64,000 bases of DNA. Origin: an uncultured Alphaproteobacteria bacterium. GTDB taxonomy: Bacteria > Pseudomonadota > Alphaproteobacteria > RF32 > CAG-239. Positions within the stretch are counted from its first letter, which is position 1, and each line of letters starts with the position of its first letter. The DNA lies in contig CAKQTH010000001.1 of assembly GCA_934276635.1 (NCBI GenBank), forward strand, positions 200,098 through 264,097, in the 5' to 3' direction. The notes under the pieces were generated by a model. The model did not search any database, was not told the DNA's origin, and worked only from the letters and a program-made list of their open reading frames with translations. Positions 1 through 64,000 of this stretch are shown here, one piece after another. The translations under genes were made by a program, and so were the position numbers.

Positions 1-391
1 AGTCTCAGACGGAAAAATCACTCTGTTTGCAAAGGTTTCAACAATTATTGCCGGACTTGCATATGATCATATTATCGAGCCGTTGCCTTATGTGTCAGAA
101 GAAAATCCATCGTATTCGCCAAAAGCAATCAGAGTTGTTGATGCAATGTTCAGAATTATTGATTCTCAAGGATTATGCATTGATTTAGGCGAGGGCTATC
201 ATGAAGTTTCTTTAGAAAAAATATGCAGCAAAAATAAGCTTGATATGAAGCCGAAGCTGTTTTCCGGAGATGTCGAAATGAAAGCTTTGGGGTGGATTCG
301 CGATATAAACAAACCGATGTGGAGCATAAAAAGCGACACTCCGTTTTGTTTTACACTGTTGTCGGTGTTGTTAAAAGTTAAAGTAAAATAA
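1..391 (+). CDS. hypothetical protein, C-terminal fragment (ORF is open to the window start)
   Basis: The reading frame is open from position 2 and runs into ORF 83..391. There is no recognisable family. The next ORF follows 25 nt downstream. Confidence 0.35.
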   Translation, partial: VSDGKITLFAKVSTIIAGLAYDHIIEPLPYVSEENPSYSPKAIRVVDAMFRIIDSQGLCIDLGEGYHEVSLEKICSKNKLDMKPKLFSGDVEMKALGWIRDINKPMWSIKSDTPFCFTLLSVLLKVKVK

Positions 392-415
392 TAAGATAAA
401 GAAAGGAGAAACATT

Positions 416-793
416 ATGGGAGGAGTAGTTAAAGAAGGCATAGAAACTGCTTATGGTGCATACAATTTTTATCAGGACAGAAAATCCGCAAAGAAAGAGC
501 TGAAAAATATCGAAGTTGAGCACGGCCTCAAACAACGGCAGATGCTGAATGTTTTGGAAAAAGATTTGGCATCGAGGCGCGCGCGTTTGGGCGGCCAGGG
601 AATCGGAAATTCAAACTCTTTTGATGCTTTGCAAAAACGAACTGCAAACGAGGCGTATTTGAACATTGTGCAAGACGATATTTCTAAAAAATCGCAAAAA
701 GATTCCATAAAAAAGACATATCGAAAGAATAGAGATCAGTTTGTTTATGACAATGCGACTAAAGCAATGGGCTACACAAAATTGTTATCATAA
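416..793 (+). CDS. hypothetical protein (125 aa)
   Basis: ORF with a strong RBS (aaaggagaaacatt-ATG), tightly spaced with its neighbours on the same strand. No family recognised. Confidence 0.4.
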   Translation: MGGVVKEGIETAYGAYNFYQDRKSAKKELKNIEVEHGLKQRQMLNVLEKDLASRRARLGGQGIGNSNSFDALQKRTANEAYLNIVQDDISKKSQKDSIKKTYRKNRDQFVYDNATKAMGYTKLLS

Positions 794-804
794 GGAGAAA
801 ATAT

Positions 805-999
805 ATGCCGAAACAAAAACTTACATATCAACAAAAAAGAAAAGCAGAATATGAAAAACAAATTCCGCTGACAGACCAACTGGACGCAATTTTGAAAGCG
901 TTTGATATGGTGCTGCAGGACGACGGAGATTTGCCTTATGAGTTGATTGATATTATTGAAAAATGGCAGGCCGTAAAAGCGAAATATCCGAAAGAATAG
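805..999 (+). CDS. hypothetical small protein (64 aa)
   Basis: RBS aaggagaaaatat-ATG, 11 nt after the previous stop. No family recognised. Confidence 0.35.
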   Translation: MPKQKLTYQQKRKAEYEKQIPLTDQLDAILKAFDMVLQDDGDLPYELIDIIEKWQAVKAKYPKE

Positions 1000-1014
1000 C
1001 GGCTGCCAAAATGG

Positions 1015-1845
1015 TTACTTCAAAATTGTGTTTATTATTATGCAATATTTTTGACCTTTTGAAAGATGCGGTTTGGGCGAGATAATCTCCCAGCCGCGAT
1101 TTTTCATTTCATAAAAATATGTGGTATAAATATTAAGCAGAATTTTGAACGGAAGAGCCTGTTTCGGCGAAAGTTCGGACAGACTTCTGCGCGCGTTTTC
1201 GAGTGCTGTTTCAGCCATAAGTCCGAGCTTGGCGCGAACCTGCGTAAAATTTTTGTCTGTAATAATATGTTCAGGATTAGAGGAAAGAATGCCCGATGCG
1301 GCAACAAACTCTTTCGGAGCATACAATCTGTCCATTTTTGAATCTTCTTTTTCGTCTTTCAAAATATCCGTAATTTGCAGAAAAATCCCCATCTGCGCGG
1401 CGGCAGCCTCCGCAATTTTATCTTCAATCCCCATAATTTTCATTACAAAAAAGCATTGCGTCCCGGCGATAACACGGCAATATTGCTCAAAATCGTCAAG
1501 GCTCATATTTTGCATTGGATTAGGCAGATCAAGCGCGGTCTGCGAGATAAAATCCATAAATTTTTGTTTCGGTAGATGAAAACGCATACAGTTTTTATAA
1601 ATGTAGCGTCCAACATCGGTTGCCGGAACTTTGTTGTCGTAAATGTTGTGCATTTCTTCAATCCACGCCTTTATCAGCGCAATTTTTTCATCAGTCGGCA
1701 AAGCTCCGTCCACAATATTATCGATATGTCGGCAAAATGCGTATGAGGCATAAATCGCCTCGCGTTGAGCTTTCGGAAACAGATACATGCAGCTCCAATA
1801 AAAAACGGAGTTGCTTTTTTTGACTATTTTTCCGATTTGGCTCAT
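1015..1845 (-). CDS. squalene/phytoene synthase family protein (HpnD/CrtB-like)
   Basis: YASYAFCRHIDNIVDG and the overall layout of the trans-isoprenyl diphosphate synthase head-to-head family. Confidence 0.6.
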   Translation of the reverse strand: MSQIGKIVKKSNSVFYWSCMYLFPKAQREAIYASYAFCRHIDNIVDGALPTDEKIALIKAWIEEMHNIYDNKVPATDVGRYIYKNCMRFHLPKQKFMDFISQTALDLPNPMQNMSLDDFEQYCRVIAGTQCFFVMKIMGIEDKIAEAAAAQMGIFLQITDILKDEKEDSKMDRLYAPKEFVAASGILSSNPEHIITDKNFTQVRAKLGLMAETALENARRSLSELSPKQALPFKILLNIYTTYFYEMKNRGWEIISPKPHLSKGQKYCIIINTILK

Positions 1846-1935
1846 CTTACTTCCTTGCGTTTTAAGCGAAAATACAACAAATTATATAACAATTATTTTT
1901 GTTTTTTTGCAAAAATAATCAGATTTTTCCACATT

Positions 1936-3288
1936 TTATTTGCATTTTTCAAGCCAAATTTCAAAATCCTGCTTTGCTCTTTTGCAATATTCCGTTTTGC
2001 GGTCGGAACCTTTCAGCCAAATCTTTTTGCCTTTGGCGCTGATTTTCGGTTCAAGATTTTCAAACAATCCGAAATTTATGTTCATCGGCTGATAGTTTTT
2101 TATGTCAGTGTCATCGCGAAGATGCGCCAGCATAGCCCCGAAAGCGGTAGTTTTCGGCGGAATAATCGGAGTTTTTTTGAGCATCTCGCAGGCGGCAAAA
2201 CATCCGCAAAGCCAGCCGATGCAGGCGCTCTCGACATATCCTTCACAGCCGGTAATCTGTCCGGCAAAACTGATATGCGGAGCGTTTTTCAGCCGCAAAA
2301 AATCATCCAACACAACCGGACTTTGAATAAAGGTGTTTTTATGAATTCCGCCCAAACGCGCAAATTGAGCGTTTTCAAGCCCCGGAATCATTCGAAAAAT
2401 TCTGAGTTGCTCGGGGTGTTTCATCTTGGTCTGAAATCCGACGATGTTGCGCAGTGTGTCCTCTTTATTATCCTGCCGCAGCTGAACAACCGCATACGGT
2501 TTTTCCTCTGAGTGAGGATTGGTCAGCCCGACCGGTTTCATCGGTCCGAAGCGCAGGGTTTGCGCGCCTCTTTGCGCCATAACCTCAATCGGCAGACAAC
2601 CATCAAAATAGGCCGCTTTTTCTTCTTCAAAATTATGAAATTCAACTTTTTGCGCGGCCATAATTTCGCTGACAAAGTTGTTGTATTGTTCTTCTGTCAT
2701 CGGGCAGTTTATATAGTCAAACTTGTCGCCTTTGTCATAGCGGGACTGATACCACGCTTTTGAAAAATCTATGCTGTCTTTGAAAACGACCGGCGCAATC
2801 GCATCATAAAAATTGAGCGCCTGATTTCCGATTGCCGACAGAACGGAAGATGCCAGTTTTTCAGAGGTGAGAGGGCCGGTTGCCACAATCGTACGGCCGA
2901 ATTTTTCGTCAGGCAAAGAGGTAAATTCTTCTGATTTTCTTTCAATCAACGGACAAGAATCGATTTTTTTTGCAACATATTCGCAAAAACCGTCACGGTC
3001 TACTGCCAATGCCCCGCCGGCCGGAACTTTGGTGGCGTCTGCGGCTTCCAAAATCAGCGAACCGGCTTTGCGCATTTCATAATGCATTAGACCGACCGCG
3101 TTTTGTTCGTCATCATCGGAGCGCAAAGAGTTTGAACAAACCAGTTCTGCCGGATTTGCGTTGTGGTGAGCCGGAGAAAATTTGTTCGGCTTCATATCAT
3201 ACAATGTGACCGCGACTCCTCTTTTTGCGGCTTGCCATGCGGCCTCGCAGCCGGCCAGACCTGCGCCGATAATGTTTATTTTTTTCAT
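1936..3288 (-). CDS. trmFO: methylenetetrahydrofolate--tRNA-(uracil54-C5)-methyltransferase TrmFO
   Basis: N-terminal FAD motif [14 protein letters not shown] and full-length similarity to TrmFO/Gid (450 aa). Confidence 0.9.
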
Positions 3289-3373
3289 TTTTTACCTCGT
3301 TTTTGTTTCTTGCAACATATAAAATTTATGTACAAAAGTAAACAGAATTATTAAACCTTTTTTTAATTAATCT

Positions 3374-4507
3374 GTGATAAATCCATATGTTATGATGAAG
3401 AATATGAAAAAACTTAAAGCTCTGTCTCTGGTTGCGTTGCTTTGGCCGCTGAGCCTTGCCGCACAAGATTTTGCCGACATTGTCAACAATGCGGAAGATG
3501 AGATGTTTGCCGAAGATACATCTGATTTCGGCGATGAAACCGTAACCGAACAGGTTGCCGAATTCAGCTCCGAAAATCAGCCGGCGGAAACTTTGCCAAC
3601 CGCAGGAACCGAAGATAAAAGCTCAACGGCCGAAGAGCCGAAAGCAACAGCTCCGGCAAAGCAGATTGTGCAGATTGACGATGATGACGAAGATACAACA
3701 GTCGACGCTTCTGCCTCGCTGACGGAAAACCTGAACAAATCAGGCTCCGGCGACGATATATTGCCGACATCTTCTTCAGATAATTCTCCGAATCAAAACT
3801 GGGTTGACAAGCTGATTTCTTCCGGAAAAGCAAAAAAGAGCGGAGAAAAAGAAGGTCCTCTTTCCGAAATGTTGGAAACTTCCCGTGCCACTATTGTTCG
3901 AACCCGCTCAAATGCATCTGTTTTTGACATTTCTGGCGTAATGCTCAGAATGAATCTTCTTCAGGCGGAAGAGGCCTTAAGAAAAAGAGGATACAAAAAA
4001 GTTTCACAAAAAATGGAAATTCCGAACTTTATAAAATGGCGTAATGAAGAACTTTGCCGAGGCAGCGGCGTAGTCGGATATGAACGACTAGCAAACTGCG
4101 TTGTTCAAAAGGCCAAAAAAGAAAATTATGAATATGTCGAAACCGCAAAATATGCGAAATATGACACAAAAGAAAGTATGGAAATTAAGCTGACCAGCAC
4201 ATTTACGCAAAACAAAATCTACAAAATTTCATATAAGAGCGAGGCTGCGCTTGTCCGCGGCTCAAGCCAAAAATCCGCGTATTTGCGCAATATCAAAGTT
4301 TTTGATTTTTGGAAAAAAGTTAATCAAAAATACGGGGCGCCCGACAATCGAGACGATGTAATCTGGGGAATGGGCGGCAACAAGCCGTATATGCAGGGGG
4401 CGACCGGCATGCTGGTTCTTGAAGATCCAATGCTGCGCGAACTTGACTATACCAGAATGTCGCGAGAAGATCAAAGATTTATGAACACAAATTTATACAG
4501 TTTTTAG
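3374..4507 (+). CDS. secreted protein with acidic low-complexity N-terminal half and an unknown C-terminal domain
   Basis: Signal-peptide-like N-terminus (KKLKALSLVALLWPLSLAAQ), a D/E/S/T-rich region, then a globular C-terminus. No family recognised. ChpT starts 9 nt downstream. Confidence 0.55.
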   Translation: MINPYVMMKNMKKLKALSLVALLWPLSLAAQDFADIVNNAEDEMFAEDTSDFGDETVTEQVAEFSSENQPAETLPTAGTEDKSSTAEEPKATAPAKQIVQIDDDDEDTTVDASASLTENLNKSGSGDDILPTSSSDNSPNQNWVDKLISSGKAKKSGEKEGPLSEMLETSRATIVRTRSNASVFDISGVMLRMNLLQAEEALRKRGYKKVSQKMEIPNFIKWRNEELCRGSGVVGYERLANCVVQKAKKENYEYVETAKYAKYDTKESMEIKLTSTFTQNKIYKISYKSEAALVRGSSQKSAYLRNIKVFDFWKKVNQKYGAPDNRDDVIWGMGGNKPYMQGATGMLVLEDPMLRELDYTRMSREDQRFMNTNLYSF

Positions 4508-4516
4508 GGTGTTATA

Positions 4517-5128
4517 ATGAACAATATGCAAATTTCTCAGGTGGTATGTACGCGTATCAGCCACGATATTGTCGGAAATGTCGGCGCGGTTGCCAATGCG
4601 CTGGAGCTTTTTGAAGACGATGACAACGACTTTTTTGAAGATATCAAAAAAATTTTGGGCGTAAGTTCACGCGTTTTGGCCGCCAGAATGAAGTTTTTTC
4701 GTATGGCTTTCGGGCTTGAAAATGCGGCGCTGAAAAATTCCGAAACGGTTTTTGCCTCCATAACCGATTATTTGCACACACTCTCCGGTGAGGCCGGAAA
4801 AATCTCGTTTGAGGCAGAAAATATTATGCCGGAGCATAACAGAATTTTGATGCAGGCTGTTATGATGATGGCCGATTTGATGCCGTACGGCGGCCAGATT
4901 AAATGCTGCTATGAAAACGAGCGCTTGTGGGTGGCGGCAAATTGTGCGCGAGGATATTCGCAAGACAAAATTTCTGCGGTAAAATCAATCATATCAGGAG
5001 CAAAAGATTTTGATGCCGATGCGCAATATGCCCACATTTTGAGCCTTGTGGAAGAGACCAAAGACGAAAATAAAATGAAACTGATGACAATCGACGGGCC
5101 GGCGCTTGTCATCGGCAAAAACCTGTAA
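4517..5128 (+). CDS. chpT: ChpT-family histidine phosphotransferase (HPTransfase domain)
   Basis: RISHDIVGNVGAVANALEL with the FFRMAFG motif matches the ChpT phospho-His region LCHD...FxRxAFG. Confidence 0.55.
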   Translation: MNNMQISQVVCTRISHDIVGNVGAVANALELFEDDDNDFFEDIKKILGVSSRVLAARMKFFRMAFGLENAALKNSETVFASITDYLHTLSGEAGKISFEAENIMPEHNRILMQAVMMMADLMPYGGQIKCCYENERLWVAANCARGYSQDKISAVKSIISGAKDFDADAQYAHILSLVEETKDENKMKLMTIDGPALVIGKNL

Positions 5129-5129
5129 G

Positions 5130-5158
5130 AAAAATCCTCCGTTACGGAGGATTTTTTG
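5130..5158. terminator. bidirectional rho-independent terminator (atcctccgt/acggaggat plus T-run)
   Basis: Perfect hairpin followed by TTTTTT, sitting between the convergent chpT and kdsA genes. Confidence 0.5.
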
Positions 5159-5165
5159 TGTCATA

Positions 5166-6002
5166 TTAATATGCTTTTTTAGTGATTCTGTCGTGCTCCA
5201 AAAGCGTTTCCAAAACCGCAGGCATATCCTTCAGCGCAATGGTATTTGGCCCGTCTGAAAGCGCCTTGTCCGGATTTTCGTGCGTTTCCATAAACACGGC
5301 GGCAACTCCGACCGCAACCGCAGCTCTGGCCAATACTGGAGCAAATTCTCTTTGTCCGCCGGTGCTTCCGCCGAGGCCTCCGGGCTGCTGAACCGAATGC
5401 GTTGCGTCAAAAATCACCGGACAGCCCGTATCGCGAATCATCTGCGGGAAACTGCGCATATCCACAACCAAAGTATTATAGCCGAAAGATGTGCCTCTTT
5501 CGGTGATGCATACATTTTCATTGCCGCTGTCTGTAACTTTTTTCACGATGTTTTTTACATCCCACGGAGCCAAAAACTGGCCTTTTTTCACATTAACGAT
5601 TTTCCCGGTTTTTGCCGCGGCCACAACCAAATCTGTCTGTCTGCACAAAAATGCCGGAATTTGAAGCATATCGACATGTTTTGCTACTTCTGCGCATTGC
5701 CATTGTTCGTGCACATCTGTAACTATCGGAATGTTGTTATAAAGTTTTTTGATTTCATCAAATGTGCGCATACCTTCCTCAAGCCCGACGCCGCGCGCGC
5801 CGTTGATGGAAGTTCTGTTTGCCTTATCAAAAGAAGCCTTAAAGACATAGTTCATATTGAGCTTGGCGGTAATTTCGCGCATTGCGCCGCAAATATCGAT
5901 TGCGTGTTGGCGGCTTTCAATTTGGCAGGGGCCGCAAAGAAGGCTGAGCGGAAGCTCGTTGCCGATGCGAAACCCGCCGATTTTGATAATTTTTTGTTCC
6001 AT
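5166..6002 (-). CDS. kdsA: 2-dehydro-3-deoxyphosphooctonate aldolase (KDO-8-phosphate synthase)
   Basis: Full-length KdsA similarity. The start is refined to MEQKIIKIGG with a GGAGG RBS. Confidence 0.9.
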   Translation of the reverse strand: MEQKIIKIGGFRIGNELPLSLLCGPCQIESRQHAIDICGAMREITAKLNMNYVFKASFDKANRTSINGARGVGLEEGMRTFDEIKKLYNNIPIVTDVHEQWQCAEVAKHVDMLQIPAFLCRQTDLVVAAAKTGKIVNVKKGQFLAPWDVKNIVKKVTDSGNENVCITERGTSFGYNTLVVDMRSFPQMIRDTGCPVIFDATHSVQQPGGLGGSTGGQREFAPVLARAAVAVGVAAVFMETHENPDKALSDGPNTIALKDMPAVLETLLEHDRITKKAY

Positions 6003-6098
6003 AACAAAGTCCTCCGAATCATAAATATTTCTGCATCGGAGCATAGCAAAAATGCACGGAATTTTCAACCGTGCATTTCAATCAATCCACATAAGGCA

Positions 6099-6647
6099 TT
6101 ATTTTTGCGGTTTTGTAAGGCGCATAAGCTGAGCTCTGCGCAGTTCTTCTTCCTGTCTTTTGGCCTCTGACATCAAAGAAGAAAACCTTTCCCATGTACG
6201 CGGGCTCATAGAGCGAACCTTTACCGCGCGCAGCTTTTCGTCTGTTTTATAAATATTGACGCCGTTATCAACAAAAGAGCCGTTTTCATATTTTTTGACG
6301 GTCATTGCATATACGCCGCGCTGTCCTTCACACAAGCTGGACGGAATTTCTATTTTGGAATTTTCGATAAAACCGTTTCTGCGCCCTTCATCAAGCTTAG
6401 ATTTAAATCCGAGCCATTTTTCTTCAGGCATATCTTCAATAACTTTTTTCTTGAGGGAAACGCCGCAATCTTCATAGCAGTACAAACGCGCGCCGCATTT
6501 CTTTTCGCCGGTACGAAGTTCGGCGGCAAATACGGTCGTATAATTGTCCACAAAACCATCAGGAACCGGAATTCGACGGCTGGTCTCAACCAGTTCGTTT
6601 TTGTGTCTTCTGGCAAATAATTCTTTAATCTTCCCCTTCAGTTCCAT
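6099..6647 (-). CDS. conserved hypothetical protein (182 aa)
   Basis: Clean ORF. No family confidently recognised. Confidence 0.45.
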   Translation of the reverse strand: MELKGKIKELFARRHKNELVETSRRIPVPDGFVDNYTTVFAAELRTGEKKCGARLYCYEDCGVSLKKKVIEDMPEEKWLGFKSKLDEGRRNGFIENSKIEIPSSLCEGQRGVYAMTVKKYENGSFVDNGVNIYKTDEKLRAVKVRSMSPRTWERFSSLMSEAKRQEEELRRAQLMRLTKPQK

Positions 6648-6735
6648 AGCTGCTCCTATAAAAACATCAAAGACAATATGTCATAAATTTAGTGCCTTGT
6701 CAACACAATTCAATATATTGTCTAAAGATAAATAT

Positions 6736-7671
6736 TTAGTTAGCAACCGGCTCCGAAAGTTGAATATTTTTTTGCAGTGGCATAAAATTTTTCGCCTGAT
6801 TTTCAGAAATTTCAAACAGCCAGCCGTCATACAAAACTTTGTTGTTTTCAACATATTCGCGCAATCCGGCAAGCGGAACGACGGTTGTGTCCGGTGTGAC
6901 CGAAACATAATATTTCTCGTCTTTTTGCAGCAGTGAAATTTTTATAATCAGCCCGCCGAAAGTTTCGATTCTCAGCTCGTTGATTGCGGAAAATTTCTTG
7001 CCGTCGGCAGCAGGCAGGGCGGTTATAAATTTGAAATTCGAAAGTTCTTTGAACAAACCGGCAAGATAATTTTTTTCATCAGCCTGAGCGGCAAAATCTT
7101 CTTCTTCATCATCGCGAGAGAACACATATTCTCCGATGCCGACCGAAGAAATATCTTTTTGCTGCAGCGCAACCAGCGGCTGTTTCAGCCAGATATCGCA
7201 AGATTGCGGAAAATCATACATCTGCGTCATCTCATAAATTTTATCGGAGCCGAAAACTTTTGCCAGATAGCGGCTGTCTTCATTTTTCATCACCTCTGCC
7301 GAATTCAGCAGCTTGTTTCCTTCAAAAACTTCTATTTTCCAGTCCGGCACAAATTGTATATCTTTACCCGCATAGTTGTATAACCGGCTGGAGTTGAGCA
7401 TATAAATCACCATCGAAATCATATTATAATCCGCAAAATATCCGCCGCATTGCTCAACTCTCCAGGCTCCGTCTTCAACCGCAAACGAAAAGCCGTTTTC
7501 TTTGCCGGTGAGCACGATTTTGCCGTTTTGCGGAGAAACATTTAGCGAATCGGCAAAGGTTTTCATTCCGACCGGCTGTGGGGCTTTTTTATATTTTTCG
7601 GATATTGCGGCCGCTGCAAAAAACACAAATGCGCAAATCAGTGCGGCAGCTGAAATGTTGATGATTTTCAT
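6736..7671 (-). CDS. DUF4340-like periplasmic protein (accessory to the GldFG-like ABC system)
   Basis: Signal peptide. 4-nt overlap with the upstream permease/GldG gene. Resembles the C-terminal domain of ORF 21014..24475. Confidence 0.5.
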   Translation of the reverse strand: MKIINISAAALICAFVFFAAAAISEKYKKAPQPVGMKTFADSLNVSPQNGKIVLTGKENGFSFAVEDGAWRVEQCGGYFADYNMISMVIYMLNSSRLYNYAGKDIQFVPDWKIEVFEGNKLLNSAEVMKNEDSRYLAKVFGSDKIYEMTQMYDFPQSCDIWLKQPLVALQQKDISSVGIGEYVFSRDDEEEDFAAQADEKNYLAGLFKELSNFKFITALPAADGKKFSAINELRIETFGGLIIKISLLQKDEKYYVSVTPDTTVVPLAGLREYVENNKVLYDGWLFEISENQAKNFMPLQKNIQLSEPVAN

Positions 7672-10250
7672 TTAAATCTCTCCTTGATAATTTTTTTCTT
7701 GAGCCAAGCGGCGATATAATAAAGAACGGACAACAGCAAAGTCAGCCCGAGCGGAATCCACACCAAAACCGCAAAAGCAAAGTCGGCGCTTTGGTTTTCA
7801 TAATCGCTCTCAATTTGATATTCCAAACTTCTCTTTTTCAGTATCAGCTTGTCTTTTTTGTCTCCGGTCTCGTTGAAATATTTTGAATCTTCGGCCGAAA
7901 AAACAGAGCTGTCAGCCCGCGCCTGTTTGATAATCCGCGCAAGCTCATCATCTGTTTTTGCAAGCATATCTTCTGTATTTTCAAGCTCTGCACGATATTT
8001 TTCAAAAGCGTTTTTGCGCATCATCTCAGCCGGAGAAACGCCGGTTTCAGATGTTGTCGATTTGATGATATCAATAATCGGATCGTTGTTCATATATGCA
8101 ATCAGGCGGAGCAAAAACTGCATATTGTCATTTTTTTCAACAAACAGATATGGGCGGATATCAACCGTTTTTTCCGTGTTGTTAACAATTTCGTTTGCCA
8201 AAAAGTCGGAATCGGAAATTACGGCAATTTTGCCTTCTTTCATGGAGTACGGAATAGCATCGCCGCCGATCGGAGAATATTCATAAAGAGACAAAAACTT
8301 TCCGCTTGAAATTGCTACCAAATGAACATTGTCCGCGATTTTTTCGTCGGCCTCGTCAAGGGTGTAATCTTTGCGGTTTATTGCAGATGTCGGCGCAATA
8401 ACCGTTTTTCCGCCGAGGGCAAGCATCTCTTCAACATTATCGGAGTTTTCCGGAGCTTTTTCTGCCATGCCCGCAGTGCTGAAGACAAGCAGGTTGAGAC
8501 CTGAGAGAGGCTTGTTTTCGGAAGCGGATAAATCGTCTTTTTCAAGCTTTATGACAAGCGGATTTTTCTTCAAAATCGGGGTATCGTTTTCGCCGGTTTT
8601 TAGCATAACTTTTTGCGCATACGCATCGTTTGCAATGACCAAATTTTGCGATATCTGTAAGCCGAAATTTTTAAGCCAATAGTTTAAGTTGTTGTTCTGC
8701 GGTGTTACTTTTGCGGCATATTCCATTTCTGCTTGCGAATACGGATCGGCCGCAATTATCAAATTTCCGCCCGACAAAACATATTGATCAAGGGCAAATC
8801 CCATCGGCTCGGCAAAGCTGTGCGGATTTATCGCAATCACGGTTTTAATCTGCGGCGGAATGTCTGCTGTGTCTTCGGAAATTCTGATCACATCATAATA
8901 CATTTTCAGCTTTTCGGCCAATATCCAGGACGCAAATTCTTCTTTGTATGTTTTGCGCAAAATCGGCAGATTCGGAGCGATGATGCCTATTATCTCTTTG
9001 CTCTCGCCGGCTTTCAAGTTCTTAAGATTGAAAGTTATATCCTGTTCCAGCTGGCTTTTGCGCTCTTTTATAAACAGCGGCACAGACGCGATTTTGTTGT
9101 CGGAAGCAATCATCACCGCGCCGAAATAAATCTGGGTTCCCGCATCGTCAAGCATCGGTTCAAGTCCGTATTCTTCGGCATCTGCGGCCTCCGGCGAATA
9201 CGGTTTTGGATTGATTATTTCAAAGCTGATATTTGCCGATTGTGCGGCATAATTTTCGATTGTTTTTGCCACATATGCCGGATATCCCGCATATTCGGGA
9301 TAAACATCGGCAAAGTTGTCAGAAACATAAAGTTTTATATGAACTTTTTGTCCTAGCGAATCTGCGGTGTTGATACTCTCGGCGGAAAGAGTGTTCAGCT
9401 TGTCATTGGTCATATCCGCGGCAAAAGAATGAAAAACAAGGTTGTTTGCAACCGCGGTCAGCGCAAATGCGGACAAAAGGAAAAACATTGAAACAGCAAC
9501 CTGCCAGCCGCTTATTCTTTTTCGCTTCCACCACAAAATGGCGCAACAGAAAAATACATAAATCGAGCACAACAAAACAAAGAACAAAATCGGCGCAAGT
9601 CCGAGCTGCCCGCCGCTGAAAACTTCATAATTTGCCGCAAAACTCAATGATGCCGCCGTTGTTACGGGATATATGCCGAACGGTGAGAGCACCAGATTTA
9701 CAACCGGAGTAAAGCTTATAAAATTAAGCATTAACAAAAATAGGGTCCCGAGCAGATATCCGGCAAAGGAGTTTTTGCATAAAAACATAACAAACGCACA
9801 GATTGAGCACATAGCCCCGACCATCAGAAACAGTCCGAAATATGCGCATAAAACTTCAGCGGCGATAAGTTTTGCATAAAAAGAACAAAATGCGGTGATA
9901 ACGAGTGATAGCATTAGCAAAAACGATGCAAATGAAAGTACGGATAAAAATTTTGCGACGGCGATTGTGCGATATTTTATCGGCTGTACAAACAAAAATT
10001 CAAAAGACGAGCCTTTTTCTTCTTCATTAAAAACTTTCAGCGAAATTGCTGGCAGGATAAAGCACCAAATCCATGGCTGCGGCGCAAAAAACGCAGACAG
10101 TCCGCTCGGAGAAGTCTGCAAAAAATTGCCGAAATAAAGCATACCGGCGCCGGACAAAAACAAATATAAAAAAATCAGCACATATCCGAAAACGCCGCGG
10201 AAAAAACTCATAAAATCCTTGCGGAAAATGGCAAAAATCTGTTGTGACAT
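7668..10250 (-). CDS. fused ABC-2 type permease (GldF-like) / GldG-like periplasmic component
   Basis: N-terminal multi-TM permease, a large periplasmic GldG-like domain and a C-terminal TM anchor. Sits beside the ABC ATPase gene. Confidence 0.7.
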   Translation of the reverse strand: MSQQIFAIFRKDFMSFFRGVFGYVLIFLYLFLSGAGMLYFGNFLQTSPSGLSAFFAPQPWIWCFILPAISLKVFNEEEKGSSFEFLFVQPIKYRTIAVAKFLSVLSFASFLLMLSLVITAFCSFYAKLIAAEVLCAYFGLFLMVGAMCSICAFVMFLCKNSFAGYLLGTLFLLMLNFISFTPVVNLVLSPFGIYPVTTAASLSFAANYEVFSGGQLGLAPILFFVLLCSIYVFFCCAILWWKRKRISGWQVAVSMFFLLSAFALTAVANNLVFHSFAADMTNDKLNTLSAESINTADSLGQKVHIKLYVSDNFADVYPEYAGYPAYVAKTIENYAAQSANISFEIINPKPYSPEAADAEEYGLEPMLDDAGTQIYFGAVMIASDNKIASVPLFIKERKSQLEQDITFNLKNLKAGESKEIIGIIAPNLPILRKTYKEEFASWILAEKLKMYYDVIRISEDTADIPPQIKTVIAINPHSFAEPMGFALDQYVLSGGNLIIAADPYSQAEMEYAAKVTPQNNNLNYWLKNFGLQISQNLVIANDAYAQKVMLKTGENDTPILKKNPLVIKLEKDDLSASENKPLSGLNLLVFSTAGMAEKAPENSDNVEEMLALGGKTVIAPTSAINRKDYTLDEADEKIADNVHLVAISSGKFLSLYEYSPIGGDAIPYSMKEGKIAVISDSDFLANEIVNNTEKTVDIRPYLFVEKNDNMQFLLRLIAYMNNDPIIDIIKSTTSETGVSPAEMMRKNAFEKYRAELENTEDMLAKTDDELARIIKQARADSSVFSAEDSKYFNETGDKKDKLILKKRSLEYQIESDYENQSADFAFAVLVWIPLGLTLLLSVLYYIAAWLKKKIIKERFK

Positions 10251-10262
10251 AAAATTTTCTCC

Positions 10263-10949
10263 TTATTTGAACAAATTTTCCAGATGATGCGATGAAAGGC
10301 CGTTTTTTGAAATATCCGCGGTCAATTTTCCGCTTCCGAGCATAATCACGCGCGACGCAACGGCATAAACTTCTTCCAGAATATGGGTGGAAATCAGCAC
10401 GATATTTGTTTTTCCGTATTCACGCAAGAATCCGCGCACAATTTCTTTTTGCGACGGATCAAGCCCTTCCGTCGGCTCGTCCAAAATCAAAATATCTGGT
10501 TTGTGCAAAAGCGCGCCTGCAATTTCAACCCTCTTTTTATATCCTTTTGAAAGGGTGGAGTTTTTTTGCCATACAACTTTAGAAAGCTGCAGTTTTTCAA
10601 TGATTTCGCGAACATTTTTTTGAAAATCATCAGGGGCGATTTGCTTTAAGTCGGCCGACATTTTCAGATAATCGTACACGCACATATCCGGATACAAAAG
10701 CGAGTTTTCCGGCACATATCCGATATGTTGCAAAATATCGGTGCGGCTTTTGTCGTATGTTTTATTAAAAATTTTTACAACGCCGCCGTCGGGCTGCAGA
10801 TATCCGGACACAACCTTCAAAAGCGTGGATTTTCCGGCTCCGTTTTGCCCCAAAAGCGCAACAATTTCGCCCAGATTTACCACAAAAGAAACATCATCAA
10901 GAGCGGTAATATCGCCGTATTTTTTTGAGACATTGCAAATTTCAATCAT
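10263..10949 (-). CDS. ABC transporter ATP-binding protein (GldA-like)
   Basis: Walker A GQNGAGKST, signature LSKGYKKRV and Walker B ILILDEP. The start is refined to MIEICNV with an AAGGGA RBS. Confidence 0.85.
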   Translation of the reverse strand: MIEICNVSKKYGDITALDDVSFVVNLGEIVALLGQNGAGKSTLLKVVSGYLQPDGGVVKIFNKTYDKSRTDILQHIGYVPENSLLYPDMCVYDYLKMSADLKQIAPDDFQKNVREIIEKLQLSKVVWQKNSTLSKGYKKRVEIAGALLHKPDILILDEPTEGLDPSQKEIVRGFLREYGKTNIVLISTHILEEVYAVASRVIMLGSGKLTADISKNGLSSHHLENLFK

Positions 10950-11095
10950 ATTTTTCCCTTTCGTATACATCTTATATTAGCGGCTTTTTTTTAAATTTTA
11001 ACAACTATTTTCATTTTTTTAAAAATGATTGATGACAAACGCGATTTTTTGCTCTATTTTAGATAAAAATATAAGGATATATAGGGAGTGTAATT

Positions 11096-11620
11096 TTGCA
11101 CAATACTTTTTCAAAAGAAGATGCGAAGGCGTTCAAAGTCGGCCTTTTTGTGTCGATAATTTTGCTTTTTGCCGGCGTTTATTTTATAAATTCGCAGCAG
11201 AAGTTTGCAAAGGTAGATGACGGCAAATATTATCAGCTGAAGGCCAGATTCGGCCGCACTGACGGGCTTTTGACCGGCGATTTGGTTCGGCTTTCCGGCG
11301 TTGATGTCGGCAGAGTTATCAAGGCGGACCTAGATGACGAGTTTAAGGCGGTGTTGACCTTAGAAGTCAAAGATGATGTCAAAATTCCGGACGACAGCAG
11401 CGCATCGATTGTCAGCTCGGGGCTTATGGGATCAAAATATATTGAAATAGATGTCGGAAGTTCGGAAGATTATCTTGAACCGGACGGAGAATTTGAATAC
11501 ACGCAGGACGCAATGGTTATAGAAGAGTTGCTTGACCGCATTGTCGGAATGGGCAAAACCAAGCGCCAAAAACAAGAAAATTCAGCAGAAGAAATATTCG
11601 AAGGAGAAGATGATGAATAA
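11096..11620 (+). CDS. mlaD: MlaD/MCE-domain protein (paralog 1), TTG start
   Basis: N-terminal TM helix plus a single MCE domain (GDLVRLSGVDVGRV). AGGGAG RBS before the TTG start. Confidence 0.7.
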   Translation: MHNTFSKEDAKAFKVGLFVSIILLFAGVYFINSQQKFAKVDDGKYYQLKARFGRTDGLLTGDLVRLSGVDVGRVIKADLDDEFKAVLTLEVKDDVKIPDDSSASIVSSGLMGSKYIEIDVGSSEDYLEPDGEFEYTQDAMVIEELLDRIVGMGKTKRQKQENSAEEIFEGEDDE

Positions 11621-12074
11621 AAAACCGATAGAAACCATTATGGGCCTTGTTGTATTGATTGTGGCCGGATTGTTCCTGCTGTTTGCCTATCAGGTATCCG
11701 ATCTGCAGGTGGTTAAGGGCTATGAAATCCGCGCAGATTTTTCAAAAGTCGGCGGTTTGAGCGTCGGTTCCGATGTTCGCTTAAACGGCATCAAGGTCGG
11801 CACGGTTGTTTCGCAAAAACTCAACAAAGACACATATAATGCAGAAGTCACGCTCAGTCTTTCTCCTGATTTGAAATTGCCGAAAGACAGTGAAATTGCG
11901 ATTGCTGCGGACGGTCTTTTGGGCGACAAGTTTATCAAAATCGAGCCGGGTACATCAACAGAGTTTTTTGCAAACGGCGATACCGCAACAAATGTAAAGA
12001 ATTTCAAAACTTTGGAAGATATGGTCGGCGAAATTATCTTTATGGTGACGGACAATGGGGATAAAAAAGAATAA
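11610..12074 (+). CDS. mlaD: MlaD/MCE-domain protein (paralog 2)
   Basis: TM helix plus MCE domain (DVRLNGIKVGTV). The start ATGATG overlaps the stop of paralog 1. Confidence 0.7.
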   Translation: MMNKKPIETIMGLVVLIVAGLFLLFAYQVSDLQVVKGYEIRADFSKVGGLSVGSDVRLNGIKVGTVVSQKLNKDTYNAEVTLSLSPDLKLPKDSEIAIAADGLLGDKFIKIEPGTSTEFFANGDTATNVKNFKTLEDMVGEIIFMVTDNGDKKE

Positions 12075-12705
12075 TATCGGCGTTTGGGCTCTTGCTTTTT
12101 TGCTCGGGTCGGCGTTTTCTGCCGGAGCGGTCGAGATTGAGCGCAATACGGCGCAAATGCAGGCGATGGACAAGATTACGGGCCGCGTCAGCATTATAGA
12201 AGTTCCGGTCGGCGGCGAGGTCAAATTTGGCACTTTTTCGATTGTGGTGCGCAAATGCAAGACTCGTAGTGCGGAAGAAACTCCTGAAAATTTTGCCTTC
12301 GTCGATGTGGCAGATAGCTCGTTCGGCGAAGAACCGTTCAATATCTTTAAGGGTTGGATGCTGTCTTCAAATCCGGCGATAAATCCGGTAGAACACCCGA
12401 TTTATGATGTCTGGCTCTTAAAATGCATAAACGCCAAAGTTGATGCCGATGCGCTTTTGTCCCCGATTGCGATGGAAGAAAGAGACAAGCTTCCGTCTGT
12501 TCAAAAAATTTCGGAAGAGAGCAGATCGCTCAAAGAAAATACTTTGACCGAAAAAGCGCCTGAAGAGCAAGCACAAGAGCAACCGCAAGCGGAGGTTCAG
12601 ACAGATGCGCAAACAGAACAGCAAGAGCCGATTGCCGCGCCGGAAGCCGAAAGCGATGATGACTTTTTGCAGGCCATAAATCAAGAACTCGAAAATTTGG
12701 AATAA
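12055..12705 (+). CDS. DUF2155-like secreted protein
   Basis: Signal peptide plus conserved core (GRVSIIEVPVGGEVKFGTFSI...CKTR). C-terminal acidic Q/E-rich tail. Confidence 0.5.
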   Translation: MGIKKNNIGVWALAFLLGSAFSAGAVEIERNTAQMQAMDKITGRVSIIEVPVGGEVKFGTFSIVVRKCKTRSAEETPENFAFVDVADSSFGEEPFNIFKGWMLSSNPAINPVEHPIYDVWLLKCINAKVDADALLSPIAMEERDKLPSVQKISEESRSLKENTLTEKAPEEQAQEQPQAEVQTDAQTEQQEPIAAPEAESDDDFLQAINQELENLE

Positions 12706-12708
12706 ACG

Positions 12709-13656
12709 ATGGAAAATCAGATAGATGTAAGCTTTGTAATGACGGTTTATAATAAGGAATATTATCTTCCGTCGGTGTTAAAGGCTTTGCTCGGGCAAAC
12801 CGGGTTGAAAAATCCGGAATATATCTTTGTGGACGACAACTCTTCGGACAAGTCGGTTGAGATAATCCGCGAGATGACCAAAGATTTGAAAAATGTCAAG
12901 ATTTTTGCCAACAAAGACAACAAGGGCATCAGCGTTCGCATCAATCAGGGGATTATGGCGGCAAGCGGAGAATATACCCGCATGCTTGATTCCGATGATA
13001 TTTTTCCGCTCGATTCGACAGAGAAGATGTTGAAAATCGCGCGGGAATACAATGTTGATATGGTATACGGAAACTTTATCAAAACCGGACAAAAGCCGCA
13101 CAAACTCGAGCATTGCACGCTTGAGCCGTTCAGCATCAAAAAATATGACGATGCGATGCGCGCCATTTTGAGCGGCAGATATACCCGAATGGGACAACTG
13201 ATAAAAACATCTGTTTTGCAGGCTGCCGGCGGGGCAGACGAGCGGATATTCGTTCAGGACGAGAGCATACCTCTGCGTTGCGGAATTTTGTCTCATGGGA
13301 TTGCAAAAATCAGTGCGAATGTTGTGTTGGTGCCAGAAGAAATCGGCAATGCGTCAGGCAACAAGTCGCAGCTCAACTTTGATCGGTTTTTCGCCTATTA
13401 TTGGATTTTGCGCGAACACCGCGATTTGCCGAAAGACATATTGCAAAAACTGTATATGCGTGCGGTTTCCGCATATTGGAAACAGGTGAAAAGAACGGCG
13501 AAAGCTCCGTTTTTGAGCAGTGCGTTTTTCAGATATATTATGTGCAAGGCGCGCAAACCGCTGCCGGACTTTAAGTATTTGGAAAAAATGAAAAAATCGT
13601 TTTTAATGCTTGATAATGTCAGAAAAATGCAATATTCTGATAATCAGCAGGTATAA
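12709..13656 (+). CDS. family 2 glycosyltransferase
   Basis: VSFVMTVYNKE...DDNSSD...DSDD GT-A motifs. Confidence 0.8.
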   Translation: MENQIDVSFVMTVYNKEYYLPSVLKALLGQTGLKNPEYIFVDDNSSDKSVEIIREMTKDLKNVKIFANKDNKGISVRINQGIMAASGEYTRMLDSDDIFPLDSTEKMLKIAREYNVDMVYGNFIKTGQKPHKLEHCTLEPFSIKKYDDAMRAILSGRYTRMGQLIKTSVLQAAGGADERIFVQDESIPLRCGILSHGIAKISANVVLVPEEIGNASGNKSQLNFDRFFAYYWILREHRDLPKDILQKLYMRAVSAYWKQVKRTAKAPFLSSAFFRYIMCKARKPLPDFKYLEKMKKSFLMLDNVRKMQYSDNQQV

Positions 13657-13680
13657 AATTATTTGGAAAGGAATCAGATT

Positions 13681-14289
13681 ATGAAAATAAACGAGAGCGG
13701 TCGTTCGATGATTGAAATGTTGGGTGTATTGTCGATTATCGGCGTATTGTCAACCAGCGGTATCGCGTTATACAGCAAAGCGATGGATAAAAGAAAAACA
13801 AGTGTGGTTATTGATCAAGTTTCGGAGCTTGCGAATAATATTCATAATGTTTATATGTCCAGAAGAAATTATAGCGGCTTAAAACTTAACGGAGAAGGTG
13901 GAATAATAAAGTCAGGTGATAAGCATAAGATTATTCCTGCCAGTATGTATGTAAAAGACAATGGCGAATTATCAGCAGTGCGTCACGCTCTTGGCAAAAA
14001 AGATGAAAAGATTGACCTTGCTGCTGCTTCAGATAATGATAAATATTTTTATATTACTGCGCCTTTGTCCGATAATGTTAAGACATGTGTTTCTTTGGTT
14101 ACATCAGATTGGGGTGAAGGAAATTATGTTTGTGTTGGAGAAGTGAAAAGTCAAGGAGATGCAAAAAAAGCAGCCAATAGTACTAGCAAAACATGTGCGG
14201 AAGGGTCTATGGATACTTCAACCGCATCAGGCAAAGATCTCTGCCAAGCCTGTAAAGGAAGTTGCACAGTTTCATTTATAATGAGATAG
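13681..14289 (+). CDS. type IV pilin-like protein (prepilin-type N-terminal cleavage/methylation domain)
   Basis: MKINESG|RSMIEMLGVLSIIGVLS: short leader, Gly at -1, Glu at +5 and a hydrophobic helix. C-terminal Cys pair. Visibly lower GC than neighbours. Confidence 0.6.
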   Translation: MKINESGRSMIEMLGVLSIIGVLSTSGIALYSKAMDKRKTSVVIDQVSELANNIHNVYMSRRNYSGLKLNGEGGIIKSGDKHKIIPASMYVKDNGELSAVRHALGKKDEKIDLAAASDNDKYFYITAPLSDNVKTCVSLVTSDWGEGNYVCVGEVKSQGDAKKAANSTSKTCAEGSMDTSTASGKDLCQACKGSCTVSFIMR

Positions 14290-14434
14290 ATAATCGTGAT
14301 TTCAGAAAAAGGCATCTGTTTAGGTGCCTTTTTTGTTGCTCAAAGGGTGTGAAATATGCTCAAAATATGCTTTGACAGCAAAAACACATTGTGATAATTT
14401 TCTGTTAAATACCGATAAAACACAGGTGGTTGCA

Positions 14435-14896
14435 ATGCAAAAAATCGAAAATTTTACTGATGACGAAACGCGTTTTCTCTCAAACTTTTATCCGCACAAA
14501 AAAGACGGCGGAAAATATCCGCACAAAGTTTGCGTCACATATAACGGACACACTTTTGACTGTGTGGAAACCGCGTATCAGGCGGCAAAATACATTGATT
14601 CCGCAAAGCAGGCTCAGTTTGTTTTAATGTCCCCTTATGAGGCCAAAGACTATTGGGAAAATCGCACGGATTGGCGTTCGGATTGGCACGATATAAAACT
14701 TTCGATTATGCAGGATTTGGTTTGGCAAAAATTTTCAAATTCTCCGGAATTGGCAAAAATGCTGCTTGAAACCGGTTATGCGGTTTTGGAAGAGGGAAAC
14801 GATTGGGGCGACACATTTTGGGGAATATGCGACGGGAAGGGCGAAAATCATCTCGGAAAGATTTTGATGCATACCCGCGAAAAACTCCGCAAATAA
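14435..14896 (+). CDS. NADAR (YbiA/DUF1768) family protein
   Basis: FLSNFYPH...ETAYQAAKY...NDWGDTFWGICDGKGENHLGKILMHTR motifs. Start chosen at MQKIENF. Confidence 0.7.
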   Translation: MQKIENFTDDETRFLSNFYPHKKDGGKYPHKVCVTYNGHTFDCVETAYQAAKYIDSAKQAQFVLMSPYEAKDYWENRTDWRSDWHDIKLSIMQDLVWQKFSNSPELAKMLLETGYAVLEEGNDWGDTFWGICDGKGENHLGKILMHTREKLRK

Positions 14897-14899
14897 GTC

Positions 14900-15310
14900 T
14901 TATTTTGCCACGCAGTTGTTGCCTGACCAACTCCAGCCTCTTATAATTCCTTCAAAAATCAAAAACGATGTTTGGCATACGCGCGATACCTCAACCCCGA
15001 GATATTGCTGCATCGGGTTATAGTTATACATATCGGCAAACGGATAGTAGATGTCTTCAACTCCGGGAAACGGCTGGTCGTTATATTCATAAAATTCTGA
15101 CGGAACATACATCTCTTCCAGATTGGTATAAGTCAAAATTTTTGTGTCTTTGTTTATGATATTTTGTGCGCTCGGCCTGCCGAATTTTTGCAACAGGGCG
15201 CTTTCCGGCTGATTTAAGAGTCCGTTTAGTTTCTTGTCATATTTTTGTGTTGTGGCGCAGGCTAGCAAAAACATTATGAGCATCAGACAAAAGCTTATTT
15301 TTTGTATCAT
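14900..15310 (-). CDS. hypothetical lipoprotein
   Basis: Signal peptide with lipobox LLAC. No family recognised. Confidence 0.45.
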   Translation of the reverse strand: MIQKISFCLMLIMFLLACATTQKYDKKLNGLLNQPESALLQKFGRPSAQNIINKDTKILTYTNLEEMYVPSEFYEYNDQPFPGVEDIYYPFADMYNYNPMQQYLGVEVSRVCQTSFLIFEGIIRGWSWSGNNCVAK

Positions 15311-15470
15311 TTTTTCTCTCCGAGATGTTTCGTTTGCCTAAAATGTATGAAAAAAGCAGGATTTTTCAAGTTATACCAAAGGATAAACCGAAATGAAAAA
15401 TATGTTTGCAAAATATCTTTTTAGTTGATAAAACAGTGAAAATTATTTTGATAGATTCGGGCTTTTTAAT

Positions 15471-16025
15471 ATGAAAAAAATTTTGTTTGTTGCGGCTTTT
15501 GCTGCCGTGTTTTGTTTCGGATCTGCCGCTTTGGCCGCAGACGATGAAGAAAGTTGGTTTTCAAAGTGGAAAAGCAATGTTTCCGCTGTTGCCGATTCGT
15601 CAAATTATGACTTGTATATCCCGGCGTATGCGTGGCACAACCGTCTGACATATGATCAGGAACATATTGATAAATATAATGAAAACCCGTGGGGCGCCGG
15701 CGTCGGCAAACATATTTATGACAATAACGGGCATTGGCACGCGCTGTATGCGATGGCGTTTAAGGATTCTAACAAACACCTTGAAACAATTTTCGGCTAT
15801 GCTTATCAATACAACTGGTATTTTGGCGAGGCAAAAGATTTTATTGCCGGCGTCGGATATACTCTGAGCCTTACTCAACGCTCCGAATATGCATATATTC
15901 CGGTACCATTGCCGCTGCCGGTGTTTGGCGTCGGATACAAAAAACTCAGCGTTCAGGCCGCATATGTTCCAGGGGTGAAAAATGACGGAAATGTGCTGTT
16001 TACCTGGGTAAAAATAGAGCTTTAA
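15471..16025 (+). CDS. pagP: lipid A palmitoyltransferase PagP
   Basis: YDLYIPAYAWHNRLTYD...YNENPWGAGVG...GHWHALYAMAFKDS...YIPVPLPLPVFGVGY...GNVLFTWVKIEL is collinear with enterobacterial PagP. Confidence 0.8.
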   Translation: MKKILFVAAFAAVFCFGSAALAADDEESWFSKWKSNVSAVADSSNYDLYIPAYAWHNRLTYDQEHIDKYNENPWGAGVGKHIYDNNGHWHALYAMAFKDSNKHLETIFGYAYQYNWYFGEAKDFIAGVGYTLSLTQRSEYAYIPVPLPLPVFGVGYKKLSVQAAYVPGVKNDGNVLFTWVKIEL

Positions 16026-16042
16026 GCACTGTTTTGAGCAAC

Positions 16043-16074
16043 AAAAAACGGTAGAATTTCTACCGTTTTTTTTA
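16043..16074. terminator. bidirectional rho-independent terminator
   Basis: aacggtag-aattt-ctaccgtt hairpin flanked by an A-run and a T-run, between the convergent pagP and ptsN genes. Confidence 0.55.
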
Positions 16075-16090
16075 TAGTTGTGAAAAAATG

Positions 16091-16534
16091 CTAACTCTTC
16101 AAAATTGCGAACATTTTATCTCTTCTGGTGCATTCACGCAGTTTGGCGCATCTTTTCTCGTCTTTCAAAACTCTTGAAATTGTGGCAAGTGCAGTCAGGT
16201 GATCGGCGCCGCTGTTTTCCGGAGAAATCAGCATAAACACCAAATCAACTGGCTTGCCGTCAGCCGATTCAAAATCAATCGGTTGGTCTGTTTTTGCAAA
16301 AAAAGCCTTTACTTTTTTCACATCGGGAATGCGTGCGTGCGGAAACGCCGTTCCTTCACCGAAACCGGTACTGCCCAAACTTTCACGTTCAAGCAATGCA
16401 TCAAAGATCACACGCGAGTCAATATCAAGAGCTTTTGCGGCCTTATCAGCCAACTCTTGCAACAAATCGCGTTTGCTGCCCGCCTTCAAATCGGCGAATA
16501 CATTTTTTTCTGCCAAAATATCAGAAAGCTGCAT
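16091..16534 (-). CDS. ptsN: PTS IIA-like nitrogen regulatory protein PtsN
   Basis: EIIA-Ntr fold with FGEGTAFPHARI around the active His. Confidence 0.8.
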   Translation of the reverse strand: MQLSDILAEKNVFADLKAGSKRDLLQELADKAAKALDIDSRVIFDALLERESLGSTGFGEGTAFPHARIPDVKKVKAFFAKTDQPIDFESADGKPVDLVFMLISPENSGADHLTALATISRVLKDEKRCAKLRECTRRDKMFAILKS

Positions 16535-16545
16535 TTTTTTGTGTC

Positions 16546-17112
16546 CTAATTTTCAGCCTTAGGCTCAACCCAGCCGATATTTCCGTCTTTGCGGCGATAT
16601 ACCATGCTGATATGATTGTTGGCCACATTTCTGAACATCAAAGCCGACTCGTTTTCCAAATCCATATACATAACGGCTTCAGAAACCGTGCAAACCGGAA
16701 TGTTTACATCTGTTTCGGCAATGGTCAAAGGAGCATCGATATTGATGTCAACTTCTTCTTCTGTTTCCATCAACGGATAAACAGCGGCGTTGGCAACTTC
16801 GCTCATGCCGGTCTTGCCCTTGTGATCCTTCAATTTTGTTTTATGACGACGAAGACGGGTTGCAATATGTTCGCAAGCGTTGTCAAATGCCGAATACGGA
16901 TCGCCGGCGGCGCCTTCGCCCTTCAAGATAATGTTTTTAGCCGGATGAACCGTAACTTCTGCGCTGAAATCTTCGCCTTCCTTAGAAAAAGCGACATTGC
17001 AGCTGATCGGAGCGCTAAAATACTTGTTAACGGAATTGGTAATATTCTCTTCAACATGATTGCGGAGTTTATCGCCAATATCAACCTGTTTTCCTGTCAA
17101 TGTAATTTTCAT
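16546..17112 (-). CDS. hpf: ribosome hibernation promoting factor (long HPF)
   Basis: MKITLTGKQVDIGDKLRNHVEE N-domain plus the C-terminal dimerisation domain. Confidence 0.85.
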   Translation of the reverse strand: MKITLTGKQVDIGDKLRNHVEENITNSVNKYFSAPISCNVAFSKEGEDFSAEVTVHPAKNIILKGEGAAGDPYSAFDNACEHIATRLRRHKTKLKDHKGKTGMSEVANAAVYPLMETEEEVDINIDAPLTIAETDVNIPVCTVSEAVMYMDLENESALMFRNVANNHISMVYRRKDGNIGWVEPKAEN

Positions 17113-17219
17113 AATTTTTCCTTGTTATAATATAGTTTAATTAAACAAACGCGGGATAAAACCCGTTTCCCCTCATATGGTAACCCGATTCTATCAGAGC
17201 TGAATAAAAAATGCAAGCA

Positions 17220-17969
17220 TCATAATGAAAAATGTTCACCGAGATATACTTTTCTGACATCTTTGTCCGAAACAATCTCGCTCGGAGTGCCTTCCATCAA
17301 CACGCTGCCCGAGTGTAATATATACGCTCTGTCAATAATATCAAGGGTTTCACGCACATTGTGGTCCGTAATCAGAACCCCGAGACCTTTGTGTTTCAGC
17401 TGTGCGACCAGACCCCTGATTTCACCGACCGCAATCGGGTCAATACCGGCCAGCGGCTCGTCAAGCAATATATATTTCGGCTGACTGGCCAATGCACGCG
17501 CAATTTCAAGCCTTCTGCGTTCACCGCCCGACAGCGCGATTGACGGAGATTTTCTCAAATGAGCAATCGAAAATTCGTTCAGCAGCTCTTCAAGCATATT
17601 TTCACGCTTGTCTTCATCATCAATCACCAGCTCCAAAATCGCCTTAATGTTGTCCTCAACGCTCAGACTGCGGAAAATTGAAGCCTCTTGCGGCAAATAT
17701 CCGATACCGAGGCGGGCGCGGCGGTACATCGGCATTGTCGTGATATCTTGGCCGTCAATATGGACATCGCCGTAATCCGGAGTAATCAAACCCGTAATGC
17801 AATAAAAACAAGTCGTTTTGCCGGCGCCGTTCGGACCCAAAAGCCCGACTGCTTCACCGCGCTTCACATTAAGCGAAACATTGCGCAAAACCGTTCTGTT
17901 CTTATATTTTTTGCCGATATTGAAAACTTCAAGTACGGAATTGTTATCCTGATTGTTTTTTTCTGCCAT
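17220..17969 (-). CDS. lptB: LPS export ABC transporter ATP-binding protein LptB
   Basis: Walker A GPNGAGKTT, signature LSGGERRR and Walker B LLDEP. The start is refined to MAEKNNQ, 1 nt after the upstream stop. Confidence 0.85.
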   Translation of the reverse strand: MAEKNNQDNNSVLEVFNIGKKYKNRTVLRNVSLNVKRGEAVGLLGPNGAGKTTCFYCITGLITPDYGDVHIDGQDITTMPMYRRARLGIGYLPQEASIFRSLSVEDNIKAILELVIDDEDKRENMLEELLNEFSIAHLRKSPSIALSGGERRRLEIARALASQPKYILLDEPLAGIDPIAVGEIRGLVAQLKHKGLGVLITDHNVRETLDIIDRAYILHSGSVLMEGTPSEIVSDKDVRKVYLGEHFSL

Positions 17970-17970
17970 A

Positions 17971-19074
17971 TTATCTGCTCCGAATTTCGGTTGTTTTAAG
18001 TTTTTTGAATGTTCCTCGAACACGCGAGTTGTTGTTTTTTGAGACGATTTTGCTGAGACCGGTGTTGAGGTCGGTTGTGGCATAGTCTCCGAAAATTTTG
18101 TTTCCGTCTTGCTCGATTACAACATTGTCAAACAGCTCTATGAGCCCGTTTTTTGGTGAATATTCTGCGCGGGAGGCGTGCACCGTTCCTTTTTCGGACA
18201 CAAGTTTTACATTGCTTTTTGCTGACAAAGATTCAATTTCGGGCTGGTTTTCGCCGTCTTTATAAAAAATGGTGATTTCATCGGCAAACAAGGTGTTCCC
18301 GTCGGTCATAACTTTTGCATTGCCCTCAATCACGATTTTCTTTTCGTTTTTATATAAAGTGACGATTTTTGAAGAGTTGATAATCACATCGTCCGGCTGA
18401 TGACAAATTTTTATATCGGTTTTTCCCAACAGATTGAAAATATTATTTTTGTTATCAACTTGAAAACCTTTACTCTTCATGGTGCCGTAAACTCCGGCCG
18501 CCACAACATCGGACTTTCCTTCGCCGGTAGAAGTTTTGAAATCAAAATTGAAGTTTTTGGTCGAAAGGCTTGTTTCGTTATTATAATTTACAAACACATC
18601 TTCAGTCATCATAATACGGTTGTTGCTCTGGTCAAAATATCCGGAAGACGACATAATGTCGGCAAACGCATCGTTTTTGAGAGGAACATTCGCATGCGGA
18701 TTGCTGAGCTTGATAACCTTTGAAGAGGGTTTTGTCTCGTCAATATTATCGGCCGTAAGCTGACTGATTTGATTGTCCGCATCGGTAACATAAAATTTTG
18801 TGCTTTCGATATGGAGCTTTTCAAGTTCGCCTTTTTTGGGCATTGTGACATCAAAACTGATGCTTTTTTGCGAAGATTTCAGGTGCGGAAAAACCATCAG
18901 CAAACCGATAAGCGCCGCCGCAATCGCCGGCAGAATCAGCTTGATAAATCTGATTTTTTTTTCGTGCACGCTGATTTTTATTTCGGAATCTTCCCGTTTC
19001 AGAGATTCTTCACTCGCAAATACGGAATCAATTTTTTTAAGGTCAAACACTAAGCAACTCCGGCGCGCAAGCAA
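17971..19074 (-). CDS. LptC/LptA-like OstA-domain protein (possibly fused)
   Basis: N-terminal TM helix and two OstA-like beta-jellyroll segments. Directly upstream of lptB. The start is uncertain because it overlaps the kdsD stop. Confidence 0.5.
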   Translation of the reverse strand: MLARRSCLVFDLKKIDSVFASEESLKREDSEIKISVHEKKIRFIKLILPAIAAALIGLLMVFPHLKSSQKSISFDVTMPKKGELEKLHIESTKFYVTDADNQISQLTADNIDETKPSSKVIKLSNPHANVPLKNDAFADIMSSSGYFDQSNNRIMMTEDVFVNYNNETSLSTKNFNFDFKTSTGEGKSDVVAAGVYGTMKSKGFQVDNKNNIFNLLGKTDIKICHQPDDVIINSSKIVTLYKNEKKIVIEGNAKVMTDGNTLFADEITIFYKDGENQPEIESLSAKSNVKLVSEKGTVHASRAEYSPKNGLIELFDNVVIEQDGNKIFGDYATTDLNTGLSKIVSKNNNSRVRGTFKKLKTTEIRSR

Positions 19075-20015
19075 TCGTGAATATGTATGATGCCGATTGG
19101 CTTTTTATTTTCAACCACAAACAGCTGAGTAATGCCTTTACCGGTGTTGTTCATTTTGTTGATAGCCTCAACCAGCAGAACATCAGGAGCAATGGTTTTC
19201 GGATTTTTAACCATCACATCGCTAACTTTGCAGTCAAAGTTACAGTTGGAGAAAATACGGCGCAGATCGCCATCGGTAAGGATTCCGATTAATTCTCCAT
19301 CTTTGTTGACAATGCCGACGCAACCGAGCATTTTTGAAGACATAACCAAAATGGCGTCTTTCAGGCTGATATATTCCGGAACGAGCGGAATTTCATCTCC
19401 GGTATGCATCAAATCGGAAACTTTTTTGAGAACGGCGCCGAGTTTTCCGCCCGGGTGTCTTTGTTTGTAATCAAGAGAAGAAAATCCTTTTCTTTCAATC
19501 AGCGCGACTGCCAGCACATCGCCCAAAACCAAAGTCGCGGTAGTGGAAGAGGTCGGAGCAAGCCCGAGAGGGCAGGCCTCGCCGTTATCCGGCAGTTTCA
19601 GCAGAATATCGCCGGCTTTGCCGAGAGTGCTTTGCGGATTTTTTGTCATTGCAATCAACGGAATGCCGTATCTTTTGCAATATACCAGAATATCGGCCAA
19701 TTCTTTGGATTCTCCGCCGTTTGAAATTGCCAAAACAACATCGTCGTTAGTAAACATTCCCAAGTCGCCGTGGCTGGCTTCGGCTGGGTGAACAAAAAAT
19801 GCCGGAGTTCCGGTAGATGACAATGTTGCGGCAATCTTGCGGGCGATATGGCCGGATTTTCCCATTCCGGTAACAATCACGCGTCCTTTTGTGCTTTGCA
19901 TCAAATCAAGAGCTTTTGAAAGATTTTCATCAAGTTCTTTATCCATAATTTTTAAGGTTTCAATTTCTTTTGCAATCGTAGTATGAGCCGATGCGATATC
20001 ATCATGAGAGGTCAT
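19050..20015 (-). CDS. kdsD: arabinose-5-phosphate isomerase KdsD/KpsF (SIS + tandem CBS)
   Basis: GMGKSGHIARKIAATLSSTGTPAFFVHPAEASHGDLG SIS motif and C-terminal CBS pair. Start refined to MTSHDD with a GGAG RBS. Confidence 0.85.
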   Translation of the reverse strand: MTSHDDIASAHTTIAKEIETLKIMDKELDENLSKALDLMQSTKGRVIVTGMGKSGHIARKIAATLSSTGTPAFFVHPAEASHGDLGMFTNDDVVLAISNGGESKELADILVYCKRYGIPLIAMTKNPQSTLGKAGDILLKLPDNGEACPLGLAPTSSTTATLVLGDVLAVALIERKGFSSLDYKQRHPGGKLGAVLKKVSDLMHTGDEIPLVPEYISLKDAILVMSSKMLGCVGIVNKDGELIGILTDGDLRRIFSNCNFDCKVSDVMVKNPKTIAPDVLLVEAINKMNNTGKGITQLFVVENKKPIGIIHIHDCLRAGVA

Positions 20016-20097
20016 TATAAATCTCCGTAACACAGTTCTTTTATATCTTTCAAAATTATTATGATATTTTATGAAACGCAAGGATTATTTGCATTTT

Positions 20098-21036
20098 TTA
20101 CACTTTTTGACAGGCATTAGGCAATGTATAGTCAAGCCGGTTTTCTTTCAGCCCGTACGGATCCTGATGCACAATAATCTGTGCGTCCGGGAATTCTGCC
20201 AAAATTGCATTTTCTGCATTGTCGCTGATTTCATGCGCGGTATAAAGCGGAACATTGCCGTTGATTTCCACATGAATTTCAAACATATATTGTCCGCCCA
20301 AATCTCTGCTCCGAAAATCGTGGATTCCCAGCACTCCGTCCACATGGAGTACTATATCGGCAACTTTCTTTCTGATACTTTCGTCAAGCTCGCTGTCTGT
20401 CAGCATATACAGCGAACTTTTGGCGATTTTGTACGCTCCCCACAGCAAATATGCCGAAACAAAACAGGCAGCCAGCGAGTCAAACCACAAAAAATGAAAA
20501 TATTCAACAACCAGCAAAGAAATGATAATCGCCGCGTTGGTAATAACATCTACCGTATAGTGCGCGCTGTCCGCCCTGATGGCAATGGAGTTGGTCTTTT
20601 TTGCGACATATCGCTGAAACATAATCAAAAAAATCGTGGCAAAAAGACTGACAAGCATTACCGCAATACCCGCAGTTGTCTGTTTTAGGGCAACCGGATT
20701 GAAAAATCGGGCGATTCCGTCATATAAAACAAACATTCCCGAACCGGCAATAAACGCGGATTGCAGCAATGCGCTGATTGATTCCGCTTTGCCGAAGCCA
20801 TAACGATGCTCGCAGCTGGCCGGCCTCAGGGCAATTTTGATTGCCACAAACGAAACCGCCGAGGCAAACACATCTGCCAGACTGTCAATCAGCGAAGACA
20901 AAACGGCAAGAGAGTCGGTGTATATCGCCCCGAAAACTTTCAAAATGCACAGAGAAACTGCAAGAAATATGCTGGCGCACACCGCAGATTTTTTCAAAAA
21001 AGCGGCTTGTTCTTTATTTGTTGTTTGTGCGCACAT
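20098..21036 (-). CDS. cation diffusion facilitator family transporter
   Basis: Six TM helices, a SLADV-type motif and a C-terminal cytoplasmic domain (HVDGVLGIHDFRSR). Confidence 0.8.
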   Translation of the reverse strand: MCAQTTNKEQAAFLKKSAVCASIFLAVSLCILKVFGAIYTDSLAVLSSLIDSLADVFASAVSFVAIKIALRPASCEHRYGFGKAESISALLQSAFIAGSGMFVLYDGIARFFNPVALKQTTAGIAVMLVSLFATIFLIMFQRYVAKKTNSIAIRADSAHYTVDVITNAAIIISLLVVEYFHFLWFDSLAACFVSAYLLWGAYKIAKSSLYMLTDSELDESIRKKVADIVLHVDGVLGIHDFRSRDLGGQYMFEIHVEINGNVPLYTAHEISDNAENAILAEFPDAQIIVHQDPYGLKENRLDYTLPNACQKV

Positions 21037-24000
21037 AATCTATCAGCTCCCAGTTTATTTTATTTATTTTATAATATACGCCGTTTGACGATTTTTCAGC
21101 TTCTTTGGCATAAAAATCGCGCGGTTCGGACAAAAAGTTTCGGCTGGCGAAATAGTCTTCGCCGACCTGATAAAATTTCAATACTATTTTATTGCCGTAT
21201 TCGTCTTCAATCAGCATATCTGCAAGATTTTTCGGATTATCAAGCTTGTTTGTGCTGTCTTCAAGCTTTGTGTTTATAAGAACCTTTACCAGATTAGCCA
21301 AATTTTCCTGATTTTGTTTGCCGTCAAAACTTTTCAGGCGGCTGAACTTCAAATCCCACAAGGTATTGAGCGTCCATTGCCGCCAATCGGTTGACGCGTC
21401 AATAAAATCTGCATTAATCAGCCAGACCTGAAAACTTTGGTCAAAGCGGATATACGCGGCTTTCGCGCCTCTGCCCATATCAATATCAAATTTTCCGAGC
21501 AAAAATTCAACAAGTTTTTTCCCGTCTTTATCTTTCAACGAAATCTTTACCGCGGTAGAATTTTTGTCCTCAAGAGGGAGCAAGCCGAAATTATATAAAT
21601 TTTCGGCACGGTCGGATTTCTTTTCATAATATCTGGCCTCAAGCATCGCGCTCAAAAAGCTGCGAACCTGTTCTTGCGAAACTACAAAGTCCTGATGTTC
21701 AAGGTTTTTCCAAATACCGTCTTTGCTGATGTCAAGCTCGACTTTGTTGTCTTTGTCCTGCAAAACGATGGAGCTGACATTGTTTATGTCTTTTTCCAAA
21801 TCGGCAAATACCGGTTTGTTTTCAAAGGCATCAATGCTACTTTTTTCCGCATTGCGCGAAACGACAATTCCGGAGGCCAGCAGAATCAATGCCGCAACCG
21901 CCGCCAATTCGAATTTTTTGTTTTTAATAAACGAAAAGTCTTTGTCTGAGACGGATTTTTTGCGGTTAATCAGGCGAAGTACCAGCCAGCCCAGCACGAT
22001 TATCAGCGCAATGCCGTAGATATTGAAAAATTTTATCATCATATCAATGCGCTCAATTTCGGCATTTGAGCTTTTGTTGATGTTTCCGAGTTTTTGCCGC
22101 GCGGCATCAAGCTCGTTTCTGATATTTTTGATTGTAATCAGATCGTCGGCAGTAAATGTTTCGCGATTTTCAAAATCTTTGCGCGCCCAAATTTCCTGAA
22201 GTTTTTGTTTTACCGCATCAATTTCTTCCAAAATTTTTAATTCCTGTTTGGTATAATCAAGCTTGTTTTGGCGGCGCATCTGCTCAATTTTATCAAAACG
22301 ACGGTGTTTTGAAGATTTTCCGCGCAAAGACGAAAGATATTCTTTGCCGCTCAGTGTCTCAAGCGAATTCAGCACAAAATTTGCATTATCCAAAATCGGC
22401 ACAATATATTTGCTGTGCGGAAGCTGATAGGTTTTGCTCCAAAATGTGTCATACAAAAAGTCGGTATCGGTCACGACAATAATGTCAAACGGCTTTGAGG
22501 CATCTTTTCCGAAAATTCGCGCCGCCATAATTTTGCTGTTGGTATCAGGCTGATAAAAGCGCAGAATATCGGCAGGATTGGTGTTGTTCAAAACCACATC
22601 GGAGAGCATAACCGCCGAGTTTTTGCTGGCTCTGAGCAACGGCACAAAGTTTATGTCATCTGTTGCCGGAACAATAACCGAAGCCGATGAAAGCATAATT
22701 TCTTTAAGATTTTTTGTTTCTTGAGCTTTCGGATTCATATCGTTTTCTTTTAAGATAAACTGAATCACATCGTTGGTAAAGTTTGCGCTGTTGCGATAGT
22801 CGGAAGATGCATCGACCAAAATTGAGTTTCCGAAATCGGCGACAACATATTGCGGAAAAAATTCAAAGCCGAAAAAGTATTGCAAATCAGAAAAATCGGA
22901 ACCTTCAAGTTTGCTGTTTCTGGCTGAAATCAGGCGCATCGCCTCGGTCGCCGGATCGAGCATAATCATAGCCTTTCCGCCGGCGCGCGCATATTGCTTA
23001 ATTTTGTCGTTGATATCCTTATTCATTTTTTTAGGATCGACAATCATCAAAATATCAATGTCTTTGATATCGTCCGCCGTTTTTATCTCTTTGATATTAT
23101 AAAATTTTGCAATCTGATTGATGATTTCCCATCGGTCAAACGCAATTCCGCTTTCGTCGGCATATCCGTTCAGCGGCAGAGAAGACAACAGGCCGAGAGT
23201 CTGCTTTTTGTGAGCCAAAAGCAATATATTTTCCGCCAAATCATATTCCAAAAATTCTGACCGTTCAACCGCCAAAAACGGAATAATCCGCTTGTTGTCC
23301 AGACTGTCGACAAAGCTCATTCCGAACAGCGCGTTTTGGTTTGAAGAGGCGGAAGGCCGCGGCTCTATGCCTTCTCCGATAGCCAAATCTTCAACCCTGT
23401 CAAACGGATACGGCGTATATATTTTATATTCCAGCTTTCCGTCGGCAAGAGTCTTAAAGCGGGAGAGCAACACCTTGATATGATCAAACATCTTGCGGAT
23501 TTCTGGATTGTTTTTTCCCAAAACCGGAGAATAATACAGTTTAATGGTTACCGGATTTTCAATATGGCGCAAAATGTCAATCGTATTTTTGTTCAGGGTA
23601 TAAATTTTTTCCTGCGTAAAGTCATATTGAAATTTGCGCAACAAGGTGTTTGAAAGCATATTTATGCCAAAAAATCCGGCCAAAAACAGTGCAAACAACA
23701 CACTGTACCCGAGCTTTGTTCCGTTTTTGAAAAACAGCGAACTCCCGCTTGTCTTAAAATCGATAATAAGCGTTGTGCAAAAATTAAACAGCAGGATTAT
23801 CGAGGCAAAAAAGACAATGTCGCGCGCCTCAAGCAGACCCGAAACAATCGTGTCAAAATGGGTTAAAAAGCTGAACGACGCAATCATATCGACCGCATAT
23901 GAAGGAAATATCATTCTGAAAAACGCCAAAATGTATTCAAGCCCGCTCAAAAAGAACATCAGATTGCAGGCAAAAGCCAAAACCAGTGCGATAACCTGAT

Positions 24001-24475
24001 TTTTGGTCAGTGCCGACATAGTCTGCGAAATTGAGAGCATACAGCCCGCAATCATAAAGCTGCCGAAATATCCGAGCAGAACAACGCCGTTATCGACATC
24101 GCCGAGCAGATTTACGGTAATTATAAACGGAAAAGTCAAAAGCAGGGCGATTGCGCAAAAAATCCACGAGGCAAAAAACTTTCCCCACACCAGAGTTGAG
24201 GTCGAAATCGGCAAAGTCATCATTCTGACAATTGTTTTGCCGCGAAATTCTTCCGCCCACAGACGCATCGAAATTCCGGTAATAAACAAAAGATACAGCC
24301 ACGGCTGAAATGACAGCATCGGGCTTAAATCGGCAATTCCGCGGTCAAAAAAATGTCCGAAATATATGGCAAAAGACCCGTTCAAAAACAAAAACGCAAC
24401 CAAATACACATAGGCGAGCGGAGATATAAAATATCTTATAAGCTCATTTTTGATGACGGCAATAAGTTGTTTCAT
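21014..24475 (-). CDS. fused ABC-2 permease (GldF-like) / GldG-like / DUF4340-like protein (1153 aa)
   Basis: N-terminal permease, a GldG-like middle, a TM helix, then a C-terminal domain resembling ORF 6736..7671. Sits beside ABC ATPase 24480..25208. Confidence 0.7.
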   Translation of the reverse strand: MKQLIAVIKNELIRYFISPLAYVYLVAFLFLNGSFAIYFGHFFDRGIADLSPMLSFQPWLYLLFITGISMRLWAEEFRGKTIVRMMTLPISTSTLVWGKFFASWIFCAIALLLTFPFIITVNLLGDVDNGVVLLGYFGSFMIAGCMLSISQTMSALTKNQVIALVLAFACNLMFFLSGLEYILAFFRMIFPSYAVDMIASFSFLTHFDTIVSGLLEARDIVFFASIILLFNFCTTLIIDFKTSGSSLFFKNGTKLGYSVLFALFLAGFFGINMLSNTLLRKFQYDFTQEKIYTLNKNTIDILRHIENPVTIKLYYSPVLGKNNPEIRKMFDHIKVLLSRFKTLADGKLEYKIYTPYPFDRVEDLAIGEGIEPRPSASSNQNALFGMSFVDSLDNKRIIPFLAVERSEFLEYDLAENILLLAHKKQTLGLLSSLPLNGYADESGIAFDRWEIINQIAKFYNIKEIKTADDIKDIDILMIVDPKKMNKDINDKIKQYARAGGKAMIMLDPATEAMRLISARNSKLEGSDFSDLQYFFGFEFFPQYVVADFGNSILVDASSDYRNSANFTNDVIQFILKENDMNPKAQETKNLKEIMLSSASVIVPATDDINFVPLLRASKNSAVMLSDVVLNNTNPADILRFYQPDTNSKIMAARIFGKDASKPFDIIVVTDTDFLYDTFWSKTYQLPHSKYIVPILDNANFVLNSLETLSGKEYLSSLRGKSSKHRRFDKIEQMRRQNKLDYTKQELKILEEIDAVKQKLQEIWARKDFENRETFTADDLITIKNIRNELDAARQKLGNINKSSNAEIERIDMMIKFFNIYGIALIIVLGWLVLRLINRKKSVSDKDFSFIKNKKFELAAVAALILLASGIVVSRNAEKSSIDAFENKPVFADLEKDINNVSSIVLQDKDNKVELDISKDGIWKNLEHQDFVVSQEQVRSFLSAMLEARYYEKKSDRAENLYNFGLLPLEDKNSTAVKISLKDKDGKKLVEFLLGKFDIDMGRGAKAAYIRFDQSFQVWLINADFIDASTDWRQWTLNTLWDLKFSRLKSFDGKQNQENLANLVKVLINTKLEDSTNKLDNPKNLADMLIEDEYGNKIVLKFYQVGEDYFASRNFLSEPRDFYAKEAEKSSNGVYYKINKINWELIDYVRTNNK

Positions 24476-24479
24476 CTGG

Positions 24480-25208
24480 CTATTCCTCCGATTTTGCGGT
24501 TGATTTTGTCAGCTTTACAAAAGCATCGTGGATATTTTTTGTTTTGGTTTGAGCCAAAATCTCTTGCAGTGTTCCGTCGGCCGTTTTTTCGCCGCTGCTG
24601 ATAAGCACAATCCTGTTGCACAAAGTCTCGGCTTCTTCCAAAAGGTGGGTTGAAATGACGATGGTTTTTTGCTGCCCCATAGATTTTATGATTGAGCGGA
24701 TATGATCTTTTTGGTTTGGATCAAGACCGTCGGTAGGCTCGTCCAACAGCAGAATCTGCGGGTCGGCAATAATGCTTTGCGCAAAGCCGACGCGTCGGGC
24801 ATATCCCTTTGAGAGGGTCTCGATTTTTTGATGCATCACATTTTCTATGTTGGTCAGAGCGGCAACTTCGTTTATTCTTTCTTTTTTGTAGCCGTAAATT
24901 TCGGTCATATATTGCAAAAAGCGGCTGACGGTCATATCCGGATAAAGCGGAGCGCCTTCAGGCAAAAATCCGATATTTTTCTTTGCCTCAATCGGGTTGT
25001 CATAAAAGTCTTTGCCGCAAACGATAACCCGGCCGGAAGAGGGTGCTAAAAAACCGGCAATAATGTTCATCATTGTCGATTTTCCGGCTCCGTTCGGCCC
25101 CAAAAGTGCGATAATATCGCCTTTTTTTGCCTCAAAGCTAAAGTCTTTAAGTGCATGCAGCTGTCCGTAAAATTTATTGAGATTTTTTGTTTCCAGACTT
25201 GAAGGCAT
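24480..25208 (-). CDS. ABC transporter ATP-binding protein (GldA-like)
   Basis: Walker A GPNGAGKST, signature LSKGYARRV and Walker B LLLDEPT. Confidence 0.85.
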   Translation of the reverse strand: MPSSLETKNLNKFYGQLHALKDFSFEAKKGDIIALLGPNGAGKSTMMNIIAGFLAPSSGRVIVCGKDFYDNPIEAKKNIGFLPEGAPLYPDMTVSRFLQYMTEIYGYKKERINEVAALTNIENVMHQKIETLSKGYARRVGFAQSIIADPQILLLDEPTDGLDPNQKDHIRSIIKSMGQQKTIVISTHLLEEAETLCNRIVLISSGEKTADGTLQEILAQTKTKNIHDAFVKLTKSTAKSEE

Positions 25209-25292
25209 ATGTTTTCTCCGAATTTTTACATATAACCTTCATACACAAAAAATCTCAATTTTACAACTACAACCTTTTCATTTGCACAAAGT

Positions 25293-27029
25293 TTAGTGTT
25301 TATAAAGTTTCGGCAGCGGCGAATGTTTCTTCTTATTCTTAGATTTTTTTGCTCCGACGCGTTTCAGCGCCTTTACAAAATCAAGGTGTTTCCATTCGTT
25401 TTTGCTTTTTCCGTACAGATTTTGCGAAATTTCTTCCAAATAGCCGGAGAATTCGGCATCTTCGGCTTTTTCGGCCACAGCCTTCAAATCGGTTATGCTT
25501 TCGTTATACCGTTTTTGCGCCCAAACAATCAGAGCATCGCGCAGCTTTTTGAAGTCTTGTTCTTTTGCATATTTTGCCATATCTTTAACCGATGCCGCAA
25601 GTTCTTGCTTTTTCTCTTTCTTTGCCCCAAAAAGGATATACGAAATCAAAATTCCGGCCGCAAATGCCGCCAAAATCATCGCATACATAAAGCCGTGAGC
25701 CAAAGTGTCTTTTTGCATCTGAGCGGTTTTGGGCTGCATATGAGCCTGTCCCGGCAGATTTTCGGTCGAGGCATAATCAATATAATTTTCTTTTTGCTCA
25801 ATTTGCGGGTTTGGCAAAACAATGATAGTCTGTTCCTCGATTTCGGCCGTTCTGACGGTGTTGCTTTCTGTGTCAAACCACTTTACCGAAATTGCCGGAA
25901 TAGTCGTTTTTCCGGCCTTTTGCGGAATATAAACATTTGTAAATTCTTTGGTCGAAACAATGTCTCCGTTGCTGTCAAAGCTTGAAAACATCATCGGCTT
26001 TTCCGGGTATTGTTTCATATCTCTGGTTTGCGCGGTTTTAATGTCAGGCAGCTGTGTTTCAAGCACTCCGACCGCGCTCAGGCTGACATTTCTGGAAACA
26101 GCCTGTCCGACCATAAACTGCGGATTGCTGTCTGCCCATTCGGCTGTGAGCGACACATTTTTTGCCGGCAGCCACCAGCTGTTCCCGAAATCGGCGGCAA
26201 TCGGCTTAACCTCAACTTTTATGGGCTTTACATTGAGCGAAACCGGAGAACGCGCCGCAACCATATCAAAAATGTCTATGCCGGTATCAAAAAATCCGCG
26301 TCCGAATATATGATTTTTCGGAGAGCTCGATTGTTTCTGCCCGTTAACATAAAACCCGTTGAGCTGAATTTGCGGAGTTTGCAACAACCCGCTTCTTTGT
26401 GGAAACATCGCGTAATAAAACTTAATCTCACGCACATTCACGCCGTCAATCAGCTTGTTTTCAACCGTCGGCTCGCGCAAACTTTTGATAACCCAGTCGT
26501 TATTGTCATTGCCGAAAAATTCCGGCGCGTCGCTTTGCAACCCGCCTGCATCGTTCAGGGTCAGGGTATAGTTTATTTGCTGCTGAACATACGGTGTTTC
26601 ATTGTCAAGCTCTCCGTCCAGCGAAAAACGCGTATAAAGCGGAGTTCCGTCCTGTCCGTTTATGTTTCCTTCAAACACATTAAGCGCAATCGGATTGCTC
26701 TTGAGGTTTCCGAGAGAAATTGCCGGAATTTCAATCGCGCCGCTGTGGTTCGGCATCAAGGCAATCTGCCACTGGCGTGAAGACGATGTTTTTCCGTTAA
26801 TTATCTGTGTGGAATATGATTGAGAAGTTGAAAATATGGTAAAATCCTGCCGTAAAGCGCTCAAATCGGGCTTCAGAGAGTTGTCATTTCCGTCATAATC
26901 CAAAATAAGTAGCAATGTTTCGCCGTACGGAATATCGGTTCGGCTGACCGATGCATTAAAAGTCTGAGCGGAGGCTGCTTGTACGCAAAAGCAAAAAGCA
27001 ATTAAAAAACAGCATATTTTTTTCAACAT
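25293..27029 (-). CDS. batD: BatD-like protein
   Basis: Signal peptide, a large periplasmic domain and a C-terminal TM plus basic tail. Position in the bat operon. Confidence 0.6.
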   Translation of the reverse strand: MLKKICCFLIAFCFCVQAASAQTFNASVSRTDIPYGETLLLILDYDGNDNSLKPDLSALRQDFTIFSTSQSYSTQIINGKTSSSRQWQIALMPNHSGAIEIPAISLGNLKSNPIALNVFEGNINGQDGTPLYTRFSLDGELDNETPYVQQQINYTLTLNDAGGLQSDAPEFFGNDNNDWVIKSLREPTVENKLIDGVNVREIKFYYAMFPQRSGLLQTPQIQLNGFYVNGQKQSSSPKNHIFGRGFFDTGIDIFDMVAARSPVSLNVKPIKVEVKPIAADFGNSWWLPAKNVSLTAEWADSNPQFMVGQAVSRNVSLSAVGVLETQLPDIKTAQTRDMKQYPEKPMMFSSFDSNGDIVSTKEFTNVYIPQKAGKTTIPAISVKWFDTESNTVRTAEIEEQTIIVLPNPQIEQKENYIDYASTENLPGQAHMQPKTAQMQKDTLAHGFMYAMILAAFAAGILISYILFGAKKEKKQELAASVKDMAKYAKEQDFKKLRDALIVWAQKRYNESITDLKAVAEKAEDAEFSGYLEEISQNLYGKSKNEWKHLDFVKALKRVGAKKSKNKKKHSPLPKLYKH

Positions 27030-27032
27030 TTT

Positions 27033-28820
27033 CTATTCCTTATATCGATTTTTTCTGTATTCGCTCTCAATAAAAGCGCGTAAAAGCCCGCCCGGATCAG
27101 CCTCAATTTCCTGATATTGGCGCGCGCGGGCCATTACTTCTTCTGATGTAGTATCTTGTTTTTCATTTTGCAAGGAAGCGGACGGAGAGTTTTGCAAATT
27201 GTCGTTTTCGGGCTGCTCATCGCTTTGGCTTTGAGACTGCGGCTGAGAATTTCTGTTTTGCTGCTTGTCTTTTTCTCCGGAAGTTTCCTGCCCCTCAGAA
27301 CCTGATGATGATTGTTTGTCGTCATCAGAAGATTGTTTTTCGGGCGGTTGTTCGCTTTGTGCCTGTTGTTGCGATGACGATTGTTCCTGCTTTTGCTCAT
27401 CGCGGTTTTTGTCGTCAGAACCCTGTCCTTTGCTTTCTTGCTGATTTTCATCTTGATTCTGCTCGTCAGAGGAGGATTGCGAATTCTGCGAGTTGTTTTT
27501 ATCATCTTGATTTTCATCATTATTTTGCGAAGATGAAGACGAACTGTTTTGTTGTTGTTTCAGGTATTCTAAATTGAATTTTGCATCTTCATGATCAGGC
27601 TCTTTTTGCAAAACTTCTTCATATTTTTTGATTGCATCTTCGATTTTTCCGCCTTTTGCCAAAGCGTTTCCCTGATTATACAATCCGGTAACGCTGTTGT
27701 CGGCTGAAAATTTTTGATACGCCTCATCAAATTTTTCAGCTTTATACAGCGCGGAGGCCTGCCATTGCGCATCATCAAAATTTTGTGCGGCCTCTTCATA
27801 ATTTTTATTTTCAAACTGTTGCAGAGCTTCCTGATTTTTGTTTAAGAAAAATCCGGCATACGCGTTGTTTGCCGCCAGCAGCGAAATCAGAACGAAGGCG
27901 GATAAAATTCCGCGTCTGAACAGCAAAAGAACGCACAAAAGCGGCACAAACAAAAGATAATATCCAGCATCTTCCCAAACGGCAGTAAGGTTTTGCGATT
28001 GTTCAAAATGCTCGTTTTCGCTTTTTTTGATAAATTCCGCAAGTTGATTTATATTGTCCGAAAGGTTGAAATACCTTCCTTTTCCGGCCGCGGCAATCTG
28101 CGGCAAAAGTTCGTTTTTTTGATACGATATATCGGCAATGCTGACAAAAAATCCTTTGCCTGCGGCCTCTTTTGCCACCTTAATCGCATTTGAAACATTG
28201 CTTCCGCCGTCAGATGCAACAATTACGATGTTGCCGAAACCGAAACCGGCATTTTGTAAACCGCTGACCGCAAATTCTATGGCACGGTCAATACGGTTGC
28301 CGTTTTCGGGCATAATGTCGTATTCCACCGCAGGCAGAATGTTTTCAATAATCGCGGCATCTTCACTGACCGGAACAATTTCAAACGGCTCGGAAGAATA
28401 TGCCTCAAGGCCGATTTGGCTGTTCGGCAGCATTTTTATCAGGTCTGAAATCAGGTATTTTGCTCTGGACAGCCGCGACGGTTTTATGTCGTTGCTTTCC
28501 ATATCCGTTGAGATGTTTATGCTTATCATTACCGGATTTTGCTGATAAAGCGGCGGAATTTCTTTTTGCCGATACGAGGGGCCGGCCGCCGCGATAATCG
28601 CGCAGACAAAACCGAGCAATATTAGACGAAAAATGTTGCGCCGGCGGTGGTTGCTGCCTTTGATTAAAAGATACGGCAGCAAATCTTTATCACATACCGA
28701 TTCCCATGAAGAAACATTTCCGTATTCTTTCTTTTGCAAAAAATACAAAGCGGCGGGGAGCAACAGCAAAATCAACAGCCACGGGCGCAAAAAGTGAAAA
28801 TTAAGCCAAAATTCGCTCAT
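27033..28820 (-). CDS. batB: BatB-like protein (vWA + TPR + acidic low-complexity tail)
   Basis: N-terminal TM helices, a vWA MIDAS-like DxSxS (ISTDMES), TPR-like repeats and a 4-nt overlap with batA. Confidence 0.65.
   Translation of the reverse strand: MSEFWLNFHFLRPWLLILLLLPAALYFLQKKEYGNVSSWESVCDKDLLPYLLIKGSNHRRRNIFRLILLGFVCAIIAAAGPSYRQKEIPPLYQQNPVMISINISTDMESNDIKPSRLSRAKYLISDLIKMLPNSQIGLEAYSSEPFEIVPVSEDAAIIENILPAVEYDIMPENGNRIDRAIEFAVSGLQNAGFGFGNIVIVASDGGSNVSNAIKVAKEAAGKGFFVSIADISYQKNELLPQIAAAGKGRYFNLSDNINQLAEFIKKSENEHFEQSQNLTAVWEDAGYYLLFVPLLCVLLLFRRGILSAFVLISLLAANNAYAGFFLNKNQEALQQFENKNYEEAAQNFDDAQWQASALYKAEKFDEAYQKFSADNSVTGLYNQGNALAKGGKIEDAIKKYEEVLQKEPDHEDAKFNLEYLKQQQNSSSSSSQNNDENQDDKNNSQNSQSSSDEQNQDENQQESKGQGSDDKNRDEQKQEQSSSQQQAQSEQPPEKQSSDDDKQSSSGSEGQETSGEKDKQQNRNSQPQSQSQSDEQPENDNLQNSPSASLQNEKQDTTSEEVMARARQYQEIEADPGGLLRAFIESEYRKNRYKE
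27140..27557 (-). repeat. low-complexity S/Q/D/E/N-rich coding region within batB (about 140 aa)
   Basis: The translation is dominated by S, Q, D, E, N and K over about 140 residues. The nucleotide sequence is a-, g- and c-rich simple sequence. Confidence 0.5.
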
Positions 28821-29842
28821 GACTTTTTCTCCCTAAGCAAAACCGCAAGCATAGCGGCGAAAATCGCGCCAAGCAGCGGAATATAGAATATGTCTTTGGT
28901 GTTTTTTACAAATTTTGCATCATCGTTGTCCGCTTCCAACCGGTTGATTATCTCATACACTTTGAACAGAGAATCCGTGTCTGCGGCGCGAAAATACTGC
29001 CCTTGCGTTTCTTTGGCAATCGCTTCCAGTTCCGGATTTTTGTTTTCGGTCGAAAGTCCGGTATATGCGGATAAAAATGACTGAAACAGCGAAGTTTCGT
29101 TGCCGACCCCGATAGTATAAATTTTGACATTTTCTTCTTTTGCCAGCTTTACGGCTTGAGCCAGAGACATTGCTCCGTCATTGTTCTCTCCGTCCGTAAG
29201 CAGAATAATTATTTTTGCCGCATTGTCTTTTTGTCCGGCAAGAGTCTTGACCGCCAGCCCGAGAGCGTCTCCGATGGAAGTCGAGCGGCCGGCCATTCCG
29301 GGCTGCATATCAAGCACGATTTTTTTGACGGCCTCGCGGTCGAATGTCGGCGGAGACTGCAGATATGCGCGTGTTCCGAACAGCACAAGTCCGATTTTGT
29401 CGTTAAGCCTTTTGTTCAAAAAATCAAAAGCGGCAAGTTTTACGGCATTAATTCTTGATGTCCGCTTACCCGCAACCGCATAATCCTGCTCCAGCATAGA
29501 GGTTGAAATGTCCATTACAAGCACAATCTTTCGCCCGAAATTTTGTGAGCGAAAAGGATCTCCGACCCAAAGCGGGCGGGCGGCAGCAAGGCACAGCAGA
29601 GCAAAGACGAGATACAAAATTTTCAAAAATTTTCCGTTGCCCTGAAATGAAAGACCGTAATTTTTTACCGTATAAGTTTTGATTTGCGCCAAAGATGAAA
29701 TAAACGGAATTTTGAGCGCGTCGCCATGCATACCTTTTGCCAGCGGCATCGCCGCCCTATAAACAAACGGCGCGGCCAAAAGCAAAAACATATATGGATA
29801 CGAAAACTCAATCATAAGTTTTCTCCGATCCATTTGCGGCAA
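28817..29842 (-). CDS. batA: BatA-like vWA-domain protein
   Basis: TM helices plus a vWA domain with MIDAS (VLVMDISTSM...TDGENN). The true start may be MIEFSY at 29815, which would avoid overlap with the upstream gene. Confidence 0.7.
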   Translation of the reverse strand: MPQMDRRKLMIEFSYPYMFLLLAAPFVYRAAMPLAKGMHGDALKIPFISSLAQIKTYTVKNYGLSFQGNGKFLKILYLVFALLCLAAARPLWVGDPFRSQNFGRKIVLVMDISTSMLEQDYAVAGKRTSRINAVKLAAFDFLNKRLNDKIGLVLFGTRAYLQSPPTFDREAVKKIVLDMQPGMAGRSTSIGDALGLAVKTLAGQKDNAAKIIILLTDGENNDGAMSLAQAVKLAKEENVKIYTIGVGNETSLFQSFLSAYTGLSTENKNPELEAIAKETQGQYFRAADTDSLFKVYEIINRLEADNDDAKFVKNTKDIFYIPLLGAIFAAMLAVLLREKKS

Positions 29843-30279
29843 AAATCGCGCAGATTTTCAAAATCGTTTGAGGTATATATTGTTGAATTTTTTGCGATAT
29901 ACGGCGCATCGGAAAGCAGCATTCCGGCTCTGGGCACAATCTTTTTGGTGCAATGATTGTTCAAAAAATTGAGCCATTCGGTCGGAGCCATTGCCGCTGC
30001 TTCCGGATATTTGTACACGCAAATTCGGCGCAAAAGCTCTGAGGCAATGACCGCCGCTGGCACAATTTTTGTCGGGGAAATCCGGTTTATCAGATGCAGT
30101 GCGTACATTTTTCGGCTTTTTGTCCGCAGATTTTTTATCAGCCTGAAAATAAACGGTAGTAAAATAATCGCAAGTCCGATTACAAACCAGCCGTATGCGG
30201 GCGGAAACCAATCGACGCCGCTCGGAATATGAATATCTCTCAATTCTGGCAGATTCTCGTTCATCACAATATTATCCAA
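29812..30279 (-). CDS. DUF4381-like membrane protein (bat operon accessory)
   Basis: W/P-rich N-terminus, a single TM helix and a basic stretch. Immediately upstream of batA. Confidence 0.5.
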   Translation of the reverse strand: MDNIVMNENLPELRDIHIPSGVDWFPPAYGWFVIGLAIILLPFIFRLIKNLRTKSRKMYALHLINRISPTKIVPAAVIASELLRRICVYKYPEAAAMAPTEWLNFLNNHCTKKIVPRAGMLLSDAPYIAKNSTIYTSNDFENLRDFCRKWIGENL

Positions 30280-30335
30280 AAGTTTTTTCTTTAGAAGAAT
30301 CTAGTTTTTTTACGCCGAAAGTCAAGGCCTGCGGA

Positions 30336-30680
30336 TTATCTGTAATATCTGCGGGTTTTTGCCGCACAGCGATATTTTCCGCCGCATTGTCCTGCCGGTA
30401 TCATATTGTTGTTTATGCACTGTTCATAGGTATAATTGAACGCGGAATCACAGCATGTTCTGAAAAAAGAAGAATCTTCCGGACAGGTGTCTGCCGGATT
30501 TTGTCCCTCTGGACAAGATCTTTTGGAATATCCTTTTCTCAAACATGTATGAATTTGCGGAGCAGAGTGTGAAGACGAGCCTTTTTGCTGTTGCACAATA
30601 AAGTTTACGGCCGCATCGGCAGAAGATGCAAACAAAGCGGCGGCACAAACGCAGCAGGCAAATTTGATAATATTTTTCAT
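30336..30680 (-). CDS. small secreted cysteine-rich protein (114 aa, about 14 Cys)
   Basis: Signal peptide MKNIIKFACCVCAAALFASSADA. Plausible RBS. No family recognised. Confidence 0.4.
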   Translation of the reverse strand: MKNIIKFACCVCAAALFASSADAAVNFIVQQQKGSSSHSAPQIHTCLRKGYSKRSCPEGQNPADTCPEDSSFFRTCCDSAFNYTYEQCINNNMIPAGQCGGKYRCAAKTRRYYR

Positions 30681-30751
30681 ATGTTATTCCTCTCACAAAA
30701 AACAGCATTGCCGCTATTGTAATGCTGTTTTTTCGCTTTTTCAAGCATATT

Positions 30752-33124
30752 TTACGATATGCTGGTGTTGGTGCAAATATCCGGTCTGTTCGGCTGCAGC
30801 AAAGGTTTTAGGCTGCCGCTGAGCGCAATCGGCAAAACTTCGGACACATGGCGCACCGGCACAATATTCAGCTCTTTGCGAACATTTTCCGGCAGCTCTT
30901 CCAAATCTTTTTCGTTGTCCTTCGGAATGAGCACGGTTTTGATGCCGCCGCGCAGAGCAGCCAGCAGTTTTTCTTTCAGCCCTCCGATAGGAAGAACCCG
31001 CCCCTGAAGAGTGATTTCTCCAGTCATTGCCACATCTTTCCGAACCGCAATTCCAGTCAAAACCGACACAATAGTTGTATACATCGCAACGCCGGCCGAT
31101 GGTCCGTCTTTTGGGGTCGCTCCTTCCGGAACATGAATATGAATATCGGTTTTTTCAAATATATCAGAATCAATTCCGAGCTCTGGTGCGTGCGAACGAA
31201 CGACCGAATATGCGGTTTCGATGGATTCTTTCATCACATCGCCGAGCTTTCCTGTCTGCATAATCTTGCCTTTGCCGGCCATTTTTGCCGCCTCGATAAA
31301 CAGAATGTCGCCGCCGACTTCCGTCCAAGCCAAACCGGTTGTGACGCCGACCAAATCGTGATCTTCGGCTTCTCCGAAACGAAACTTTCTGACTCCGAGA
31401 TATTTTTCCAAATTTTCAGATGTTACATCAATTTTCAGGCACTGTTCTTTGGAAAGCAAAATTTCTTTGACCGATTTGCGCGCGATGGTCGAAAGGGATC
31501 TTTCCAGATTGCGCACGCCGGCTTCGCGGGTATAATATCTGATAATATCACGCACCGCATCGTCAGAAATCGTCAGCTCAGAGCATTGAACCGCATTTTC
31601 TCCGAAAATCTTCGGGATAAGATGCCGCTTTGCAATTTCAACCTTCTCATCTTCGGTATAGCCGGAAAGGTGAATAACTTCCATTCTGTCAAGCAGTGGC
31701 CGCGGCATATCAAGCGAATTTGCCGTTGTTACGAACATCACATCTGACAGGTCATAATCAAGCTCAAGGTAATGATCCGAAAAAGTTGAGTTTTGTTCGG
31801 GGTCGAGAACCTCAAGCAGAGCCGAACTAGGGTCTCCGCGCCAGTCAGAACCGAGCTTGTCGATTTCATCAAGCAAAAACAGCGGGTTGGAGCATCCGGC
31901 TTTTTTAATACCTTTGATGATTTTTCCGGGCATTGAGCCGATATATGTTCTGCGGTGGCCTCTGATTTCCGCCTCATCGCGCATACCGCCGAGCGACGCT
32001 CTGACAAATTTGCGTCCGGTCGCCCGCGCGATAGATTTTCCGAGGGAGGTCTTGCCGACGCCTGGTGAGCCGACCAAACACAAAATCGGGCCTTTTACTT
32101 TGTCCGCACGCGACTGAACGGCCAGATATTCGATAATTCTTTCTTTGACTTTTTCGAGCCCGTAATGGTCTTCTTCCAAAATTTCCTGCGCTTTTTTCAG
32201 GTCTTTATTGACCTTAGATTTTTTCTTCCACGGAAGGTCTAAAATCCAGTTCAGATAGTTGCGCACAACGGTTGCCTCAGAAGACATAACGCCCATTGTT
32301 TTGAGCTTTTTAACCTCGGAAAGAGCGCGCTCTTTTGCTTCTTTTGTCAGCTTTGCTTTTTCGATTTTTTTCATATAATCGGAAATTTCATCGTCTTCTT
32401 CACCGTCATTAAGCTCTTTTTGAATGGCTTTCATCTGTTCGTTCAGATAATATTCTTTCTGGCTTTTTTCCATCTGTTTTTTAACGCGGTTTTTGATTTT
32501 GTTTTCAACTTCAAACATCGCGATTTCGGCATCAATAAAGCTCAAAATCTTTTCAAACCGCTCTTTTAGCGACGATGCTTCCAAAAGATCTTGTTTTTGT
32601 TCGATTTTCAGCGCCAGATGCGACGCGATCGTGTCCGCCAGCTTTCCGTAATCTTCAATTTGATTTAAGGAATTCATAATCTCGCCAGAGATGCGCTTTG
32701 ACAGCTGAATATATTCTTTGAATTGAGAAAGCACGACGCGAGCCATTGCCTCCAAATCGGCAAATTGTTCTTTTTTGTTGGGCAAAACTTCTGCTTCGAC
32801 TGAGATATATTCTCCGTTGTCGGAAAAATCGTTTATTTTAACGCGGCTGATTCCTTCTACCAAAATTTTGAGCGTTCCGTCCGGCAGTCTGACAGTCTGA
32901 ATAACATTGCCGAGCGTTCCGATATGATAAATGTCGTCAAATGTCGGATCTTCCACATCTGCCGATTTTTGTGCGACAAGCACAATCTTTTTATCGTCAT
33001 CGGTCAAAGACTGCAATGCGTTAAGCGATTTTTTGCGCCCGACGAAAAGAGGCACAATCATTTTCGGATAAATCACCAAATCACGCAAAGGAAGAGCCGG
33101 AAAGGCTGTTTTTGTGTCAGACAT
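30752..33124 (-). CDS. lon: ATP-dependent protease Lon
   Basis: LON N-domain, AAA+ Walker A GSPGVGKTS and a protease domain with the catalytic Ser in PKDGPSAG. Start refined to MSDTKTAFPALPLRDLVIYP. Confidence 0.95.
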   Translation of the reverse strand: MSDTKTAFPALPLRDLVIYPKMIVPLFVGRKKSLNALQSLTDDDKKIVLVAQKSADVEDPTFDDIYHIGTLGNVIQTVRLPDGTLKILVEGISRVKINDFSDNGEYISVEAEVLPNKKEQFADLEAMARVVLSQFKEYIQLSKRISGEIMNSLNQIEDYGKLADTIASHLALKIEQKQDLLEASSLKERFEKILSFIDAEIAMFEVENKIKNRVKKQMEKSQKEYYLNEQMKAIQKELNDGEEDDEISDYMKKIEKAKLTKEAKERALSEVKKLKTMGVMSSEATVVRNYLNWILDLPWKKKSKVNKDLKKAQEILEEDHYGLEKVKERIIEYLAVQSRADKVKGPILCLVGSPGVGKTSLGKSIARATGRKFVRASLGGMRDEAEIRGHRRTYIGSMPGKIIKGIKKAGCSNPLFLLDEIDKLGSDWRGDPSSALLEVLDPEQNSTFSDHYLELDYDLSDVMFVTTANSLDMPRPLLDRMEVIHLSGYTEDEKVEIAKRHLIPKIFGENAVQCSELTISDDAVRDIIRYYTREAGVRNLERSLSTIARKSVKEILLSKEQCLKIDVTSENLEKYLGVRKFRFGEAEDHDLVGVTTGLAWTEVGGDILFIEAAKMAGKGKIMQTGKLGDVMKESIETAYSVVRSHAPELGIDSDIFEKTDIHIHVPEGATPKDGPSAGVAMYTTIVSVLTGIAVRKDVAMTGEITLQGRVLPIGGLKEKLLAALRGGIKTVLIPKDNEKDLEELPENVRKELNIVPVRHVSEVLPIALSGSLKPLLQPNRPDICTNTSIS

Positions 33125-33308
33125 CTTAAAAAAAACTCCAATTATCATTTTTATCTTTCAATTATATAAGAAACATAAACGCTTTCTGCAAGTGAGATTG
33201 CATTTTTTGGCACAACAATTTTTCTGTGGGCAAATTAAACTTTACTAAATCTTTTTAGTGTAATATTGTTATATATTATCAGAGATTTTTTTAGAGAGAT
33301 GCATCGGT

Positions 33309-34046
33309 TTGAAAAAATTTATAAAGAAAATAGGCAATAAGCTGAAAGATTCCAAGTGGTTTATCAGTGTGGTAAGCGTCGCTCTATACTGGTATGTCCG
33401 CCTTGTCGGAAAAACCACCAAATGGACGACCGATGGTGCTGACCTCTTTTATGATGTTTTGGAAAAAGACAAAAGCCTGATTATGGTTGCCTGGCACGGG
33501 CGGATTTTGATGCTGCCGTATTTTTGGAACCGCAGCGGAAAGCTGAAAGCTCTGGTGTCGCTGCACCGCGACGGAAGGTTGGTTGTCAAAATGCTCGAAA
33601 GTTTCGGCATCGGTACAATCGGAGGTTCTACCAACAACAATGCGACGGCCGCCGCATTGTCTTTGATGAAAACCCTGAAGAAAAATGATTCTATCGCGAT
33701 TATACCAGACGGGCCGCGCGGTCCTTCAATGACTTTGACTTTGAGCCCGCTTTATTATGCTCAAAAAACCGGCAAGCCGATTGTGGGCATTACATTCAGC
33801 ATCAAAGGCTCAAAAATGGCAAAAAGCTGGGATTCTATGATGATTCCGCCGCTGTTTTCAACCGGAATTATATCTGCGACGGAGCCGTTTTATATTCCGA
33901 AAGATGCAAATAAGGAAGAGCTTGAAAAATATCGTTTGCAAATTGAGCAAAAACTGAACGAAATTACCCACAAAGCAGATGAAAAAATGGGGATCCCGCA
34001 TGTTGCTCCCGGAAAAGAGGCAAAAAGGAAAAAATATGCAAAATAA
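33309..34046 (+). CDS. DUF374 (lysophospholipid acyltransferase-like) protein
   Basis: Typical DUF374 layout, directly upstream of waaA where it is commonly found. Confidence 0.6.
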   Translation: MKKFIKKIGNKLKDSKWFISVVSVALYWYVRLVGKTTKWTTDGADLFYDVLEKDKSLIMVAWHGRILMLPYFWNRSGKLKALVSLHRDGRLVVKMLESFGIGTIGGSTNNNATAAALSLMKTLKKNDSIAIIPDGPRGPSMTLTLSPLYYAQKTGKPIVGITFSIKGSKMAKSWDSMMIPPLFSTGIISATEPFYIPKDANKEELEKYRLQIEQKLNEITHKADEKMGIPHVAPGKEAKRKKYAK

Positions 34047-35316
34047 CACTACTTTTTTTATAAAAATCTACAATACTCTGATTCGTGTTTTGTATCCGCT
34101 GGTTATCAAAAGATATATCGACAAGCGCATTGAGCAGGGAAAAGAAGATGTCGCAAGGTTTAATGAGCGAATAGGGCGCCCGACAAAGCCCCGTCCGGAA
34201 GGAAAACTGGTGTGGCTGCACGGCGCATCCGTCGGCGAATCTATATCTATGCTGCCGCTGATAAATCGTCTGCTCGAGCTTTATCCGGATTTGAATGTGA
34301 TGGTCACAACCGGCACAATAACCTCTGCCGAAGTTATGGCAAAGCGCCTGCCGACTCAGGCTTTTCATCAATATTTTCCGATAGACAATCCGGTGTTTGC
34401 AACCAGATTTTTGCGCCACTGGCGGCCTGATGCGATTTTGTGGTTTGAATCGGAATTTTGGCCGGGAATGCTTTCTGCCATAAAACGCAAAAATATTCCG
34501 CTGGTGCTGATAAACGGAAGAATTTCGAACAAAACTTTCAAGCGCTGGCAGCAGTTTGATTTTGTGTGCCGCGAGCTTTTGGGCTGCTTTACATCTTGTC
34601 TCGGACAGTCTGAAGAAGATGCGTACAGGTTGCGCGTGTTGGGTGCAAAAGACGCCGTTTGCCTCGGAAATTTGAAATATGCAGGACTGCCGCTTCCGGT
34701 TGATGAAGAAAAAAAGGCTCAGGTTCTGGCTCAAATCGGCGACAGACCGTTTTGGTTTGCCAGCTCAACGCATGCCGATGAGGAATATAAAATTGCAAGA
34801 TTTCACAAAAATCTTGAGGCAAAAATTCCGCATGCTCTGACCATAATTTCTCCGCGCCACCCGAACAGAGGCGAAGAAATTGAACAAAGACTTGAAAACG
34901 AATTGGGGCTGAAAGTTGCGCTGAGGTCTAAAAACGAGCCGATTTTGCCGGATACGCAGGTTTATGTTGCCGACACAATCGGCGAGATGGGAATTTGGTA
35001 CGCCATATCCGATTTGGTATTTGTCGGCGGTTCGCTGATTCCTCATGGAGGGCAAAACTTTATTGAACCGGCCAGAGACAAATGCGCGGTGATTGTCGGC
35101 CCGCATATGTATAACTTTGCGGAGGCTCTCAGCAAGGCCAAAAAACAAGATGCGATTATGCAGGTGAATGATGTTCTTGACCTTGAAGACAGGGTGATCC
35201 AGCTGATGGAAAACAAAGAGCTGCTGGAGGCAAAAAAGAGTTTGGCATATAACTGGGCGGCCTCGGAGGCAAAAGTTTTAGACGGTATTGTGGACAGAGT
35301 GAAAGGTTATATCTGA
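34036..35316 (+). CDS. waaA: 3-deoxy-D-manno-octulosonic acid (Kdo) transferase WaaA/KdtA
   Basis: Glycos_transf_N domain (WLHGASVGES...). Start refined to MQNNTTFF with an AAGGAAAA RBS. Confidence 0.85.
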   Translation: MQNNTTFFIKIYNTLIRVLYPLVIKRYIDKRIEQGKEDVARFNERIGRPTKPRPEGKLVWLHGASVGESISMLPLINRLLELYPDLNVMVTTGTITSAEVMAKRLPTQAFHQYFPIDNPVFATRFLRHWRPDAILWFESEFWPGMLSAIKRKNIPLVLINGRISNKTFKRWQQFDFVCRELLGCFTSCLGQSEEDAYRLRVLGAKDAVCLGNLKYAGLPLPVDEEKKAQVLAQIGDRPFWFASSTHADEEYKIARFHKNLEAKIPHALTIISPRHPNRGEEIEQRLENELGLKVALRSKNEPILPDTQVYVADTIGEMGIWYAISDLVFVGGSLIPHGGQNFIEPARDKCAVIVGPHMYNFAEALSKAKKQDAIMQVNDVLDLEDRVIQLMENKELLEAKKSLAYNWAASEAKVLDGIVDRVKGYI

Positions 35317-36272
35317 TGAAGACTCCGAAATTTTGGGCAGAGCGAAATTTTACGGCACAGATACTGCGTCCTTTGGGTGAGCTGTATGCCTTTGCAACAA
35401 AAACAAAAATTCGTTTCGGAAAACCGCATTCCGCAAATATTCCGGTTTTGTGCGTCGGAAATCTGACTGCCGGCGGAACCGGAAAAACTCCAGTAGCCAT
35501 TTCTCTGATGAAGATTATGAGAAAAAAGTATAAGCGCCCGATGTTTGTTTCGCGCGGATATGGCGGAAAGCTCAAAAATATTATGGTTGACCGGCAGGAA
35601 AACACATATGAACAGGTCGGCGATGAGCCTTTGCTGTTGTCGCGCCATGCTCCAACAATCATAAATCCGAATCGTTATAATGCGGCGCTTTTGGCTCAAG
35701 ATGAAGGCGCTGATGCGATAGTGATGGACGATGGTTTTCAAAATCAAAGTTTGGCAAAAGACTTGTCGTTTTTGGTTTTTGACGGGCAAGCCGGTATCGG
35801 CAATGGTTTTTGTGTTCCGGCAGGGCCGATGCGCGAAAAGTTTGAAGACGGATTGGAGCGAGCCGATGCGGTCATAATTTTGGGAGAAGATAAGCATAAT
35901 TTGCGGCTGAAAATTTCCGGAATTCCGGTTTTTTACGGCAAAACGGTGCCTTTGACAAAGCCTGATTTTCAAAAAAATGTGATTGCGTTTGCCGGAATTG
36001 GCCGTCCGCAAAAACTGTATGATACACTGCTTGCGCTCGGAGCGGATCTGATTGCGACCAGAGACTTTCCGGATCACCACAAATATAAAGAGCAGGAGCT
36101 GCTTGATTTAATAGATTTTGCCAAAAACACAAATTCTGATTTGTATACAACAACCAAAGACTATGTGAAAATTCCGTACCATCTGCGCGGTGAGTTCAAG
36201 GTTGTTGAAATCGGCATAAAGTGGCAGGACGAGGACAAACTTTGCGAATTTATATGTTCGCGGCTGTTTTAG
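35316..36272 (+). CDS. lpxK: tetraacyldisaccharide 4'-kinase LpxK
   Basis: P-loop GNLTAGGTGKTP, the LpxK family, and start overlap with the waaA stop. Confidence 0.85.
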   Translation: MKTPKFWAERNFTAQILRPLGELYAFATKTKIRFGKPHSANIPVLCVGNLTAGGTGKTPVAISLMKIMRKKYKRPMFVSRGYGGKLKNIMVDRQENTYEQVGDEPLLLSRHAPTIINPNRYNAALLAQDEGADAIVMDDGFQNQSLAKDLSFLVFDGQAGIGNGFCVPAGPMREKFEDGLERADAVIILGEDKHNLRLKISGIPVFYGKTVPLTKPDFQKNVIAFAGIGRPQKLYDTLLALGADLIATRDFPDHHKYKEQELLDLIDFAKNTNSDLYTTTKDYVKIPYHLRGEFKVVEIGIKWQDEDKLCEFICSRLF

Positions 36273-36292
36273 TTTTGGTCTAATAAGCCGTT

Positions 36293-36742
36293 TTAGTTTT
36301 GTTTTAATAATCGGTGGCTGATTTTGTCGCCGATTTTTATTTTGTGCTTTTGAACCTGTCCGGCATTAAGCTCGAGAACCAGTGCAACATCTTTGGTGCA
36401 CGGCAAAAATTTTTCGGAATACGGGGTTGTGTTTTCAAAGATGCAGACGATTTTTCCGTCAGCGTCGGCAAACAGCATATCAAGCGGAATAATCGTGTTT
36501 TTCATCCACATTGTCATAGGTTTCGGCGGATTGTTAAAAAATACCATACCGTTTTGTTCCAGCATCTGTTTGCGAAACATAAGGCCTTTTTCTTTTTGCT
36601 TTTGGCTGATTGCCTCTTCAACGGTATATGTTATTGTATTTCCGTCGGCAATAATGCTCAGATTGGAAATATTTATTTCGTCTTTTTCGCAGGAAGCAAG
36701 AGCGATAACGGCGGCCAAAGCAAAAAGTTTCGGATTTTTCAT
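36293..36742 (-). CDS. DUF192 family protein with signal peptide
   Basis: MKNPKLFALAAVIALASC signal or lipobox and DUF192-like core (PLDMLFADADGKIV). Confidence 0.5.
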   Translation of the reverse strand: MKNPKLFALAAVIALASCEKDEINISNLSIIADGNTITYTVEEAISQKQKEKGLMFRKQMLEQNGMVFFNNPPKPMTMWMKNTIIPLDMLFADADGKIVCIFENTTPYSEKFLPCTKDVALVLELNAGQVQKHKIKIGDKISHRLLKQN

Positions 36743-36876
36743 ATTATGTCTCCTATAAACAACAAGCCTGATTTTATACCATTTGCAAATTTTCACAAGA
36801 TTTTTTTTATGGTTGATAGATTTGTTTTTTTGCCATATCTTATGAAAAAATAAGGATAAAGAGAAAGAAGGTAAAA

Positions 36877-38634
36877 GTGTCTGAACAAAATTTGTCATTG
36901 GGCGGAAATTTGTGGAAAATAAAAAATGCGGACGAAAGAAGCGCCGAGCTTTTGGCGCAGAGGTTTGATATTCCGCTGATTGTGGCAAAATTGTTGGTAC
37001 AAAGAGGTATCAATGCAGATACGGCAGACAGCTTTTTGAACCCCAAACTGCAAAACCTGATGCCTGATCCTTATGTTTTGAAAGATATGGAAAAAGCGGC
37101 AAAAAGGATTGCAGATGCCGCGCAAAATTCCGAAAAAGTCGGCATTATCGGAGATTATGATGTTGACGGAGCCACATCTTCCGCACTTTTTGGGTTGTTT
37201 TTGGAAAGCGTCGGCGTGCGGTCGACAACGCATATTCCGGAAAGAGATGAAGGATACGGCCCGAGCGATACTGCATTTGCCGAATTTGCGGCAGAAGGCA
37301 TAAAATTGGTGATTACGACCGATTGCGGCACAACCGCGTTTGATGTCTTGAACAAGGCGGCAGGCGAAGGTTTTGAGATTATTGTAATTGACCACCACGA
37401 GGCAGAGGCAAAGCTTCCAGATGTTGAAGCGGTTGTGAATCCCAAAAGGCTTGATGATGAGGGAAAATGCCCGTATCTGCGCTTTATGGCGGCGGTCGGA
37501 GTTGTGTTTTTGACTGTCGTTGCGGTCAATCGCGAGCTTAGAAACCGCGGATTTTATAACACACGGCCGATGCCCGATTTGAAAAATTGGCTCGATTTGG
37601 TAGCGCTCGGAACCGTGTGCGATGTTGTGCCTCTGGCCGGGCTGAACCGTGCGTTTGTGCGGCAGGGACTGCGGGTTTTGGCACAGCGCAAAAATCACGG
37701 ACTGAAGATGTTGACGGACAAAGCCGGCATAAGCAATTTCCCGACTTCGTATAATCTCGGCTTTTCGCTGGGGCCTCGGATTAATGCCTGCGGAAGAGTA
37801 GGACAGGCGTCTTTGGGCAATCGTCTGCTGAAGGCAAAAGACGATGTTCAGGCCTCGCTTATTGCCGATAAAATGAACGAGTTTAATGAAACCCGCAAGC
37901 AAATTGAGGCTTATGTGCTGCTTCAGGCGGTCGAGATTTTGGAAAGCACTCCGCAGGAATATCCGATTGCGTTTGTTTACGGGCGCGACTGGCATCAGGG
38001 AGTTATCGGGATTGTGGCCGGAAAACTCAAAGAAAGATACAATCTTCCGGCTTTTGTGATGTCGATTGAAGAAGACGAAGTCAAAGGCTCGGCGCGCTCA
38101 ATTTCAGGCGTTGATTTGGGCGCTTTGATTATTGCGGCAAAAGAAAAAGGCCTGATTACCAAAGGCGGCGGACATATTATGGCGGCCGGATTTTCGCTTG
38201 AAGAAGACAAAATCGAAGAATTTCGCAGCTTTGTCGGACAAGAGGTTAAGCGCCAGCTTGACGGACAGCAGATTTTGCCGACGCTTGAGATTGATGCGGA
38301 GCTGGAACTGGGCGGAGCAAACGCCGATTTGGCCGAAAAAATCGCGATGTTGGAGCCGTTCGGCGCCGCAAATGAAGAGCCTTTGCTTGAAATTGTGAAT
38401 ATTCAGCTTAGCTCTCCGATGATTATCGGCAGCGGCCATGTTCGTTGTTTTTTGCGCTCCGACAACGGAAAAAGCCTGAAGGCCATAGCGTTTAAGGTTG
38501 CGGACAGCGAGCTTGGGAAAGCGTTGTTGACAGGAGCCGGCGACAGGTTTAATGTTGTCGGATATCTGAGAGTTGACAACTGGCAAAATCAGAATTTGGT
38601 ACAGTTTGTTATAGTAGATGCAAAGAGGTTATAA
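36877..38634 (+). CDS. recJ: single-stranded-DNA-specific exonuclease RecJ (GTG start)
   Basis: DHH motifs (IIGDYDVDGATS, DHH) plus DHHA1 and a C-terminal OB domain. Confidence 0.9.
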   Translation: MSEQNLSLGGNLWKIKNADERSAELLAQRFDIPLIVAKLLVQRGINADTADSFLNPKLQNLMPDPYVLKDMEKAAKRIADAAQNSEKVGIIGDYDVDGATSSALFGLFLESVGVRSTTHIPERDEGYGPSDTAFAEFAAEGIKLVITTDCGTTAFDVLNKAAGEGFEIIVIDHHEAEAKLPDVEAVVNPKRLDDEGKCPYLRFMAAVGVVFLTVVAVNRELRNRGFYNTRPMPDLKNWLDLVALGTVCDVVPLAGLNRAFVRQGLRVLAQRKNHGLKMLTDKAGISNFPTSYNLGFSLGPRINACGRVGQASLGNRLLKAKDDVQASLIADKMNEFNETRKQIEAYVLLQAVEILESTPQEYPIAFVYGRDWHQGVIGIVAGKLKERYNLPAFVMSIEEDEVKGSARSISGVDLGALIIAAKEKGLITKGGGHIMAAGFSLEEDKIEEFRSFVGQEVKRQLDGQQILPTLEIDAELELGGANADLAEKIAMLEPFGAANEEPLLEIVNIQLSSPMIIGSGHVRCFLRSDNGKSLKAIAFKVADSELGKALLTGAGDRFNVVGYLRVDNWQNQNLVQFVIVDAKRL

Positions 38635-39356
38635 TGCAGGATAAAATCAAAAGAGCACGCAATATCAAAGAAATAAGAGAAAATAGGCTGAAACGGGAAA
38701 AGGCTGCTTTTATGAAGCTCGGTGCAAAAATAAAAGCATATTTCTTTACCGGAATTTTGGTGACGGCTCCGGTGGCCATAACTTTTTATATGGCATATAA
38801 GCTGATATTTTTTATTGACCGCTTTGTCAGCAAGTTGATTCCGCCTCGTTTTTCGCCGGATCAATATTTGCCGTTTACAATCCCAGGGCTCGGAGTGATA
38901 GTTTTGGTTGCGGCGATGATTTTTGTCGGTATGTTTGCGGCCGGATTCGTCGGAAAGATTATGATTCGCCTCGGTGAGTGGATTGTATATAAGGTTCCGT
39001 TTATCTCAAGCGTATATTCTTTGTTTAAGCAGATTTTCGAGACATTTTTTTCAAATAAAAACCGCTCGTTTGAAAAGGCCGTATTGCTGGAATATCCGCG
39101 CGAAGGATTGTGGGTTATCGGCTTTGTCAGCTCAAAAACCAAAGGTGAGGTTCAAAAAAAACTTGAAGGCGAGATGCTGAATGTTTTTGTTCCGACAACT
39201 CCGAACCCGACTTCCGGATTTTTGCTTTTTGTGCCGGAAGAAAAGGTGATTTATCTGGATACGCCGGTTGAAGAATGCCTGAAATTGGTGATTTCTTGCG
39301 GAATTGTCGAAGCCGAAGAAAAAGTTTCAAAAAAAATAAGACACAAAAAACAATAA
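38634..39356 (+). CDS. DUF502 membrane protein
   Basis: Two N-terminal TM helices and a conserved DUF502 core. ATG overlaps the recJ stop. Confidence 0.65.
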   Translation: MQDKIKRARNIKEIRENRLKREKAAFMKLGAKIKAYFFTGILVTAPVAITFYMAYKLIFFIDRFVSKLIPPRFSPDQYLPFTIPGLGVIVLVAAMIFVGMFAAGFVGKIMIRLGEWIVYKVPFISSVYSLFKQIFETFFSNKNRSFEKAVLLEYPREGLWVIGFVSSKTKGEVQKKLEGEMLNVFVPTTPNPTSGFLLFVPEEKVIYLDTPVEECLKLVISCGIVEAEEKVSKKIRHKKQ

Positions 39357-39404
39357 ACTAGACTTTTATTCGCCCGAAACCGGCTCTATATATACTGAAA
39401 ACTG

Positions 39405-39433
39405 TTGCAAAAAATAAAAAAATAAGGTATAAT
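39405..39433 (+). promoter_or_regulatory. sigma70-like promoter (TTGCAA, 17-nt spacer, TATAAT) for the cysteine-rich protein gene
   Basis: Near-consensus -35 and -10 hexamers with a 17-nt spacer. The leader to the RBS is about 85 nt. Confidence 0.4.
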
Positions 39434-39527
39434 CTTTACAAGACAAAATTGCGGAGAATCGTTTGTCACATTATCAAAACGAGTATCGGCGAACAGTCTT
39501 ATGTGTGTGTATTATAGGAGTACGAAT

Positions 39528-41957
39528 ATGAAAAAGTTGGGGATGGCGATTCTGTTCGCCTGTTTGGCATATTCCTTTATTGAGGTATCGCCTGTTAATG
39601 CCGGCGTCTGTTTTGTGGTAAACGGGGACTGCGGCCAAAAAATCACGGTAAAGCCGAAAGGTTGTGAAAATTTGGGAGGCATGGAAGACTGCGTCAAAAA
39701 CGGAATGCTCCCGGATTATGAGTCGGCAAAACAGTGTACCTCGGGTGGAGTTGTATATACAAGCAAATGTTTGTGCGATCCAGACAGATTTCCGTATACA
39801 AAAGACGGGCTTAAAGACAACGCCTATTATGAAGCCGGCGGAGAAACCTGCAAAGACCGAACAGGTACATATTACGCTTGGGAGATTTGTCGCGCATCAT
39901 ATAAATATACATTAAATCAAAATGATGTTGACGCAATCAAAAATGAATCTCCTAAATATCATAATGGTGCTGCGGTTTGTGAAAACAGATCAATGGTGCC
40001 GTTTACAAGCCCCTGGTTTTGCACGGAAAAAGACGGAGTATCGTCTTCTTTCAGCAGATATACCAGCTGTGATTGTGACACGAGCATATACAAATATAAC
40101 TCAACAAATAAGGGACTGTACGCATTGTCGGGTGTAATGTGCAAGGGAACCGACAATGTTGAGAGATATACGGCGCTGGCATGTCCTACAATGTATCCGT
40201 ATAAAAAATGTACCGGAGATTTGGTTGATGACAAAATAATGCCGAGTTCTGGTGAAGCAAATTTTGATTGTTATACCTGCAAATGCGCGGCAAAGTTTGA
40301 ATATCCGTCAACTTTGGGCAACAGCATAATCGGTAGCGGAAACCAATGCGATACAAAATGGGATAACTATAAATGTCCGACAACCTATCCGTTGCAAAAA
40401 TGCACCGAAACAACGACATACGCATGTGAAAAAATCACATCGACCGTAAACTCTAAGGCCGTTTGTTATAAACAGGCCAAAAAGCCGACATGTGCGGAAA
40501 TCGGCGGATTGACATTGGCGGAAAAGAATGCGGAGCCTGCGGCTAAAACAGCTTTGTATGACTATAAAACGGCATCGCAAATCAGCGTGGACGACAAAGG
40601 CGTCGGTTGTTACTTCAGAATCCCGAAGACTTGCGAACAGTTGAAATACAGCCAAACGAAAACGGAAGCGGGGCATGGATATACCATATCCGACTATTAT
40701 ACTTCAAAACCATTGGCCGGATTAAGAATCTATCCCGAAACAAAAACATTCCCTGATGCATATACTGGAAATTATACAGGCAAAGTTTCTTCAAGAGTAT
40801 GTTTCAGAAAGCATTCGGACTGCGTGGCCGGAGATGCGTTAACAACAAGCGGACATTGTATGCCTAAAACAACTGGTATTGGTATCATCGGTTGGACCGG
40901 AGCCTCTGCTTACAGCGGTTATGGTGTTAACAGCACAAAAATAGGTATGGTTATTTCGAAGAGCGGCTCCGGATCAACAATCAGCGTCAATTATATTCCG
41001 TTGACTGATGCCGGATATTATCCGAAATATAAAAGATGGTCTCCATATAGTGACGGATCCGGATATGTGTATAAGGATAATTCCGGTAATAAAATTGAAA
41101 TAACCGGAGCATATGACAGCGTAAGCAATATGATGAATATCAGTCAAGCCAATACACTTATATCTAATTTGACGGCATATAAAGATATGGGTGGTACTGT
41201 GCATAATACAACCCGCACTCTGGTTAAAAATACGACTGACGATAAAGATTGGAAAGGCACTTCATCAATAAAAGTCAGAGAGTGCTATTATGTTAAAAAT
41301 ACTGCCACAACAGGAACATATGCTTATGTCAGAAGAGTTGTTCTGGACCCGAACACTAGCGGAGTTGTTTCGGCCACTAACAAGAAAAAACCGCGGTTTT
41401 TGTACGGAGTCCATGCATATGCGGAAGGCCCTGCCGCTCATAAAGTATTGTATGACGAAGACGCAAACGGAAATACTGCAGAACACAAAATTACAATGAA
41501 CAAATTAAACAACTTTACAACTTGGGATAAAGATGCAGATGTTCAACCGGCTCGTATCTATCGTTCATTTAATGCAAAAGAAGAAAAAGCTTGCGGTGTA
41601 CACGGAGCATCTCCTCAAAAAGGAAGAGCTTATGTTAACTCCTATGCGGAAGAAAATGACACGGCAATATTCCAAGTATATTATTGCCAGTTGCCAATGT
41701 ACTTCAGACGCCCTAACAGAACATGCGTCAAAACTCACAATGCGGATACAGGTACTCCAGAAGCAAATTGTTGGGTAACTCAATGGTTGAGGGCTGGTCT
41801 TGGTGATGGATTCTTGAGTTGTCCCGATGATATATGTACGGTTGCATATACCGGAGACAGCACGGCAAAATGGGGAACTCAAGGCTGTTATGTTAAGTCA
41901 GTACTGACTAAAACATCGACGGTTTCAAGAGGAACAAATTGGACTAAGATATATTAA
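39528..41957 (+). CDS. large secreted cysteine-rich protein (about 810 aa) of unknown function with internal CPTxYPxxKCT repeats
   Basis: Signal peptide MKKLGMAILFACLAYSFIEVSPVNA. More than 40 Cys in the N-terminal 430 aa. ACPTMYPYKKCT and KCPTTYPLQKCT repeats. G/S/T/Y-rich C-terminal half. No family recognised. Confidence 0.65.
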   Translation: MKKLGMAILFACLAYSFIEVSPVNAGVCFVVNGDCGQKITVKPKGCENLGGMEDCVKNGMLPDYESAKQCTSGGVVYTSKCLCDPDRFPYTKDGLKDNAYYEAGGETCKDRTGTYYAWEICRASYKYTLNQNDVDAIKNESPKYHNGAAVCENRSMVPFTSPWFCTEKDGVSSSFSRYTSCDCDTSIYKYNSTNKGLYALSGVMCKGTDNVERYTALACPTMYPYKKCTGDLVDDKIMPSSGEANFDCYTCKCAAKFEYPSTLGNSIIGSGNQCDTKWDNYKCPTTYPLQKCTETTTYACEKITSTVNSKAVCYKQAKKPTCAEIGGLTLAEKNAEPAAKTALYDYKTASQISVDDKGVGCYFRIPKTCEQLKYSQTKTEAGHGYTISDYYTSKPLAGLRIYPETKTFPDAYTGNYTGKVSSRVCFRKHSDCVAGDALTTSGHCMPKTTGIGIIGWTGASAYSGYGVNSTKIGMVISKSGSGSTISVNYIPLTDAGYYPKYKRWSPYSDGSGYVYKDNSGNKIEITGAYDSVSNMMNISQANTLISNLTAYKDMGGTVHNTTRTLVKNTTDDKDWKGTSSIKVRECYYVKNTATTGTYAYVRRVVLDPNTSGVVSATNKKKPRFLYGVHAYAEGPAAHKVLYDEDANGNTAEHKITMNKLNNFTTWDKDADVQPARIYRSFNAKEEKACGVHGASPQKGRAYVNSYAEENDTAIFQVYYCQLPMYFRRPNRTCVKTHNADTGTPEANCWVTQWLRAGLGDGFLSCPDDICTVAYTGDSTAKWGTQGCYVKSVLTKTSTVSRGTNWTKIY

Positions 41958-41972
41958 TGATACGGCAAAACA

Positions 41973-42005
41973 AAAAAACGGCGGTGAAATTATCCGCCGT
42001 TTTTG
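41973..42005 (+). terminator. rho-independent terminator
   Basis: acggcgg-tgaaattat-ccgccgt hairpin followed by TTTT. Confidence 0.6.
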
Positions 42006-42125
42006 GTGTGATACGCAGCATAAATGTCTGCCTTTCGCTTGTAGTCAAACCCCTTTCTCCGGTGTTCTCACCCGCCGCACTGCGACACAAAAAAAGCTGT
42101 TTTCAAAAAGAAAACAGCCTTTTAA

Positions 42126-42201
42126 TGGTACGCGCGCGGGGGTTCGAACCCCGGACCCACTGATTAAGAGTCAGTTGCTCTACCAACTGAGCTACGCACG
42201 C
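42126..42201 (-). tRNA. tRNA-Lys (anticodon CTT)
   Basis: Manual fold: 76 nt; acceptor stem with G1-U72 and U4-G69 wobble pairs; D-arm GCTCAGTTGGTAGAGC; anticodon loop CTCTTAA; T-arm CGGGG-TTCGAAC-CCCCG; encoded CCA. Confidence 0.85.
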
Positions 42202-42353
42202 ATAATCCGTAAATCTGACCGGAATATAACCCGTATAATTTTTTTTTGCAACCACTTTTTTTATTTTTTTTACAAAACTGTTATTTTATGTTTGAAAAAT
42301 GAATATTATCTGCTAATAATATGGAAAATTTTTGCTGTTTAAGGAGAAAAATA

Positions 42354-43139
42354 ATGAAAAAATTGATGTATGTCTTGCTGATTTTGCTGGTTATTATCGT
42401 TCTGGCTCTCGGTGCCGCTTATATGTTTTTGGACGATATCGTTAAAAATGCCGTAAATACATACGGCCCGAAAGTTCTCGGCGCGCCAGTCAGTGTTGCA
42501 AATGTTTCGCTCAAACCGATTAAAGGCGAATTTGTTATCGGCGGTATTAAGGTCGGCAATTCCGACAAGTTTAAGTCTGAAAATCTTATCAGCCTCGGCA
42601 AAGTTGTCGTTTATGTTGATATGAAAAGCCTTTTCAGCGACAAAATCATTGTAAAATCAGTTGAAGTTGCAAAGCCGGAAATCACATATGAAATGATTTC
42701 GCTCACCACAAACAATATTTCCGAATTTTTGAAGAATATGAATGCAAATCAGGGAAAAACTTCTGCCTCTGAACAAAAAGCGGAAACAAAACAGGCTGAA
42801 AATTCCGCAAAAGCTTCCGATTCATCTTCAAAATCGGTCGTAATCAAAAATATTGATGTTACGGACGGAAAAATCGACGCGGTTATGAATGTTGCAGGCA
42901 ACACAAATTCCGTTTCGGTTGTTTTGCCGAATATCAATATGAAAAATGTCGGAGAAGAGAAAAAGCAAAATATTGCTCAGACCATTGTAGAAGTTGTTAA
43001 TCAGGTTTTGAAAACGGCATTGAATACGGTTGTCAACGCAAATGTTTCGGATTTGAAAGGCGTTGCCGATGAAAATATGAACAATATCGTTGATAAAGTA
43101 AAAGAAAAAGTCGGAAATCTCGGCTTGTTTGGAAAATAA
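42354..43139 (+). CDS. hypothetical membrane-anchored protein (N-terminal TM helix, beta-rich)
   Basis: MKKLMYVLLILLVIIVLALGAAY TM helix. No family confidently recognised. Confidence 0.45.
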   Translation: MKKLMYVLLILLVIIVLALGAAYMFLDDIVKNAVNTYGPKVLGAPVSVANVSLKPIKGEFVIGGIKVGNSDKFKSENLISLGKVVVYVDMKSLFSDKIIVKSVEVAKPEITYEMISLTTNNISEFLKNMNANQGKTSASEQKAETKQAENSAKASDSSSKSVVIKNIDVTDGKIDAVMNVAGNTNSVSVVLPNINMKNVGEEKKQNIAQTIVEVVNQVLKTALNTVVNANVSDLKGVADENMNNIVDKVKEKVGNLGLFGK

Positions 43140-43163
43140 TTTTTTAGAACTGAGGATAAATAT

Positions 43164-44606
43164 ATGTTAGCCCCAAAAAATAATGTTTCGCCAATTCGCG
43201 GCGAAGTGTTGGTCGAAGTCGTTAAAAGTTTTGCTCAAGATAAATTTGCCGATGCCGACAAAATTATGCAAAATATTGTGCCGGACGATGCAAAACCGGT
43301 ACGCGGCTCAATCGAAAGAGACCGTGAAGTTGTCAAACAGCAGTGTATGGCCGCAATGGGATTTTGCCCGCAAGATGAAGATACAACCGCAGATTTGGCT
43401 TCTTTAGGCGCCAGAGCTTTGGAACGCACAACACCTGAAGAACCGCGCATTTCTGTGATTAAGGCGGCCTGCGACGGCTGTATGCCTTTGCGCTATACGG
43501 TGACAAATATGTGCCGCAGTTGTGTTGCCCGCCCTTGTGAGGCTAATTGTCCGCGTGCGGCGATTTCTGTTGAAAAACAAGCAGTTATTGACCAAACAAA
43601 ATGCGTAAAATGCGGAATCTGTTCAACGGTATGTCCGTACGGCGCAATCAACAAGGCGGTTGTCCCGTGTGAAGACGCTTGCCCAGTCGGTGCGCTGTCT
43701 AAGGACGAAAACGGCAAGGAACAGATTGATCCGCAAAAATGCATTCATTGCGGAAAATGTGTTATGTCCTGTCCGTTCGGAGCGATTGTTCAGCGTTCGC
43801 AAATGGTTGATGTTTTGAATAAATTGGCCGACAAAAACAAGAGAGTTGTGGCGATGCTTGCTCCTGCGTTTTTGGGACAATTTGCGGGACAGGTCGGCAA
43901 TGTTGTGTCCGCGCTCAAAAAAATCGGATTTTCCGATGTGGTGGAAGTTGCAATCGGGGCAGAGGTTACGACAGTTAAAGAAGCGGCTGAATTTGTGGAA
44001 AGAATGCATGAGGGCAAGCCGTTTATGACAACATCGTGCTGTCCGGCCTATGTTCGTGCCGCAAAACTCCATATGCCCGAGATTTTGCCGTTTGTTTCGG
44101 ATACCAAAAGCCCGATGTATTATTCGGCCGAAATGGTTAAAAAAGCTGATCCTCAATGCGTTTCGGTGTTTGTCGGCCCATGTATGGCAAAGCGTGTGGA
44201 AGCGGCGGAAAATCCGAATGTTGACTATGTTTTGATATTTGAGGAAATTGCAGCAATGTTCGCTGGTCTCGGTGTTAATGTTGCGGAATGCGAAGCGCAG
44301 GATTTTGCTGAAATTTCAAGCTCTCAAGGTCGTCAGTTCCCGCTTTCTGGAGGAGTTGCCGGTGCGGTTGCCTCAATAATCGGAGACAAAGCGGATTATC
44401 GTCCGGAAAAAATCGATGGTTTGAACAAAGACAATGTCAAACTCATCAAACGCTATGCGGCAAAAGGCTTTGACGGCAATATGCTTGAAGTTATGTGCTG
44501 CGAAGGCGGTTGCATTGCGGGCCCGGGCTGCGTCGCTTTGGCGAAAAAGGCCGCAAAGGTTGTGGAAAATTATGTTAAAGAAGGTCCCGACCTCAAAAAT
44601 AAATAA
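43164..44606 (+). CDS. [FeFe]-hydrogenase-like protein (multiple 4Fe-4S ferredoxin motifs plus Fe-only hydrogenase H-domain)
   Basis: CxxCxxCxxxCP motifs (CVKCGICSTVCP, CIHCGKCVMSCP). H-cluster L1 TSCCPAYV and L2 GPCMAKRVE. L3 reads EVMCCEGGCIAGPGC, which deviates from ExMACxxGCxxGGGQP. Confidence 0.75.
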   Translation: MLAPKNNVSPIRGEVLVEVVKSFAQDKFADADKIMQNIVPDDAKPVRGSIERDREVVKQQCMAAMGFCPQDEDTTADLASLGARALERTTPEEPRISVIKAACDGCMPLRYTVTNMCRSCVARPCEANCPRAAISVEKQAVIDQTKCVKCGICSTVCPYGAINKAVVPCEDACPVGALSKDENGKEQIDPQKCIHCGKCVMSCPFGAIVQRSQMVDVLNKLADKNKRVVAMLAPAFLGQFAGQVGNVVSALKKIGFSDVVEVAIGAEVTTVKEAAEFVERMHEGKPFMTTSCCPAYVRAAKLHMPEILPFVSDTKSPMYYSAEMVKKADPQCVSVFVGPCMAKRVEAAENPNVDYVLIFEEIAAMFAGLGVNVAECEAQDFAEISSSQGRQFPLSGGVAGAVASIIGDKADYRPEKIDGLNKDNVKLIKRYAAKGFDGNMLEVMCCEGGCIAGPGCVALAKKAAKVVENYVKEGPDLKNK

Positions 44607-44612
44607 TCAGCA

Positions 44613-44642
44613 ATTGAGCCTCATTTTTGAGGCTCTTTTTTT
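44613..44642 (+). terminator. rho-independent terminator
   Basis: gagcctca-ttttt-tgaggctc hairpin followed by TTTTTTT. Confidence 0.5.
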
Positions 44643-44827
44643 GAGCAGTCGGCAGAGTTTTTGTCTTTCGGCTTACCTTTTGTGCAACCGCATTTTTCAT
44701 CTGCAACATCGCATGACGGACATGTAAAATCGTGTCCCATATTGTTCGGATAGGTGCAGCCACAGTTGTCATCTTCGCGGCAGTCGCAGCGGTTTTCATA
44801 GTCATAATAGCATTTTGATTTTTCCAT
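44621..44827 (-). CDS. small cysteine-rich protein (about 68 aa, 10 Cys), possibly metal-binding
   Basis: ORF with GAGGT RBS 6 nt before ATG (MEKSKCYYDYENRCDCREDDNCGC...). Its 3' end overlaps the hydrogenase terminator, and a terminator hairpin lies just upstream. Confidence 0.35.
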   Translation of the reverse strand: MEKSKCYYDYENRCDCREDDNCGCTYPNNMGHDFTCPSCDVADEKCGCTKGKPKDKNSADCSKKEPQK

Positions 44828-44901
44828 ATTATACCTCATAAAAAAGACCGATAATCGTATCGGTCTTTTGATATAATCGCTGTGCGGCAATTTTAAATGA
44901 G

Positions 44902-45375
44902 TTATTTGTAAATTACATCAACAACTTCAAAAGATTTTTTGCCGCCCGGAGCCATATATACAACCTCATCGCCGGCTTCTTTGCCGATTAGGGCTTTGGC
45001 AAGCGGGGACGAAAGGGAGATTTTGTTCTTTTCGATATCGGCTTCATAATCTCCGACAATTTGATAAGTCTTTTCTTCATCGGTGTTTTCATCGGCCAAA
45101 ACAACCGTTGCGCCGAAACGAATGACAGAACCGCCGGTTTGTGCCGGATCAATCACCTGAGCGCGGCTGACCACAACTTCAAGCTCTTGGATTCTGCCCT
45201 CAATAAAGCTTTGTTTTTCTTTTGCGGCTGAATATTCCGCATTTTCGGACAAATCGCCATGCGAACGAGCTTCGGCAATTGCGGCGATAATATTAGGCCG
45301 TTCAACACCTTTAAGGTTTTTAAGCTCCTGTTCAAGCGCAGCAAAACCGTCCTTAGTCAAAGGAAATTTATCCAT
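44902..45375 (-). CDS. greA: transcription elongation factor GreA
   Basis: Full-length GreA similarity, including the acidic finger region ...HGDLSENAEY. Confidence 0.9.
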   Translation of the reverse strand: MDKFPLTKDGFAALEQELKNLKGVERPNIIAAIAEARSHGDLSENAEYSAAKEKQSFIEGRIQELEVVVSRAQVIDPAQTGGSVIRFGATVVLADENTDEEKTYQIVGDYEADIEKNKISLSSPLAKALIGKEAGDEVVYMAPGGKKSFEVVDVIYK

Positions 45376-45622
45376 ATTCTTACTCCTAAAATAAAAGCAG
45401 GCCGTATCGGCCGTAATTTAAAAAGTCAGAAAAACAAGACTGCGAAAAGGAAAACCCTTTACACAGCCCGATTTTTTCGTTTACTGAGATGCAAAATAAC
45501 ACATTTATTTTTTAAATCAAGTTTTTTATTTTTTTGTGCAAAATCAAACTTTGTTTGTATACAAAAAAATGAGTGTATAGTATGGTGCTTATCGTAAAAG
45601 AACATTTTGGGAGACTTTTAAA

Positions 45623-46081
45623 ATGAAAAAAATTCTTTTGGCTTCGGCTGTTTTCGGCGTAGCTTTGATGGCTAGCGCACCTTCTTTCGCAATTGACAGC
45701 ACAGGTTGCGGCCTCGGTTCTATGGCTTGGCGCGGTCAGAGCGGTATGGTTCCGCAAGTTTTGGCTGCTACAACAAACGGCTTGTTCGGATCTCAGACAT
45801 TCGGTATCACAACAGGTACCAGCGGATGCGACCCTGAAGGAAGAATCACCGGCGGAACACAGAGAATGTTGCTTGCATTTGTTGAAAACAACATGGAACA
45901 AATCGCTATGGATGTTGCCGCAGGCAATGGTGAAACTCTTGAAACAATGGCCGGAATTATGAATGTTGATGCAAAAACTTTGGCATCAAAAACTCATAAC
46001 CAGTTTGCTGTTTTGTTCCCGTCTGCAGATGTAGAAGCAGTTGATGTTACATTGAGACTTTTTGAAATTATGAAAGCATAA
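45623..46081 (+). CDS. DUF3015 family secreted protein
   Basis: Signal peptide and the conserved G/T-rich DUF3015 core (CGLGSMAW...TSGCDPEG). Confidence 0.6.
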   Translation: MKKILLASAVFGVALMASAPSFAIDSTGCGLGSMAWRGQSGMVPQVLAATTNGLFGSQTFGITTGTSGCDPEGRITGGTQRMLLAFVENNMEQIAMDVAAGNGETLETMAGIMNVDAKTLASKTHNQFAVLFPSADVEAVDVTLRLFEIMKA

Positions 46082-46103
46082 TTTTTCAAAGAGGAACAAA
46101 AAG

Positions 46104-47945
46104 ATGAAATGTGGCTTAAATATATGGCGAATGCTTGTTTTAAGCCACATTTTTTGTGTTTTTGCATTCGGCAGCGCTACGGCGGATACAACAAATCTTG
46201 ATAATTTTGCCGTTTCGGACGAATGGCTTGCGGTGGTGCATTATCAAAAGAAAATTGCCGGATACAAAAGCACAATAGACACGTCTGATTTTTTCTTGTC
46301 CCCTTGCGGAAAAACAAATCCGAGATGCGAGCTTGAGGCGACAATTGCGCTTTTTGCCTCAAATGACGACAAAACAAAATGCAATTTTCCGTCTCGCTAT
46401 AAGCTTTTGAAAAAACACGGGATTGTTGATTATCCTTTTCCGAAATGCGATGAATTGGAACAATTTTATGCCGATTTGCAGCCGAGCGGAATAACTCTTT
46501 TGTTTACCGATGCCTATATGAATAATCCGTCGTCGCTTTTCGGACATACTCTGATCAGAATCGACACGGCGAGAAAGGGAACGCAGCTTTTGGCGCACGG
46601 GGCGAATTACGGTGCGTTTACCGGCGAAGAAAACGGCGCTCTGTTTGCGATAAGAGGCTTGACCGGCGGATATTTCGGCGGGTTTACCGTAAAGCCGTAT
46701 TATGATATCATAAACACCTATAACAACATTGAAAATCGCGATATTTGGGAGTTTTCGCTGAATCTGAGCGATGAAGAAATGGATATGTTTGTGGCTCATC
46801 TTTGGGAAATCGGCCACGCGCAAAGCCGCTATTTTTTCTTTACGCGCAATTGCTCGTATATGCTTATGGAAATGTTTGATGCAGTGCGTCCGTCGCTCAA
46901 ATTGGCGCAGGATTTTCCGCTTCAGGCGATTCCTTTGGATACACTGAAAGCGGTTGTTGCAAAGCCAGATTTTGTAAAGAGCATAAAATATCGTCCGTCG
47001 CGCCAAAACAAAATCAGGCACAGAATCGAGCATATGAACGACGAGCAGAAAGAATATTTTTATAATACGGTTGAAAACAAGGACTATGTTTTTGCCGATA
47101 TTCACGAAAATATCAGAGCCGCCGTGCTTGAGACCACATATCAGTATATTCAATATCAATATGTGGCAAAAAAGCTGGAGCTGAAAGATTATCGCGCGCA
47201 AAGTTTTAGGGCTCTGCTGGGCATAAACAGCGCAAAAAACAAAGATAATCTGCCGGAGCTGACCGAAGGGAAAAATCCGACGCAATCACACGATTCCATG
47301 CGGACCGAAGTGTTGTTCGGAAGCCGCAACGGAGACGCTTTTCAAGAGATTTCATATCGGCCGGCATATCATTCGGTGACCGATAACGACTATGGCTTTT
47401 TGAAAGGCGCGGAAATAAACTTTTTGGATTTTTCGGCCCGTCACTATGACCGCACCGACAAATATGTTTTGCAAAAAATAAATCTGCTCGGCATAAAATC
47501 ATATTCGCCGATTGATGCGCTGTTTGCGCCGATTTCATTTCAAATCGGGGCGGATATAAAGCGCGAGGAGAATCCGGTTTCACGCAAAGAAGGATATGCT
47601 TTCAACTTTGTCGGCGGAGTCGGCGCAACATTTGCCGCAACGAAAAATGTGTGGTTTTATGCAATGAACAGGGCGCATCTGGCCTATGGCGGATTTTTGC
47701 CGCACAATCAATATGCCGGAATTGAATTTGCGGTCGGTTCGCTGATTGATATCGCAAAGTTGAAAATTTTGGCAGAAGCGCAAAAATCGTTTGCAACCTC
47801 GCATTACGGCGCAAAAACAATATATTCGATAGAAAGCGCATATCCGCTGTCGCGCAATCTGGCAGTTTCGGCAAAATATTCGTATGAGCACAATTACGGT
47901 GCTGATTTTGAAGAGTTTTCTGTCGGATTTCGCATATATTTTTAA
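46104..47945 (+). CDS. DUF4105 (Lnb-like N-terminal domain) protein with C-terminal beta-rich domain
   Basis: Signal peptide and the DUF4105 hallmark FFTRNCSYML. Confidence 0.6.
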   Translation: MKCGLNIWRMLVLSHIFCVFAFGSATADTTNLDNFAVSDEWLAVVHYQKKIAGYKSTIDTSDFFLSPCGKTNPRCELEATIALFASNDDKTKCNFPSRYKLLKKHGIVDYPFPKCDELEQFYADLQPSGITLLFTDAYMNNPSSLFGHTLIRIDTARKGTQLLAHGANYGAFTGEENGALFAIRGLTGGYFGGFTVKPYYDIINTYNNIENRDIWEFSLNLSDEEMDMFVAHLWEIGHAQSRYFFFTRNCSYMLMEMFDAVRPSLKLAQDFPLQAIPLDTLKAVVAKPDFVKSIKYRPSRQNKIRHRIEHMNDEQKEYFYNTVENKDYVFADIHENIRAAVLETTYQYIQYQYVAKKLELKDYRAQSFRALLGINSAKNKDNLPELTEGKNPTQSHDSMRTEVLFGSRNGDAFQEISYRPAYHSVTDNDYGFLKGAEINFLDFSARHYDRTDKYVLQKINLLGIKSYSPIDALFAPISFQIGADIKREENPVSRKEGYAFNFVGGVGATFAATKNVWFYAMNRAHLAYGGFLPHNQYAGIEFAVGSLIDIAKLKILAEAQKSFATSHYGAKTIYSIESAYPLSRNLAVSAKYSYEHNYGADFEEFSVGFRIYF

Positions 47946-48020
47946 TTTTTTGCCACAGATGTGAAAAAAAGACTTGATTATTTTGCAAAAGTGGAATATT
48001 TGTTGCCTTGTCTTTGTGAT

Positions 48021-48106
48021 GCGGCCGTGGCGAAATTGGTAGACGCGTAACGTTGAGGTCGTTATGAACTAAGTTCATGGAAGTTCGAGTCTTCTCGGCC
48101 GCACCA
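48021..48106 (+). tRNA. tRNA-Leu (anticodon GAG), type II with long variable arm
   Basis: Manual fold: acceptor GCGGCCG/CGGCCGC, anticodon stem TAACG/CGTTA, loop TTGAGGT, long variable arm and encoded CCA. Confidence 0.85.
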
Positions 48107-48213
48107 TATTTGATAATTTGTTCAATGTTTTATAAGGGAAATGCCATCGGCATCATTTTTTTTGTCTTGATATATAATCCGCATGCGGACTGATTTTTTT
48201 AAGGGAGGAAGTT

Positions 48214-49659
48214 ATGTCAAAAAAAGTTAAGAATAATAAACTCCATACGAAGACAAAAAAACATACCTTCAAAAAAAATAAGAAAAAATCAAACAAAAAG
48301 CTTCTGAAAAACCAAACTTTCGGCATCGGATCGAAGCTCATCAATTCTATCATTATAGGCCTTGATGAAGACGATAAAAGCCATGTCTGCAAAATCGCCG
48401 AAGGCCTTGATGAATATGATTTGGCGCATTTGATAGAAACTTTGGATATCAAACATCGTCTGAAACTTATTGAGTTTTTGGGAAAGCATATCAACCCTGA
48501 TGTTCTGCCGGAATTGAACGACACGGTTCAGGAACAGGTTATCGATTCTTTGGACGAAGAACAGATTGTCGATATCGTTAATGAACTCGATTCGGAAGAA
48601 GCGGTTGAAGTTTTGGAACACTTGGACGGTGATGAACAAGAAACCATCATCAGCAAACTCGAACCGGAGTTGAAACATCAGGTTCAATCGTCTTTGAGCT
48701 ATCCGGAAGATTCCGCCGGCCGTATTATGTCGCGCGAGTTTGTCAGTATGCCCGACGATTGGACGGTCAAAGAAGCCAAACAGTTTTTGCTTTCGGACAC
48801 AAAGCTGCCTGAAGACTTTTATACGGTATTTTTGACCGATGAAAAGATGCACCCGACCGGACAAATCACTTTGGACAAGCTTTTGCGCGCAAAGCCCGAT
48901 GTCTTGCTGAAAAACATTATGGACTATGAAATTGTGCCGATTAATGTTTGCACCGACCAGGAAGAAGTTGCGCATATGTTCCGCGAATACGGCTGGATGT
49001 CGGGGATTGTGGTAGACGGCAACAATCGGCTTATCGGTGTTATCAACATTGATGATGTTGTAGATATTGTTCACGAAGAAGCCAACGAAGATATGATGCA
49101 TTTGTCCGGTGCCGGCGAAGGCGATGTTTATAAATCCGTCGGAGGAATTTTCCGTTCGCGAATCGGCTGGCTTTTTATCAACCTGTTTGCGGTGTTTATG
49201 GCCTCGTTTGTTGTCAAAGGATTTGAAGATATTATCGCTCAGGCGTCGTTTTTGGCGGTTTTGATGCCGATTGTCGCCTCAATGTCGGGCACCACCGGGC
49301 AGCAGACATTGGCCGTTGTGGTTCGCGCAATCGCCACCAAAGAGCTGACATCGCGCAACACTTTGCGAATGATAGGCAAAGAATTCGGCGTCGGACTGCT
49401 TAACGGCTTGCTTTTTGCGGTGTTGATTGCCGGCGTGACCTGTATTGTGTTTCCGCATCAATATCTGGTCAGCCTGATTATTGCGATTGCAATGCTGTGC
49501 AATTTGTGTATTGCCAGCCTTGCCGGAATTTTGATTCCTTTGACGATGGAAAAGCTTCATTTTGACCCTGCGGCGGCGTCCGGAGTATTTTTGATTGCAA
49601 TCACCGACAGCGGCGGATTTTTCATCTTTTTGGGTTTGGCAAAGCTGATTTTGTTCTAA
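48214..49659 (+). CDS. mgtE: magnesium transporter MgtE (with Lys-rich N-terminal extension)
   Basis: MgtE_N domain, tandem CBS domains and a C-terminal five-TM MgtE channel domain. Confidence 0.85.
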   Translation: MSKKVKNNKLHTKTKKHTFKKNKKKSNKKLLKNQTFGIGSKLINSIIIGLDEDDKSHVCKIAEGLDEYDLAHLIETLDIKHRLKLIEFLGKHINPDVLPELNDTVQEQVIDSLDEEQIVDIVNELDSEEAVEVLEHLDGDEQETIISKLEPELKHQVQSSLSYPEDSAGRIMSREFVSMPDDWTVKEAKQFLLSDTKLPEDFYTVFLTDEKMHPTGQITLDKLLRAKPDVLLKNIMDYEIVPINVCTDQEEVAHMFREYGWMSGIVVDGNNRLIGVINIDDVVDIVHEEANEDMMHLSGAGEGDVYKSVGGIFRSRIGWLFINLFAVFMASFVVKGFEDIIAQASFLAVLMPIVASMSGTTGQQTLAVVVRAIATKELTSRNTLRMIGKEFGVGLLNGLLFAVLIAGVTCIVFPHQYLVSLIIAIAMLCNLCIASLAGILIPLTMEKLHFDPAAASGVFLIAITDSGGFFIFLGLAKLILF

Positions 49660-49731
49660 ACGCTGTATATATTTTGCATAATCCGCTTTTTATCTTGAAA
49701 AAAGGGTATATAATACTCCAAAGTTTAATGA

Positions 49732-50217
49732 TTGGAGAAATGTATCGTGATATGGGGATTGTTTGCCGCATTGTGCGTTCTGGTCGCTGATCAGGCCTCA
49801 AAGTTTTATGTTAATGCCGAGTTGCTCGAAAACAAAATGGGGATTATGTATACCTCGTTTTTTAATGTTATCAGGGCGTGGAATACCGGCGTCAGCTTTT
49901 CGCTGTTTAATGACTGGGGCGAGTGGGGCGTGTGGGCGCTTTCGGCGTTTGCCGCAATAGTGGTTGTTATGCTGCTGGTCTGGATGTATCGCGAAAAGAG
50001 CGTGTTTGTTCAGGTTGCTCTGGGCTTTATTGTCGGCGGCGCAATCGGAAACATTGTTGATCGTATCCGTTTTAAGGCCGTGTTTGACTTTTTGGATTTT
50101 CATATCGGCGAAAACCATTGGCCGGCGTTTAATGTTGCTGACAGCTTTATATGCATCGGAACCGTGCTTATTTTGATATATTCGATATATTTGTCGTTCA
50201 AAAAGGAGGAACAATAA
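49732..50217 (+). CDS. lspA: lipoprotein signal peptidase II
   Basis: Conserved LspA motifs (NTGVSFSLF, FNVADSFICIG). Confidence 0.85.
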   Translation: MEKCIVIWGLFAALCVLVADQASKFYVNAELLENKMGIMYTSFFNVIRAWNTGVSFSLFNDWGEWGVWALSAFAAIVVVMLLVWMYREKSVFVQVALGFIVGGAIGNIVDRIRFKAVFDFLDFHIGENHWPAFNVADSFICIGTVLILIYSIYLSFKKEEQ

Positions 50218-50414
50218 TGAAAAAACTTTTTTTTGCGATGGTACTTGCCGCGTTTTGTTTCGGAATTTCCGGTTGTTCGCAAACCCGCAAGCTGATGTGG
50301 TGGAAAAAAGATTCCGGAGTTGAAAGTCCGGCGTTTGTTGATGAAAAAAATCCGCTGGCCGTTCCGCCGGAATATAACATAAGACCGATTGTTGCCCAGC
50401 CTGCGGAAGAATAA
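50217..50414 (+). CDS. small lipoprotein (66 aa)
   Basis: RBS AGGAGG. ATG overlaps the lspA stop (TAATG). Lipobox FGISGC. Confidence 0.45.
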   Translation: MKKLFFAMVLAAFCFGISGCSQTRKLMWWKKDSGVESPAFVDEKNPLAVPPEYNIRPIVAQPAEE

Positions 50415-50415
50415 A

Positions 50416-51789
50416 ATGCAAAAATTCTTCGGCCTTTTTGTTGTTTTTTGCGTTTTGTGCGCAAGCTCTTCAAATGCAAAGCTGTTTGAGGCAAAGTCAT
50501 TTGAACTTGATAACGGAATGCGGGTTTTGCTGATTGAAAATCACAAAGCACCGGTTATCAAGCATATGCTTTGGTACAAAAACGGAGCTTCTGACGACGC
50601 AAAAGGAAAGGGCGGCACGGCGCATCTTTTGGAACACTTGATGTTTCGGGGTACCAAACGCTTTGTCGAAGGCCGGCTTGATGCTTTGTTTGAAAAACAC
50701 GGGGCGCAGAGTAACGCTTTTACAAGCTATGACTATACCTCGTATCATCAGTTTGCAGATATCTCAAAACTTGAACTTTTGATGCTTTTGGAAGCTGACA
50801 GAATGCATAACCTGTTGATTGACGACAAAAATTTTGCAAAAGAGCGCGAGATTGTATATCAGGAAAGACGGCAGCAGATAGAAAGCAATCCGGTTTCGGC
50901 TTTTATGGAAAAAATGCGCGAAAAGTTGTGGGCGGAGCACCCGTATTCAAGGCCGGTAATCGGGTCTGCCGATGAGATAAAATCGCTTACAAAACAAGAT
51001 GTTGAAGAATATTATGCACGGTTTTACACCCCCGAAAACGCAATTTTGGTTTTGTCCGGCGACTTAGATTTACCGACGGCGAAAACGCTGGCGGAAAAAT
51101 ATTACGGAAAGCTTGAAAAACGCAGTGGTTTTGTCCCTGCGCCGGCATATGAATTTTCGGCCGAACAAACAAAGCAATCGTTTGTTTTTTATGATAAAAA
51201 AGTCAAAACTCCGCGAATTGTGCAGATGTTTGTCGTCCCGTCGTATAATCAAAACCCGAAAGAGGCGCTTGCTCTGGAAATTTTGGCGGAATATCTGGGC
51301 GCGGACAAGCTGTCGCCTGTCTATAAAGATTTGGTCGAAAAGCGCAAAATCATGGCCGGTATATCTGTTTCTAACGGTTTTTCGGCGCGCGGATACGACC
51401 AGTTTTATATCGCGGGATATCCGCAAAACAATGTTGATGCGCAAAAAGCCGCAGACGAACTTTCGGCGTCCGTAAAAAATGCAATAAACCTGATTGATGA
51501 AAAAAATATTGCCGCGGCAAAAAAGCGCATATTGGCAAATTTGGCTTTTGTTGAAGACAATCCTTCTGATGCGGCATATGCCGCCGGTGCCATGGCGGCC
51601 GGAGGTATGAGCCTTGAAGATATAAATTCGTATGATGAAAATATTGATAATGTAAAACTTGAAGATGTAAAATCTACCGCGTTGAAATTGATTGATTTTT
51701 ATCCGCAAATTGTCGGCGTAATAATGCCCGAAAAAAGTGATGAAACTCTGCCTGACGAGGCTGCGGCAAAGGAGGGCGAAAATGACTAG
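50416..51789 (+). CDS. M16 family zinc peptidase (pitrilysin-like, active subunit)
   Basis: HxxEH inverzincin motif HLLEHLMF and the M16 N- and C-domains. Start refined to MQKFFG. Confidence 0.8.
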   Translation: MQKFFGLFVVFCVLCASSSNAKLFEAKSFELDNGMRVLLIENHKAPVIKHMLWYKNGASDDAKGKGGTAHLLEHLMFRGTKRFVEGRLDALFEKHGAQSNAFTSYDYTSYHQFADISKLELLMLLEADRMHNLLIDDKNFAKEREIVYQERRQQIESNPVSAFMEKMREKLWAEHPYSRPVIGSADEIKSLTKQDVEEYYARFYTPENAILVLSGDLDLPTAKTLAEKYYGKLEKRSGFVPAPAYEFSAEQTKQSFVFYDKKVKTPRIVQMFVVPSYNQNPKEALALEILAEYLGADKLSPVYKDLVEKRKIMAGISVSNGFSARGYDQFYIAGYPQNNVDAQKAADELSASVKNAINLIDEKNIAAAKKRILANLAFVEDNPSDAAYAAGAMAAGGMSLEDINSYDENIDNVKLEDVKSTALKLIDFYPQIVGVIMPEKSDETLPDEAAAKEGEND

Positions 51790-53161
51790 AATCCGAAAAA
51801 TTGCGGTGTTGGCGGCTGCCTTTGTCGTATTTTTTGCCGCATCGTCATATCTGATTTATCGTGAGCCCGATGTTGAAAAAATATTGGCAAATTCGCCGCT
51901 CAGGGACAGAAAATTTGCTTCAAAAATACAAAAAATCAGAACTCCGGCGGGGATAAACGCATATCTGATGAGCGACAACTCCTCACCGATAGTCAGCTTA
52001 AATTTCAAATTTTTGCGTTCCGGCATTGCCTATGAAAGCGAAAACACGGGAGCTCCGATGTTTTTGAGCAATATTTGGGGTGATGATGCGAAAGGAATGA
52101 CAGCAGAAAAATTGCGCGAATTTTTGTTGCAAAACGGCATAAAAATCGGCTTTTCGGCGTCTTTTGACGACTTTGACGGGAGTATCGCGCTGCCGAAACA
52201 AAATCTGTCTTCATCGCTTGAGGTTATCGGCCAAATTTTCAATAATCCGCTGTTTGAAGACCAAAATATGAGCACGGTCAAGGCGCAGCTGGTGCTCGCA
52301 AATCTGGCGCAAAATGAAAACGAGCGAGAAATTTTTGATGCATTTGCTCGCAAAAATCTGTATAAAAACCACCCTTATTCGCGGGATAAAATCGCCTCAA
52401 TCGAAAGCATCAAAAACATTTCGGCAAATGAGCTGAAACAATATATGGCAAAATATTTTGCCAAAGATAATCTGCTGGTTGGCGTCTCTGGTGATATAGA
52501 TGAAAAAACGGCGGCAAATCTGATAGATACGATGTTTGGAGCCCTTCCTCAAAGTCGGGAAAAAATTGAGATTGAGGCTGTCGAGCCGGATTTTTCGCAA
52601 AAGGATTTCAGCCTTGAACGCCCTGATTTTGCGCAAAATAAAATTATGATGGTGGCAAAAGGCATCAGCCGTGATAACCCCGATTTTTATCCTTTGTATA
52701 TTGCCGATGAAATTTTCGGCGGGCAGGGGCTCGGTACCCGTCTTAATAACGAGCTGAGAGCAAAAAGAGGGCTGACTTACGGCGCGTATTCGTGGCTTCA
52801 GATGCAAAATTCGGCAAATCTGCTGGTCGGATTTTTTGAAACCAGTCCGGACAATTTTGCCGAGGCGATGAAAATTGCGCGCGAGGAATGGCAAAAATTC
52901 GGCGATAAAGGAATAACAAAAAACGAGTTTAATCAAACTATTGATTACCTTTTGTCATCATACAATCTGCGCTTTGCCTCAACGGAAAACATTTCTTCCA
53001 TGTTGACGGAGATTCAAAAATACAATCTCGGCGAAGATTTTTTGCTTCGCCGCAACGATTATATCAAAGCCGTTGATTTTGACGAGGTTAATTCGGCAGC
53101 GAAAAAATATTTTAATGATAACCTGATTTTTATAAGTATCGGAGATATGGACCATGAATAG
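51782..53161 (+). CDS. M16 family peptidase (second subunit, no HxxEH motif)
   Basis: M16 fold without the zinc motif. Start refined to MTRIRK, overlapping the upstream stop. Confidence 0.7.
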   Translation: MTRIRKIAVLAAAFVVFFAASSYLIYREPDVEKILANSPLRDRKFASKIQKIRTPAGINAYLMSDNSSPIVSLNFKFLRSGIAYESENTGAPMFLSNIWGDDAKGMTAEKLREFLLQNGIKIGFSASFDDFDGSIALPKQNLSSSLEVIGQIFNNPLFEDQNMSTVKAQLVLANLAQNENEREIFDAFARKNLYKNHPYSRDKIASIESIKNISANELKQYMAKYFAKDNLLVGVSGDIDEKTAANLIDTMFGALPQSREKIEIEAVEPDFSQKDFSLERPDFAQNKIMMVAKGISRDNPDFYPLYIADEIFGGQGLGTRLNNELRAKRGLTYGAYSWLQMQNSANLLVGFFETSPDNFAEAMKIAREEWQKFGDKGITKNEFNQTIDYLLSSYNLRFASTENISSMLTEIQKYNLGEDFLLRRNDYIKAVDFDEVNSAAKKYFNDNLIFISIGDMDHE

Positions 53162-54779
53162 TGATATATGCCAAAAATTGCAAAAAGAATACACAAGAAT
53201 CAAAGACATAAAAATGCGCAAGATGTTTGATGACGATGAAAACCGCGCACAAAAATATACCTTAAATCTTGAAAATATGTATTTGGATTATTCAAAAAAC
53301 AAGATTGACGAACAGGTGATGCAAAACCTGCTGGAGTTGGCGGATTCTTGCGGGTTGCAAAACAAAATCGAAGATATGTTCACCGGAAAGAAAATCAATA
53401 CGACCGAACATCGCGCGGTTTTGCATACGGCTCTCAGAAACCTTAAAAATACGCCGATTTATGTTGATGATAAAAATGTGATGCCGCAGATTTTTGAGGT
53501 TCTTGAAAAGATGAAAAACTTTTCGAACGCGGTCAGAAACGGTGATTTTTGCGGATATACCGGCAAAAAACTGACCCATATCGTAAATATCGGTATCGGC
53601 GGTTCCGACCTTGGTCCGGCAATGGTTTGCGAGGCTTTGAAAAAATACGGCAAAAGCGATATGCAGTGCAGTTTCATCTCGAATGTTGACGGCACGGCCT
53701 GCGCCGAAACGCTGAAAAATCTTGATGCGGAAACAACCCTGTTTATTGTCGCATCAAAAACTTTTACCACAATCGAAACGCTCACAAATGCAAGAACCTG
53801 CCGCGGCTGGCTAGTTGAAAAACTTGGCGAAGATGCCGTAAAAAATCATTTTGTCGCGCTTTCGACCAACAAAAAAGCCGTTGAAGAGTTCGGCATAGAT
53901 TCGCAAAATATGTTTGAATTTTGGGATTTTGTCGGCGGGAGATATTCCGTTTGGTCGGCAATCGGGCTGATTGTGGCAATCTATATCGGATTTGACAATT
54001 TTAAGGCCTTTTTGGTGGGCGCACAGCGTATGGACGAACATTTCCGCCACGCTCCTGCCGCAAAGAATATTCCGGTGATTATGGCGCTTTTGAGCGTTTG
54101 GTATGCCAACTTTTTCGGATATGATTCTCACTGCGTTGTTCCGTATGACGAATATCTGCGTTTGTTGCCGTCATATTTGCAGCAGTTGGTGATGGAAAGC
54201 AACGGAAAATCGGTAGATTCAAATGGAAAACGCATAGAATATGCCACATCACAGGTGATTTTCGGCGGTGCGGGAACAAATGTCCAACATTCGTTTTTCC
54301 AGCTTTTGCATCAGGGAACACAGATTGTGCCGATAGACTTTGTTATTGCGGCAAAATCACAGAATCCGACCGGAAATCATCACGATATATTGACGGCCAA
54401 TGTTTTGGCTCAGGCCGAGGCGATGATGAAAGGAAAGACAGCGCAGGAAGCGGCTGCCGAGCTTGAAAAAGCCGGAAAGTCGGCGCAGGAAATTGAATTT
54501 TTGACTCCGTACAAAACATTTGAGGGCGACAGGCCGTCGAATATGTTTGTTTTTGACAAGCTCACGCCATACAATTTGGGGATGCTAATCGCCGCTTATG
54601 AGCACAAAGTTTTTGTTGAAGGCGTGATTTATAACATTGACAGCTTTGATCAATGGGGTGTTGAACTCGGCAAGCAGCTGGCTTTGAATATTCTGCCTGA
54701 GCTGCAAACAGACGAAACAAAAAAACACGATTCTTCAACATCTGATTTAATTAAGTTAATTAAAAACTTGAAGGCTTAA
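53154..54779 (+). CDS. pgi: glucose-6-phosphate isomerase
   Basis: PGI signature regions (IGIGGSDLGP, VVPYDEYLRLLPSYLQQLVMESNGK). Confidence 0.9.
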   Translation: MNSDICQKLQKEYTRIKDIKMRKMFDDDENRAQKYTLNLENMYLDYSKNKIDEQVMQNLLELADSCGLQNKIEDMFTGKKINTTEHRAVLHTALRNLKNTPIYVDDKNVMPQIFEVLEKMKNFSNAVRNGDFCGYTGKKLTHIVNIGIGGSDLGPAMVCEALKKYGKSDMQCSFISNVDGTACAETLKNLDAETTLFIVASKTFTTIETLTNARTCRGWLVEKLGEDAVKNHFVALSTNKKAVEEFGIDSQNMFEFWDFVGGRYSVWSAIGLIVAIYIGFDNFKAFLVGAQRMDEHFRHAPAAKNIPVIMALLSVWYANFFGYDSHCVVPYDEYLRLLPSYLQQLVMESNGKSVDSNGKRIEYATSQVIFGGAGTNVQHSFFQLLHQGTQIVPIDFVIAAKSQNPTGNHHDILTANVLAQAEAMMKGKTAQEAAAELEKAGKSAQEIEFLTPYKTFEGDRPSNMFVFDKLTPYNLGMLIAAYEHKVFVEGVIYNIDSFDQWGVELGKQLALNILPELQTDETKKHDSSTSDLIKLIKNLKA

Positions 54780-54783
54780 AAAT

Positions 54784-56616
54784 ATGGGAATACGGATACT
54801 TCCTTCTAATTTGGTTAACCAGATTGCCGCCGGAGAGGTGATTGAACGGCCTGCGTCGGTGGTCAAAGAACTGGTAGAAAATGCGATTGATGCGGGTGCA
54901 TCGAGTATTGAAATCACCTTGCTTGACGGCGGAAAAGGAATGATATCCGTAACCGATGACGGAAAAGGAATGTTGCCCGAAGAGCTGTCGTTGGCGGTTG
55001 AACGGCATGCAACATCAAAGCTGCCGGACGATGATTTGTTCAATATCAACTTTTTGGGCTTCAGAGGCGAGGCTTTGCCGTCGGTGGCATCAGTGTCCCG
55101 CCTGAGCATAACTTCGCGTCCCAGAGGCGCAGACAGCGCTTTTAAGATAGAGGTCAATGGCGGACAAAAGTCTGAAGTCAAACCTGCGGCCGGAAATTTC
55201 GGCACGCGCATAGAGGTCAGAGATTTGTTTTATACAACGCCGGCGCGCCTCAAATTCTTAAAGTCAAATGTGTTAGAAGTCGCACAGTGCGTTGATATCG
55301 TGCAAAAAATTGCTATTTCCAATCCGTGCATCGCTTTTACATTATACGACGAAAACAAGCGTAAAATCTTTTTTGATGCAAGTCCGAAAGATGCGCCGAA
55401 TGCCACGATGCATCGAATTGAAAGCGTTATGGGAAAAGATTTTGCGCAAAATTCGCTGCAACTTGACGAGAAAAGGGATAATATCAGAATCAGCGGATTT
55501 GTCAGCCTTCCGACTTATAACAAGGCAAATTCGCTGTCTCAATATTTGTTTGTAAATTCAAGGCCGGTGCGTGACAAATTGCTTTTGGGCGCGCTCAAAG
55601 GGGCATATCAAGATGTTTTGCCCTCAAACAGGTATCCTGCCTGCGTGCTGTTTTTTGAGGTCAATCCGCAATATGTCGATGTAAATGTTCACCCGACCAA
55701 GGCCGAGGTTCGATTTTTTGATGCCGGAGCGGTGCGCGGACTGTTGGTTTCTGCGGTTCGAAAGCTTTTGAGTATGGGGTCTTCGGCCGGTGCCGGTGCT
55801 GAGGCAAACAATATAAATCTGGCGGAATATGTGCACTTTTTCGGAGAGCCGGAAAAGCCCGAAAAACATAATGACAATATGTGTCTGATATCGGATAATT
55901 TTTTGCAGATGAGCGGATTTCCGAAAGGTCAGGGATATTCCGCGTCGGCGGCAAAACAAGTGTATATTCCGCAGCTTGAAAACGAATATTCGGTCAAAAC
56001 CGAAGAGGTTGAAAATATTGAAGATACCGAATATTTTCCGCTCGGTTTGGCAAAGGCTCAATTTCATAACACATACATCATATCGCAGGCAAGAGACGGA
56101 ATAGTCATCATTGACCAGCATGCGGCCCACGAGCGCATCACAATGGAAAAAATGAAGAGAAATCTTTTAGAAAACAAAAAGATAGAAACGCAAATTCTTT
56201 TAATACCTGAAGTTGTCGATTTATCGATTTCTGAAAAACAAAAGATATTGGAGATTGCTCCTGAGCTTTCAAAAGCCGGGCTTGAGATTGAAGAATTCGG
56301 CGCGTCAGCAGTGATTGTGCGTGAAATTCCGGCACTTATCAAAAATTGTGATGTAAAAAAGTTGGTGATTGATTTGGCTCAGGAAGCGCAAGAATGGAAC
56401 AGGGGCTTTTCACTTGATGATAAAATCAACCATATTTGCGCGACATGTGCCTGCCATGGTTCGGTCAGAGCCGGCAGAAGCCTCAATTTTGAAGAGATGA
56501 ACCACCTGTTGCGCGAAATGGAAACAACCGAGCGCTCCGGACAATGCAACCACGGCCGCCCGACATATATCAAACTTTCGTTGTCCGAAATCGAAAAACT
56601 TTTTGCCCGCAAATAG
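54784..56616 (+). CDS. mutL: DNA mismatch repair protein MutL
   Basis: GHKL ATPase N-domain (VVKELVENAIDAGA) and C-terminal dimerisation domain. Confidence 0.9.
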   Translation: MGIRILPSNLVNQIAAGEVIERPASVVKELVENAIDAGASSIEITLLDGGKGMISVTDDGKGMLPEELSLAVERHATSKLPDDDLFNINFLGFRGEALPSVASVSRLSITSRPRGADSAFKIEVNGGQKSEVKPAAGNFGTRIEVRDLFYTTPARLKFLKSNVLEVAQCVDIVQKIAISNPCIAFTLYDENKRKIFFDASPKDAPNATMHRIESVMGKDFAQNSLQLDEKRDNIRISGFVSLPTYNKANSLSQYLFVNSRPVRDKLLLGALKGAYQDVLPSNRYPACVLFFEVNPQYVDVNVHPTKAEVRFFDAGAVRGLLVSAVRKLLSMGSSAGAGAEANNINLAEYVHFFGEPEKPEKHNDNMCLISDNFLQMSGFPKGQGYSASAAKQVYIPQLENEYSVKTEEVENIEDTEYFPLGLAKAQFHNTYIISQARDGIVIIDQHAAHERITMEKMKRNLLENKKIETQILLIPEVVDLSISEKQKILEIAPELSKAGLEIEEFGASAVIVREIPALIKNCDVKKLVIDLAQEAQEWNRGFSLDDKINHICATCACHGSVRAGRSLNFEEMNHLLREMETTERSGQCNHGRPTYIKLSLSEIEKLFARK

Positions 56617-56654
56617 CGCGTCGACAAATCAAACGGATTGAAAAATCGGCAGAT

Positions 56655-57731
56655 TTATTCTGCCGAATCAATCACTCCGCCGCCCAAAATCAGGTCATTG
56701 TCATACAAAACGACCGATTGTCCGGGGGCGACTGCCTTTTGCAGGTTTTCAAATTCTATTTTTGCGCTGCCGTCGGGCAAAACTTCGACCTCAACCGGCG
56801 TCGGCTGTTGCGATGAGCGGATTTTTGCCATGGCGGTAAATGGTTCTGCCGGAGTTGCTCCTGACGACCAGACCAAATTTTTGGCAATCAGACTGTGTTT
56901 GACCGACTGGTCTTCAAAACCGAGCACGACTTCGTTTTTTTCGGGTTTCAAAGCCAAAACATAGAGCGGTTTTTCGGCCGAAATACCGAGCCCGCGGCGC
57001 TGCCCGACCGTAAAATGCCAAATCCCGTTATGCTGTCCCAATATTTTGCCGTGAATATCCACAAAATTGCCGACTTTCGGCTCGGCCTGCAAAATATCGT
57101 TGATATCGCCGGTATAAAAATCCTGACTGTCCGGCTTTTCGGCAACTTCAAGCCCGGCCTCGCGGGCAAACTGCCTGATTTGCGATTTGTCATAATTTCC
57201 GAGCGGAAGCATAATTTTTGAAAGCTGCTCCTGTGTCAGCCGATAGAGAAAATAAGACTGATCTTTGCGTGTGTGCAAAGCCGAACGGAGCTGATATTTG
57301 TTTGTTTTTTCATCAAAAATAACGCGGGCATAATGTCCGGTCGCAAACTTGTCGAACTCAATTCCGGCAGCTTTGGCGGTCAGCGGAAGAGCCGAAAATT
57401 TGATGGTGGAGTTGCATATAACGCAGGGATTCGGTGTGCGTCCGGCCATATATTCGCTTTTGAAGTTTTGCAAAACGAGCTTTTTGTATTGTTCGGTGCA
57501 ATCAAACACATAATACGGAATATCAAGATTTTCGCACAAAGCTTTTGCGGCTTTCACATCTTCTTCTTCGTGCGGAGAAAAGCAACCGTCTTTGTTTGAA
57601 ACCGCTTTGAAAACCATTTCTTTGTCCCAAATCGACATTGTTGCGCCGATAACTTCGTGTCCTGCTTTTTTGAGCAAATATGCTGCAACCGAGGAGTCAA
57701 CCCCGCCGCTTAAACCTACCAAAATTTTCAT
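56655..57731 (-). CDS. mnmA: tRNA 2-thiouridine(34) synthase MnmA
   Basis: PP-loop SGGVDSSV and the catalytic Cys region. Confidence 0.9.
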   Translation of the reverse strand: MKILVGLSGGVDSSVAAYLLKKAGHEVIGATMSIWDKEMVFKAVSNKDGCFSPHEEEDVKAAKALCENLDIPYYVFDCTEQYKKLVLQNFKSEYMAGRTPNPCVICNSTIKFSALPLTAKAAGIEFDKFATGHYARVIFDEKTNKYQLRSALHTRKDQSYFLYRLTQEQLSKIMLPLGNYDKSQIRQFAREAGLEVAEKPDSQDFYTGDINDILQAEPKVGNFVDIHGKILGQHNGIWHFTVGQRRGLGISAEKPLYVLALKPEKNEVVLGFEDQSVKHSLIAKNLVWSSGATPAEPFTAMAKIRSSQQPTPVEVEVLPDGSAKIEFENLQKAVAPGQSVVLYDNDLILGGGVIDSAE

Positions 57732-57885
57732 ATTTTATCCTTTTTGTTTCAATTGTTGTAAAAATATATGGCACAGTTTTTTTATATTGTAAAATATTTT
57801 ATTTGATATGTTGTTTTTTTATGTTGTAAGGACGCGCAAATCGGATATACTCAGGGGAGTTTTAGATTTTTACGGACGGATTTTG

Positions 57886-60800
57886 ATGAGTAAGCCGACT
57901 TTTGTGCATTTGCGGGTACACAGCGCGTATTCTTTGTCGCTCGGAGCGATGAAGGTTGAACAATTGGTCGCAAAAGCAAAAGAAATGGGCTTTGGCGCGA
58001 TTGCGATTTCGGACACATCAAATATGTTCGGAGTGAAGGCTTTTTCGCATTATGCTCCGGATAACGGCATCAAACCGATTATCGGCTGCCAGTTTGATTT
58101 GCGCAATTCGGATAATGACGATGTTTTGAAATGCAAGGGAAGAACGCTTCCGCCTGACAGAATTATAATATTTGTAAAAAACAAAACCGGTTATGCAAAT
58201 ATTATGAAGCTGATGAAAATTTATTATCTTGATAATACGGAAAAATACGGCGAGCCGCAGCTGACAATTGAAAACCTCAAAGAATTTAAAGAAGGCCTGA
58301 TTGCGCTTTCAGCAGGCGTGGACGGCGTTATCGGCAGACTTTTGCTTGAAAACAGAAAAAGCGAGGCGGAAGAGGCCTTAAAAATTTTCAAAGACCTGTT
58401 CGGAGCAGACTATTATCTGGAAATTTCGCGTATAGGGCTTGACAGCGAAAAGAAGACGGAAGCAGATTTTATTGATTTGGCGTATAAATATGATGTGCCG
58501 CTGGTTGCAACAAACGAGGCATTTTTCTTTGATACGGATATGTATGAGGCGCACGACGCGTTGATTTGTATTGTTGCCGGCGAATATGTGGCCGATGAAA
58601 ACCGCAAGAGATATTCTCCGAATAACCGACTGAAAACGGCGGAAGAAATGGTCGAGCTGTTTTCTGATTTGCCCGAAGCGATTGAAAACACGATCAATAT
58701 TGCAACAAAGTGCAATTTTATGTCGGAATTTGTTGCGCCGCTGCTGCCGATATTTGAGTGTCCGGGCGGATTAAGCCAGGACGAATATATCACTCAGCAG
58801 GCCTATAAGGGATTAAAAGAGCGTATGGATGTCCATGTGTATACTCCGCAGATGACCGAAGAGGAACGCAAGGCGGTTGATGAAAAATATTATGCGCGTC
58901 TTGAATATGAACTGAGCGTTATCAAAAAAATGGGCTTTCCGGGATACTTCCTTATCGTGTCGGACTTTATCAAATGGTCGAAAGGGCACGGAGTTCCGGT
59001 CGGACCGGGGCGTGGTTCCGGTGCGGGTTCAATTGTGGCGTGGTCGCTCAAAATTACAGACTTGGATCCAATAAAGCTTGATTTGCTGTTTGAGCGCTTT
59101 TTGAACCCAGAGCGCATTAACATGCCGGATTTCGATGTGGATTTCTGTCAGGAAAACCGCGGCAAAACAATCGAATATGTGCAAAACAAATACGGCTTTG
59201 ATCATGTTGCGCAAATCGTGACATATGGTAAGTTGCAATCGAAAGCGGTTATAAAAGATGTGGCGCGCGTTATGCAGATGCCGTATTCTCAGGCCGACAA
59301 AATTTCAAAGATGATTCCGCCTCCGGTGCAGGGAAAGAATGTTTCTTTGCCCGAAGCGTTGGAGCAGGTGCCTGAGCTGGAGGAAATGCGCCAAAATGAT
59401 CCGCAGGTAAACAAGCTTTTTGATATTGCAATAAAGCTTGAAGGCTTGTACCGCAATACCGGTATGCATGCGGCCGGCGTGGTTATCGGAGACAGACCGC
59501 TTGAACAGCTTGTGCCGCTGTATAAAGATCCGCGTTCAGATATGCCGGTGACCCAATATGATATGAAATATGTTGAAGAAACCGGTTTGATTAAGTTTGA
59601 CTTTTTGGGCTTGAAAACCTTGACTGTGATTAAGAAAGCCGTCGACAGAATCAACAAGTTTCATAATGTAAATTTGAATATCGAGGCCATAAGTCTGGAA
59701 GACAAGCCAACATACGAGCTTTTGCAAAGGGGCGACACCGCGGCAGTGTTCCAATTTGAATCTTCGGGTATGATTGATGTTCACAAACAGATTAAGCCTG
59801 ACCGATTTGAAGACCTTATCGCTATTGTTTCGCTGTATCGACCGGGGCCGATGGACAATATTCCGAGCTATATTAAACGCAAGCACGGAGAAGAAGAAAT
59901 TACATATCTGCACCCGATGCTTGAGCCGATATTAAAAGAAACCTACGGCATTATGATTTATCAGGAACAGGTAATGAAAATTGCGCAGGTTCTCGGCGGA
60001 TATACTCTCGGCGGTGCGGATAAGTTGCGTAAAGTTATGGGTAAAAAGCAACGCGATAAAATTCCGGAACAACGCGAAATGTTTGTTAAAGGCGCCATAA
60101 AGAAAGGTATTGAAGAACAAACGGCGATTAATATATTTAACCAGATGGAAAAATTTGCTTCATACGGGTTTAATAAATCGCACGCGGCGGCATATTCGCT
60201 GATTTCATACCAGACTGCATACCTCAAGGCTCACTATATGGTTGAGTTTATGAGCGCGGTTATGGACTTGGATATGACCAACACCGACAAGCTGTTTTTG
60301 TATAAGGAAGAGTGTAAAAAGAACGGCATTACGGTGTTGCAGCCTGATGTAAATAAATCTGATTATTTGTTCAGTGTCGAAGACGGCAAAATCCGCTATT
60401 CTTTGAGCGCTATAAAGGGCGTCGGCGAGGCAAATATGAAGGCGCTGGTCGAAGAACGCGAAAAGAACGGCCCGTTCAAAGATATTTCCGATTTTGTGCA
60501 TCGTATTGATTCTAAACAAATTAACCGCCGCCAGATAGAAAACCTGATTAAGGCCGGCGCGTTTGATTGTTTTGACAAGAACAGACGCAAGCTGTATGAA
60601 AATGTCGGAACAATCATCAAAAACATCAATGCCGCCACCGAGCTGAAAAACAGCGCACAGTCGTCGCTTTTCGGTGGAGAAGAGCTGAAATCAAAAATCA
60701 AACTGGAAGAGTTTCCGGATTGGCCGGATTTTGAGCGACTGCAATATGAAGCCGAAACAATCGGATTTTATTTGTCGGCGCACCCGCTTGACAGCTATAA

Positions 60801-61359
60801 AGATGGTATGGAAAAGCTCGGGGTAAAAAGCTGCGCCGAAGTTTATGCCAATATCAAAACCGGAGATTCGGTAAAAGCAAAAATTGCAGGCTGTGTAAAG
60901 TCTTTTCAACGCAGAATCAGCAAAAACGGCAACAAATTTGCGTTTGTCGGAATTTCTGATGCTTCCGGTTCGTTTGAGGGATTGCTGTTTTCCGAAGGAC
61001 TTGATAAATACGGCGAAATTCTGGAAAAGGGAATTCCGGTTCTGGTCAGTGTTTCGGTTAGCAAAGAAAGCGACGACGCAAGCCCGCGCACAATGATAAC
61101 CGGGGTTGAGTCTTTGGATACGGCAATTTCCGATGTTTCAAACGGGCTGGTTATCACAATAGGAGATATTGAGGCCATAAGACCGCTTAAAGAATTGTTT
61201 TCACAAGATAGAAGAGGCAAAAATAAGATATATATTGTTCCGTATAACTCGGAATGGGACATCAGAATTGTCTTGGCTGACGGCGTGGCGTTGGCAGTTA
61301 AGGATATGTTCTCTAAAATTCGCGCAATTAAGGGCGTTTTATCTGTAAAGGAATTTTAA
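57886..61359 (+). CDS. dnaE: DNA polymerase III alpha subunit DnaE
   Basis: PHP domain (HLRVHSAYSL), polymerase core and OB fold. Start refined to MSKPTFVHLRVHS. Confidence 0.95.
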   Translation: MSKPTFVHLRVHSAYSLSLGAMKVEQLVAKAKEMGFGAIAISDTSNMFGVKAFSHYAPDNGIKPIIGCQFDLRNSDNDDVLKCKGRTLPPDRIIIFVKNKTGYANIMKLMKIYYLDNTEKYGEPQLTIENLKEFKEGLIALSAGVDGVIGRLLLENRKSEAEEALKIFKDLFGADYYLEISRIGLDSEKKTEADFIDLAYKYDVPLVATNEAFFFDTDMYEAHDALICIVAGEYVADENRKRYSPNNRLKTAEEMVELFSDLPEAIENTINIATKCNFMSEFVAPLLPIFECPGGLSQDEYITQQAYKGLKERMDVHVYTPQMTEEERKAVDEKYYARLEYELSVIKKMGFPGYFLIVSDFIKWSKGHGVPVGPGRGSGAGSIVAWSLKITDLDPIKLDLLFERFLNPERINMPDFDVDFCQENRGKTIEYVQNKYGFDHVAQIVTYGKLQSKAVIKDVARVMQMPYSQADKISKMIPPPVQGKNVSLPEALEQVPELEEMRQNDPQVNKLFDIAIKLEGLYRNTGMHAAGVVIGDRPLEQLVPLYKDPRSDMPVTQYDMKYVEETGLIKFDFLGLKTLTVIKKAVDRINKFHNVNLNIEAISLEDKPTYELLQRGDTAAVFQFESSGMIDVHKQIKPDRFEDLIAIVSLYRPGPMDNIPSYIKRKHGEEEITYLHPMLEPILKETYGIMIYQEQVMKIAQVLGGYTLGGADKLRKVMGKKQRDKIPEQREMFVKGAIKKGIEEQTAINIFNQMEKFASYGFNKSHAAAYSLISYQTAYLKAHYMVEFMSAVMDLDMTNTDKLFLYKEECKKNGITVLQPDVNKSDYLFSVEDGKIRYSLSAIKGVGEANMKALVEEREKNGPFKDISDFVHRIDSKQINRRQIENLIKAGAFDCFDKNRRKLYENVGTIIKNINAATELKNSAQSSLFGGEELKSKIKLEEFPDWPDFERLQYEAETIGFYLSAHPLDSYKDGMEKLGVKSCAEVYANIKTGDSVKAKIAGCVKSFQRRISKNGNKFAFVGISDASGSFEGLLFSEGLDKYGEILEKGIPVLVSVSVSKESDDASPRTMITGVESLDTAISDVSNGLVITIGDIEAIRPLKELFSQDRRGKNKIYIVPYNSEWDIRIVLADGVALAVKDMFSKIRAIKGVLSVKEF

Positions 61360-61360
61360 T

Positions 61361-62170
61361 ATGATGAAAAAAATTGCAGAAAAAATGAAAAAAATGTGGC
61401 AAAGACCGGCGGAAAAATATGAACCGCTTGAAGGCTGGGCGCAGGTTATGAGGATTTTCTTCGGGCAATATGATATTTTGCTGGCAAATTTCGGTCGGTT
61501 TTTGCAAAGCGGAATTGTTTTTATGGCGGTGTATGCGCTGCTTATCCTTTCCGGAAAGTTTTTCTCCGGATATGTCGGAGAAAACTATATTTTTGCAATA
61601 TTCCTGACGGTTGCGGTGATGTTGCTGTTTTTGGCTGTGTCCGCCGCATATATGACAAAGTGGTATAATGTTGCGTTCAAAAATGAAGATGTGTTTAATT
61701 TCAGAATCAATCTGTCGGTTGCGGCAAAAGTTTTCGGCCTGCTTTTGGGACTGTTTTTGATAATGTTGCTGCCGTTGCTTTCTTTTGTTATGCTATATCA
61801 AAGAGTTGTGACGCCGGATTGGGCTTTTGAACTTTTGTATTTTACATTCTATGTTGCACTTGCAATGCTGCCGGTATTTGCTATGAGATATCTGTCGGTG
61901 TTTGCCATTGTGATGAACAACGAAAAAATTCCGCCGTTCGGCGAGCTTACGGCAATGACAAGAGACAAGCTGAGAATGATTTGGTTTTCTCTGTCGTTTT
62001 TGTTTGTTATCGTGCTTTTGATATGGCTGCCGGCGGCTGGTATAAACGGCTTGTTCGGAGCGTTTTTGAACCTGTTTTTGATAATATTTGCCTGGGCGTT
62101 GTTTGTAAACCATTGCCAGGTGCAAAAAGAACAGTTTATAAAAATTGAAAAAAATCAGAAAAGTTCTTGA
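61361..62170 (+). CDS. hypothetical polytopic membrane protein
   Basis: Six to seven predicted TM helices. No family recognised. Confidence 0.5.
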   Translation: MMKKIAEKMKKMWQRPAEKYEPLEGWAQVMRIFFGQYDILLANFGRFLQSGIVFMAVYALLILSGKFFSGYVGENYIFAIFLTVAVMLLFLAVSAAYMTKWYNVAFKNEDVFNFRINLSVAAKVFGLLLGLFLIMLLPLLSFVMLYQRVVTPDWAFELLYFTFYVALAMLPVFAMRYLSVFAIVMNNEKIPPFGELTAMTRDKLRMIWFSLSFLFVIVLLIWLPAAGINGLFGAFLNLFLIIFAWALFVNHCQVQKEQFIKIEKNQKSS

Positions 62171-62248
62171 CTAACAGCATAAAATCTCGTACATTCCGAC
62201 TGAAAAAGAGATTATGATTGTTTTTAGCGATAAATGCAGTCAGATTTC

Positions 62249-62325
62249 GGGCCCTTAGCTCAGTTGGTTAGAGCAGACCGCTCATAACGGTCCGGTCGTT
62301 GGTTCGAGTCCATCAGGGCCCACCA
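62249..62325 (+). tRNA. tRNA-Met or tRNA-Ile2 (anticodon CAT; G1-C72, so not an initiator)
   Basis: Manual fold: acceptor GGGCCCT/AGGGCCC, D-arm GCTCAGTTGGTTAGAGC, anticodon stem GACCG/CGGTC, loop CTCATAA, T-loop TTCGAGT with one U-U mismatch in the T-stem, and encoded CCA. Confidence 0.8.
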
Positions 62326-62326
62326 T

Positions 62327-62360
62327 ATAAAAAGAGGATGTTTCTATCCTCTTTTTTTTA
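62327..62360 (+). terminator. rho-independent terminator after the tRNA
   Basis: aagaggat-gtttct-atcctctt hairpin followed by TTTTTTT. Confidence 0.55.
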
Positions 62361-62511
62361 TGCATTGATGAGGCCTTAAGAGCCCAGTGTTTGCGGGGTT
62401 TGTGAGATTTGGCGTTTCAATTATGATGTGAGCATACGAACCACCGCTAAGAGATTTTTCATTAAAATTAAGAAAAATAGATACTTTTGGATTGACCTCG
62501 TCCAAAACAAA

Positions 62512-62540
62512 AAACGCCTATTTTAGGCGCTTTTCTTACC
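62512..62540 (-). terminator. rho-independent terminator serving the minus-strand island genes
   Basis: aacgcctA-TTTT-aggcgctttt hairpin with a T-run on the minus strand, about 75 nt downstream of the stop at 62615. Confidence 0.4.
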
Positions 62541-62614
62541 ACCCAACCTCGCACCCTATATCCATGACCAGACTAAAGTTGCGAACCATAGACCACTTGG
62601 GTGAGAGTTTAAAA

Positions 62615-63433
62615 TTAATTAGAACATTTTAATGTATAAACAAAGTTTTCATCTTTGAAACATCTGTTCCATTGGCACAGAAAAATATTTTCAAATTTTG
62701 AGGAGAATAAGTGTTTTTTTAATGAATTGGTAAAATGACAATAATTACCTGTTAAAACATCAGGTATATATACCAGAAGGAAACATTTATCACATTTTTT
62801 AAGGTAATTAGTAATTTTTTTATTTTTACTATCAATTGTTTCTTGAAGTTCATCAAGCGGATCTTCTTTACTATAACACTCGTTATTTACATTACAATCA
62901 AATTTGTTATCCATATTGGGGATAGCGGTAATTGTGATATTAAAATATTCATCCTGGACTTGAATTGTTTCTTTAATAAGATGTGGCCATTGTTTTAACT
63001 TTTCGACATTTCTATCAATAATTCGTTCTATACCTGATTTAATTTCATTTTTATTATAAATATCCCAAAATCCAGGATTATAAATAACATCTAAAACTTC
63101 TTGGCGTGTTCGAGCACACCATTTTCTTTTATCCCATTTATCAATTAAAACAGATATGTTAAGATTATGCTTCTTTTGCGCATATGCACGTGTTTGGTTG
63201 CCAATACTCATAAGGTGTTGAAGAGCTCGTCCATGTTGGCTTTTGACGATAAACTTCGTTATTTCCAACCCAATTGTTTGATTATCTTCTGTAGTAAAAA
63301 CAAAATCAGGATGTTCAGTCTCTATGTGTGACTTTATTTTATTTTCTTTATGCCAATTTTTACCTTCATCTGAGGCTAAAAAGTAATTCAAATATTCCCA
63401 TTCTTCTGCTTTTTTGTTTTCATTTTTAGACAT
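62615..63433 (-). CDS. hypothetical protein with a putative PD-(D/E)xK nuclease motif (272 aa)
   Basis: HPDFVF...GLEITKF matches the PD-x(n)-ExK spacing. Very AT-rich. 2 nt downstream of the Mrr-like gene, so probably an operon. Confidence 0.45.
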   Translation of the reverse strand: MSKNENKKAEEWEYLNYFLASDEGKNWHKENKIKSHIETEHPDFVFTTEDNQTIGLEITKFIVKSQHGRALQHLMSIGNQTRAYAQKKHNLNISVLIDKWDKRKWCARTRQEVLDVIYNPGFWDIYNKNEIKSGIERIIDRNVEKLKQWPHLIKETIQVQDEYFNITITAIPNMDNKFDCNVNNECYSKEDPLDELQETIDSKNKKITNYLKKCDKCFLLVYIPDVLTGNYCHFTNSLKKHLFSSKFENIFLCQWNRCFKDENFVYTLKCSN

Positions 63434-63435
63434 AT

Positions 63436-63858
63436 TTATTCCTTGTCTACAAAATATACAGGGCTAATTGGCATTAAAGCCTTATCCTCATCTTTCATTT
63501 TTTCGTAAAACTCCTGCCATAACTCAATAAAACGCTCTAAATCTATCAATTCTATATGAGGGCTGGAGTGCTTAAATTCTTTTAAGGCATCAGAAGCAAA
63601 ACCTGAAATTGATATAAAAACACCAATATCATTTGTAGTTAAAATACCTTTTAATTGTCTTAGTCCTTGCGATGTTGCTTTTGTATCCTGACGATATTTT
63701 ATCTGAATTTTAATGTGAGGTGTCGTGCTCCCAATAGGGTCTTTATATGCTATAACATCAACACCACCATCTTTACCTTTAGGCGCAATAAAAGGCGTAT
63801 AATATCCCATGCCTCTAAACAGTGCGCCGCATAATTCTTGAAAACTGTATGGGGTCAA
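63436..63858 (-). CDS. Mrr_cat-type restriction endonuclease catalytic domain protein (N-terminus apparently frameshifted; TTG start in the ORF track)
   Basis: GKDGGVDVIAYKD...HIKIQIKYRQ...GVFISISGFASDA...IELIDLERFIELW is collinear with the Mrr catalytic domain (DGGIDG...QAKRY...GVFITTS...LIDGERL). Confidence 0.6.
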   Translation of the reverse strand: MTPYSFQELCGALFRGMGYYTPFIAPKGKDGGVDVIAYKDPIGSTTPHIKIQIKYRQDTKATSQGLRQLKGILTTNDIGVFISISGFASDALKEFKHSSPHIELIDLERFIELWQEFYEKMKDEDKALMPISPVYFVDKE

Positions 63859-64000
63859 ATTCTTCTAATATAAATTTTGTAAACGATTGATTTGCTTTAG
63901 CTCTGGCATCATCTAATAAAGATGATACTTTCTGAGTAACTTCTTCAATTTGTTCATCAGGCACATCTTTATTGCTTGTTTTGGTAAGCGTTTCTTTTTT
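63845..64000 (-). pseudogene. upstream partial ORF running off the window end, in a different frame from the Mrr_cat ORF (putative N-terminal part of a frameshifted Mrr-like gene)
   Basis: The minus-strand frame reads ...DVPDEQIEEVTQKVSSLLDDARAKANQSFTKFILEEFDPIQF then stops. The sequence FDPIQF would splice naturally onto QELCGALFRGMGY of the Mrr_cat ORF after a 1-nt shift at a T4 run. Confidence 0.3.

Follow-up and report, generated by a model that had tools for sequence, protein, structure and literature searches.

An intact gene for a large secreted cysteine-rich protein (39528-41957, +; 809 aa) occupies, as a single long open reading frame (ORF), the interval from a DUF502 gene to tRNA-Lys(CTT) in the 64,000-nt stretch of DNA analysed here (the window). 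The product belongs to a tiny uncharacterised family and has a cysteine-module fold without counterpart in current sequence or structure libraries. Its N-terminal domain consists of internally duplicated modules of ~65 aa each, and its distal half evolves faster and recombines more than any other part of a neighbourhood that is otherwise 97-100% conserved. These features suggest a surface antigen or a binding protein exposed to the outside.

Gene boundaries and expression signals

The interval had been read from sequence alone as encoding a large secreted protein, and the gene model agrees. The DUF502 neighbour (Pfam E 1e-33) ends with a stop at 39356. The first ATG of the following ORF, at 39501, is ATT in a sister strain and is not conserved, and the ATG at 39528 (MKKLGM...) lies 7 nt past an AGGAG; 39528 is therefore taken as the true start. 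The window matches contigs from Hadza gut metagenomes at 100% identity. The gene is bounded by the following elements:

39405-39433 (+): sigma-70-like promoter, TTGCAA-17 nt-TATAAT, putative, from its consensus match alone (10/12 positions)
39434-39527 (+): 5' leader, ~88 nt, read from sequence and almost invariant across three strains
39516-39520 (+): AGGAG ribosome-binding site within the leader, read from sequence
41980-42001 (+): intrinsic-terminator-like hairpin, GGCGG-loop-CCGCC then TTTTTGG, kept in L001 and L004
42126-42201 (-): tRNA-Lys(CTT), convergent neighbour and boundary marker outside the gene (ARAGORN; Rfam, 69.7 bits)

The -35 hexamer is the same in the sister strains L001 and L004, and the -10 hexamer is TACAAT in L001. 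No Rfam family matches the leader, and its folding is not significant (z = -1.74). The sequence-only reading had listed a near-consensus promoter, a long leader and a strong terminator; the promoter-like site and leader hold up, whereas the terminator, with a 7-bp stem and 4 G-C pairs, is adequate rather than strong. That reading was right to place the gene beside the 3' end of tRNA-Lys, which points toward the gene. The tRNA has a separate terminator hairpin (42096-42118), and the 168-nt gap between the stop codon (41957) and the tRNA (42126) contains these two terminators and no credible ORF. Several metagenome contigs end at or within tRNA-Lys.

Signal peptide and duplicated cysteine-rich modules

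The N-terminal part of the protein comprises a signal peptide and a family-defining region in which two kinds of module each occur twice:

39528-39602 (+): Sec signal peptide, aa 1-25, with predicted signal peptidase I cleavage between VNA and G (n, h and c regions read from sequence)
39603-40646 (+): conserved cysteine-rich N-terminal region, aa 26-373, 28 Cys, family-defining (alignment of 14 sequences)
39690-39896 (+): Module A copy 1, aa 55-123, C..Y..CxCD..[FY].Y...Y..G..C...Y...C (hhalign)
39978-40190 (+): Module A copy 2, aa 151-221 (hhalign)
40113-40277 (+): Module B copy 1, aa 196-250, with CPTMYPYKKCT at 40182-40214 (hhalign)
40314-40472 (+): Module B copy 2, aa 263-315, with CPTTYPLQKCT at 40374-40406 (hhalign)

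The signal peptide is composed of MKK, LGMAILFACLAYSFI and EVSPVNA, with cleavage before G. An (A/S/V)-x-A cleavage motif followed by x-V-C-F is kept in 14/14 aligned members, and the signal peptide, a mature N terminus of the form x-VCF-x-V and an N domain with invariant cysteines are common to the members. A lipoprotein reading was rejected: there is no lipobox ([LVI][ASTVI][GAS]C), N-A-G-V precedes Cys28, and before this cysteine position -1 is Val in 14/14 members and position -2 is G, R, K or D.

Positions invariant in the 14 sequences are V27, C28, F29, C35, C46, C55, C70, C81, C83, Y101, C121, C151 and C165, including 10 cysteines. The protein contains 39 cysteines in total (4.8% Cys), of which 29, one of them within the signal peptide, fall in the first 430 aa; the sequence-only count of more than 40 in these 430 aa was too high. 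The repeats it had described are present, with CxC at aa 81, 181 and 251, CxxC at aa 248, and CPTMYPYKKCT at aa 219 matched by CPTTYPLQKCT at aa 283 (local alignment z = 4.9, matched by 0/500 shuffles). Profile-profile comparison aligned the two copies of Module A with an hhalign probability of 96% (E 1.6e-9; the single-sequence test alone was weak, z = 2.7) and those of Module B with 93% (E 2.6e-7). Predicting the structure of the two halves separately, an approach proposed in the sequence-only reading, succeeded for one of them: AlphaFold2 modelled the N domain as short beta-hairpin modules (mean pLDDT 79), with a pTM of 0.46, a value in line with an extended string of modules. The model of the C half, from a 5-sequence alignment, was unusable (pLDDT 42.6) and for this reason was not taken into the fold search.

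Family distribution and database searches

The family comprises 15 representatives among 1.84 billion proteins, and every placed member is from uncultured gut Alphaproteobacteria. Members have the N domain in common and carry at least five unrelated C-termini. As anticipated from sequence alone, no recognisable family was found for the window protein: Pfam-A returned 0 families at E <= 0.1, and NCBIfam and PHROG gave no match. Seven to ten other members likewise gave nothing above noise in Pfam, NCBIfam and PHROGs, and no toxin, enzyme or phage family in these collections matched any member. Searched against PDB sequences, the N-half profile had a sole, motif-level match, the CCP modules of C4b-binding protein (C4BP; E 0.003), in a 73-column HMM alignment over a 'Y-x-C-P-x-G-Y ... 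C' stretch with cysteines not consistently aligned. Foldseek searches with the N-half model gave E >= 0.45 in both PDB and BFVD, the top fold matches being complement receptors, all non-significant. Pattern scans, for which the 14-sequence alignment was too diverse to supply search patterns, found no relatives in GTDB genomes and species representatives, IMG/VR or JGI metagenome contigs. No description of the family was found in the literature.

Replacement and rapid evolution of the C-terminal region

The polymorphic part of the protein corresponds to a single feature:

40647-41957 (+): polymorphic C-terminal region, aa 374-809 plus stop codon, T/G/S/Y/N-rich, 11 Cys (allele and dN/dS comparison)

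The C-terminal half, described in the sequence-only reading as G/S/T/Y-rich and Cys-poor, has just this composition (T 11.1, G 9.2, S 7.9 and Y 7.3%; 8 Cys). Its relatives are confined to P0001, P0002, P0006 and the fragment P0009, and a word-indexed search with the C-half profile gave P0001, P0002 and P0009 only. A profile search found no match for it in Pfam, NCBIfam or PDB sequences. The last residues of the alleles are ...KIY, ...NIAN and ...ALAQ, which share no aromatic pattern at the C-terminus.

In three species, strains differ by replacement of the 3' part of the gene, while both flanks are 95-100% identical. The breakpoint is at aa 373 between the window or L001 and L004, at aa 358 between L008 and L005, and at aa 118 between L068 and L067, where the next gene is replaced as well. 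In the window species, DNA homology to the L004 allele stops at 40645 and the DNA beyond is non-homologous; the alternative C-halves are nevertheless divergent homologues, with 37-38% protein identity. A search of the window and all fetched loci for silent C-terminal cassettes gave none.

Substitution rates were compared in one allele pair, the window and its sister strain L001, which are 97% identical in DNA. The whole gene has a dN of 0.064 and a dN/dS (omega) of 0.47, against a dN of 0.003 and an omega of 0.035 in the flanking genes; its dN is thus ~20x that of its neighbours, and the non-synonymous excess over the flanks is significant (Fisher p = 3e-20). Within the gene, dN/dS is 0.30 in the N half and ~1.05 in codons 401-700, a value near 1 that is equally compatible with relaxed constraint.

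Origin of the gene at the tRNA-Lys junction

About 30 related species keep DUF192-RecJ-DUF502 and have no cysteine-rich gene there. The sequence-only reading had proposed looking in relatives for DUF502 directly followed by tRNA-Lys; the gene-free DUF502 locus is found, but the tRNA directly after it is often tRNA-Leu(GAG), not tRNA-Lys. In the window species, the stretch from DUF502 to tRNA-Leu also holds GreA and an [FeFe]-hydrogenase. The codon-usage comparison proposed alongside showed the gene to be mildly atypical, the most deviant of the long genes in the window (distance 0.134 versus 0.080 +/- 0.020; GC3 0.39).

That the gene arrived with a small genomic island, by lateral acquisition at the tRNA-Lys 3' end as the sequence-only reading had considered possible, is an account of origin rather than of function; it is at best weakly supported here, and we consider it quite improbable. 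Adjacency to the tRNA 3' end, absence from the DUF502 locus of related species, the deviant codon usage and the frequent breaking of metagenome contigs at the tRNA-Lys junction would all fit such an island, but total GC is 0.42, like the surroundings, there is no transposase, and no integrase ORF lies between 36 and 45 kb. Searches for att-like repeats of the tRNA-Lys end, or for repeats bounding the gene, returned only chance or promoter-like A/T-rich matches. Synteny with L001 ends at 42007, directly past the terminator of the gene and before the tRNA, which leaves the gene on the conserved side and outside whatever is inserted at the junction. GreA and the [FeFe]-hydrogenase between DUF502 and tRNA-Leu indicate rearrangement instead, and family members occupy other chromosomal loci in other species.

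Proposed function and alternative explanations

The reading we tentatively prefer, at somewhat less than an even chance, is a disulfide-stabilised stalk with a polymorphic head, surface-exposed or released. Sec export followed by signal peptidase I cleavage would give a mature chain starting with the invariant x-VCF-x-V, followed by ~350 aa in which small beta-hairpin modules, rich in cysteine, arose by internal duplication. Periplasmic disulfide bonds could lock these modules into a stalk that is rigid and resists proteases. The C-terminal 435 aa may then form a separate, variable and selected head, with heads swapped between strains via recombination at the stalk/head junction and amino-acid changes apparently gained about as fast as silent ones. 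The most likely role would be that of a binding protein or surface antigen, either exposed or released, in an uncultured human-gut alphaproteobacterium, with diversifying pressure on the head coming from outside, perhaps from host antibody or mucus, phage or competitors. A binding head is suggested by composition and evolution only, given that the structure of the C half could not be predicted. Disulfide formation is an assumption in this host, probably an anaerobe, with an [FeFe]-hydrogenase, and no Dsb gene was recognised within the 64 kb window.

In a diderm, a Sec signal takes a protein to the periplasm only, which limits the surface reading, and the protein has no outer-membrane translocation or anchoring signal in the form of a lipobox, beta-barrel or known C-terminal sorting tag. 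SLH and other S-layer anchoring domains are absent from the Pfam results. An autotransporter or outer-membrane protein was rejected on the lack of a Pfam beta-barrel and of a conserved C-terminal signal. A phage-derived tail fibre or receptor-binding protein was also rejected: there is no PHROG match, pattern scans found no IMG/VR relatives, Foldseek against BFVD gave E >= 0.45, and the neighbours of the gene are housekeeping genes with no phage context. The sequence-only reading had named an adhesin, a toxin and a surface-layer-like protein; fast evolution and C-terminal replacement favour an extracellular or surface role of this sort without separating the three, and the toxin among them is weakened by the lack of an immunity gene before tRNA-Lys and by the homology of the C-halves.

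A polymorphic toxin or bacteriocin-like effector, in which the N part would serve export or target-cell binding and an interchangeable C part would kill, as in CdiA, Rhs, MafB and S-type pyocins, is an unlikely explanation on balance. It would account for a conserved N part joined to non-homologous C-terminal cassettes at one locus in three species, and for the unrelated C-termini across the family. The interval from the stop codon to tRNA-Lys is free of ORFs, however, so that neither the window nor L004 has an adjacent immunity gene, and C-halves at 37-38% identity within the window species do not represent different toxin folds. In L001, the DNA directly downstream encodes a Tlde1/YkuD-like protein, a lysozyme-like protein and several small secreted ORFs, resembling an effector/immunity islet, but the downstream gene in L005, L007, L067 and L068 encodes another signal-peptide-bearing cysteine-rich protein and not a typical immunity protein. 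No member matches a Pfam or NCBIfam toxin family, and the protein has a Sec signal peptide and no T5SS, T6SS or T7SS marker domain. A similarly low probability attaches to a periplasmic or envelope structural protein, disulfide-cross-linked and functionally analogous to chlamydial OmcB. The Sec signal without a recognisable outer-membrane export or anchor signal, the overall cysteine content, the invariant cysteine positions and the envelope-gene neighbours (KdtA, LpxK and a DUF748/AsmA-like protein) agree with this explanation. These neighbours are separate transcription units, however, the gene having its own promoter and terminator, and proteins of this kind are normally conserved, whereas this gene is missing at the site in ~30 related species and from GTDB species representatives, has a dN ~20x that of its neighbours and has its C-half swapped between strains.

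A lineage-specific exported protein with so variable a distal half is a good candidate for the molecule displayed to host immunity, phages or competitors, in a clade of gut Alphaproteobacteria that is uncultured and almost unstudied. A further question is how a diderm that is probably anaerobic would fold and export a protein with ~19 potential disulfides. Practical value is limited until a location or binding partner is known. As a long shot, the family might represent an unrecognised class of bacterial surface antigens, with eukaryote-like stalks of disulfide-bonded mini-modules and interchangeable heads acting in host or phage interaction. Such proteins would vary by population-level cassette exchange, as a bacterial parallel to the cysteine-rich variant surface proteins of protozoa, and the invariant x-VCF-x-V could be a new sorting or anchoring signal.

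Comparison with known systems

The family is new, but its architectural kind is already familiar. Like the polymorphic toxins (CdiA-CT, Rhs, MafB and S-type pyocins), it has a conserved N part and C cassettes exchanged by recombination at a fixed junction between conserved flanks. Unlike them, it has no adjacent immunity gene, recognisable toxin domain or T5SS/T6SS/T7SS trafficking domain, and combines a Sec signal peptide and cysteine-rich N part with C-halves that are homologous within the species. Chlamydial OmcB resembles the protein described here in being large, Sec-exported and rich in cysteine, and in coming from a diderm; OmcB has a proposed adhesin or envelope role and is conserved within its genus, whereas the present gene is lineage-restricted and polymorphic, and the two are not homologous (no Pfam match of any kind).

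Chains of small cysteine-rich beta modules also form elongated extracellular stalks in CCP/Sushi proteins, TNFR cysteine-rich domains and Giardia variant surface proteins, but this similarity is motif-level only, with no evidence of homology. The CCP/Sushi module has ~60 aa, four invariant Cys and a conserved Trp. Membership in this family was rejected, there being no Pfam Sushi match, a Foldseek E of 1.4, and the C4BP alignment (E 0.003) being inconsistent at its cysteines. In Campylobacter fetus, an animal-associated bacterium, SapA and SapB join a conserved N-terminal anchoring region to variable C-terminal regions, generating antigenic diversity. Sap proteins, which use type I secretion and have no Sec signal, are not rich in cysteine, and their variation comes from silent-cassette rearrangement within one genome; the protein described here differs in its cysteine-rich N part, Sec signal and lack of silent cassettes in the window and fetched loci, and has no sequence similarity to them, but it shares with SapA and SapB the pairing of a conserved N region with variable C regions.

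An exported cysteine-rich protein with duplicated modules

The space between the DUF502 and tRNA-Lys(CTT) genes (39357-42125) holds a single long open reading frame (39501-41957). The functional start of the gene is the ATG at 39528 (MKKLGM...): AGGAG lies 7 nt before it, every homologue begins there and the upstream ATG is ATT in one sister strain. The features of the locus are:

38634-39356, DUF502 gene (Pfam E 1e-33), upstream neighbour
39405-39433, promoter-like TTGCAA-17-TATAAT, upstream of the cysteine-rich gene
39528-41957, plus strand, cysteine-rich gene (809 aa)
41980-42001, hairpin and T-run, downstream of the cysteine-rich gene
42096-42118, second hairpin, serving the convergent tRNA-Lys gene
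42126-42201, minus strand, tRNA-Lys(CTT) gene, downstream neighbour

The position of the promoter-like site gives a leader of ~88 nt, almost unchanged across three strains, that does not fold significantly (z = -1.74) and matches no Rfam family. The site also lies within a 31-nt imperfect inverted repeat (39404-39434 versus 42222-42252, 71% complementary, around GTTGCAAAAAA...TATAAT), whose arms are the promoter-like regions of the cysteine-rich gene and, on the opposite strand, upstream of tRNA-Lys; this is most simply read as a pair of similar A/T-rich promoters that face one another.

The protein is exported, with a signal peptide composed of MKK, LGMAILFACLAYSFI and EVSPVNA and a predicted cleavage site before G. 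This signal peptide, the CPTxYPxxKCT repeats (CPTMYPYKKCT at aa 219, CPTTYPLQKCT at aa 283), the CxC (aa 81, 181 and 251) and CxxC (aa 248) pairs and a T/G/S/Y-rich, cysteine-poor rear half had been described in the sequence-only reading, and all are present. Its count of more than 40 cysteines in the N-terminal 430 aa was too high: these 430 aa contain 29 and the whole protein 39. Profile-profile comparison of sub-alignments (hhalign) confirmed that the internal repeats are genuine and longer than the 11-aa motif: aa 55-123 are related to aa 151-221 (96%, E 1.6e-9) and aa 196-250 to aa 263-315 (93%, E 2.6e-7). Duplicated modules, each of ~55-70 aa, thus form a chain that makes up the N half.

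A small family with a conserved front

Five clusters were recovered in a word-indexed search covering 5.8 billion proteins; a family profile run with HMMER against all of 1.84 billion representatives recovered 15 proteins. Signal peptides with an (A/S/V)-x-A site are present throughout the family, as is x-V-C-F-(V/I/L)-V at the start of the mature protein; a lipobox reading was ruled out by the invariable Val at -1 to the first Cys. Invariant residues of the N domain are V27, C28, F29, C35, C46, C55, C70, C81, C83, Y101, C121, C151 and C165. Past about aa 250-370, members split into five or more unrelated C-terminal types, and the type found in the window is limited to P0001 (90% identical), P0002 (38%), P0006 (35%; 916 aa, with a different, repeat-rich middle part) and the fragment P0009. 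The window protein and up to ten relatives matched nothing in Pfam, NCBIfam or PHROGs, and pattern scans found no relatives in GTDB genomes, IMG/VR viral contigs or JGI metagenome contigs.

The AlphaFold2 model of the N domain (14-sequence alignment; mean pLDDT 79, pTM 0.46) is made of short beta-hairpin elements, as expected for small modules arranged in a string. Foldseek returned no significant match for it (best E 1.4 in PDB, 0.45 in BFVD), the top hits, all non-significant, being complement-receptor CCP chains. The sole sequence-level signal in PDB paired a 'Y-x-C-P-x-G-Y...C' module with C4b-binding protein (73 columns, E 0.003); its cysteines align inconsistently, and we take the match for a motif-level resemblance rather than for homology. 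The model of the C-half was unusable (pLDDT 42.6), and its profile matched no PDB sequence even at E 10. The family is real, intact and uncharacterised, without a sequence or fold match.

Further secreted cysteine-rich genes occur in the clade. In other species, a second one directly follows the family member (L005 10025-11041, L007 1798-2985, L067 10997-11779 and L068 1741-2430). These carry related 'TCYKC / CPxGY' motifs without Pfam matches, and some end in a Gly-rich tail (GLVVGPGGTGGG...) shared with the C-termini of family members P0010 and P0011. Other secreted cysteine-rich ORFs of related gut Alphaproteobacteria (L029 17137-18911 and L034 7033-7401, both minus strand) have recurring 'C-x-x-(L/M)-G-Y' and 'C-x-A-C-P...Y-W-x-C' motifs and were not picked up as family members. 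The latter ORFs hint that the cysteine-module proteins of this clade may form a larger superfamily. The window also encodes a small cysteine-rich ORF between the [FeFe]-hydrogenase gene and greA (44621-44890, minus strand; 68 aa as called in the public contig, at most 89 aa in the ORF list), with ~12 Cys in CxC/CxxC patterns and neither a signal peptide nor a Pfam match.

Strain variation and selection

The most informative result on the gene is its evolutionary behaviour. Across 10.5 kb, the window and sister strain L001 share 97% identity; 300-nt segments flanking the gene are 97-100% identical, versus 86-96% within it. By the Nei-Gojobori method, six pooled flanking genes gave dS 0.080, dN 0.003 and omega (dN/dS) 0.035, whereas the cysteine-rich gene gave dN 0.064 and an elevated omega of 0.47 (Fisher p = 3e-20 for non-synonymous versus synonymous differences), rising from 0.30 in the N half to 1.05 in codons 401-700. 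A third allele, from sister strain L004 (protein P0002), matches the window at 97% as far as 40645 (aa 373, four residues past the last conserved Cys); DNA similarity is then absent until just past the stop codon, where identity returns at 100%. Two other species repeat this pattern at other loci: L008 breaks from L005 at aa 358, with similarity back after the stop, and L068 from L067 at aa 118, with similarity back after the next gene. With such breaks in three species, the family is marked by a front that is conserved and a rear that is exchanged by recombination. Between L067 and L068, the second cysteine-rich gene was exchanged along with the 3' part of the first. No silent C-terminal cassettes were found in the window or the compared loci.

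Genomic neighbourhood

Contigs from Hadza human-gut metagenomes match the window at 100% identity. The species of the window is absent among GTDB representatives, and the identity of its RecJ to those encoded in MAGs of uncultured gut Alphaproteobacteria (such as HGM16780 and Candidatus Scatocola) does not exceed 67%. The gene order is Lon, DUF374, KdtA, LpxK, DUF192, RecJ, DUF502, cysteine-rich gene, tRNA-Lys, DUF748/AsmA-like, [FeFe]-hydrogenase, GreA and others; all neighbours are ordinary chromosomal genes. DUF192-RecJ-DUF502 is kept in ~30 related species, none of which has the cysteine-rich gene there; in ~12, DUF502 is directly followed by tRNA-Leu(GAG). In the window this tRNA lies 8.7 kb further on, past housekeeping genes, and the region was therefore rearranged rather than the simple recipient of an island. 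The cysteine-rich gene has typical GC (0.42), low GC3 (0.39) and the most deviant codon usage among long genes (0.134 versus 0.080 +/- 0.020), a mild signal.

In L001, synteny breaks between the terminator of the gene and the tRNA-Lys position. Past the break (L001 10479-18427), at least 8 kb of unrelated, tRNA-free sequence replaces tRNA-Lys and encodes a 386-aa protein with PG_binding/YkuD/Tlde1 matches, a lysozyme-like 215-aa ORF, DUF3768 and several small signal-peptide ORFs, resembling an effector/immunity islet. Several independent metagenome contigs with an identical DUF748 gene start inside or right beside tRNA-Lys (window 42017-42170), which indicates that, in natural populations, strains differ at this junction or assemblies break there. 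The junction beside tRNA-Lys is thus a variable spot, and the cysteine-rich gene is on its conserved side.

Elsewhere in the window, GC falls to 0.29-0.35 right after tRNA-Met(CAT) (62249-62325), where two minus-strand ORFs have very atypical codon usage (GC3 is 0.21 in the one at 62615-63433); the other, at 63436-63858, looks, by sequence alone, like an Mrr-type restriction endonuclease N-terminal domain. As a tRNA-linked acquired islet, the region 62249-64000 is a stronger candidate than the cysteine-rich gene.

Possible functions

We tentatively favour a binding protein or antigen that is exposed on the cell or released, at somewhat under even odds. The Sec-exported product would have two parts, its front a stalk of duplicated, presumably disulfide-bonded cysteine modules and its rear a polymorphic head under diversifying or relaxed selection; such a head is what points to exposure and binding. 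The main rival, a polymorphic toxin, fits the architecture but is unlikely: an adjacent immunity gene and any recognisable toxin or trafficking domain are absent, the alternative heads in the window's species are homologous to each other, and the downstream genes in other species encode more secreted cysteine-rich proteins.

A conserved structural role in the envelope is improbable too, being hard to square with the patchy distribution and rapid change of the gene. Its origin as island cargo at tRNA-Lys seems very unlikely: the defining features are absent, and a search around the gene found neither an integrase nor a repeat of the tRNA-Lys end. The family is a solid lead on how an unstudied gut clade interacts with its host or with phages, and it follows a familiar architectural logic in which a conserved N-terminal part is joined to a variable, recombining C-terminal part.

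Follow-up and report, generated by a model that had tools for sequence, protein, structure and literature searches.

[quoted passage not shown] 2025, PMC12578642). These enzymes produced H2 after loading with a synthetic cofactor, an EPR signal of the H-cluster was recorded for that of Bacteroides fragilis, and in vivo they reoxidise ferredoxin that has been reduced by PFOR (PMC12578642). In CpIII, the traits of group B comprise F266/G268 in place of CpI T351/M353 and an alanine in place of S232 (PMC12138974). Group B enzymes have been found in 37% of human-gut bacterial species (2026 preprint). Moreover, gut alphaproteobacterial MAGs with the same hydrogenase type as that described below also possess HydE, HydF, HydG, PFO and ferredoxin (Degli Esposti et al. 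2016, PMC4967309).

The window analysed here, a 64-kb stretch of DNA, carries on its plus strand a 480-residue open reading frame (43164..44606) whose product is very probably a monomeric, catalytic group B [FeFe] hydrogenase (B1/B3, Meyer M3a, the 'type A' of Degli Esposti) of a human-gut alphaproteobacterium. A GAGGA ribosome-binding site lies ahead of its ATG, and the frame closes with a TAA stop codon. A strong terminator-like hairpin with a T-run (44616..44635, plus strand), consisting of an 8-bp stem with five G-C pairs, is positioned 10 nt past the TAA. Upstream, the plus-strand gene of a DUF748/AsmA-like membrane protein (42321..43139; Pfam DUF748, 6.2e-19) ends 24 nt before the hydrogenase start and is itself preceded by a promoter-like site at 42292-42320, recognised by consensus match only, from which the two genes are possibly co-transcribed. 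This pairing recurs on the organism's public contigs and is absent from all related loci.

The protein scores 512 bits on NCBIfam TIGR04105 ('monomeric [FeFe] hydrogenase', group B1/B3), clearing the curated threshold of 450, and the alignment spans residues 6–457 of the protein and positions 3–459 of the 462-position profile, while the group A models TIGR02512, NF040762 and NF040763 remain far under their cutoffs (163 vs 406, 133 vs 900 and 143 vs 765 bits, respectively). Pfam additionally identifies Fe_hyd_lg_C (PF02906) at 1.1e-59 together with Fer4 domains, which lifts the hydrogenase assignment far above chance. At E<1e-20 the hydrogenase has over 4,380 database matches, and the named homologues are annotated as 'monomeric [FeFe] hydrogenase' (NCBI) or '[FeFe] hydrogenase (group B1/B3)' (JGI). 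The preliminary description of this DNA had reserved the word unremarkable for a gene that falls in a well-characterised catalytic clade and has hydEFG elsewhere in its genome, and the group B placement through TIGR04105 bears out the first of these two points. Two homologue sets define the conservation counts given below: the close set consists of the best 120 homologues listed, to which every count out of 120 refers, and the diverse set consists of 99 near-full-length proteins, each of which represents a 50%-identity cluster of a 1.84-billion-protein library.

The H-domain (Pfam Fe_hyd_lg_C, residues 226–454; 43839..44525, plus strand) contains the three motifs, L1 to L3, that surround the H-cluster; these and the cysteine motifs quoted in the preliminary description are real and were all located in the translation. 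Equivalences with CpI residues were assigned through a HMMER alignment. L1, TSCCP (residues 290–294; 44031..44045, plus strand), provides C292, equivalent to the proton-relay cysteine C299 of CpI, and C293, equivalent to the [4Fe-4S]H ligand C300, both conserved in 120/120 of the best homologues. L2, PCMAKRVE (residues 339–346; 44178..44201, plus strand), contributes the ligand C340 along with K343 and E346 and follows directly on F336-V-G338. L3, EVMCCEGGCIAGPGC (residues 442–456; 44487..44531, plus strand), carries M444, the ligands C446 and C450, and two clade-specific non-ligand cysteines, C445 and C456. Specifically, the H-cluster ligands C293, C340, C446 and C450 correspond to CpI C300, C355, C499 and C503, the pocket residues K343, E346 and M444 to CpI K358, E361 and M497, and the proton-relay residues C292, E273, E276 and S312 to CpI C299, E279, E282 and S319. 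C450 thus aligns with CpI C503, the cysteine bridging the cubane to the di-iron site.

Conservation of this ensemble is nearly complete. Each of the 11 ligand, pocket and relay residues is found in 120/120 of the best homologues and in 89–98 of the 99 diverse representatives, and at the position of R280, the equivalent of CpI R286, 105 of the best 120 have Arg and the other 15 Lys. The pocket also displays the substitutions of group B, with F336/G338 at the positions of CpI T351/M353 and an alanine, A235, at S232. Counting somewhat against the catalytic reading, the position of CpI P294 is deleted, which shortens the L1 loop by one residue. The invariance of the residues servicing the di-iron site (C292, K343, M444, E273, E276 and S312) among the best 120 homologues would be difficult to account for if the H-cluster were not functional. 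Three options had been left standing in the preliminary description, namely a true H2-evolving enzyme, a sensory or electron-bifurcating partner and a repurposed Nar1-like protein; the 512-bit match to TIGR04105 and the retention of both ligands and proton relay favour the first.

The L3 motif had been singled out as divergent, which is correct relative to the group A consensus, since its tail reads AGPGC and lacks the GGGQP ending by which group A is recognised. Within its own clade the motif is ordinary: L3 of the best 120 homologues reads EVMCCEGGC[IV][SAG]GPGC nearly without exception, and EVMCCEGGCIAGPGC equals this consensus. Of the 99 diverse representatives, 95 keep the tail's first glycine and 66 have a proline after it, and no GGGQP tail was seen in the motif listing of these group B sequences. 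A GP-type tail is therefore the norm across group B representatives and a trait of the group rather than a peculiarity of this gene. A motif compared with the group A consensus may, in short, look divergent though it is normal for its own group.

Judged from the aligned sequences, Cys at positions 445 and 456 is a peculiarity of the alphaproteobacterial clade. C445, equivalent to CpI A498 and located directly before the ligand C446, is Cys in 109/120 of the best homologues and otherwise Ser or Thr, the position being Ala in 49 of the 99 diverse representatives. C456, which closes L3, is Cys in 102/120 and otherwise Thr or Ala. An obligate pairing of the two was considered and rejected, as 91 of the best 120 homologues have both cysteines, 18 only C445 and 11 only C456; this lack of strict co-variation indicates that they are neither essential ligands nor an obligate pair. 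By analogy with the supernumerary cysteine of TSCCCP enzymes, C445 and C456 might do something new at the H-cluster, acting as a redox- or O2-responsive switch, as an alternative ligand or in tuning the cubane potential, although we regard such a role as improbable. If true, it would make the protein a functionally distinct group B variant fitted to a micro-oxic gut niche.

[quoted passage not shown] The former (residues 1–95; 43164..43448, plus strand) comprises helices 9–26, 33–38, 50–64 and 78–87 in the predicted model, lies inside the TIGR04105 match, which starts at residue 6, and contains two cysteines, C61 and C68, whose conservation is limited to the close clade. The accessory-cluster region (residues 96–210; 43449..43793, plus strand) holds 16 cysteines between residues 103 and 203, with room for four [4Fe-4S] clusters, and includes two canonical CxxCxxCxxxCP motifs at residues 147–158 and 193–204, in agreement with the about four Cys clusters and the two such motifs noticed earlier. 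Each accessory cysteine is conserved in 119–120 of the best 120 homologues and in 90–98 of the 99 diverse representatives. Additionally, residues 111–161 (43494..43646, plus strand) match NCBIfam NF058577 (FdxA_fam) and form an inserted 2x[4Fe-4S] ferredoxin-like domain, which is bordered by dips in pLDDT at residues 101–110 and 161–170, as expected of linkers. In this arrangement, an outer ferredoxin fold adjoining the H-domain, with C103 and C106 on one side and C169, C173 and C193–C203 on the other, would be split by the inserted two-cluster ferredoxin domain.

The AF2 model, computed with 41 homologues, reaches a pLDDT of 88.5 and a pTM of 0.86. The best Foldseek matches in the PDB are all [FeFe] hydrogenases (CbA5H, CpI, HydA of HydABC, and DdH), with E values of ~1e-21 to 1e-18 and a TM score of ~0.58, and the identity over the structural alignments with group A1 structures is only ~20–26%. 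To our knowledge, none of the solved [FeFe] hydrogenase structures comes from group B, which explains the modest TM score. The chain continues for 24 residues after L3, and the hydrogenase contains no small-subunit-like C-terminal domain, PAS domain or C-terminal FeS domain.

With the Bacteroides group B enzymes (B. fragilis 'HydM', B. thetaiotaomicron and B. vulgatus) the window hydrogenase shares the family-level type, the four-cluster architecture and the gut habitat. Identity is 44–46% to the nearest Bacteroidales relatives (Butyricimonas and others) and at most roughly 45% to the nearest studied group B enzymes. The differences lie in the alphaproteobacterial host, in the clade's cysteine in place of the usual alanine before the first L3 ligand, and in the cysteine that ends L3. 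The 'type A' (Meyer M3a) enzymes of Acetobacter sp. CAG:977, Azospirillum sp. CAG:239 and CAG:260 (PMC4967309) are likened to it by description only; that description shares the missing C-terminal small-subunit-like domain, the extra N-terminal Fe-S clusters and the gut Rhodospirillales-like MAG hosts. Orthologues from related CAG-type and similar MAGs are 57–59% identical to the window hydrogenase, and the window species represents a different, more divergent lineage than the 'type A' MAGs, with identity of 64% or less to any species representative.

CpIII of Clostridium pasteurianum and ToHydA of Thermosediminibacter oceani, both M2a, share with the window hydrogenase the Phe/Gly pair, the alanine and the loss of CpI P294. 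However, CpIII and ToHydA bear TSCCCP, with its supernumerary cysteine, and two accessory clusters, whereas the window hydrogenase has TSCCP and four, which separates it from M2a; TSCCCP occurs only in more distant group B representatives. The group A1 enzymes CpI, DdH and CbA5H have the same H-domain fold, ligand set and proton relay, but differ in their N-terminal domains, in their C-terminal small-subunit-like region, absent here, and in an L3 that ends in GGGQP rather than AGPGC. The gene, correctly read, is that of an ordinary group B enzyme, which matters little beyond correct annotation.

The most likely function is ferredoxin-dependent fermentative H2 evolution by an enzyme matured through unlinked HydEFG. 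Reduced ferredoxin, typically generated by pyruvate:ferredoxin oxidoreductase during fermentation, would serve as electron donor, and electrons would pass through the two [4Fe-4S] clusters adjoining the H-domain to the H-cluster, whose [4Fe-4S] cubane would be held by C293, C340, C446 and C450. Protons would travel along R280, E276, S312, E273 and C292 before their reduction to H2. The inserted ferredoxin-like domain would be the site of two further clusters, and HydE, HydF and HydG, whose genes would be located in another part of the genome, would build in the di-iron subsite. Group B is the principal type of H2-producing enzyme among gut bacteria. One more uncultured human-gut alphaproteobacterium would then join the many gut bacteria that probably rid themselves of reducing equivalents from fermentation by making H2 with a group B enzyme.

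The genes for maturation and electron supply would lie outside the DNA that was covered. A Pfam scan of ~45 of the larger ORFs of the 64-kb window detected no hydE, hydF, hydG, PFOR, ferredoxin or partner-subunit gene, in line with the preliminary description, which had reported neither maturases nor partner subunits there. The 10 kb past either window end, read from the organism's public contigs, contain no maturases, PFOR, ferredoxin, partner subunits, second hydrogenase or SpoIIE. The term orphan is literally accurate in this respect, but it loses its weight on comparison with the relatives. A radical-SAM motif search combined with clustering of 733 ORFs from 80 related loci yielded no radical-SAM candidate within 10 kb of the orthologue in 80/80 loci, so that missing linkage is the rule.

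These observations bear directly on the reading of the protein as a non-hydrogenase Fe-S protein, either Nar1-like and repurposed or an inactive relic, in a genome lacking HydEFG. Such a reading draws on the absence of maturases within ~84 kb and on the precedent of some Alphaproteobacteria, for example R. rubrum, that are reported to have [FeFe] hydrogenase genes without maturases (PMC4967309). It is nevertheless very unlikely, as C292, K343, M444, E273, E276 and S312, and with them all residues that would service a di-iron site and that Nar1/NARF-like H-domain homologues lack, are retained and invariant in the best 120 homologues from many species, and maturases that are unlinked in all 80 related loci are yet present in the published MAGs with this hydrogenase type (PMC4967309).

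A similarly small probability attaches to a multimeric enzyme, NAD(P)H-linked or electron-bifurcating, in which the protein would be the catalytic subunit and whose other subunits would be encoded elsewhere. Its best PDB sequence match is indeed HydA1 of the bifurcating HydABC (8a6t, 1.4e-32), and small NuoE-like 2Fe-2S proteins are encoded near the orthologue in relatives. However, the model of the NADH-dependent group A6 gives 143 bits where 765 are required, the protein has no counterpart of the C-terminal extension in HydABC-type HydA, and the window contains no NuoE- or NuoF-like genes. Those of the relatives' NuoE-like type flank a sensory cassette that is missing here, and group B enzymes are treated in published work as monomeric and ferredoxin-dependent (PMC12578642).

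The cassette in question provides an internal reference for what a sensory hydrogenase looks like in this lineage. Sensory enzymes of groups C and D are marked by a lost proton relay and a C-terminal Fe-S/PAS signalling module, and often neighbour a PP2C phosphatase. Just upstream of the orthologue, 39–41 of the 80 related loci encode a second hydrogenase of ~590 aa, which carries a C-terminal Fe-S/PAS-like module (PF04060) and stands beside a SpoIIE-type phosphatase. In these sensory-type paralogues the relay cysteine is replaced by Ala (39/39), a gap falls at CpI E279, Leu occupies the position of CpI M497 (39/39), and CpI S319 is represented by Thr, Ala, Ile or Val; their TIGR04105 score is 169 bits, compared with 512 for the window hydrogenase. 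The relay positions lost in the paralogues are kept in the window hydrogenase, which identifies the latter as the catalytic type. By tblastn, the window contains neither a second hydrogenase nor a SpoIIE homologue; the sensory cassette that roughly half of the relatives possess is missing from it. A sensory or regulatory hydrogenase like those of groups C and D, binding H2 as a signal, had been suggested from the divergent L3 and would suit a gene that stands alone without partner subunits and has an L3 unlike the group A consensus, but this is scarcely credible for a protein that keeps all its H-cluster ligands and a complete proton relay where the real sensory paralogues show Ala, a gap and Leu in 39/39, that scores 512 rather than 169 bits on TIGR04105, and that ends 24 residues past L3 with neither a PAS nor a C-terminal FeS domain.

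Orthologues of the catalytic enzyme, 51–64% identical to it, are present in ~70 gut and rumen alphaproteobacterial MAG species (one genome scanned per species), including Proteobacteria bacterium CAG:495, Acetobacter sp. 46_36 and Candidatus Scatocola, and the next sequences in rank are those of Treponema and Butyricimonas at ~45% identity. The statement that [FeFe] hydrogenases are uncommon in such hosts does not survive this distribution, and the type had been reported in 2016 (PMC4967309). A literature search for hydrogenases in RF32 returned nothing useful. The genes flanking the hydrogenase in the window have no homologue in the DNA around the relatives' hydrogenases, and the gene accordingly occupies a different chromosomal position in the window lineage. 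Recent horizontal acquisition was considered and set aside: the GC content of the gene (0.478) differs too little from the window mean (0.43), and no mobile-element mark is present.

The alphaproteobacterial context proposed in the preliminary description is borne out by Lon, TrmFO/GIDA and DUF2155, the last two being confirmed in the window, whereas the ChpT-like match is only marginal, its 21.8 bits falling just short of the 22.9-bit cutoff. The window Lon is 76–78% identical to many gut MAG Lon proteins, the sole source-named one of which comes from an 'Alphaproteobacteria bacterium'. Moreover, human-gut metagenome contigs from Hadza and other samples carry a hydrogenase and a Lon identical to those of the window, in an unchanged gene order. 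A T7-like prophage lies past the left edge of the window, and a restriction-modification island lies past the right edge.

The locus of the group B hydrogenase, the [FeFe] hydrogenase gene at 43164–44606 (+), is organized differently among related genomes. In roughly half of the related alphaproteobacterial MAGs (L005–L010 and about 40 of the 80 loci L010–L089 around its orthologues), a gene cassette lies directly upstream of the group B hydrogenase, as exemplified by L010:3764–6727. The cassette encodes a sensory-type [FeFe] hydrogenase of about 590 aa in which Ala replaces the proton-relay cysteine, and which carries a PF04060 Fe-S domain together with a PAS-like region at its C-terminal end. 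The other cassette genes code for a SpoIIE/PP2C phosphatase, an EAL-domain protein, and two small 2Fe-2S proteins resembling NuoE. Such an arrangement suggests that the group B enzyme is under H2-sensing control in the cassette-bearing relatives. The cassette is absent at the hydrogenase locus in the species of the window.

Two Cys-rich ORFs occupy the neighborhood of the hydrogenase in the window. The first, at 39501–41957 (+), encodes an 818-aa protein with an N-terminal signal-like segment and no match in Pfam or NCBIfam. Its called length differs between public contigs of the same organism, reaching 809 and 754 aa in full, while still shorter copies are cut by contig ends; this length variation suggests a variable surface protein. 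The second, a small ORF at 44621–44890 (−), lies immediately downstream of and convergent with the hydrogenase; it is listed as 89 aa, whereas the call on public contigs is 68 aa. It matches no family and is found on contigs of the window's organism only, in none of the related loci.

GC content is low at both ends of the window. At the left end, GC is 0.38 over positions 1–2000, and public contigs of the same organism that extend past this end show that positions 1–800 adjoin a T7-like podovirus prophage (L099–L101, 11053–20831), whose gene content includes nozzle, capsid, head–tail connector, and terminase; a 125-aa ORF at 416–793 corresponds to the second gene on this side. At the right end (62249–64000), GC falls to 0.34 downstream of a tRNA-Met gene at 62249–62325, where Mrr-like restriction genes reside, and a type I restriction-modification system follows just past the window as the region continues on a further public contig (L102:11255–20810). 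This restriction region probably represents a genomic island that integrated at the tRNA.

Elsewhere, a Bat-like operon at 25293–30279 (−), comprising BatD, VWA/TPR proteins, a DUF58-like VWA protein, and DUF4381, resembles the Bacteroides aerotolerance operon; it is carried here by an apparently anaerobic gut alphaproteobacterium. The preliminary description cited ChpT as alphaproteobacterial context; for the candidate at 4517–5128 (+), the match to Pfam HPTransfase is only marginal, scoring 21.8 bits where the cutoff is 22.9 (E 1.6e-4), and taken alone it is weak evidence for the alphaproteobacterial CckA–ChpT–CtrA pathway. Precomputed matches for public contigs identify a squalene/phytoene synthase family gene (SQS_PSY) at 1015–1845 (−), and a gene for the lipid A palmitoyltransferase PagP is located at 15471–16025 (+); both are unconnected with the hydrogenase finding.

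Follow-up and report, generated by a model that had tools for sequence, protein, structure and literature searches.

Positions 62326-64000 of the window (the whole 64,000-nucleotide stretch of DNA that was analysed) probably belong to a horizontally acquired defence island, of which they form the end nearest the tRNA and in which a broken mrr gene lies beside the gene for a stand-alone, PD-(D/E)xK-like candidate nuclease of 272 amino acids. The putative island begins immediately 3' of a tRNA(CAT) in an uncultured gut alphaproteobacterium. The region as a whole is an ordinary defence island that carries one uncharacterized candidate nuclease; the island and its Mrr enzyme are textbook material. 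The family of the 272-aa protein and the repeated loss of mrr go modestly further, but do not overturn current understanding. The features of this segment are collected in Table 1.

Table 1 Features at the tRNA-proximal end of the island, in window positions.
Feature	Positions	Strand	Basis
tRNA, anticodon CAT, marking the island boundary	62249-62325	+	ARAGORN; Rfam tRNA, 65.8 bits on identical locus
tRNA terminator hairpin, GAGGAT-GTTTCT-ATCCTC then T8	62334-62351	+	Read from sequence
Intrinsic terminator of the mrr/272-aa unit, AAAAGCGCCUAAAAUAGGCGUUUUUU	62509-62534	-	Fold, pattern scan, sequence
66-nt stem-loop in the 3' UTR, after the 272-aa stop codon and ahead of the terminator	62539-62604	-	MFE structure
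272-aa orphan, predicted PD-(D/E)xK-like nuclease	62615-63433	-	ORF; conserved E11, D43, E57, K203
mrr/272-aa junction, AAGGAATAAATATG	63431-63444	-	Read from sequence
mrr, frameshifted, 3' 565 nt (Mrr_N + Mrr_cat type IV restriction endonuclease)	63436-64000	-	Three-frame translation, profile matches
C4 run with 1-nt insertion (CCC in intact alleles)	63851-63854	-	Alignment to intact alleles

The GC content of positions 62326-64000 is 0.320, against 0.433 +/- 0.019 for same-size windows elsewhere in the window (minimum 0.381), a drop of about six standard deviations, and the abnormal composition runs from the 3' end of the tRNA onward. The first-pass annotation, made from the sequence alone, had described the DNA 3' of the tRNA as much more AT-rich, and these values agree with it. 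The same annotation had placed a tRNA-Met (CAT) at the boundary. Its position and its CAT anticodon were recovered, but its identity is probably tRNA-Ile2 (lysidine) and not tRNA-Met: although ARAGORN labels the gene tRNA-Met, the closest E. coli match, at 85.7% over 76 nt, is annotated as tRNA-Ile with anticodon CAT. A hairpin equivalent to the terminator of this tRNA, with another sequence, lies 3' of the tRNA in L100-L108.

A metagenome contig (L002) matches the window at 100% identity over 11,386 nt, extends past the window end and follows the low-GC island for at least 11 kb, with GC contents of 0.32-0.35 for the island and 0.43-0.44 for the core. Contig k141_1263885 of ENA ERZ27286970 is likewise 100% identical to the window, and the Hadza contig NODE_162 has a part equivalent to its positions 1-12186. 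The gene order outward from the tRNA begins with the 272-aa gene and mrr, followed by an ORF called as 90 or 129 aa depending on the contig, an HTH_17 gene and a Schlafen/AlbA_2-type gene; further out are a type I restriction-modification (R-M) operon (hsdM, a 200-aa ORF, hsdS and hsdR) and then an AAA_15/AAA_21 ATPase gene. PADLOC and Pfam named the type I restriction endonuclease, methyltransferase and specificity subunits, HTH_17 (mad1-like), SLFN_AlbA_2 and AAA_15. The same Mrr block occurs elsewhere with different cargo, and the genes that separate mrr from the tRNA differ as well; content varies among related genomes. The proposal that a low-GC, horizontally variable defence island starts at the tRNA and continues beyond the window was thus borne out.

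The region resembles known tRNA-linked islands in its low GC content, in its position directly 3' of a tRNA, in its HTH_17/excisionase-like gene and in a mosaic defence cargo that differs between near-identical islands. It departs from them in that no integrase occurs within 11 kb beyond the tRNA, where the first-pass annotation had thought that one might lie just outside the window, and in that the direct repeat of the tRNA 3' end for which that annotation proposed to look was absent from the same 11 kb. A search for such repeats of 16-25 nt, with up to 2 mismatches, and a general search for repeats across the island yielded nothing beyond the tRNA itself and chance matches in AT-rich sequence, so that the 11 kb read holds no sign of site-specific integration. 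A further departure is that, between some contexts, what is shared extends past the island to include the tRNA with its promoter region, about 75 nt on the upstream side, and a recombination hotspot is therefore equally possible in place of an integrating element. In three further core contexts, too, Mrr islands lie next to this kind of tRNA. When GTDB genomes were scanned for an empty site with the 269-aa flank protein, nothing was found; the identical 269-aa protein is confined to island-bearing contigs, and hence an empty site in a close relative was not found. Among relatives recognized by DnaE (at most 74% identity), no tRNA(CAT) lies downstream of dnaE, except about 9.5 kb away in L029. 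A related protein, P0308, was considered as a route to the far boundary and was rejected because it lies in an unrelated island.

An Mrr_cat restriction endonuclease gene had been assigned to this segment by the first-pass annotation. The match to Mrr holds, but the ORF that encodes Mrr_cat (63436-63858, minus strand) is not a gene of its own; it is the 3' part of a broken 300-aa mrr whose start lies about 339 nt past the window end and whose full length is visible on L001 and L002. The other reading frame is open from the window end to 63815, and removal of one C from the C4 run joins both frames into a normal Mrr. Intact mrr alleles of 300 aa, 98-99% identical and encoding both Mrr_N and Mrr_cat, were found on many other contigs, and the sole indel relative to them is an additional C after nt 485 (codon 163). 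The shifted frame reaches a stop 11 codons past the insertion, so at most a 173-aa fragment lacking the catalytic domain would be produced. All eight contigs of the window lineage, from different samples and assemblers, carry CCCC and none carries CCC. In this lineage mrr is a frameshifted pseudogene.

With the additional C removed, the encoded protein has the same 300-aa, two-domain architecture as E. coli Mrr and Mrr-like type IV enzymes (Mrr_N PF14338 plus Mrr_cat PF04471; PDC-S02). It matched Mrr_cat with an E-value of 2.6e-20 and 73 bits (cut-off 21), residues 45-160 aligning with positions 1-114 of the 115-position model, and it matched PADLOC PDC-S02 at 3.5e-39 over a span that crosses the frameshift site. 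In the unrepaired sequence the two domains are not part of one polypeptide, Mrr_N being encoded just past the window in the other frame. The window does encode the catalytic D...(Q/E)xK residues (GKDGGVDVIAY...IKIQIKY). The Mrr family alignment shows no variation at the corresponding D190, D194, Q212 and K214, and because all four lie 3' of the frameshift, their translation is not expected. The intact product would be a 300-aa type IV restriction endonuclease with an Mrr_N winged helix and Mrr_cat, for which modification-dependent cleavage is the predicted specificity.

As with Mrr-type enzymes, the island around the window's mrr is laterally acquired and has a type I hsd operon next to the gene; the difference is that mrr here is inactivated. 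Two sister lineages carry independent knock-outs, a deletion of G at nt 131 and a K89stop, and the gene has accordingly been lost at least three times across near-identical islands. Mrr is genotoxic in combination with a foreign Mod methyltransferase, after which one partner, usually the methyltransferase, is lost (Tesfazgi Mebrhatu et al. 2011, PMC3152355). The present islands recall this antagonism insofar as a repeatedly lost mrr is found amid type I and Dcm methyltransferases that are shuffled from island to island. They differ from it in that mrr is the lost partner here, and in that a link between mrr loss and particular methyltransferase cargo, sought across the islands, showed no consistent pattern: within each of the pairs L101 (intact)/L112 (broken) and L106 (intact)/L115 (broken), cargo is similar although mrr differs. 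The triple knock-out amid shuffled methyltransferase cargo may serve as a natural example of the cost of a modification-dependent nuclease beside changing methylation.

The 272-aa protein belongs to a family that has no annotation in any searched library. Pfam and NCBIfam contained no curated PD-(D/E)xK or other family that matched it, 53 diverse family members gave no consistent match to Pfam, and a family profile found no relative among PDB sequences or in PADLOC. Comparison with the Mrr family by hhalign gave a probability of 0.2, and thus no sequence-level link. The family numbers 410 clusters at E <= 1e-3, and phrog_35865 matches 25 of the 53 members. Across these 53, a set that reaches down to about 20% identity, D43, G55 and K203 are invariant, and conservation reaches at least 90% at E11, P42, F44 and E57. 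The first-pass annotation had pointed to a PD...ExK motif in HPDFVF...GLEITK, which corresponds to residues 41-60. The motif is present, and the strand-2 Asp (D43) and the strand-3 acidic residue (E57) are conserved, but the lysine expected from ExK is not: position 59 is a Thr that is invariant in the close family, K60 varies among K, R, Q, N and E, and K203 is the sole invariant lysine.

An AF2 model of the protein (pLDDT 89.5) placed its elements in the order H4-30, E33-38, E44-48, E53-60, H66-89 and E94-100, a predicted nuclease-like fold such as the first-pass annotation had supposed. That annotation had named the lack of any such prediction as grounds for refutation, and this ground falls away. 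Foldseek searches against PDB and BFVD returned no significant match. Among the closest known systems is the PD-(D/E)xK phosphodiesterase superfamily, with for example PA4535/1y0k, CdiA-CT toxins and the nuclease domains of Cap4, Shedu SduA and Hachiman HamA. The protein may be a metal-dependent nuclease with a PD-(D/E)xK-like core, in which the metal would be bound by E11 in helix 1, D43 at the start of strand 2 and E57 in strand 3, and K203, from a later helix, would stand in for the missing ExK lysine. That K203 reaches the predicted active site is a guess.

Genomic contexts were compared at 32 loci, each of which has a gene related to that for the 272-aa protein. These contexts are defence islands or prophages, lambda-like prophages included, and the company kept by the family consists of type I R-M, Abi and reverse-transcriptase genes and prophage accessory regions, which makes the protein a reasonable candidate for a single-gene defence nuclease. 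From these comparisons the gene appears to be an independent single-gene cassette whose product would act alone against incoming DNA. As no cognate methyltransferase is linked to it, its action would most likely be modification-dependent or otherwise self-sparing. A larger proposal, which we put forward only tentatively, is that the protein is the founding member of a new family of anti-phage nucleases that work alone, with the lysine relocated to K203 on a distant helix and the gene spread as a single-gene cassette between the defence hotspots and prophages of gut bacteria. The family so proposed would comprise about 410 clusters at 50% identity and lack relatives in Pfam, PADLOC and PDB. Contigs of the window lineage are a single clone except in one recombined mutL-pgi tract, and SNPs among these strains are consequently uninformative on selection on the 272-aa gene. 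The protein is small and would be easy to test.

The 272-aa protein could also be nuclease-like in fold but inactive, with a DNA-binding, regulatory or sensor role, or as an immunity or antitoxin-like factor that has lost the catalytic lysine. This is unlikely, given that E11, D43, E57 and K203 are kept down to about 20% identity, a pattern typical of a retained active site, and that relocation of the lysine is documented in the PD-(D/E)xK superfamily. An active enzyme might instead be a conventional R-M endonuclease, either type II or a type I accessory, against which a nearby methyltransferase protects. By ORF clustering, hsdM-type genes occur at 8 and hsdS-type genes at 7 of the 32 loci; in L014 the relative lies 93 nt upstream of hsdM, and P0037 is a chimeric ORF that joins the C-terminus of HsdR with the last third of a family member. 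Type I R-M is, however, common in any defence island, and no methyltransferase is consistently adjacent to the family: the upstream neighbour is an LMWPc phosphatase at 10 of the 32 loci, at 8 the relative is in a prophage beside regulatory genes, and the methyltransferase nearest to the window's gene is about 3.5 kb away, past mrr and three other genes. A role as an R-M endonuclease is improbable in view of these arrangements, and a stand-alone candidate nuclease remains the preferred reading.

The two remaining alternatives concern mrr. The first-pass annotation had described two adjacent minus-strand ORFs, and these were found 2 nt apart with one shared terminator. At their junction a Shine-Dalgarno-like AAGGA and the mrr stop codon TAA precede the ATG of the 272-aa gene, a layout that fits an operon with translational coupling, and both genes would be co-transcribed to the hairpin at 62509-62534. 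A small PD-(D/E)xK-like gene of 147 aa (PDDEXK_5, E-value 2.2e-5, below the Pfam cut-off), which starts 3 nt past mrr, is likewise present in other Mrr islands. A dedicated two-gene system with cooperating nucleases would account for this arrangement, but in the window lineage mrr is knocked out, whereas the 272-aa gene has remained intact, with one and the same sequence from sample to sample, and the window lineage (L001) is the only one of the 32 loci with an Mrr-type ORF beside the 272-aa relative. Precomputed Pfam annotation covered nine context types, and in none of those outside this lineage is Mrr listed near a relative. Mrr alleles that are 96-99% identical precede unrelated genes, for either the 147-aa protein or a 94-aa HTH protein, and DNA homology to the other Mrr islands ends at the start of the 272-aa gene, 15-20 nt inside it. 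A two-gene system is quite improbable and seems largely refuted by these comparative data; the pairing of an Mrr-like enzyme with a second nuclease, to which the first-pass annotation had drawn attention, comes down to a pseudogene beside the 272-aa gene in one lineage. Very improbable indeed is the notion that the C run acts as a switch, through phase variation or programmed +1 frameshifting, so that some full-length Mrr is made. The lesion does lie in a homopolymer (CCC to CCCC), and the downstream frame retains all of the invariant Mrr_cat residues. Known contingency tracts are far longer than this 4-nt run, the longer form is uniform in the lineage, and the unrelated lesions of the two other lineages, a deletion and a nonsense codon, point to plain loss of function.

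The 147-aa PDDEXK_5-like protein was also considered as a homologue of the 272-aa protein and was rejected (BLASTP E-value 1.6). The hairpin terminator that the first-pass annotation had seen between the operon and the tRNA was located on the minus strand, between the stop codon of the 272-aa gene and the tRNA, with a 12-bp stem, an AAA loop and a U-rich tail. An Rfam search of the island, the 66-nt stem-loop included, returned the tRNA as its sole match. The folding z-score of -2.9 applies to a 117-nt stretch that takes in the terminator as well as that stem-loop.

Base composition changes at the tRNA gene with anticodon CAT. GC content was 0.320 from 62326 to 64000, compared with a mean of 0.433 (sd 0.019, minimum 0.381) for same-size windows in the rest of the window, and the break is therefore real and sharp. 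The AT-rich region that a first-pass annotation had described 3' of this tRNA was thus borne out, as were its two minus-strand ORFs, the motif in the uncharacterized 272-aa ORF, and the hairpin terminator between the ORFs and the tRNA. All of the features it listed were found in the sequence. Its interpretation, a horizontally acquired defence island pairing an Mrr with a second nuclease of the PD-(D/E)xK type, was supported in part. Of the two supposed "nucleases", the Mrr is dead.

Features at the tRNA-linked island, in window coordinates unless a contig is named (L001 and L002, gut contigs reaching beyond the window; L101, L112, and L115, metagenome loci used for comparison)
Feature	Location	Strand	Remarks
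tRNA, anticodon CAT	62249-62325	+	ARAGORN
Second hairpin with T8	62334-62351		terminates the tRNA
Terminator hairpin	62509-62534	-	12-bp stem, U-tail; between tRNA and 272-aa stop codon
66-nt stem-loop	62539-62604	-	8-bp closing helix; 272-aa gene 3' UTR, just before terminator
272-aa ORF	62615-63433	-	motif HPDFVF...GLEITK
Mrr_cat-encoding ORF	63436-63858	-	upstream of 272-aa ORF
mrr orthologues of 63436-64000 and beyond	L101 10001-10903; L112 9801-10702; L115 9626-10528
90- or 129-aa ORF	beyond mrr, L001/L002		call varies by contig
54-aa HTH_17 protein	beyond mrr, L001/L002		PADLOC mad1-like (2e-10), excisionase-type fold
487-491-aa protein	beyond mrr		L001 version SLFN_AlbA_2/HATPase_c_4/Fic-like_C (Schlafen/AlbA_2-type)
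hsdM, 200-aa ORF, hsdS, hsdR	beyond mrr		PADLOC type I MTase 1e-152, REase 9e-129
561-aa AAA_15/AAA_21 ATPase	beyond hsd genes, L001/L002		start only

The tRNA was labelled tRNA-Met(CAT) by ARAGORN. In E. coli the gene it matches best, at 85.7% over 76 nt and present in all 5426 genomes, is annotated in RefSeq as tRNA-Ile, likewise with anticodon CAT, so the window gene probably encodes a lysidine-modified tRNA-Ile2 and not elongator tRNA-Met. At the 3' UTR of the 272-aa gene, a 117-nt stretch including the terminator had a folding z of -2.9, and the stem-loop had no match in Rfam.

No match to the 272-aa protein was found in Pfam, NCBIfam, or PADLOC. A word-indexed search returned only 38 relatives, none annotated, at identities of at least 51%, and a profile search of 1.84 billion representatives returned 410 clusters at E <= 1e-3, mostly of 240-290 aa. 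Fifty-three diverse members showed no consistent Pfam family match, 25 of them matched phrog_35865 (a phage family with no assigned function), and the family profile had no relative among PDB sequences. Across these 53 members, with identities down to about 20%, D43, G55, and K203 are invariant, and conservation reaches 90% or more at E11, P42, F44, E57, I200, Y210, C214, and L219/L220. The lysine earlier assigned to an ExK motif, K60, is variable even in close relatives; the residue in the true ExK position is always Thr. From the family alignment, AlphaFold2 gave a confident model (pLDDT 89.5, pTM 0.79) whose predicted N-terminal order is helix(4-30)-strand(33-38)-strand(44-48)-strand(53-60)-helix(66-89)-strand(94-100), with D43 heading strand 2 and E57 within strand 3. 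This order resembles that of the classical restriction-endonuclease-like core, and a nuclease-like fold is predicted. The protein belongs to a nuclease-like, defence-associated family that is so far undescribed. Its most likely role would be that of a metal-dependent nuclease working unaided, relying on E11, D43, and E57 and on K203 contributed by a later helix. Because the gene travels without a methyltransferase, a modification-dependent or otherwise self-sparing enzyme would be more likely than a classical type II enzyme. An active stand-alone nuclease with a defence role is given roughly an even chance, and an inactive nuclease-fold protein serving another role appears rather unlikely.

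Genomic contexts were compared for 32 family members, annotated from precomputed Pfam assignments for some and from our own ORF clustering for the rest. An Mrr-type ORF lay beside the family gene in the window lineage only, where mrr is dead, and the proposed nuclease partnership does not hold. Thirteen of the 32 loci have an LMWPc phosphatase gene no more than 2.5 kb upstream, as the immediate neighbour in 10, marking a separate defence hotspot of related alphaproteobacteria that also carries AbiE, Abi_C, AbiJ, RT, GmrSD-type, and type I R-M genes. Eight loci place the family gene inside a lambda-like prophage (terminase, portal, and ParB-like genes), most with an integrase about 3.4 kb away; elsewhere the gene comes after that of a 611-aa unknown protein or before hsdM. 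DNA similarity between contexts (67-75%) is limited to the ORF. In other islands the slot 2-3 nt after mrr holds an unrelated gene, either PDDEXK_5-like (147 aa) or HTH (94 aa), and their homology to the window stops 15-20 nt inside the 272-aa gene. On these grounds the gene is a self-contained cassette that landed downstream of mrr in the window lineage.

The LMWPc gene is 152-160 aa and sits at about -480 relative to the family gene in L123-L130, L132, L134, and L158; the hotspot also occurs in L011, L016, L019, L107, and L111. Where the two genes are apart, they have defence genes between or beside them, namely those for RT, an SLFN-type helicase, and chloramphenicol acetyltransferase, together with type I R-M and AbiE genes. 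Relatives in the prophage loci (L117, L145, L147, L148, L151-L154) are about 50% identical to the 272-aa protein; the terminase is GpA-type, the ParB-like gene a nuclease/methyltransferase, and the integrase of the tyrosine type, with tRNA-Thr beside it in L117. One of these contigs is in IMG/VR. In P0037, a chimeric ORF of 290 aa, the C-terminal domains of a type I HsdR (T1R_D3-like, T1RH-like_C) are followed by the C-terminal ~88 residues of a family protein that shares 84% identity with that of the window; presumably a deletion fused two neighbouring genes.

Three-frame translation of the last 565 nt showed that the mrr frame open from the window end (…FTKFILEEFDPIQFSRIMRRTV, then a stop) terminates at 63815, and that the Mrr_cat frame (LTPYSFQELCGALFRGMGYY…) begins one base out of register. 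Shortening the CCCC run at 63851-63854 by one C gave a continuous …ILEEFDPYSFQELC…. The repaired protein matched both Pfam Mrr_cat (E 2.6e-20) and, over model positions 154-330 of 334, the PADLOC candidate family PDC-S02 (E 3.5e-39), each match spanning the junction. On longer contigs mrr starts 339 nt past the window end and would give a protein of 300 aa with Mrr_N and Mrr_cat. Dozens of other contigs carry intact alleles of that length, 98-99% identical; aligned with these, the window gene has one C inserted after nt 485 as its sole indel. The CCCC run was present in 8 of 8 contigs from differing samples and assemblers, ruling out sequencing error. An Mrr_cat domain is thus encoded, as first annotated, in a frameshifted gene from which full-length Mrr would no longer be produced. 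The same orthologue is broken by a G deletion at nt 131 in L112-L114 and by a K89 stop codon in L115 and L116, making three independent inactivations. Contingency tracts are longer than a 4-nt homopolymer, and mixed C-run alleles were not seen; the lesions are therefore read as plain, recurrent loss of function. The appearance of a foreign methyltransferase makes Mrr genotoxic (PMC3152355), and mrr-bearing islands shuffle type I and Dcm methyltransferases. Because no consistent pairing of methyltransferase cargo with mrr status was found across islands, such conflict is offered as a hypothesis for the loss. The mrr and 272-aa genes would be co-transcribed up to the terminator, and a Shine-Dalgarno-like AAGGA overlapping the mrr stop codon could pass ribosomes on to the ATG of the 272-aa gene.

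Contigs identical to the window came from human gut metagenomes. Extension past 64000 was provided by L002 (ENA ERZ27286970 k141_1263885), which is 100% identical over 11,386 nt and adds 9.4 kb with defence genes; L001 comes from a Hadza gut sample and has 99.3% identity. GC was 0.351 in the island stretch versus 0.438 on the core side. The whole is a typical tRNA-linked defence island, probably acquired horizontally, with low GC, type I R-M, and other defence genes. Neither an integrase nor the anticipated direct repeat of the tRNA 3' end was found in the 11 kb available beyond the tRNA. Since DNA common to two contexts also extends through the tRNA and ~75 nt upstream, the island may be either an integrating element or a recombination hotspot taking in the tRNA.

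In L001/L002 the HTH_17 and 487-491-aa genes precede the type I R-M operon, whose 200-aa ORF between hsdM and hsdS had no family match; positions 4200-4815 and 6265-7930 would correspond to 65.5-69.2 kb of an extended window. Short ORF fragments bearing DUF2924, a domain accompanying serine recombinases, lie between mrr and the tRNA in L100-L104 and L115 (~11346-11821). Those islands share a conserved motif, TTTCCGGCACTTTCCGATTTTTCATCAATCT, with L029, a more distant relative that has it 3' of tRNA(CAT); fragments and motif may be what is left of a recombinase module or of an element end. Relatives of dnaE, at no more than 74% identity, were all from MAGs of uncultured Alphaproteobacteria of the gut or rumen. 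Between L001 and the window there are 78 SNPs. A 3.4-kb mutL-pgi stretch (window ~53.6-57.0 kb; L001 16404-19819) contains 77 of these, and the other ~8 kb, with the island end, has a single difference; the cluster looks like a tract of homologous recombination between strains that are otherwise clonal.
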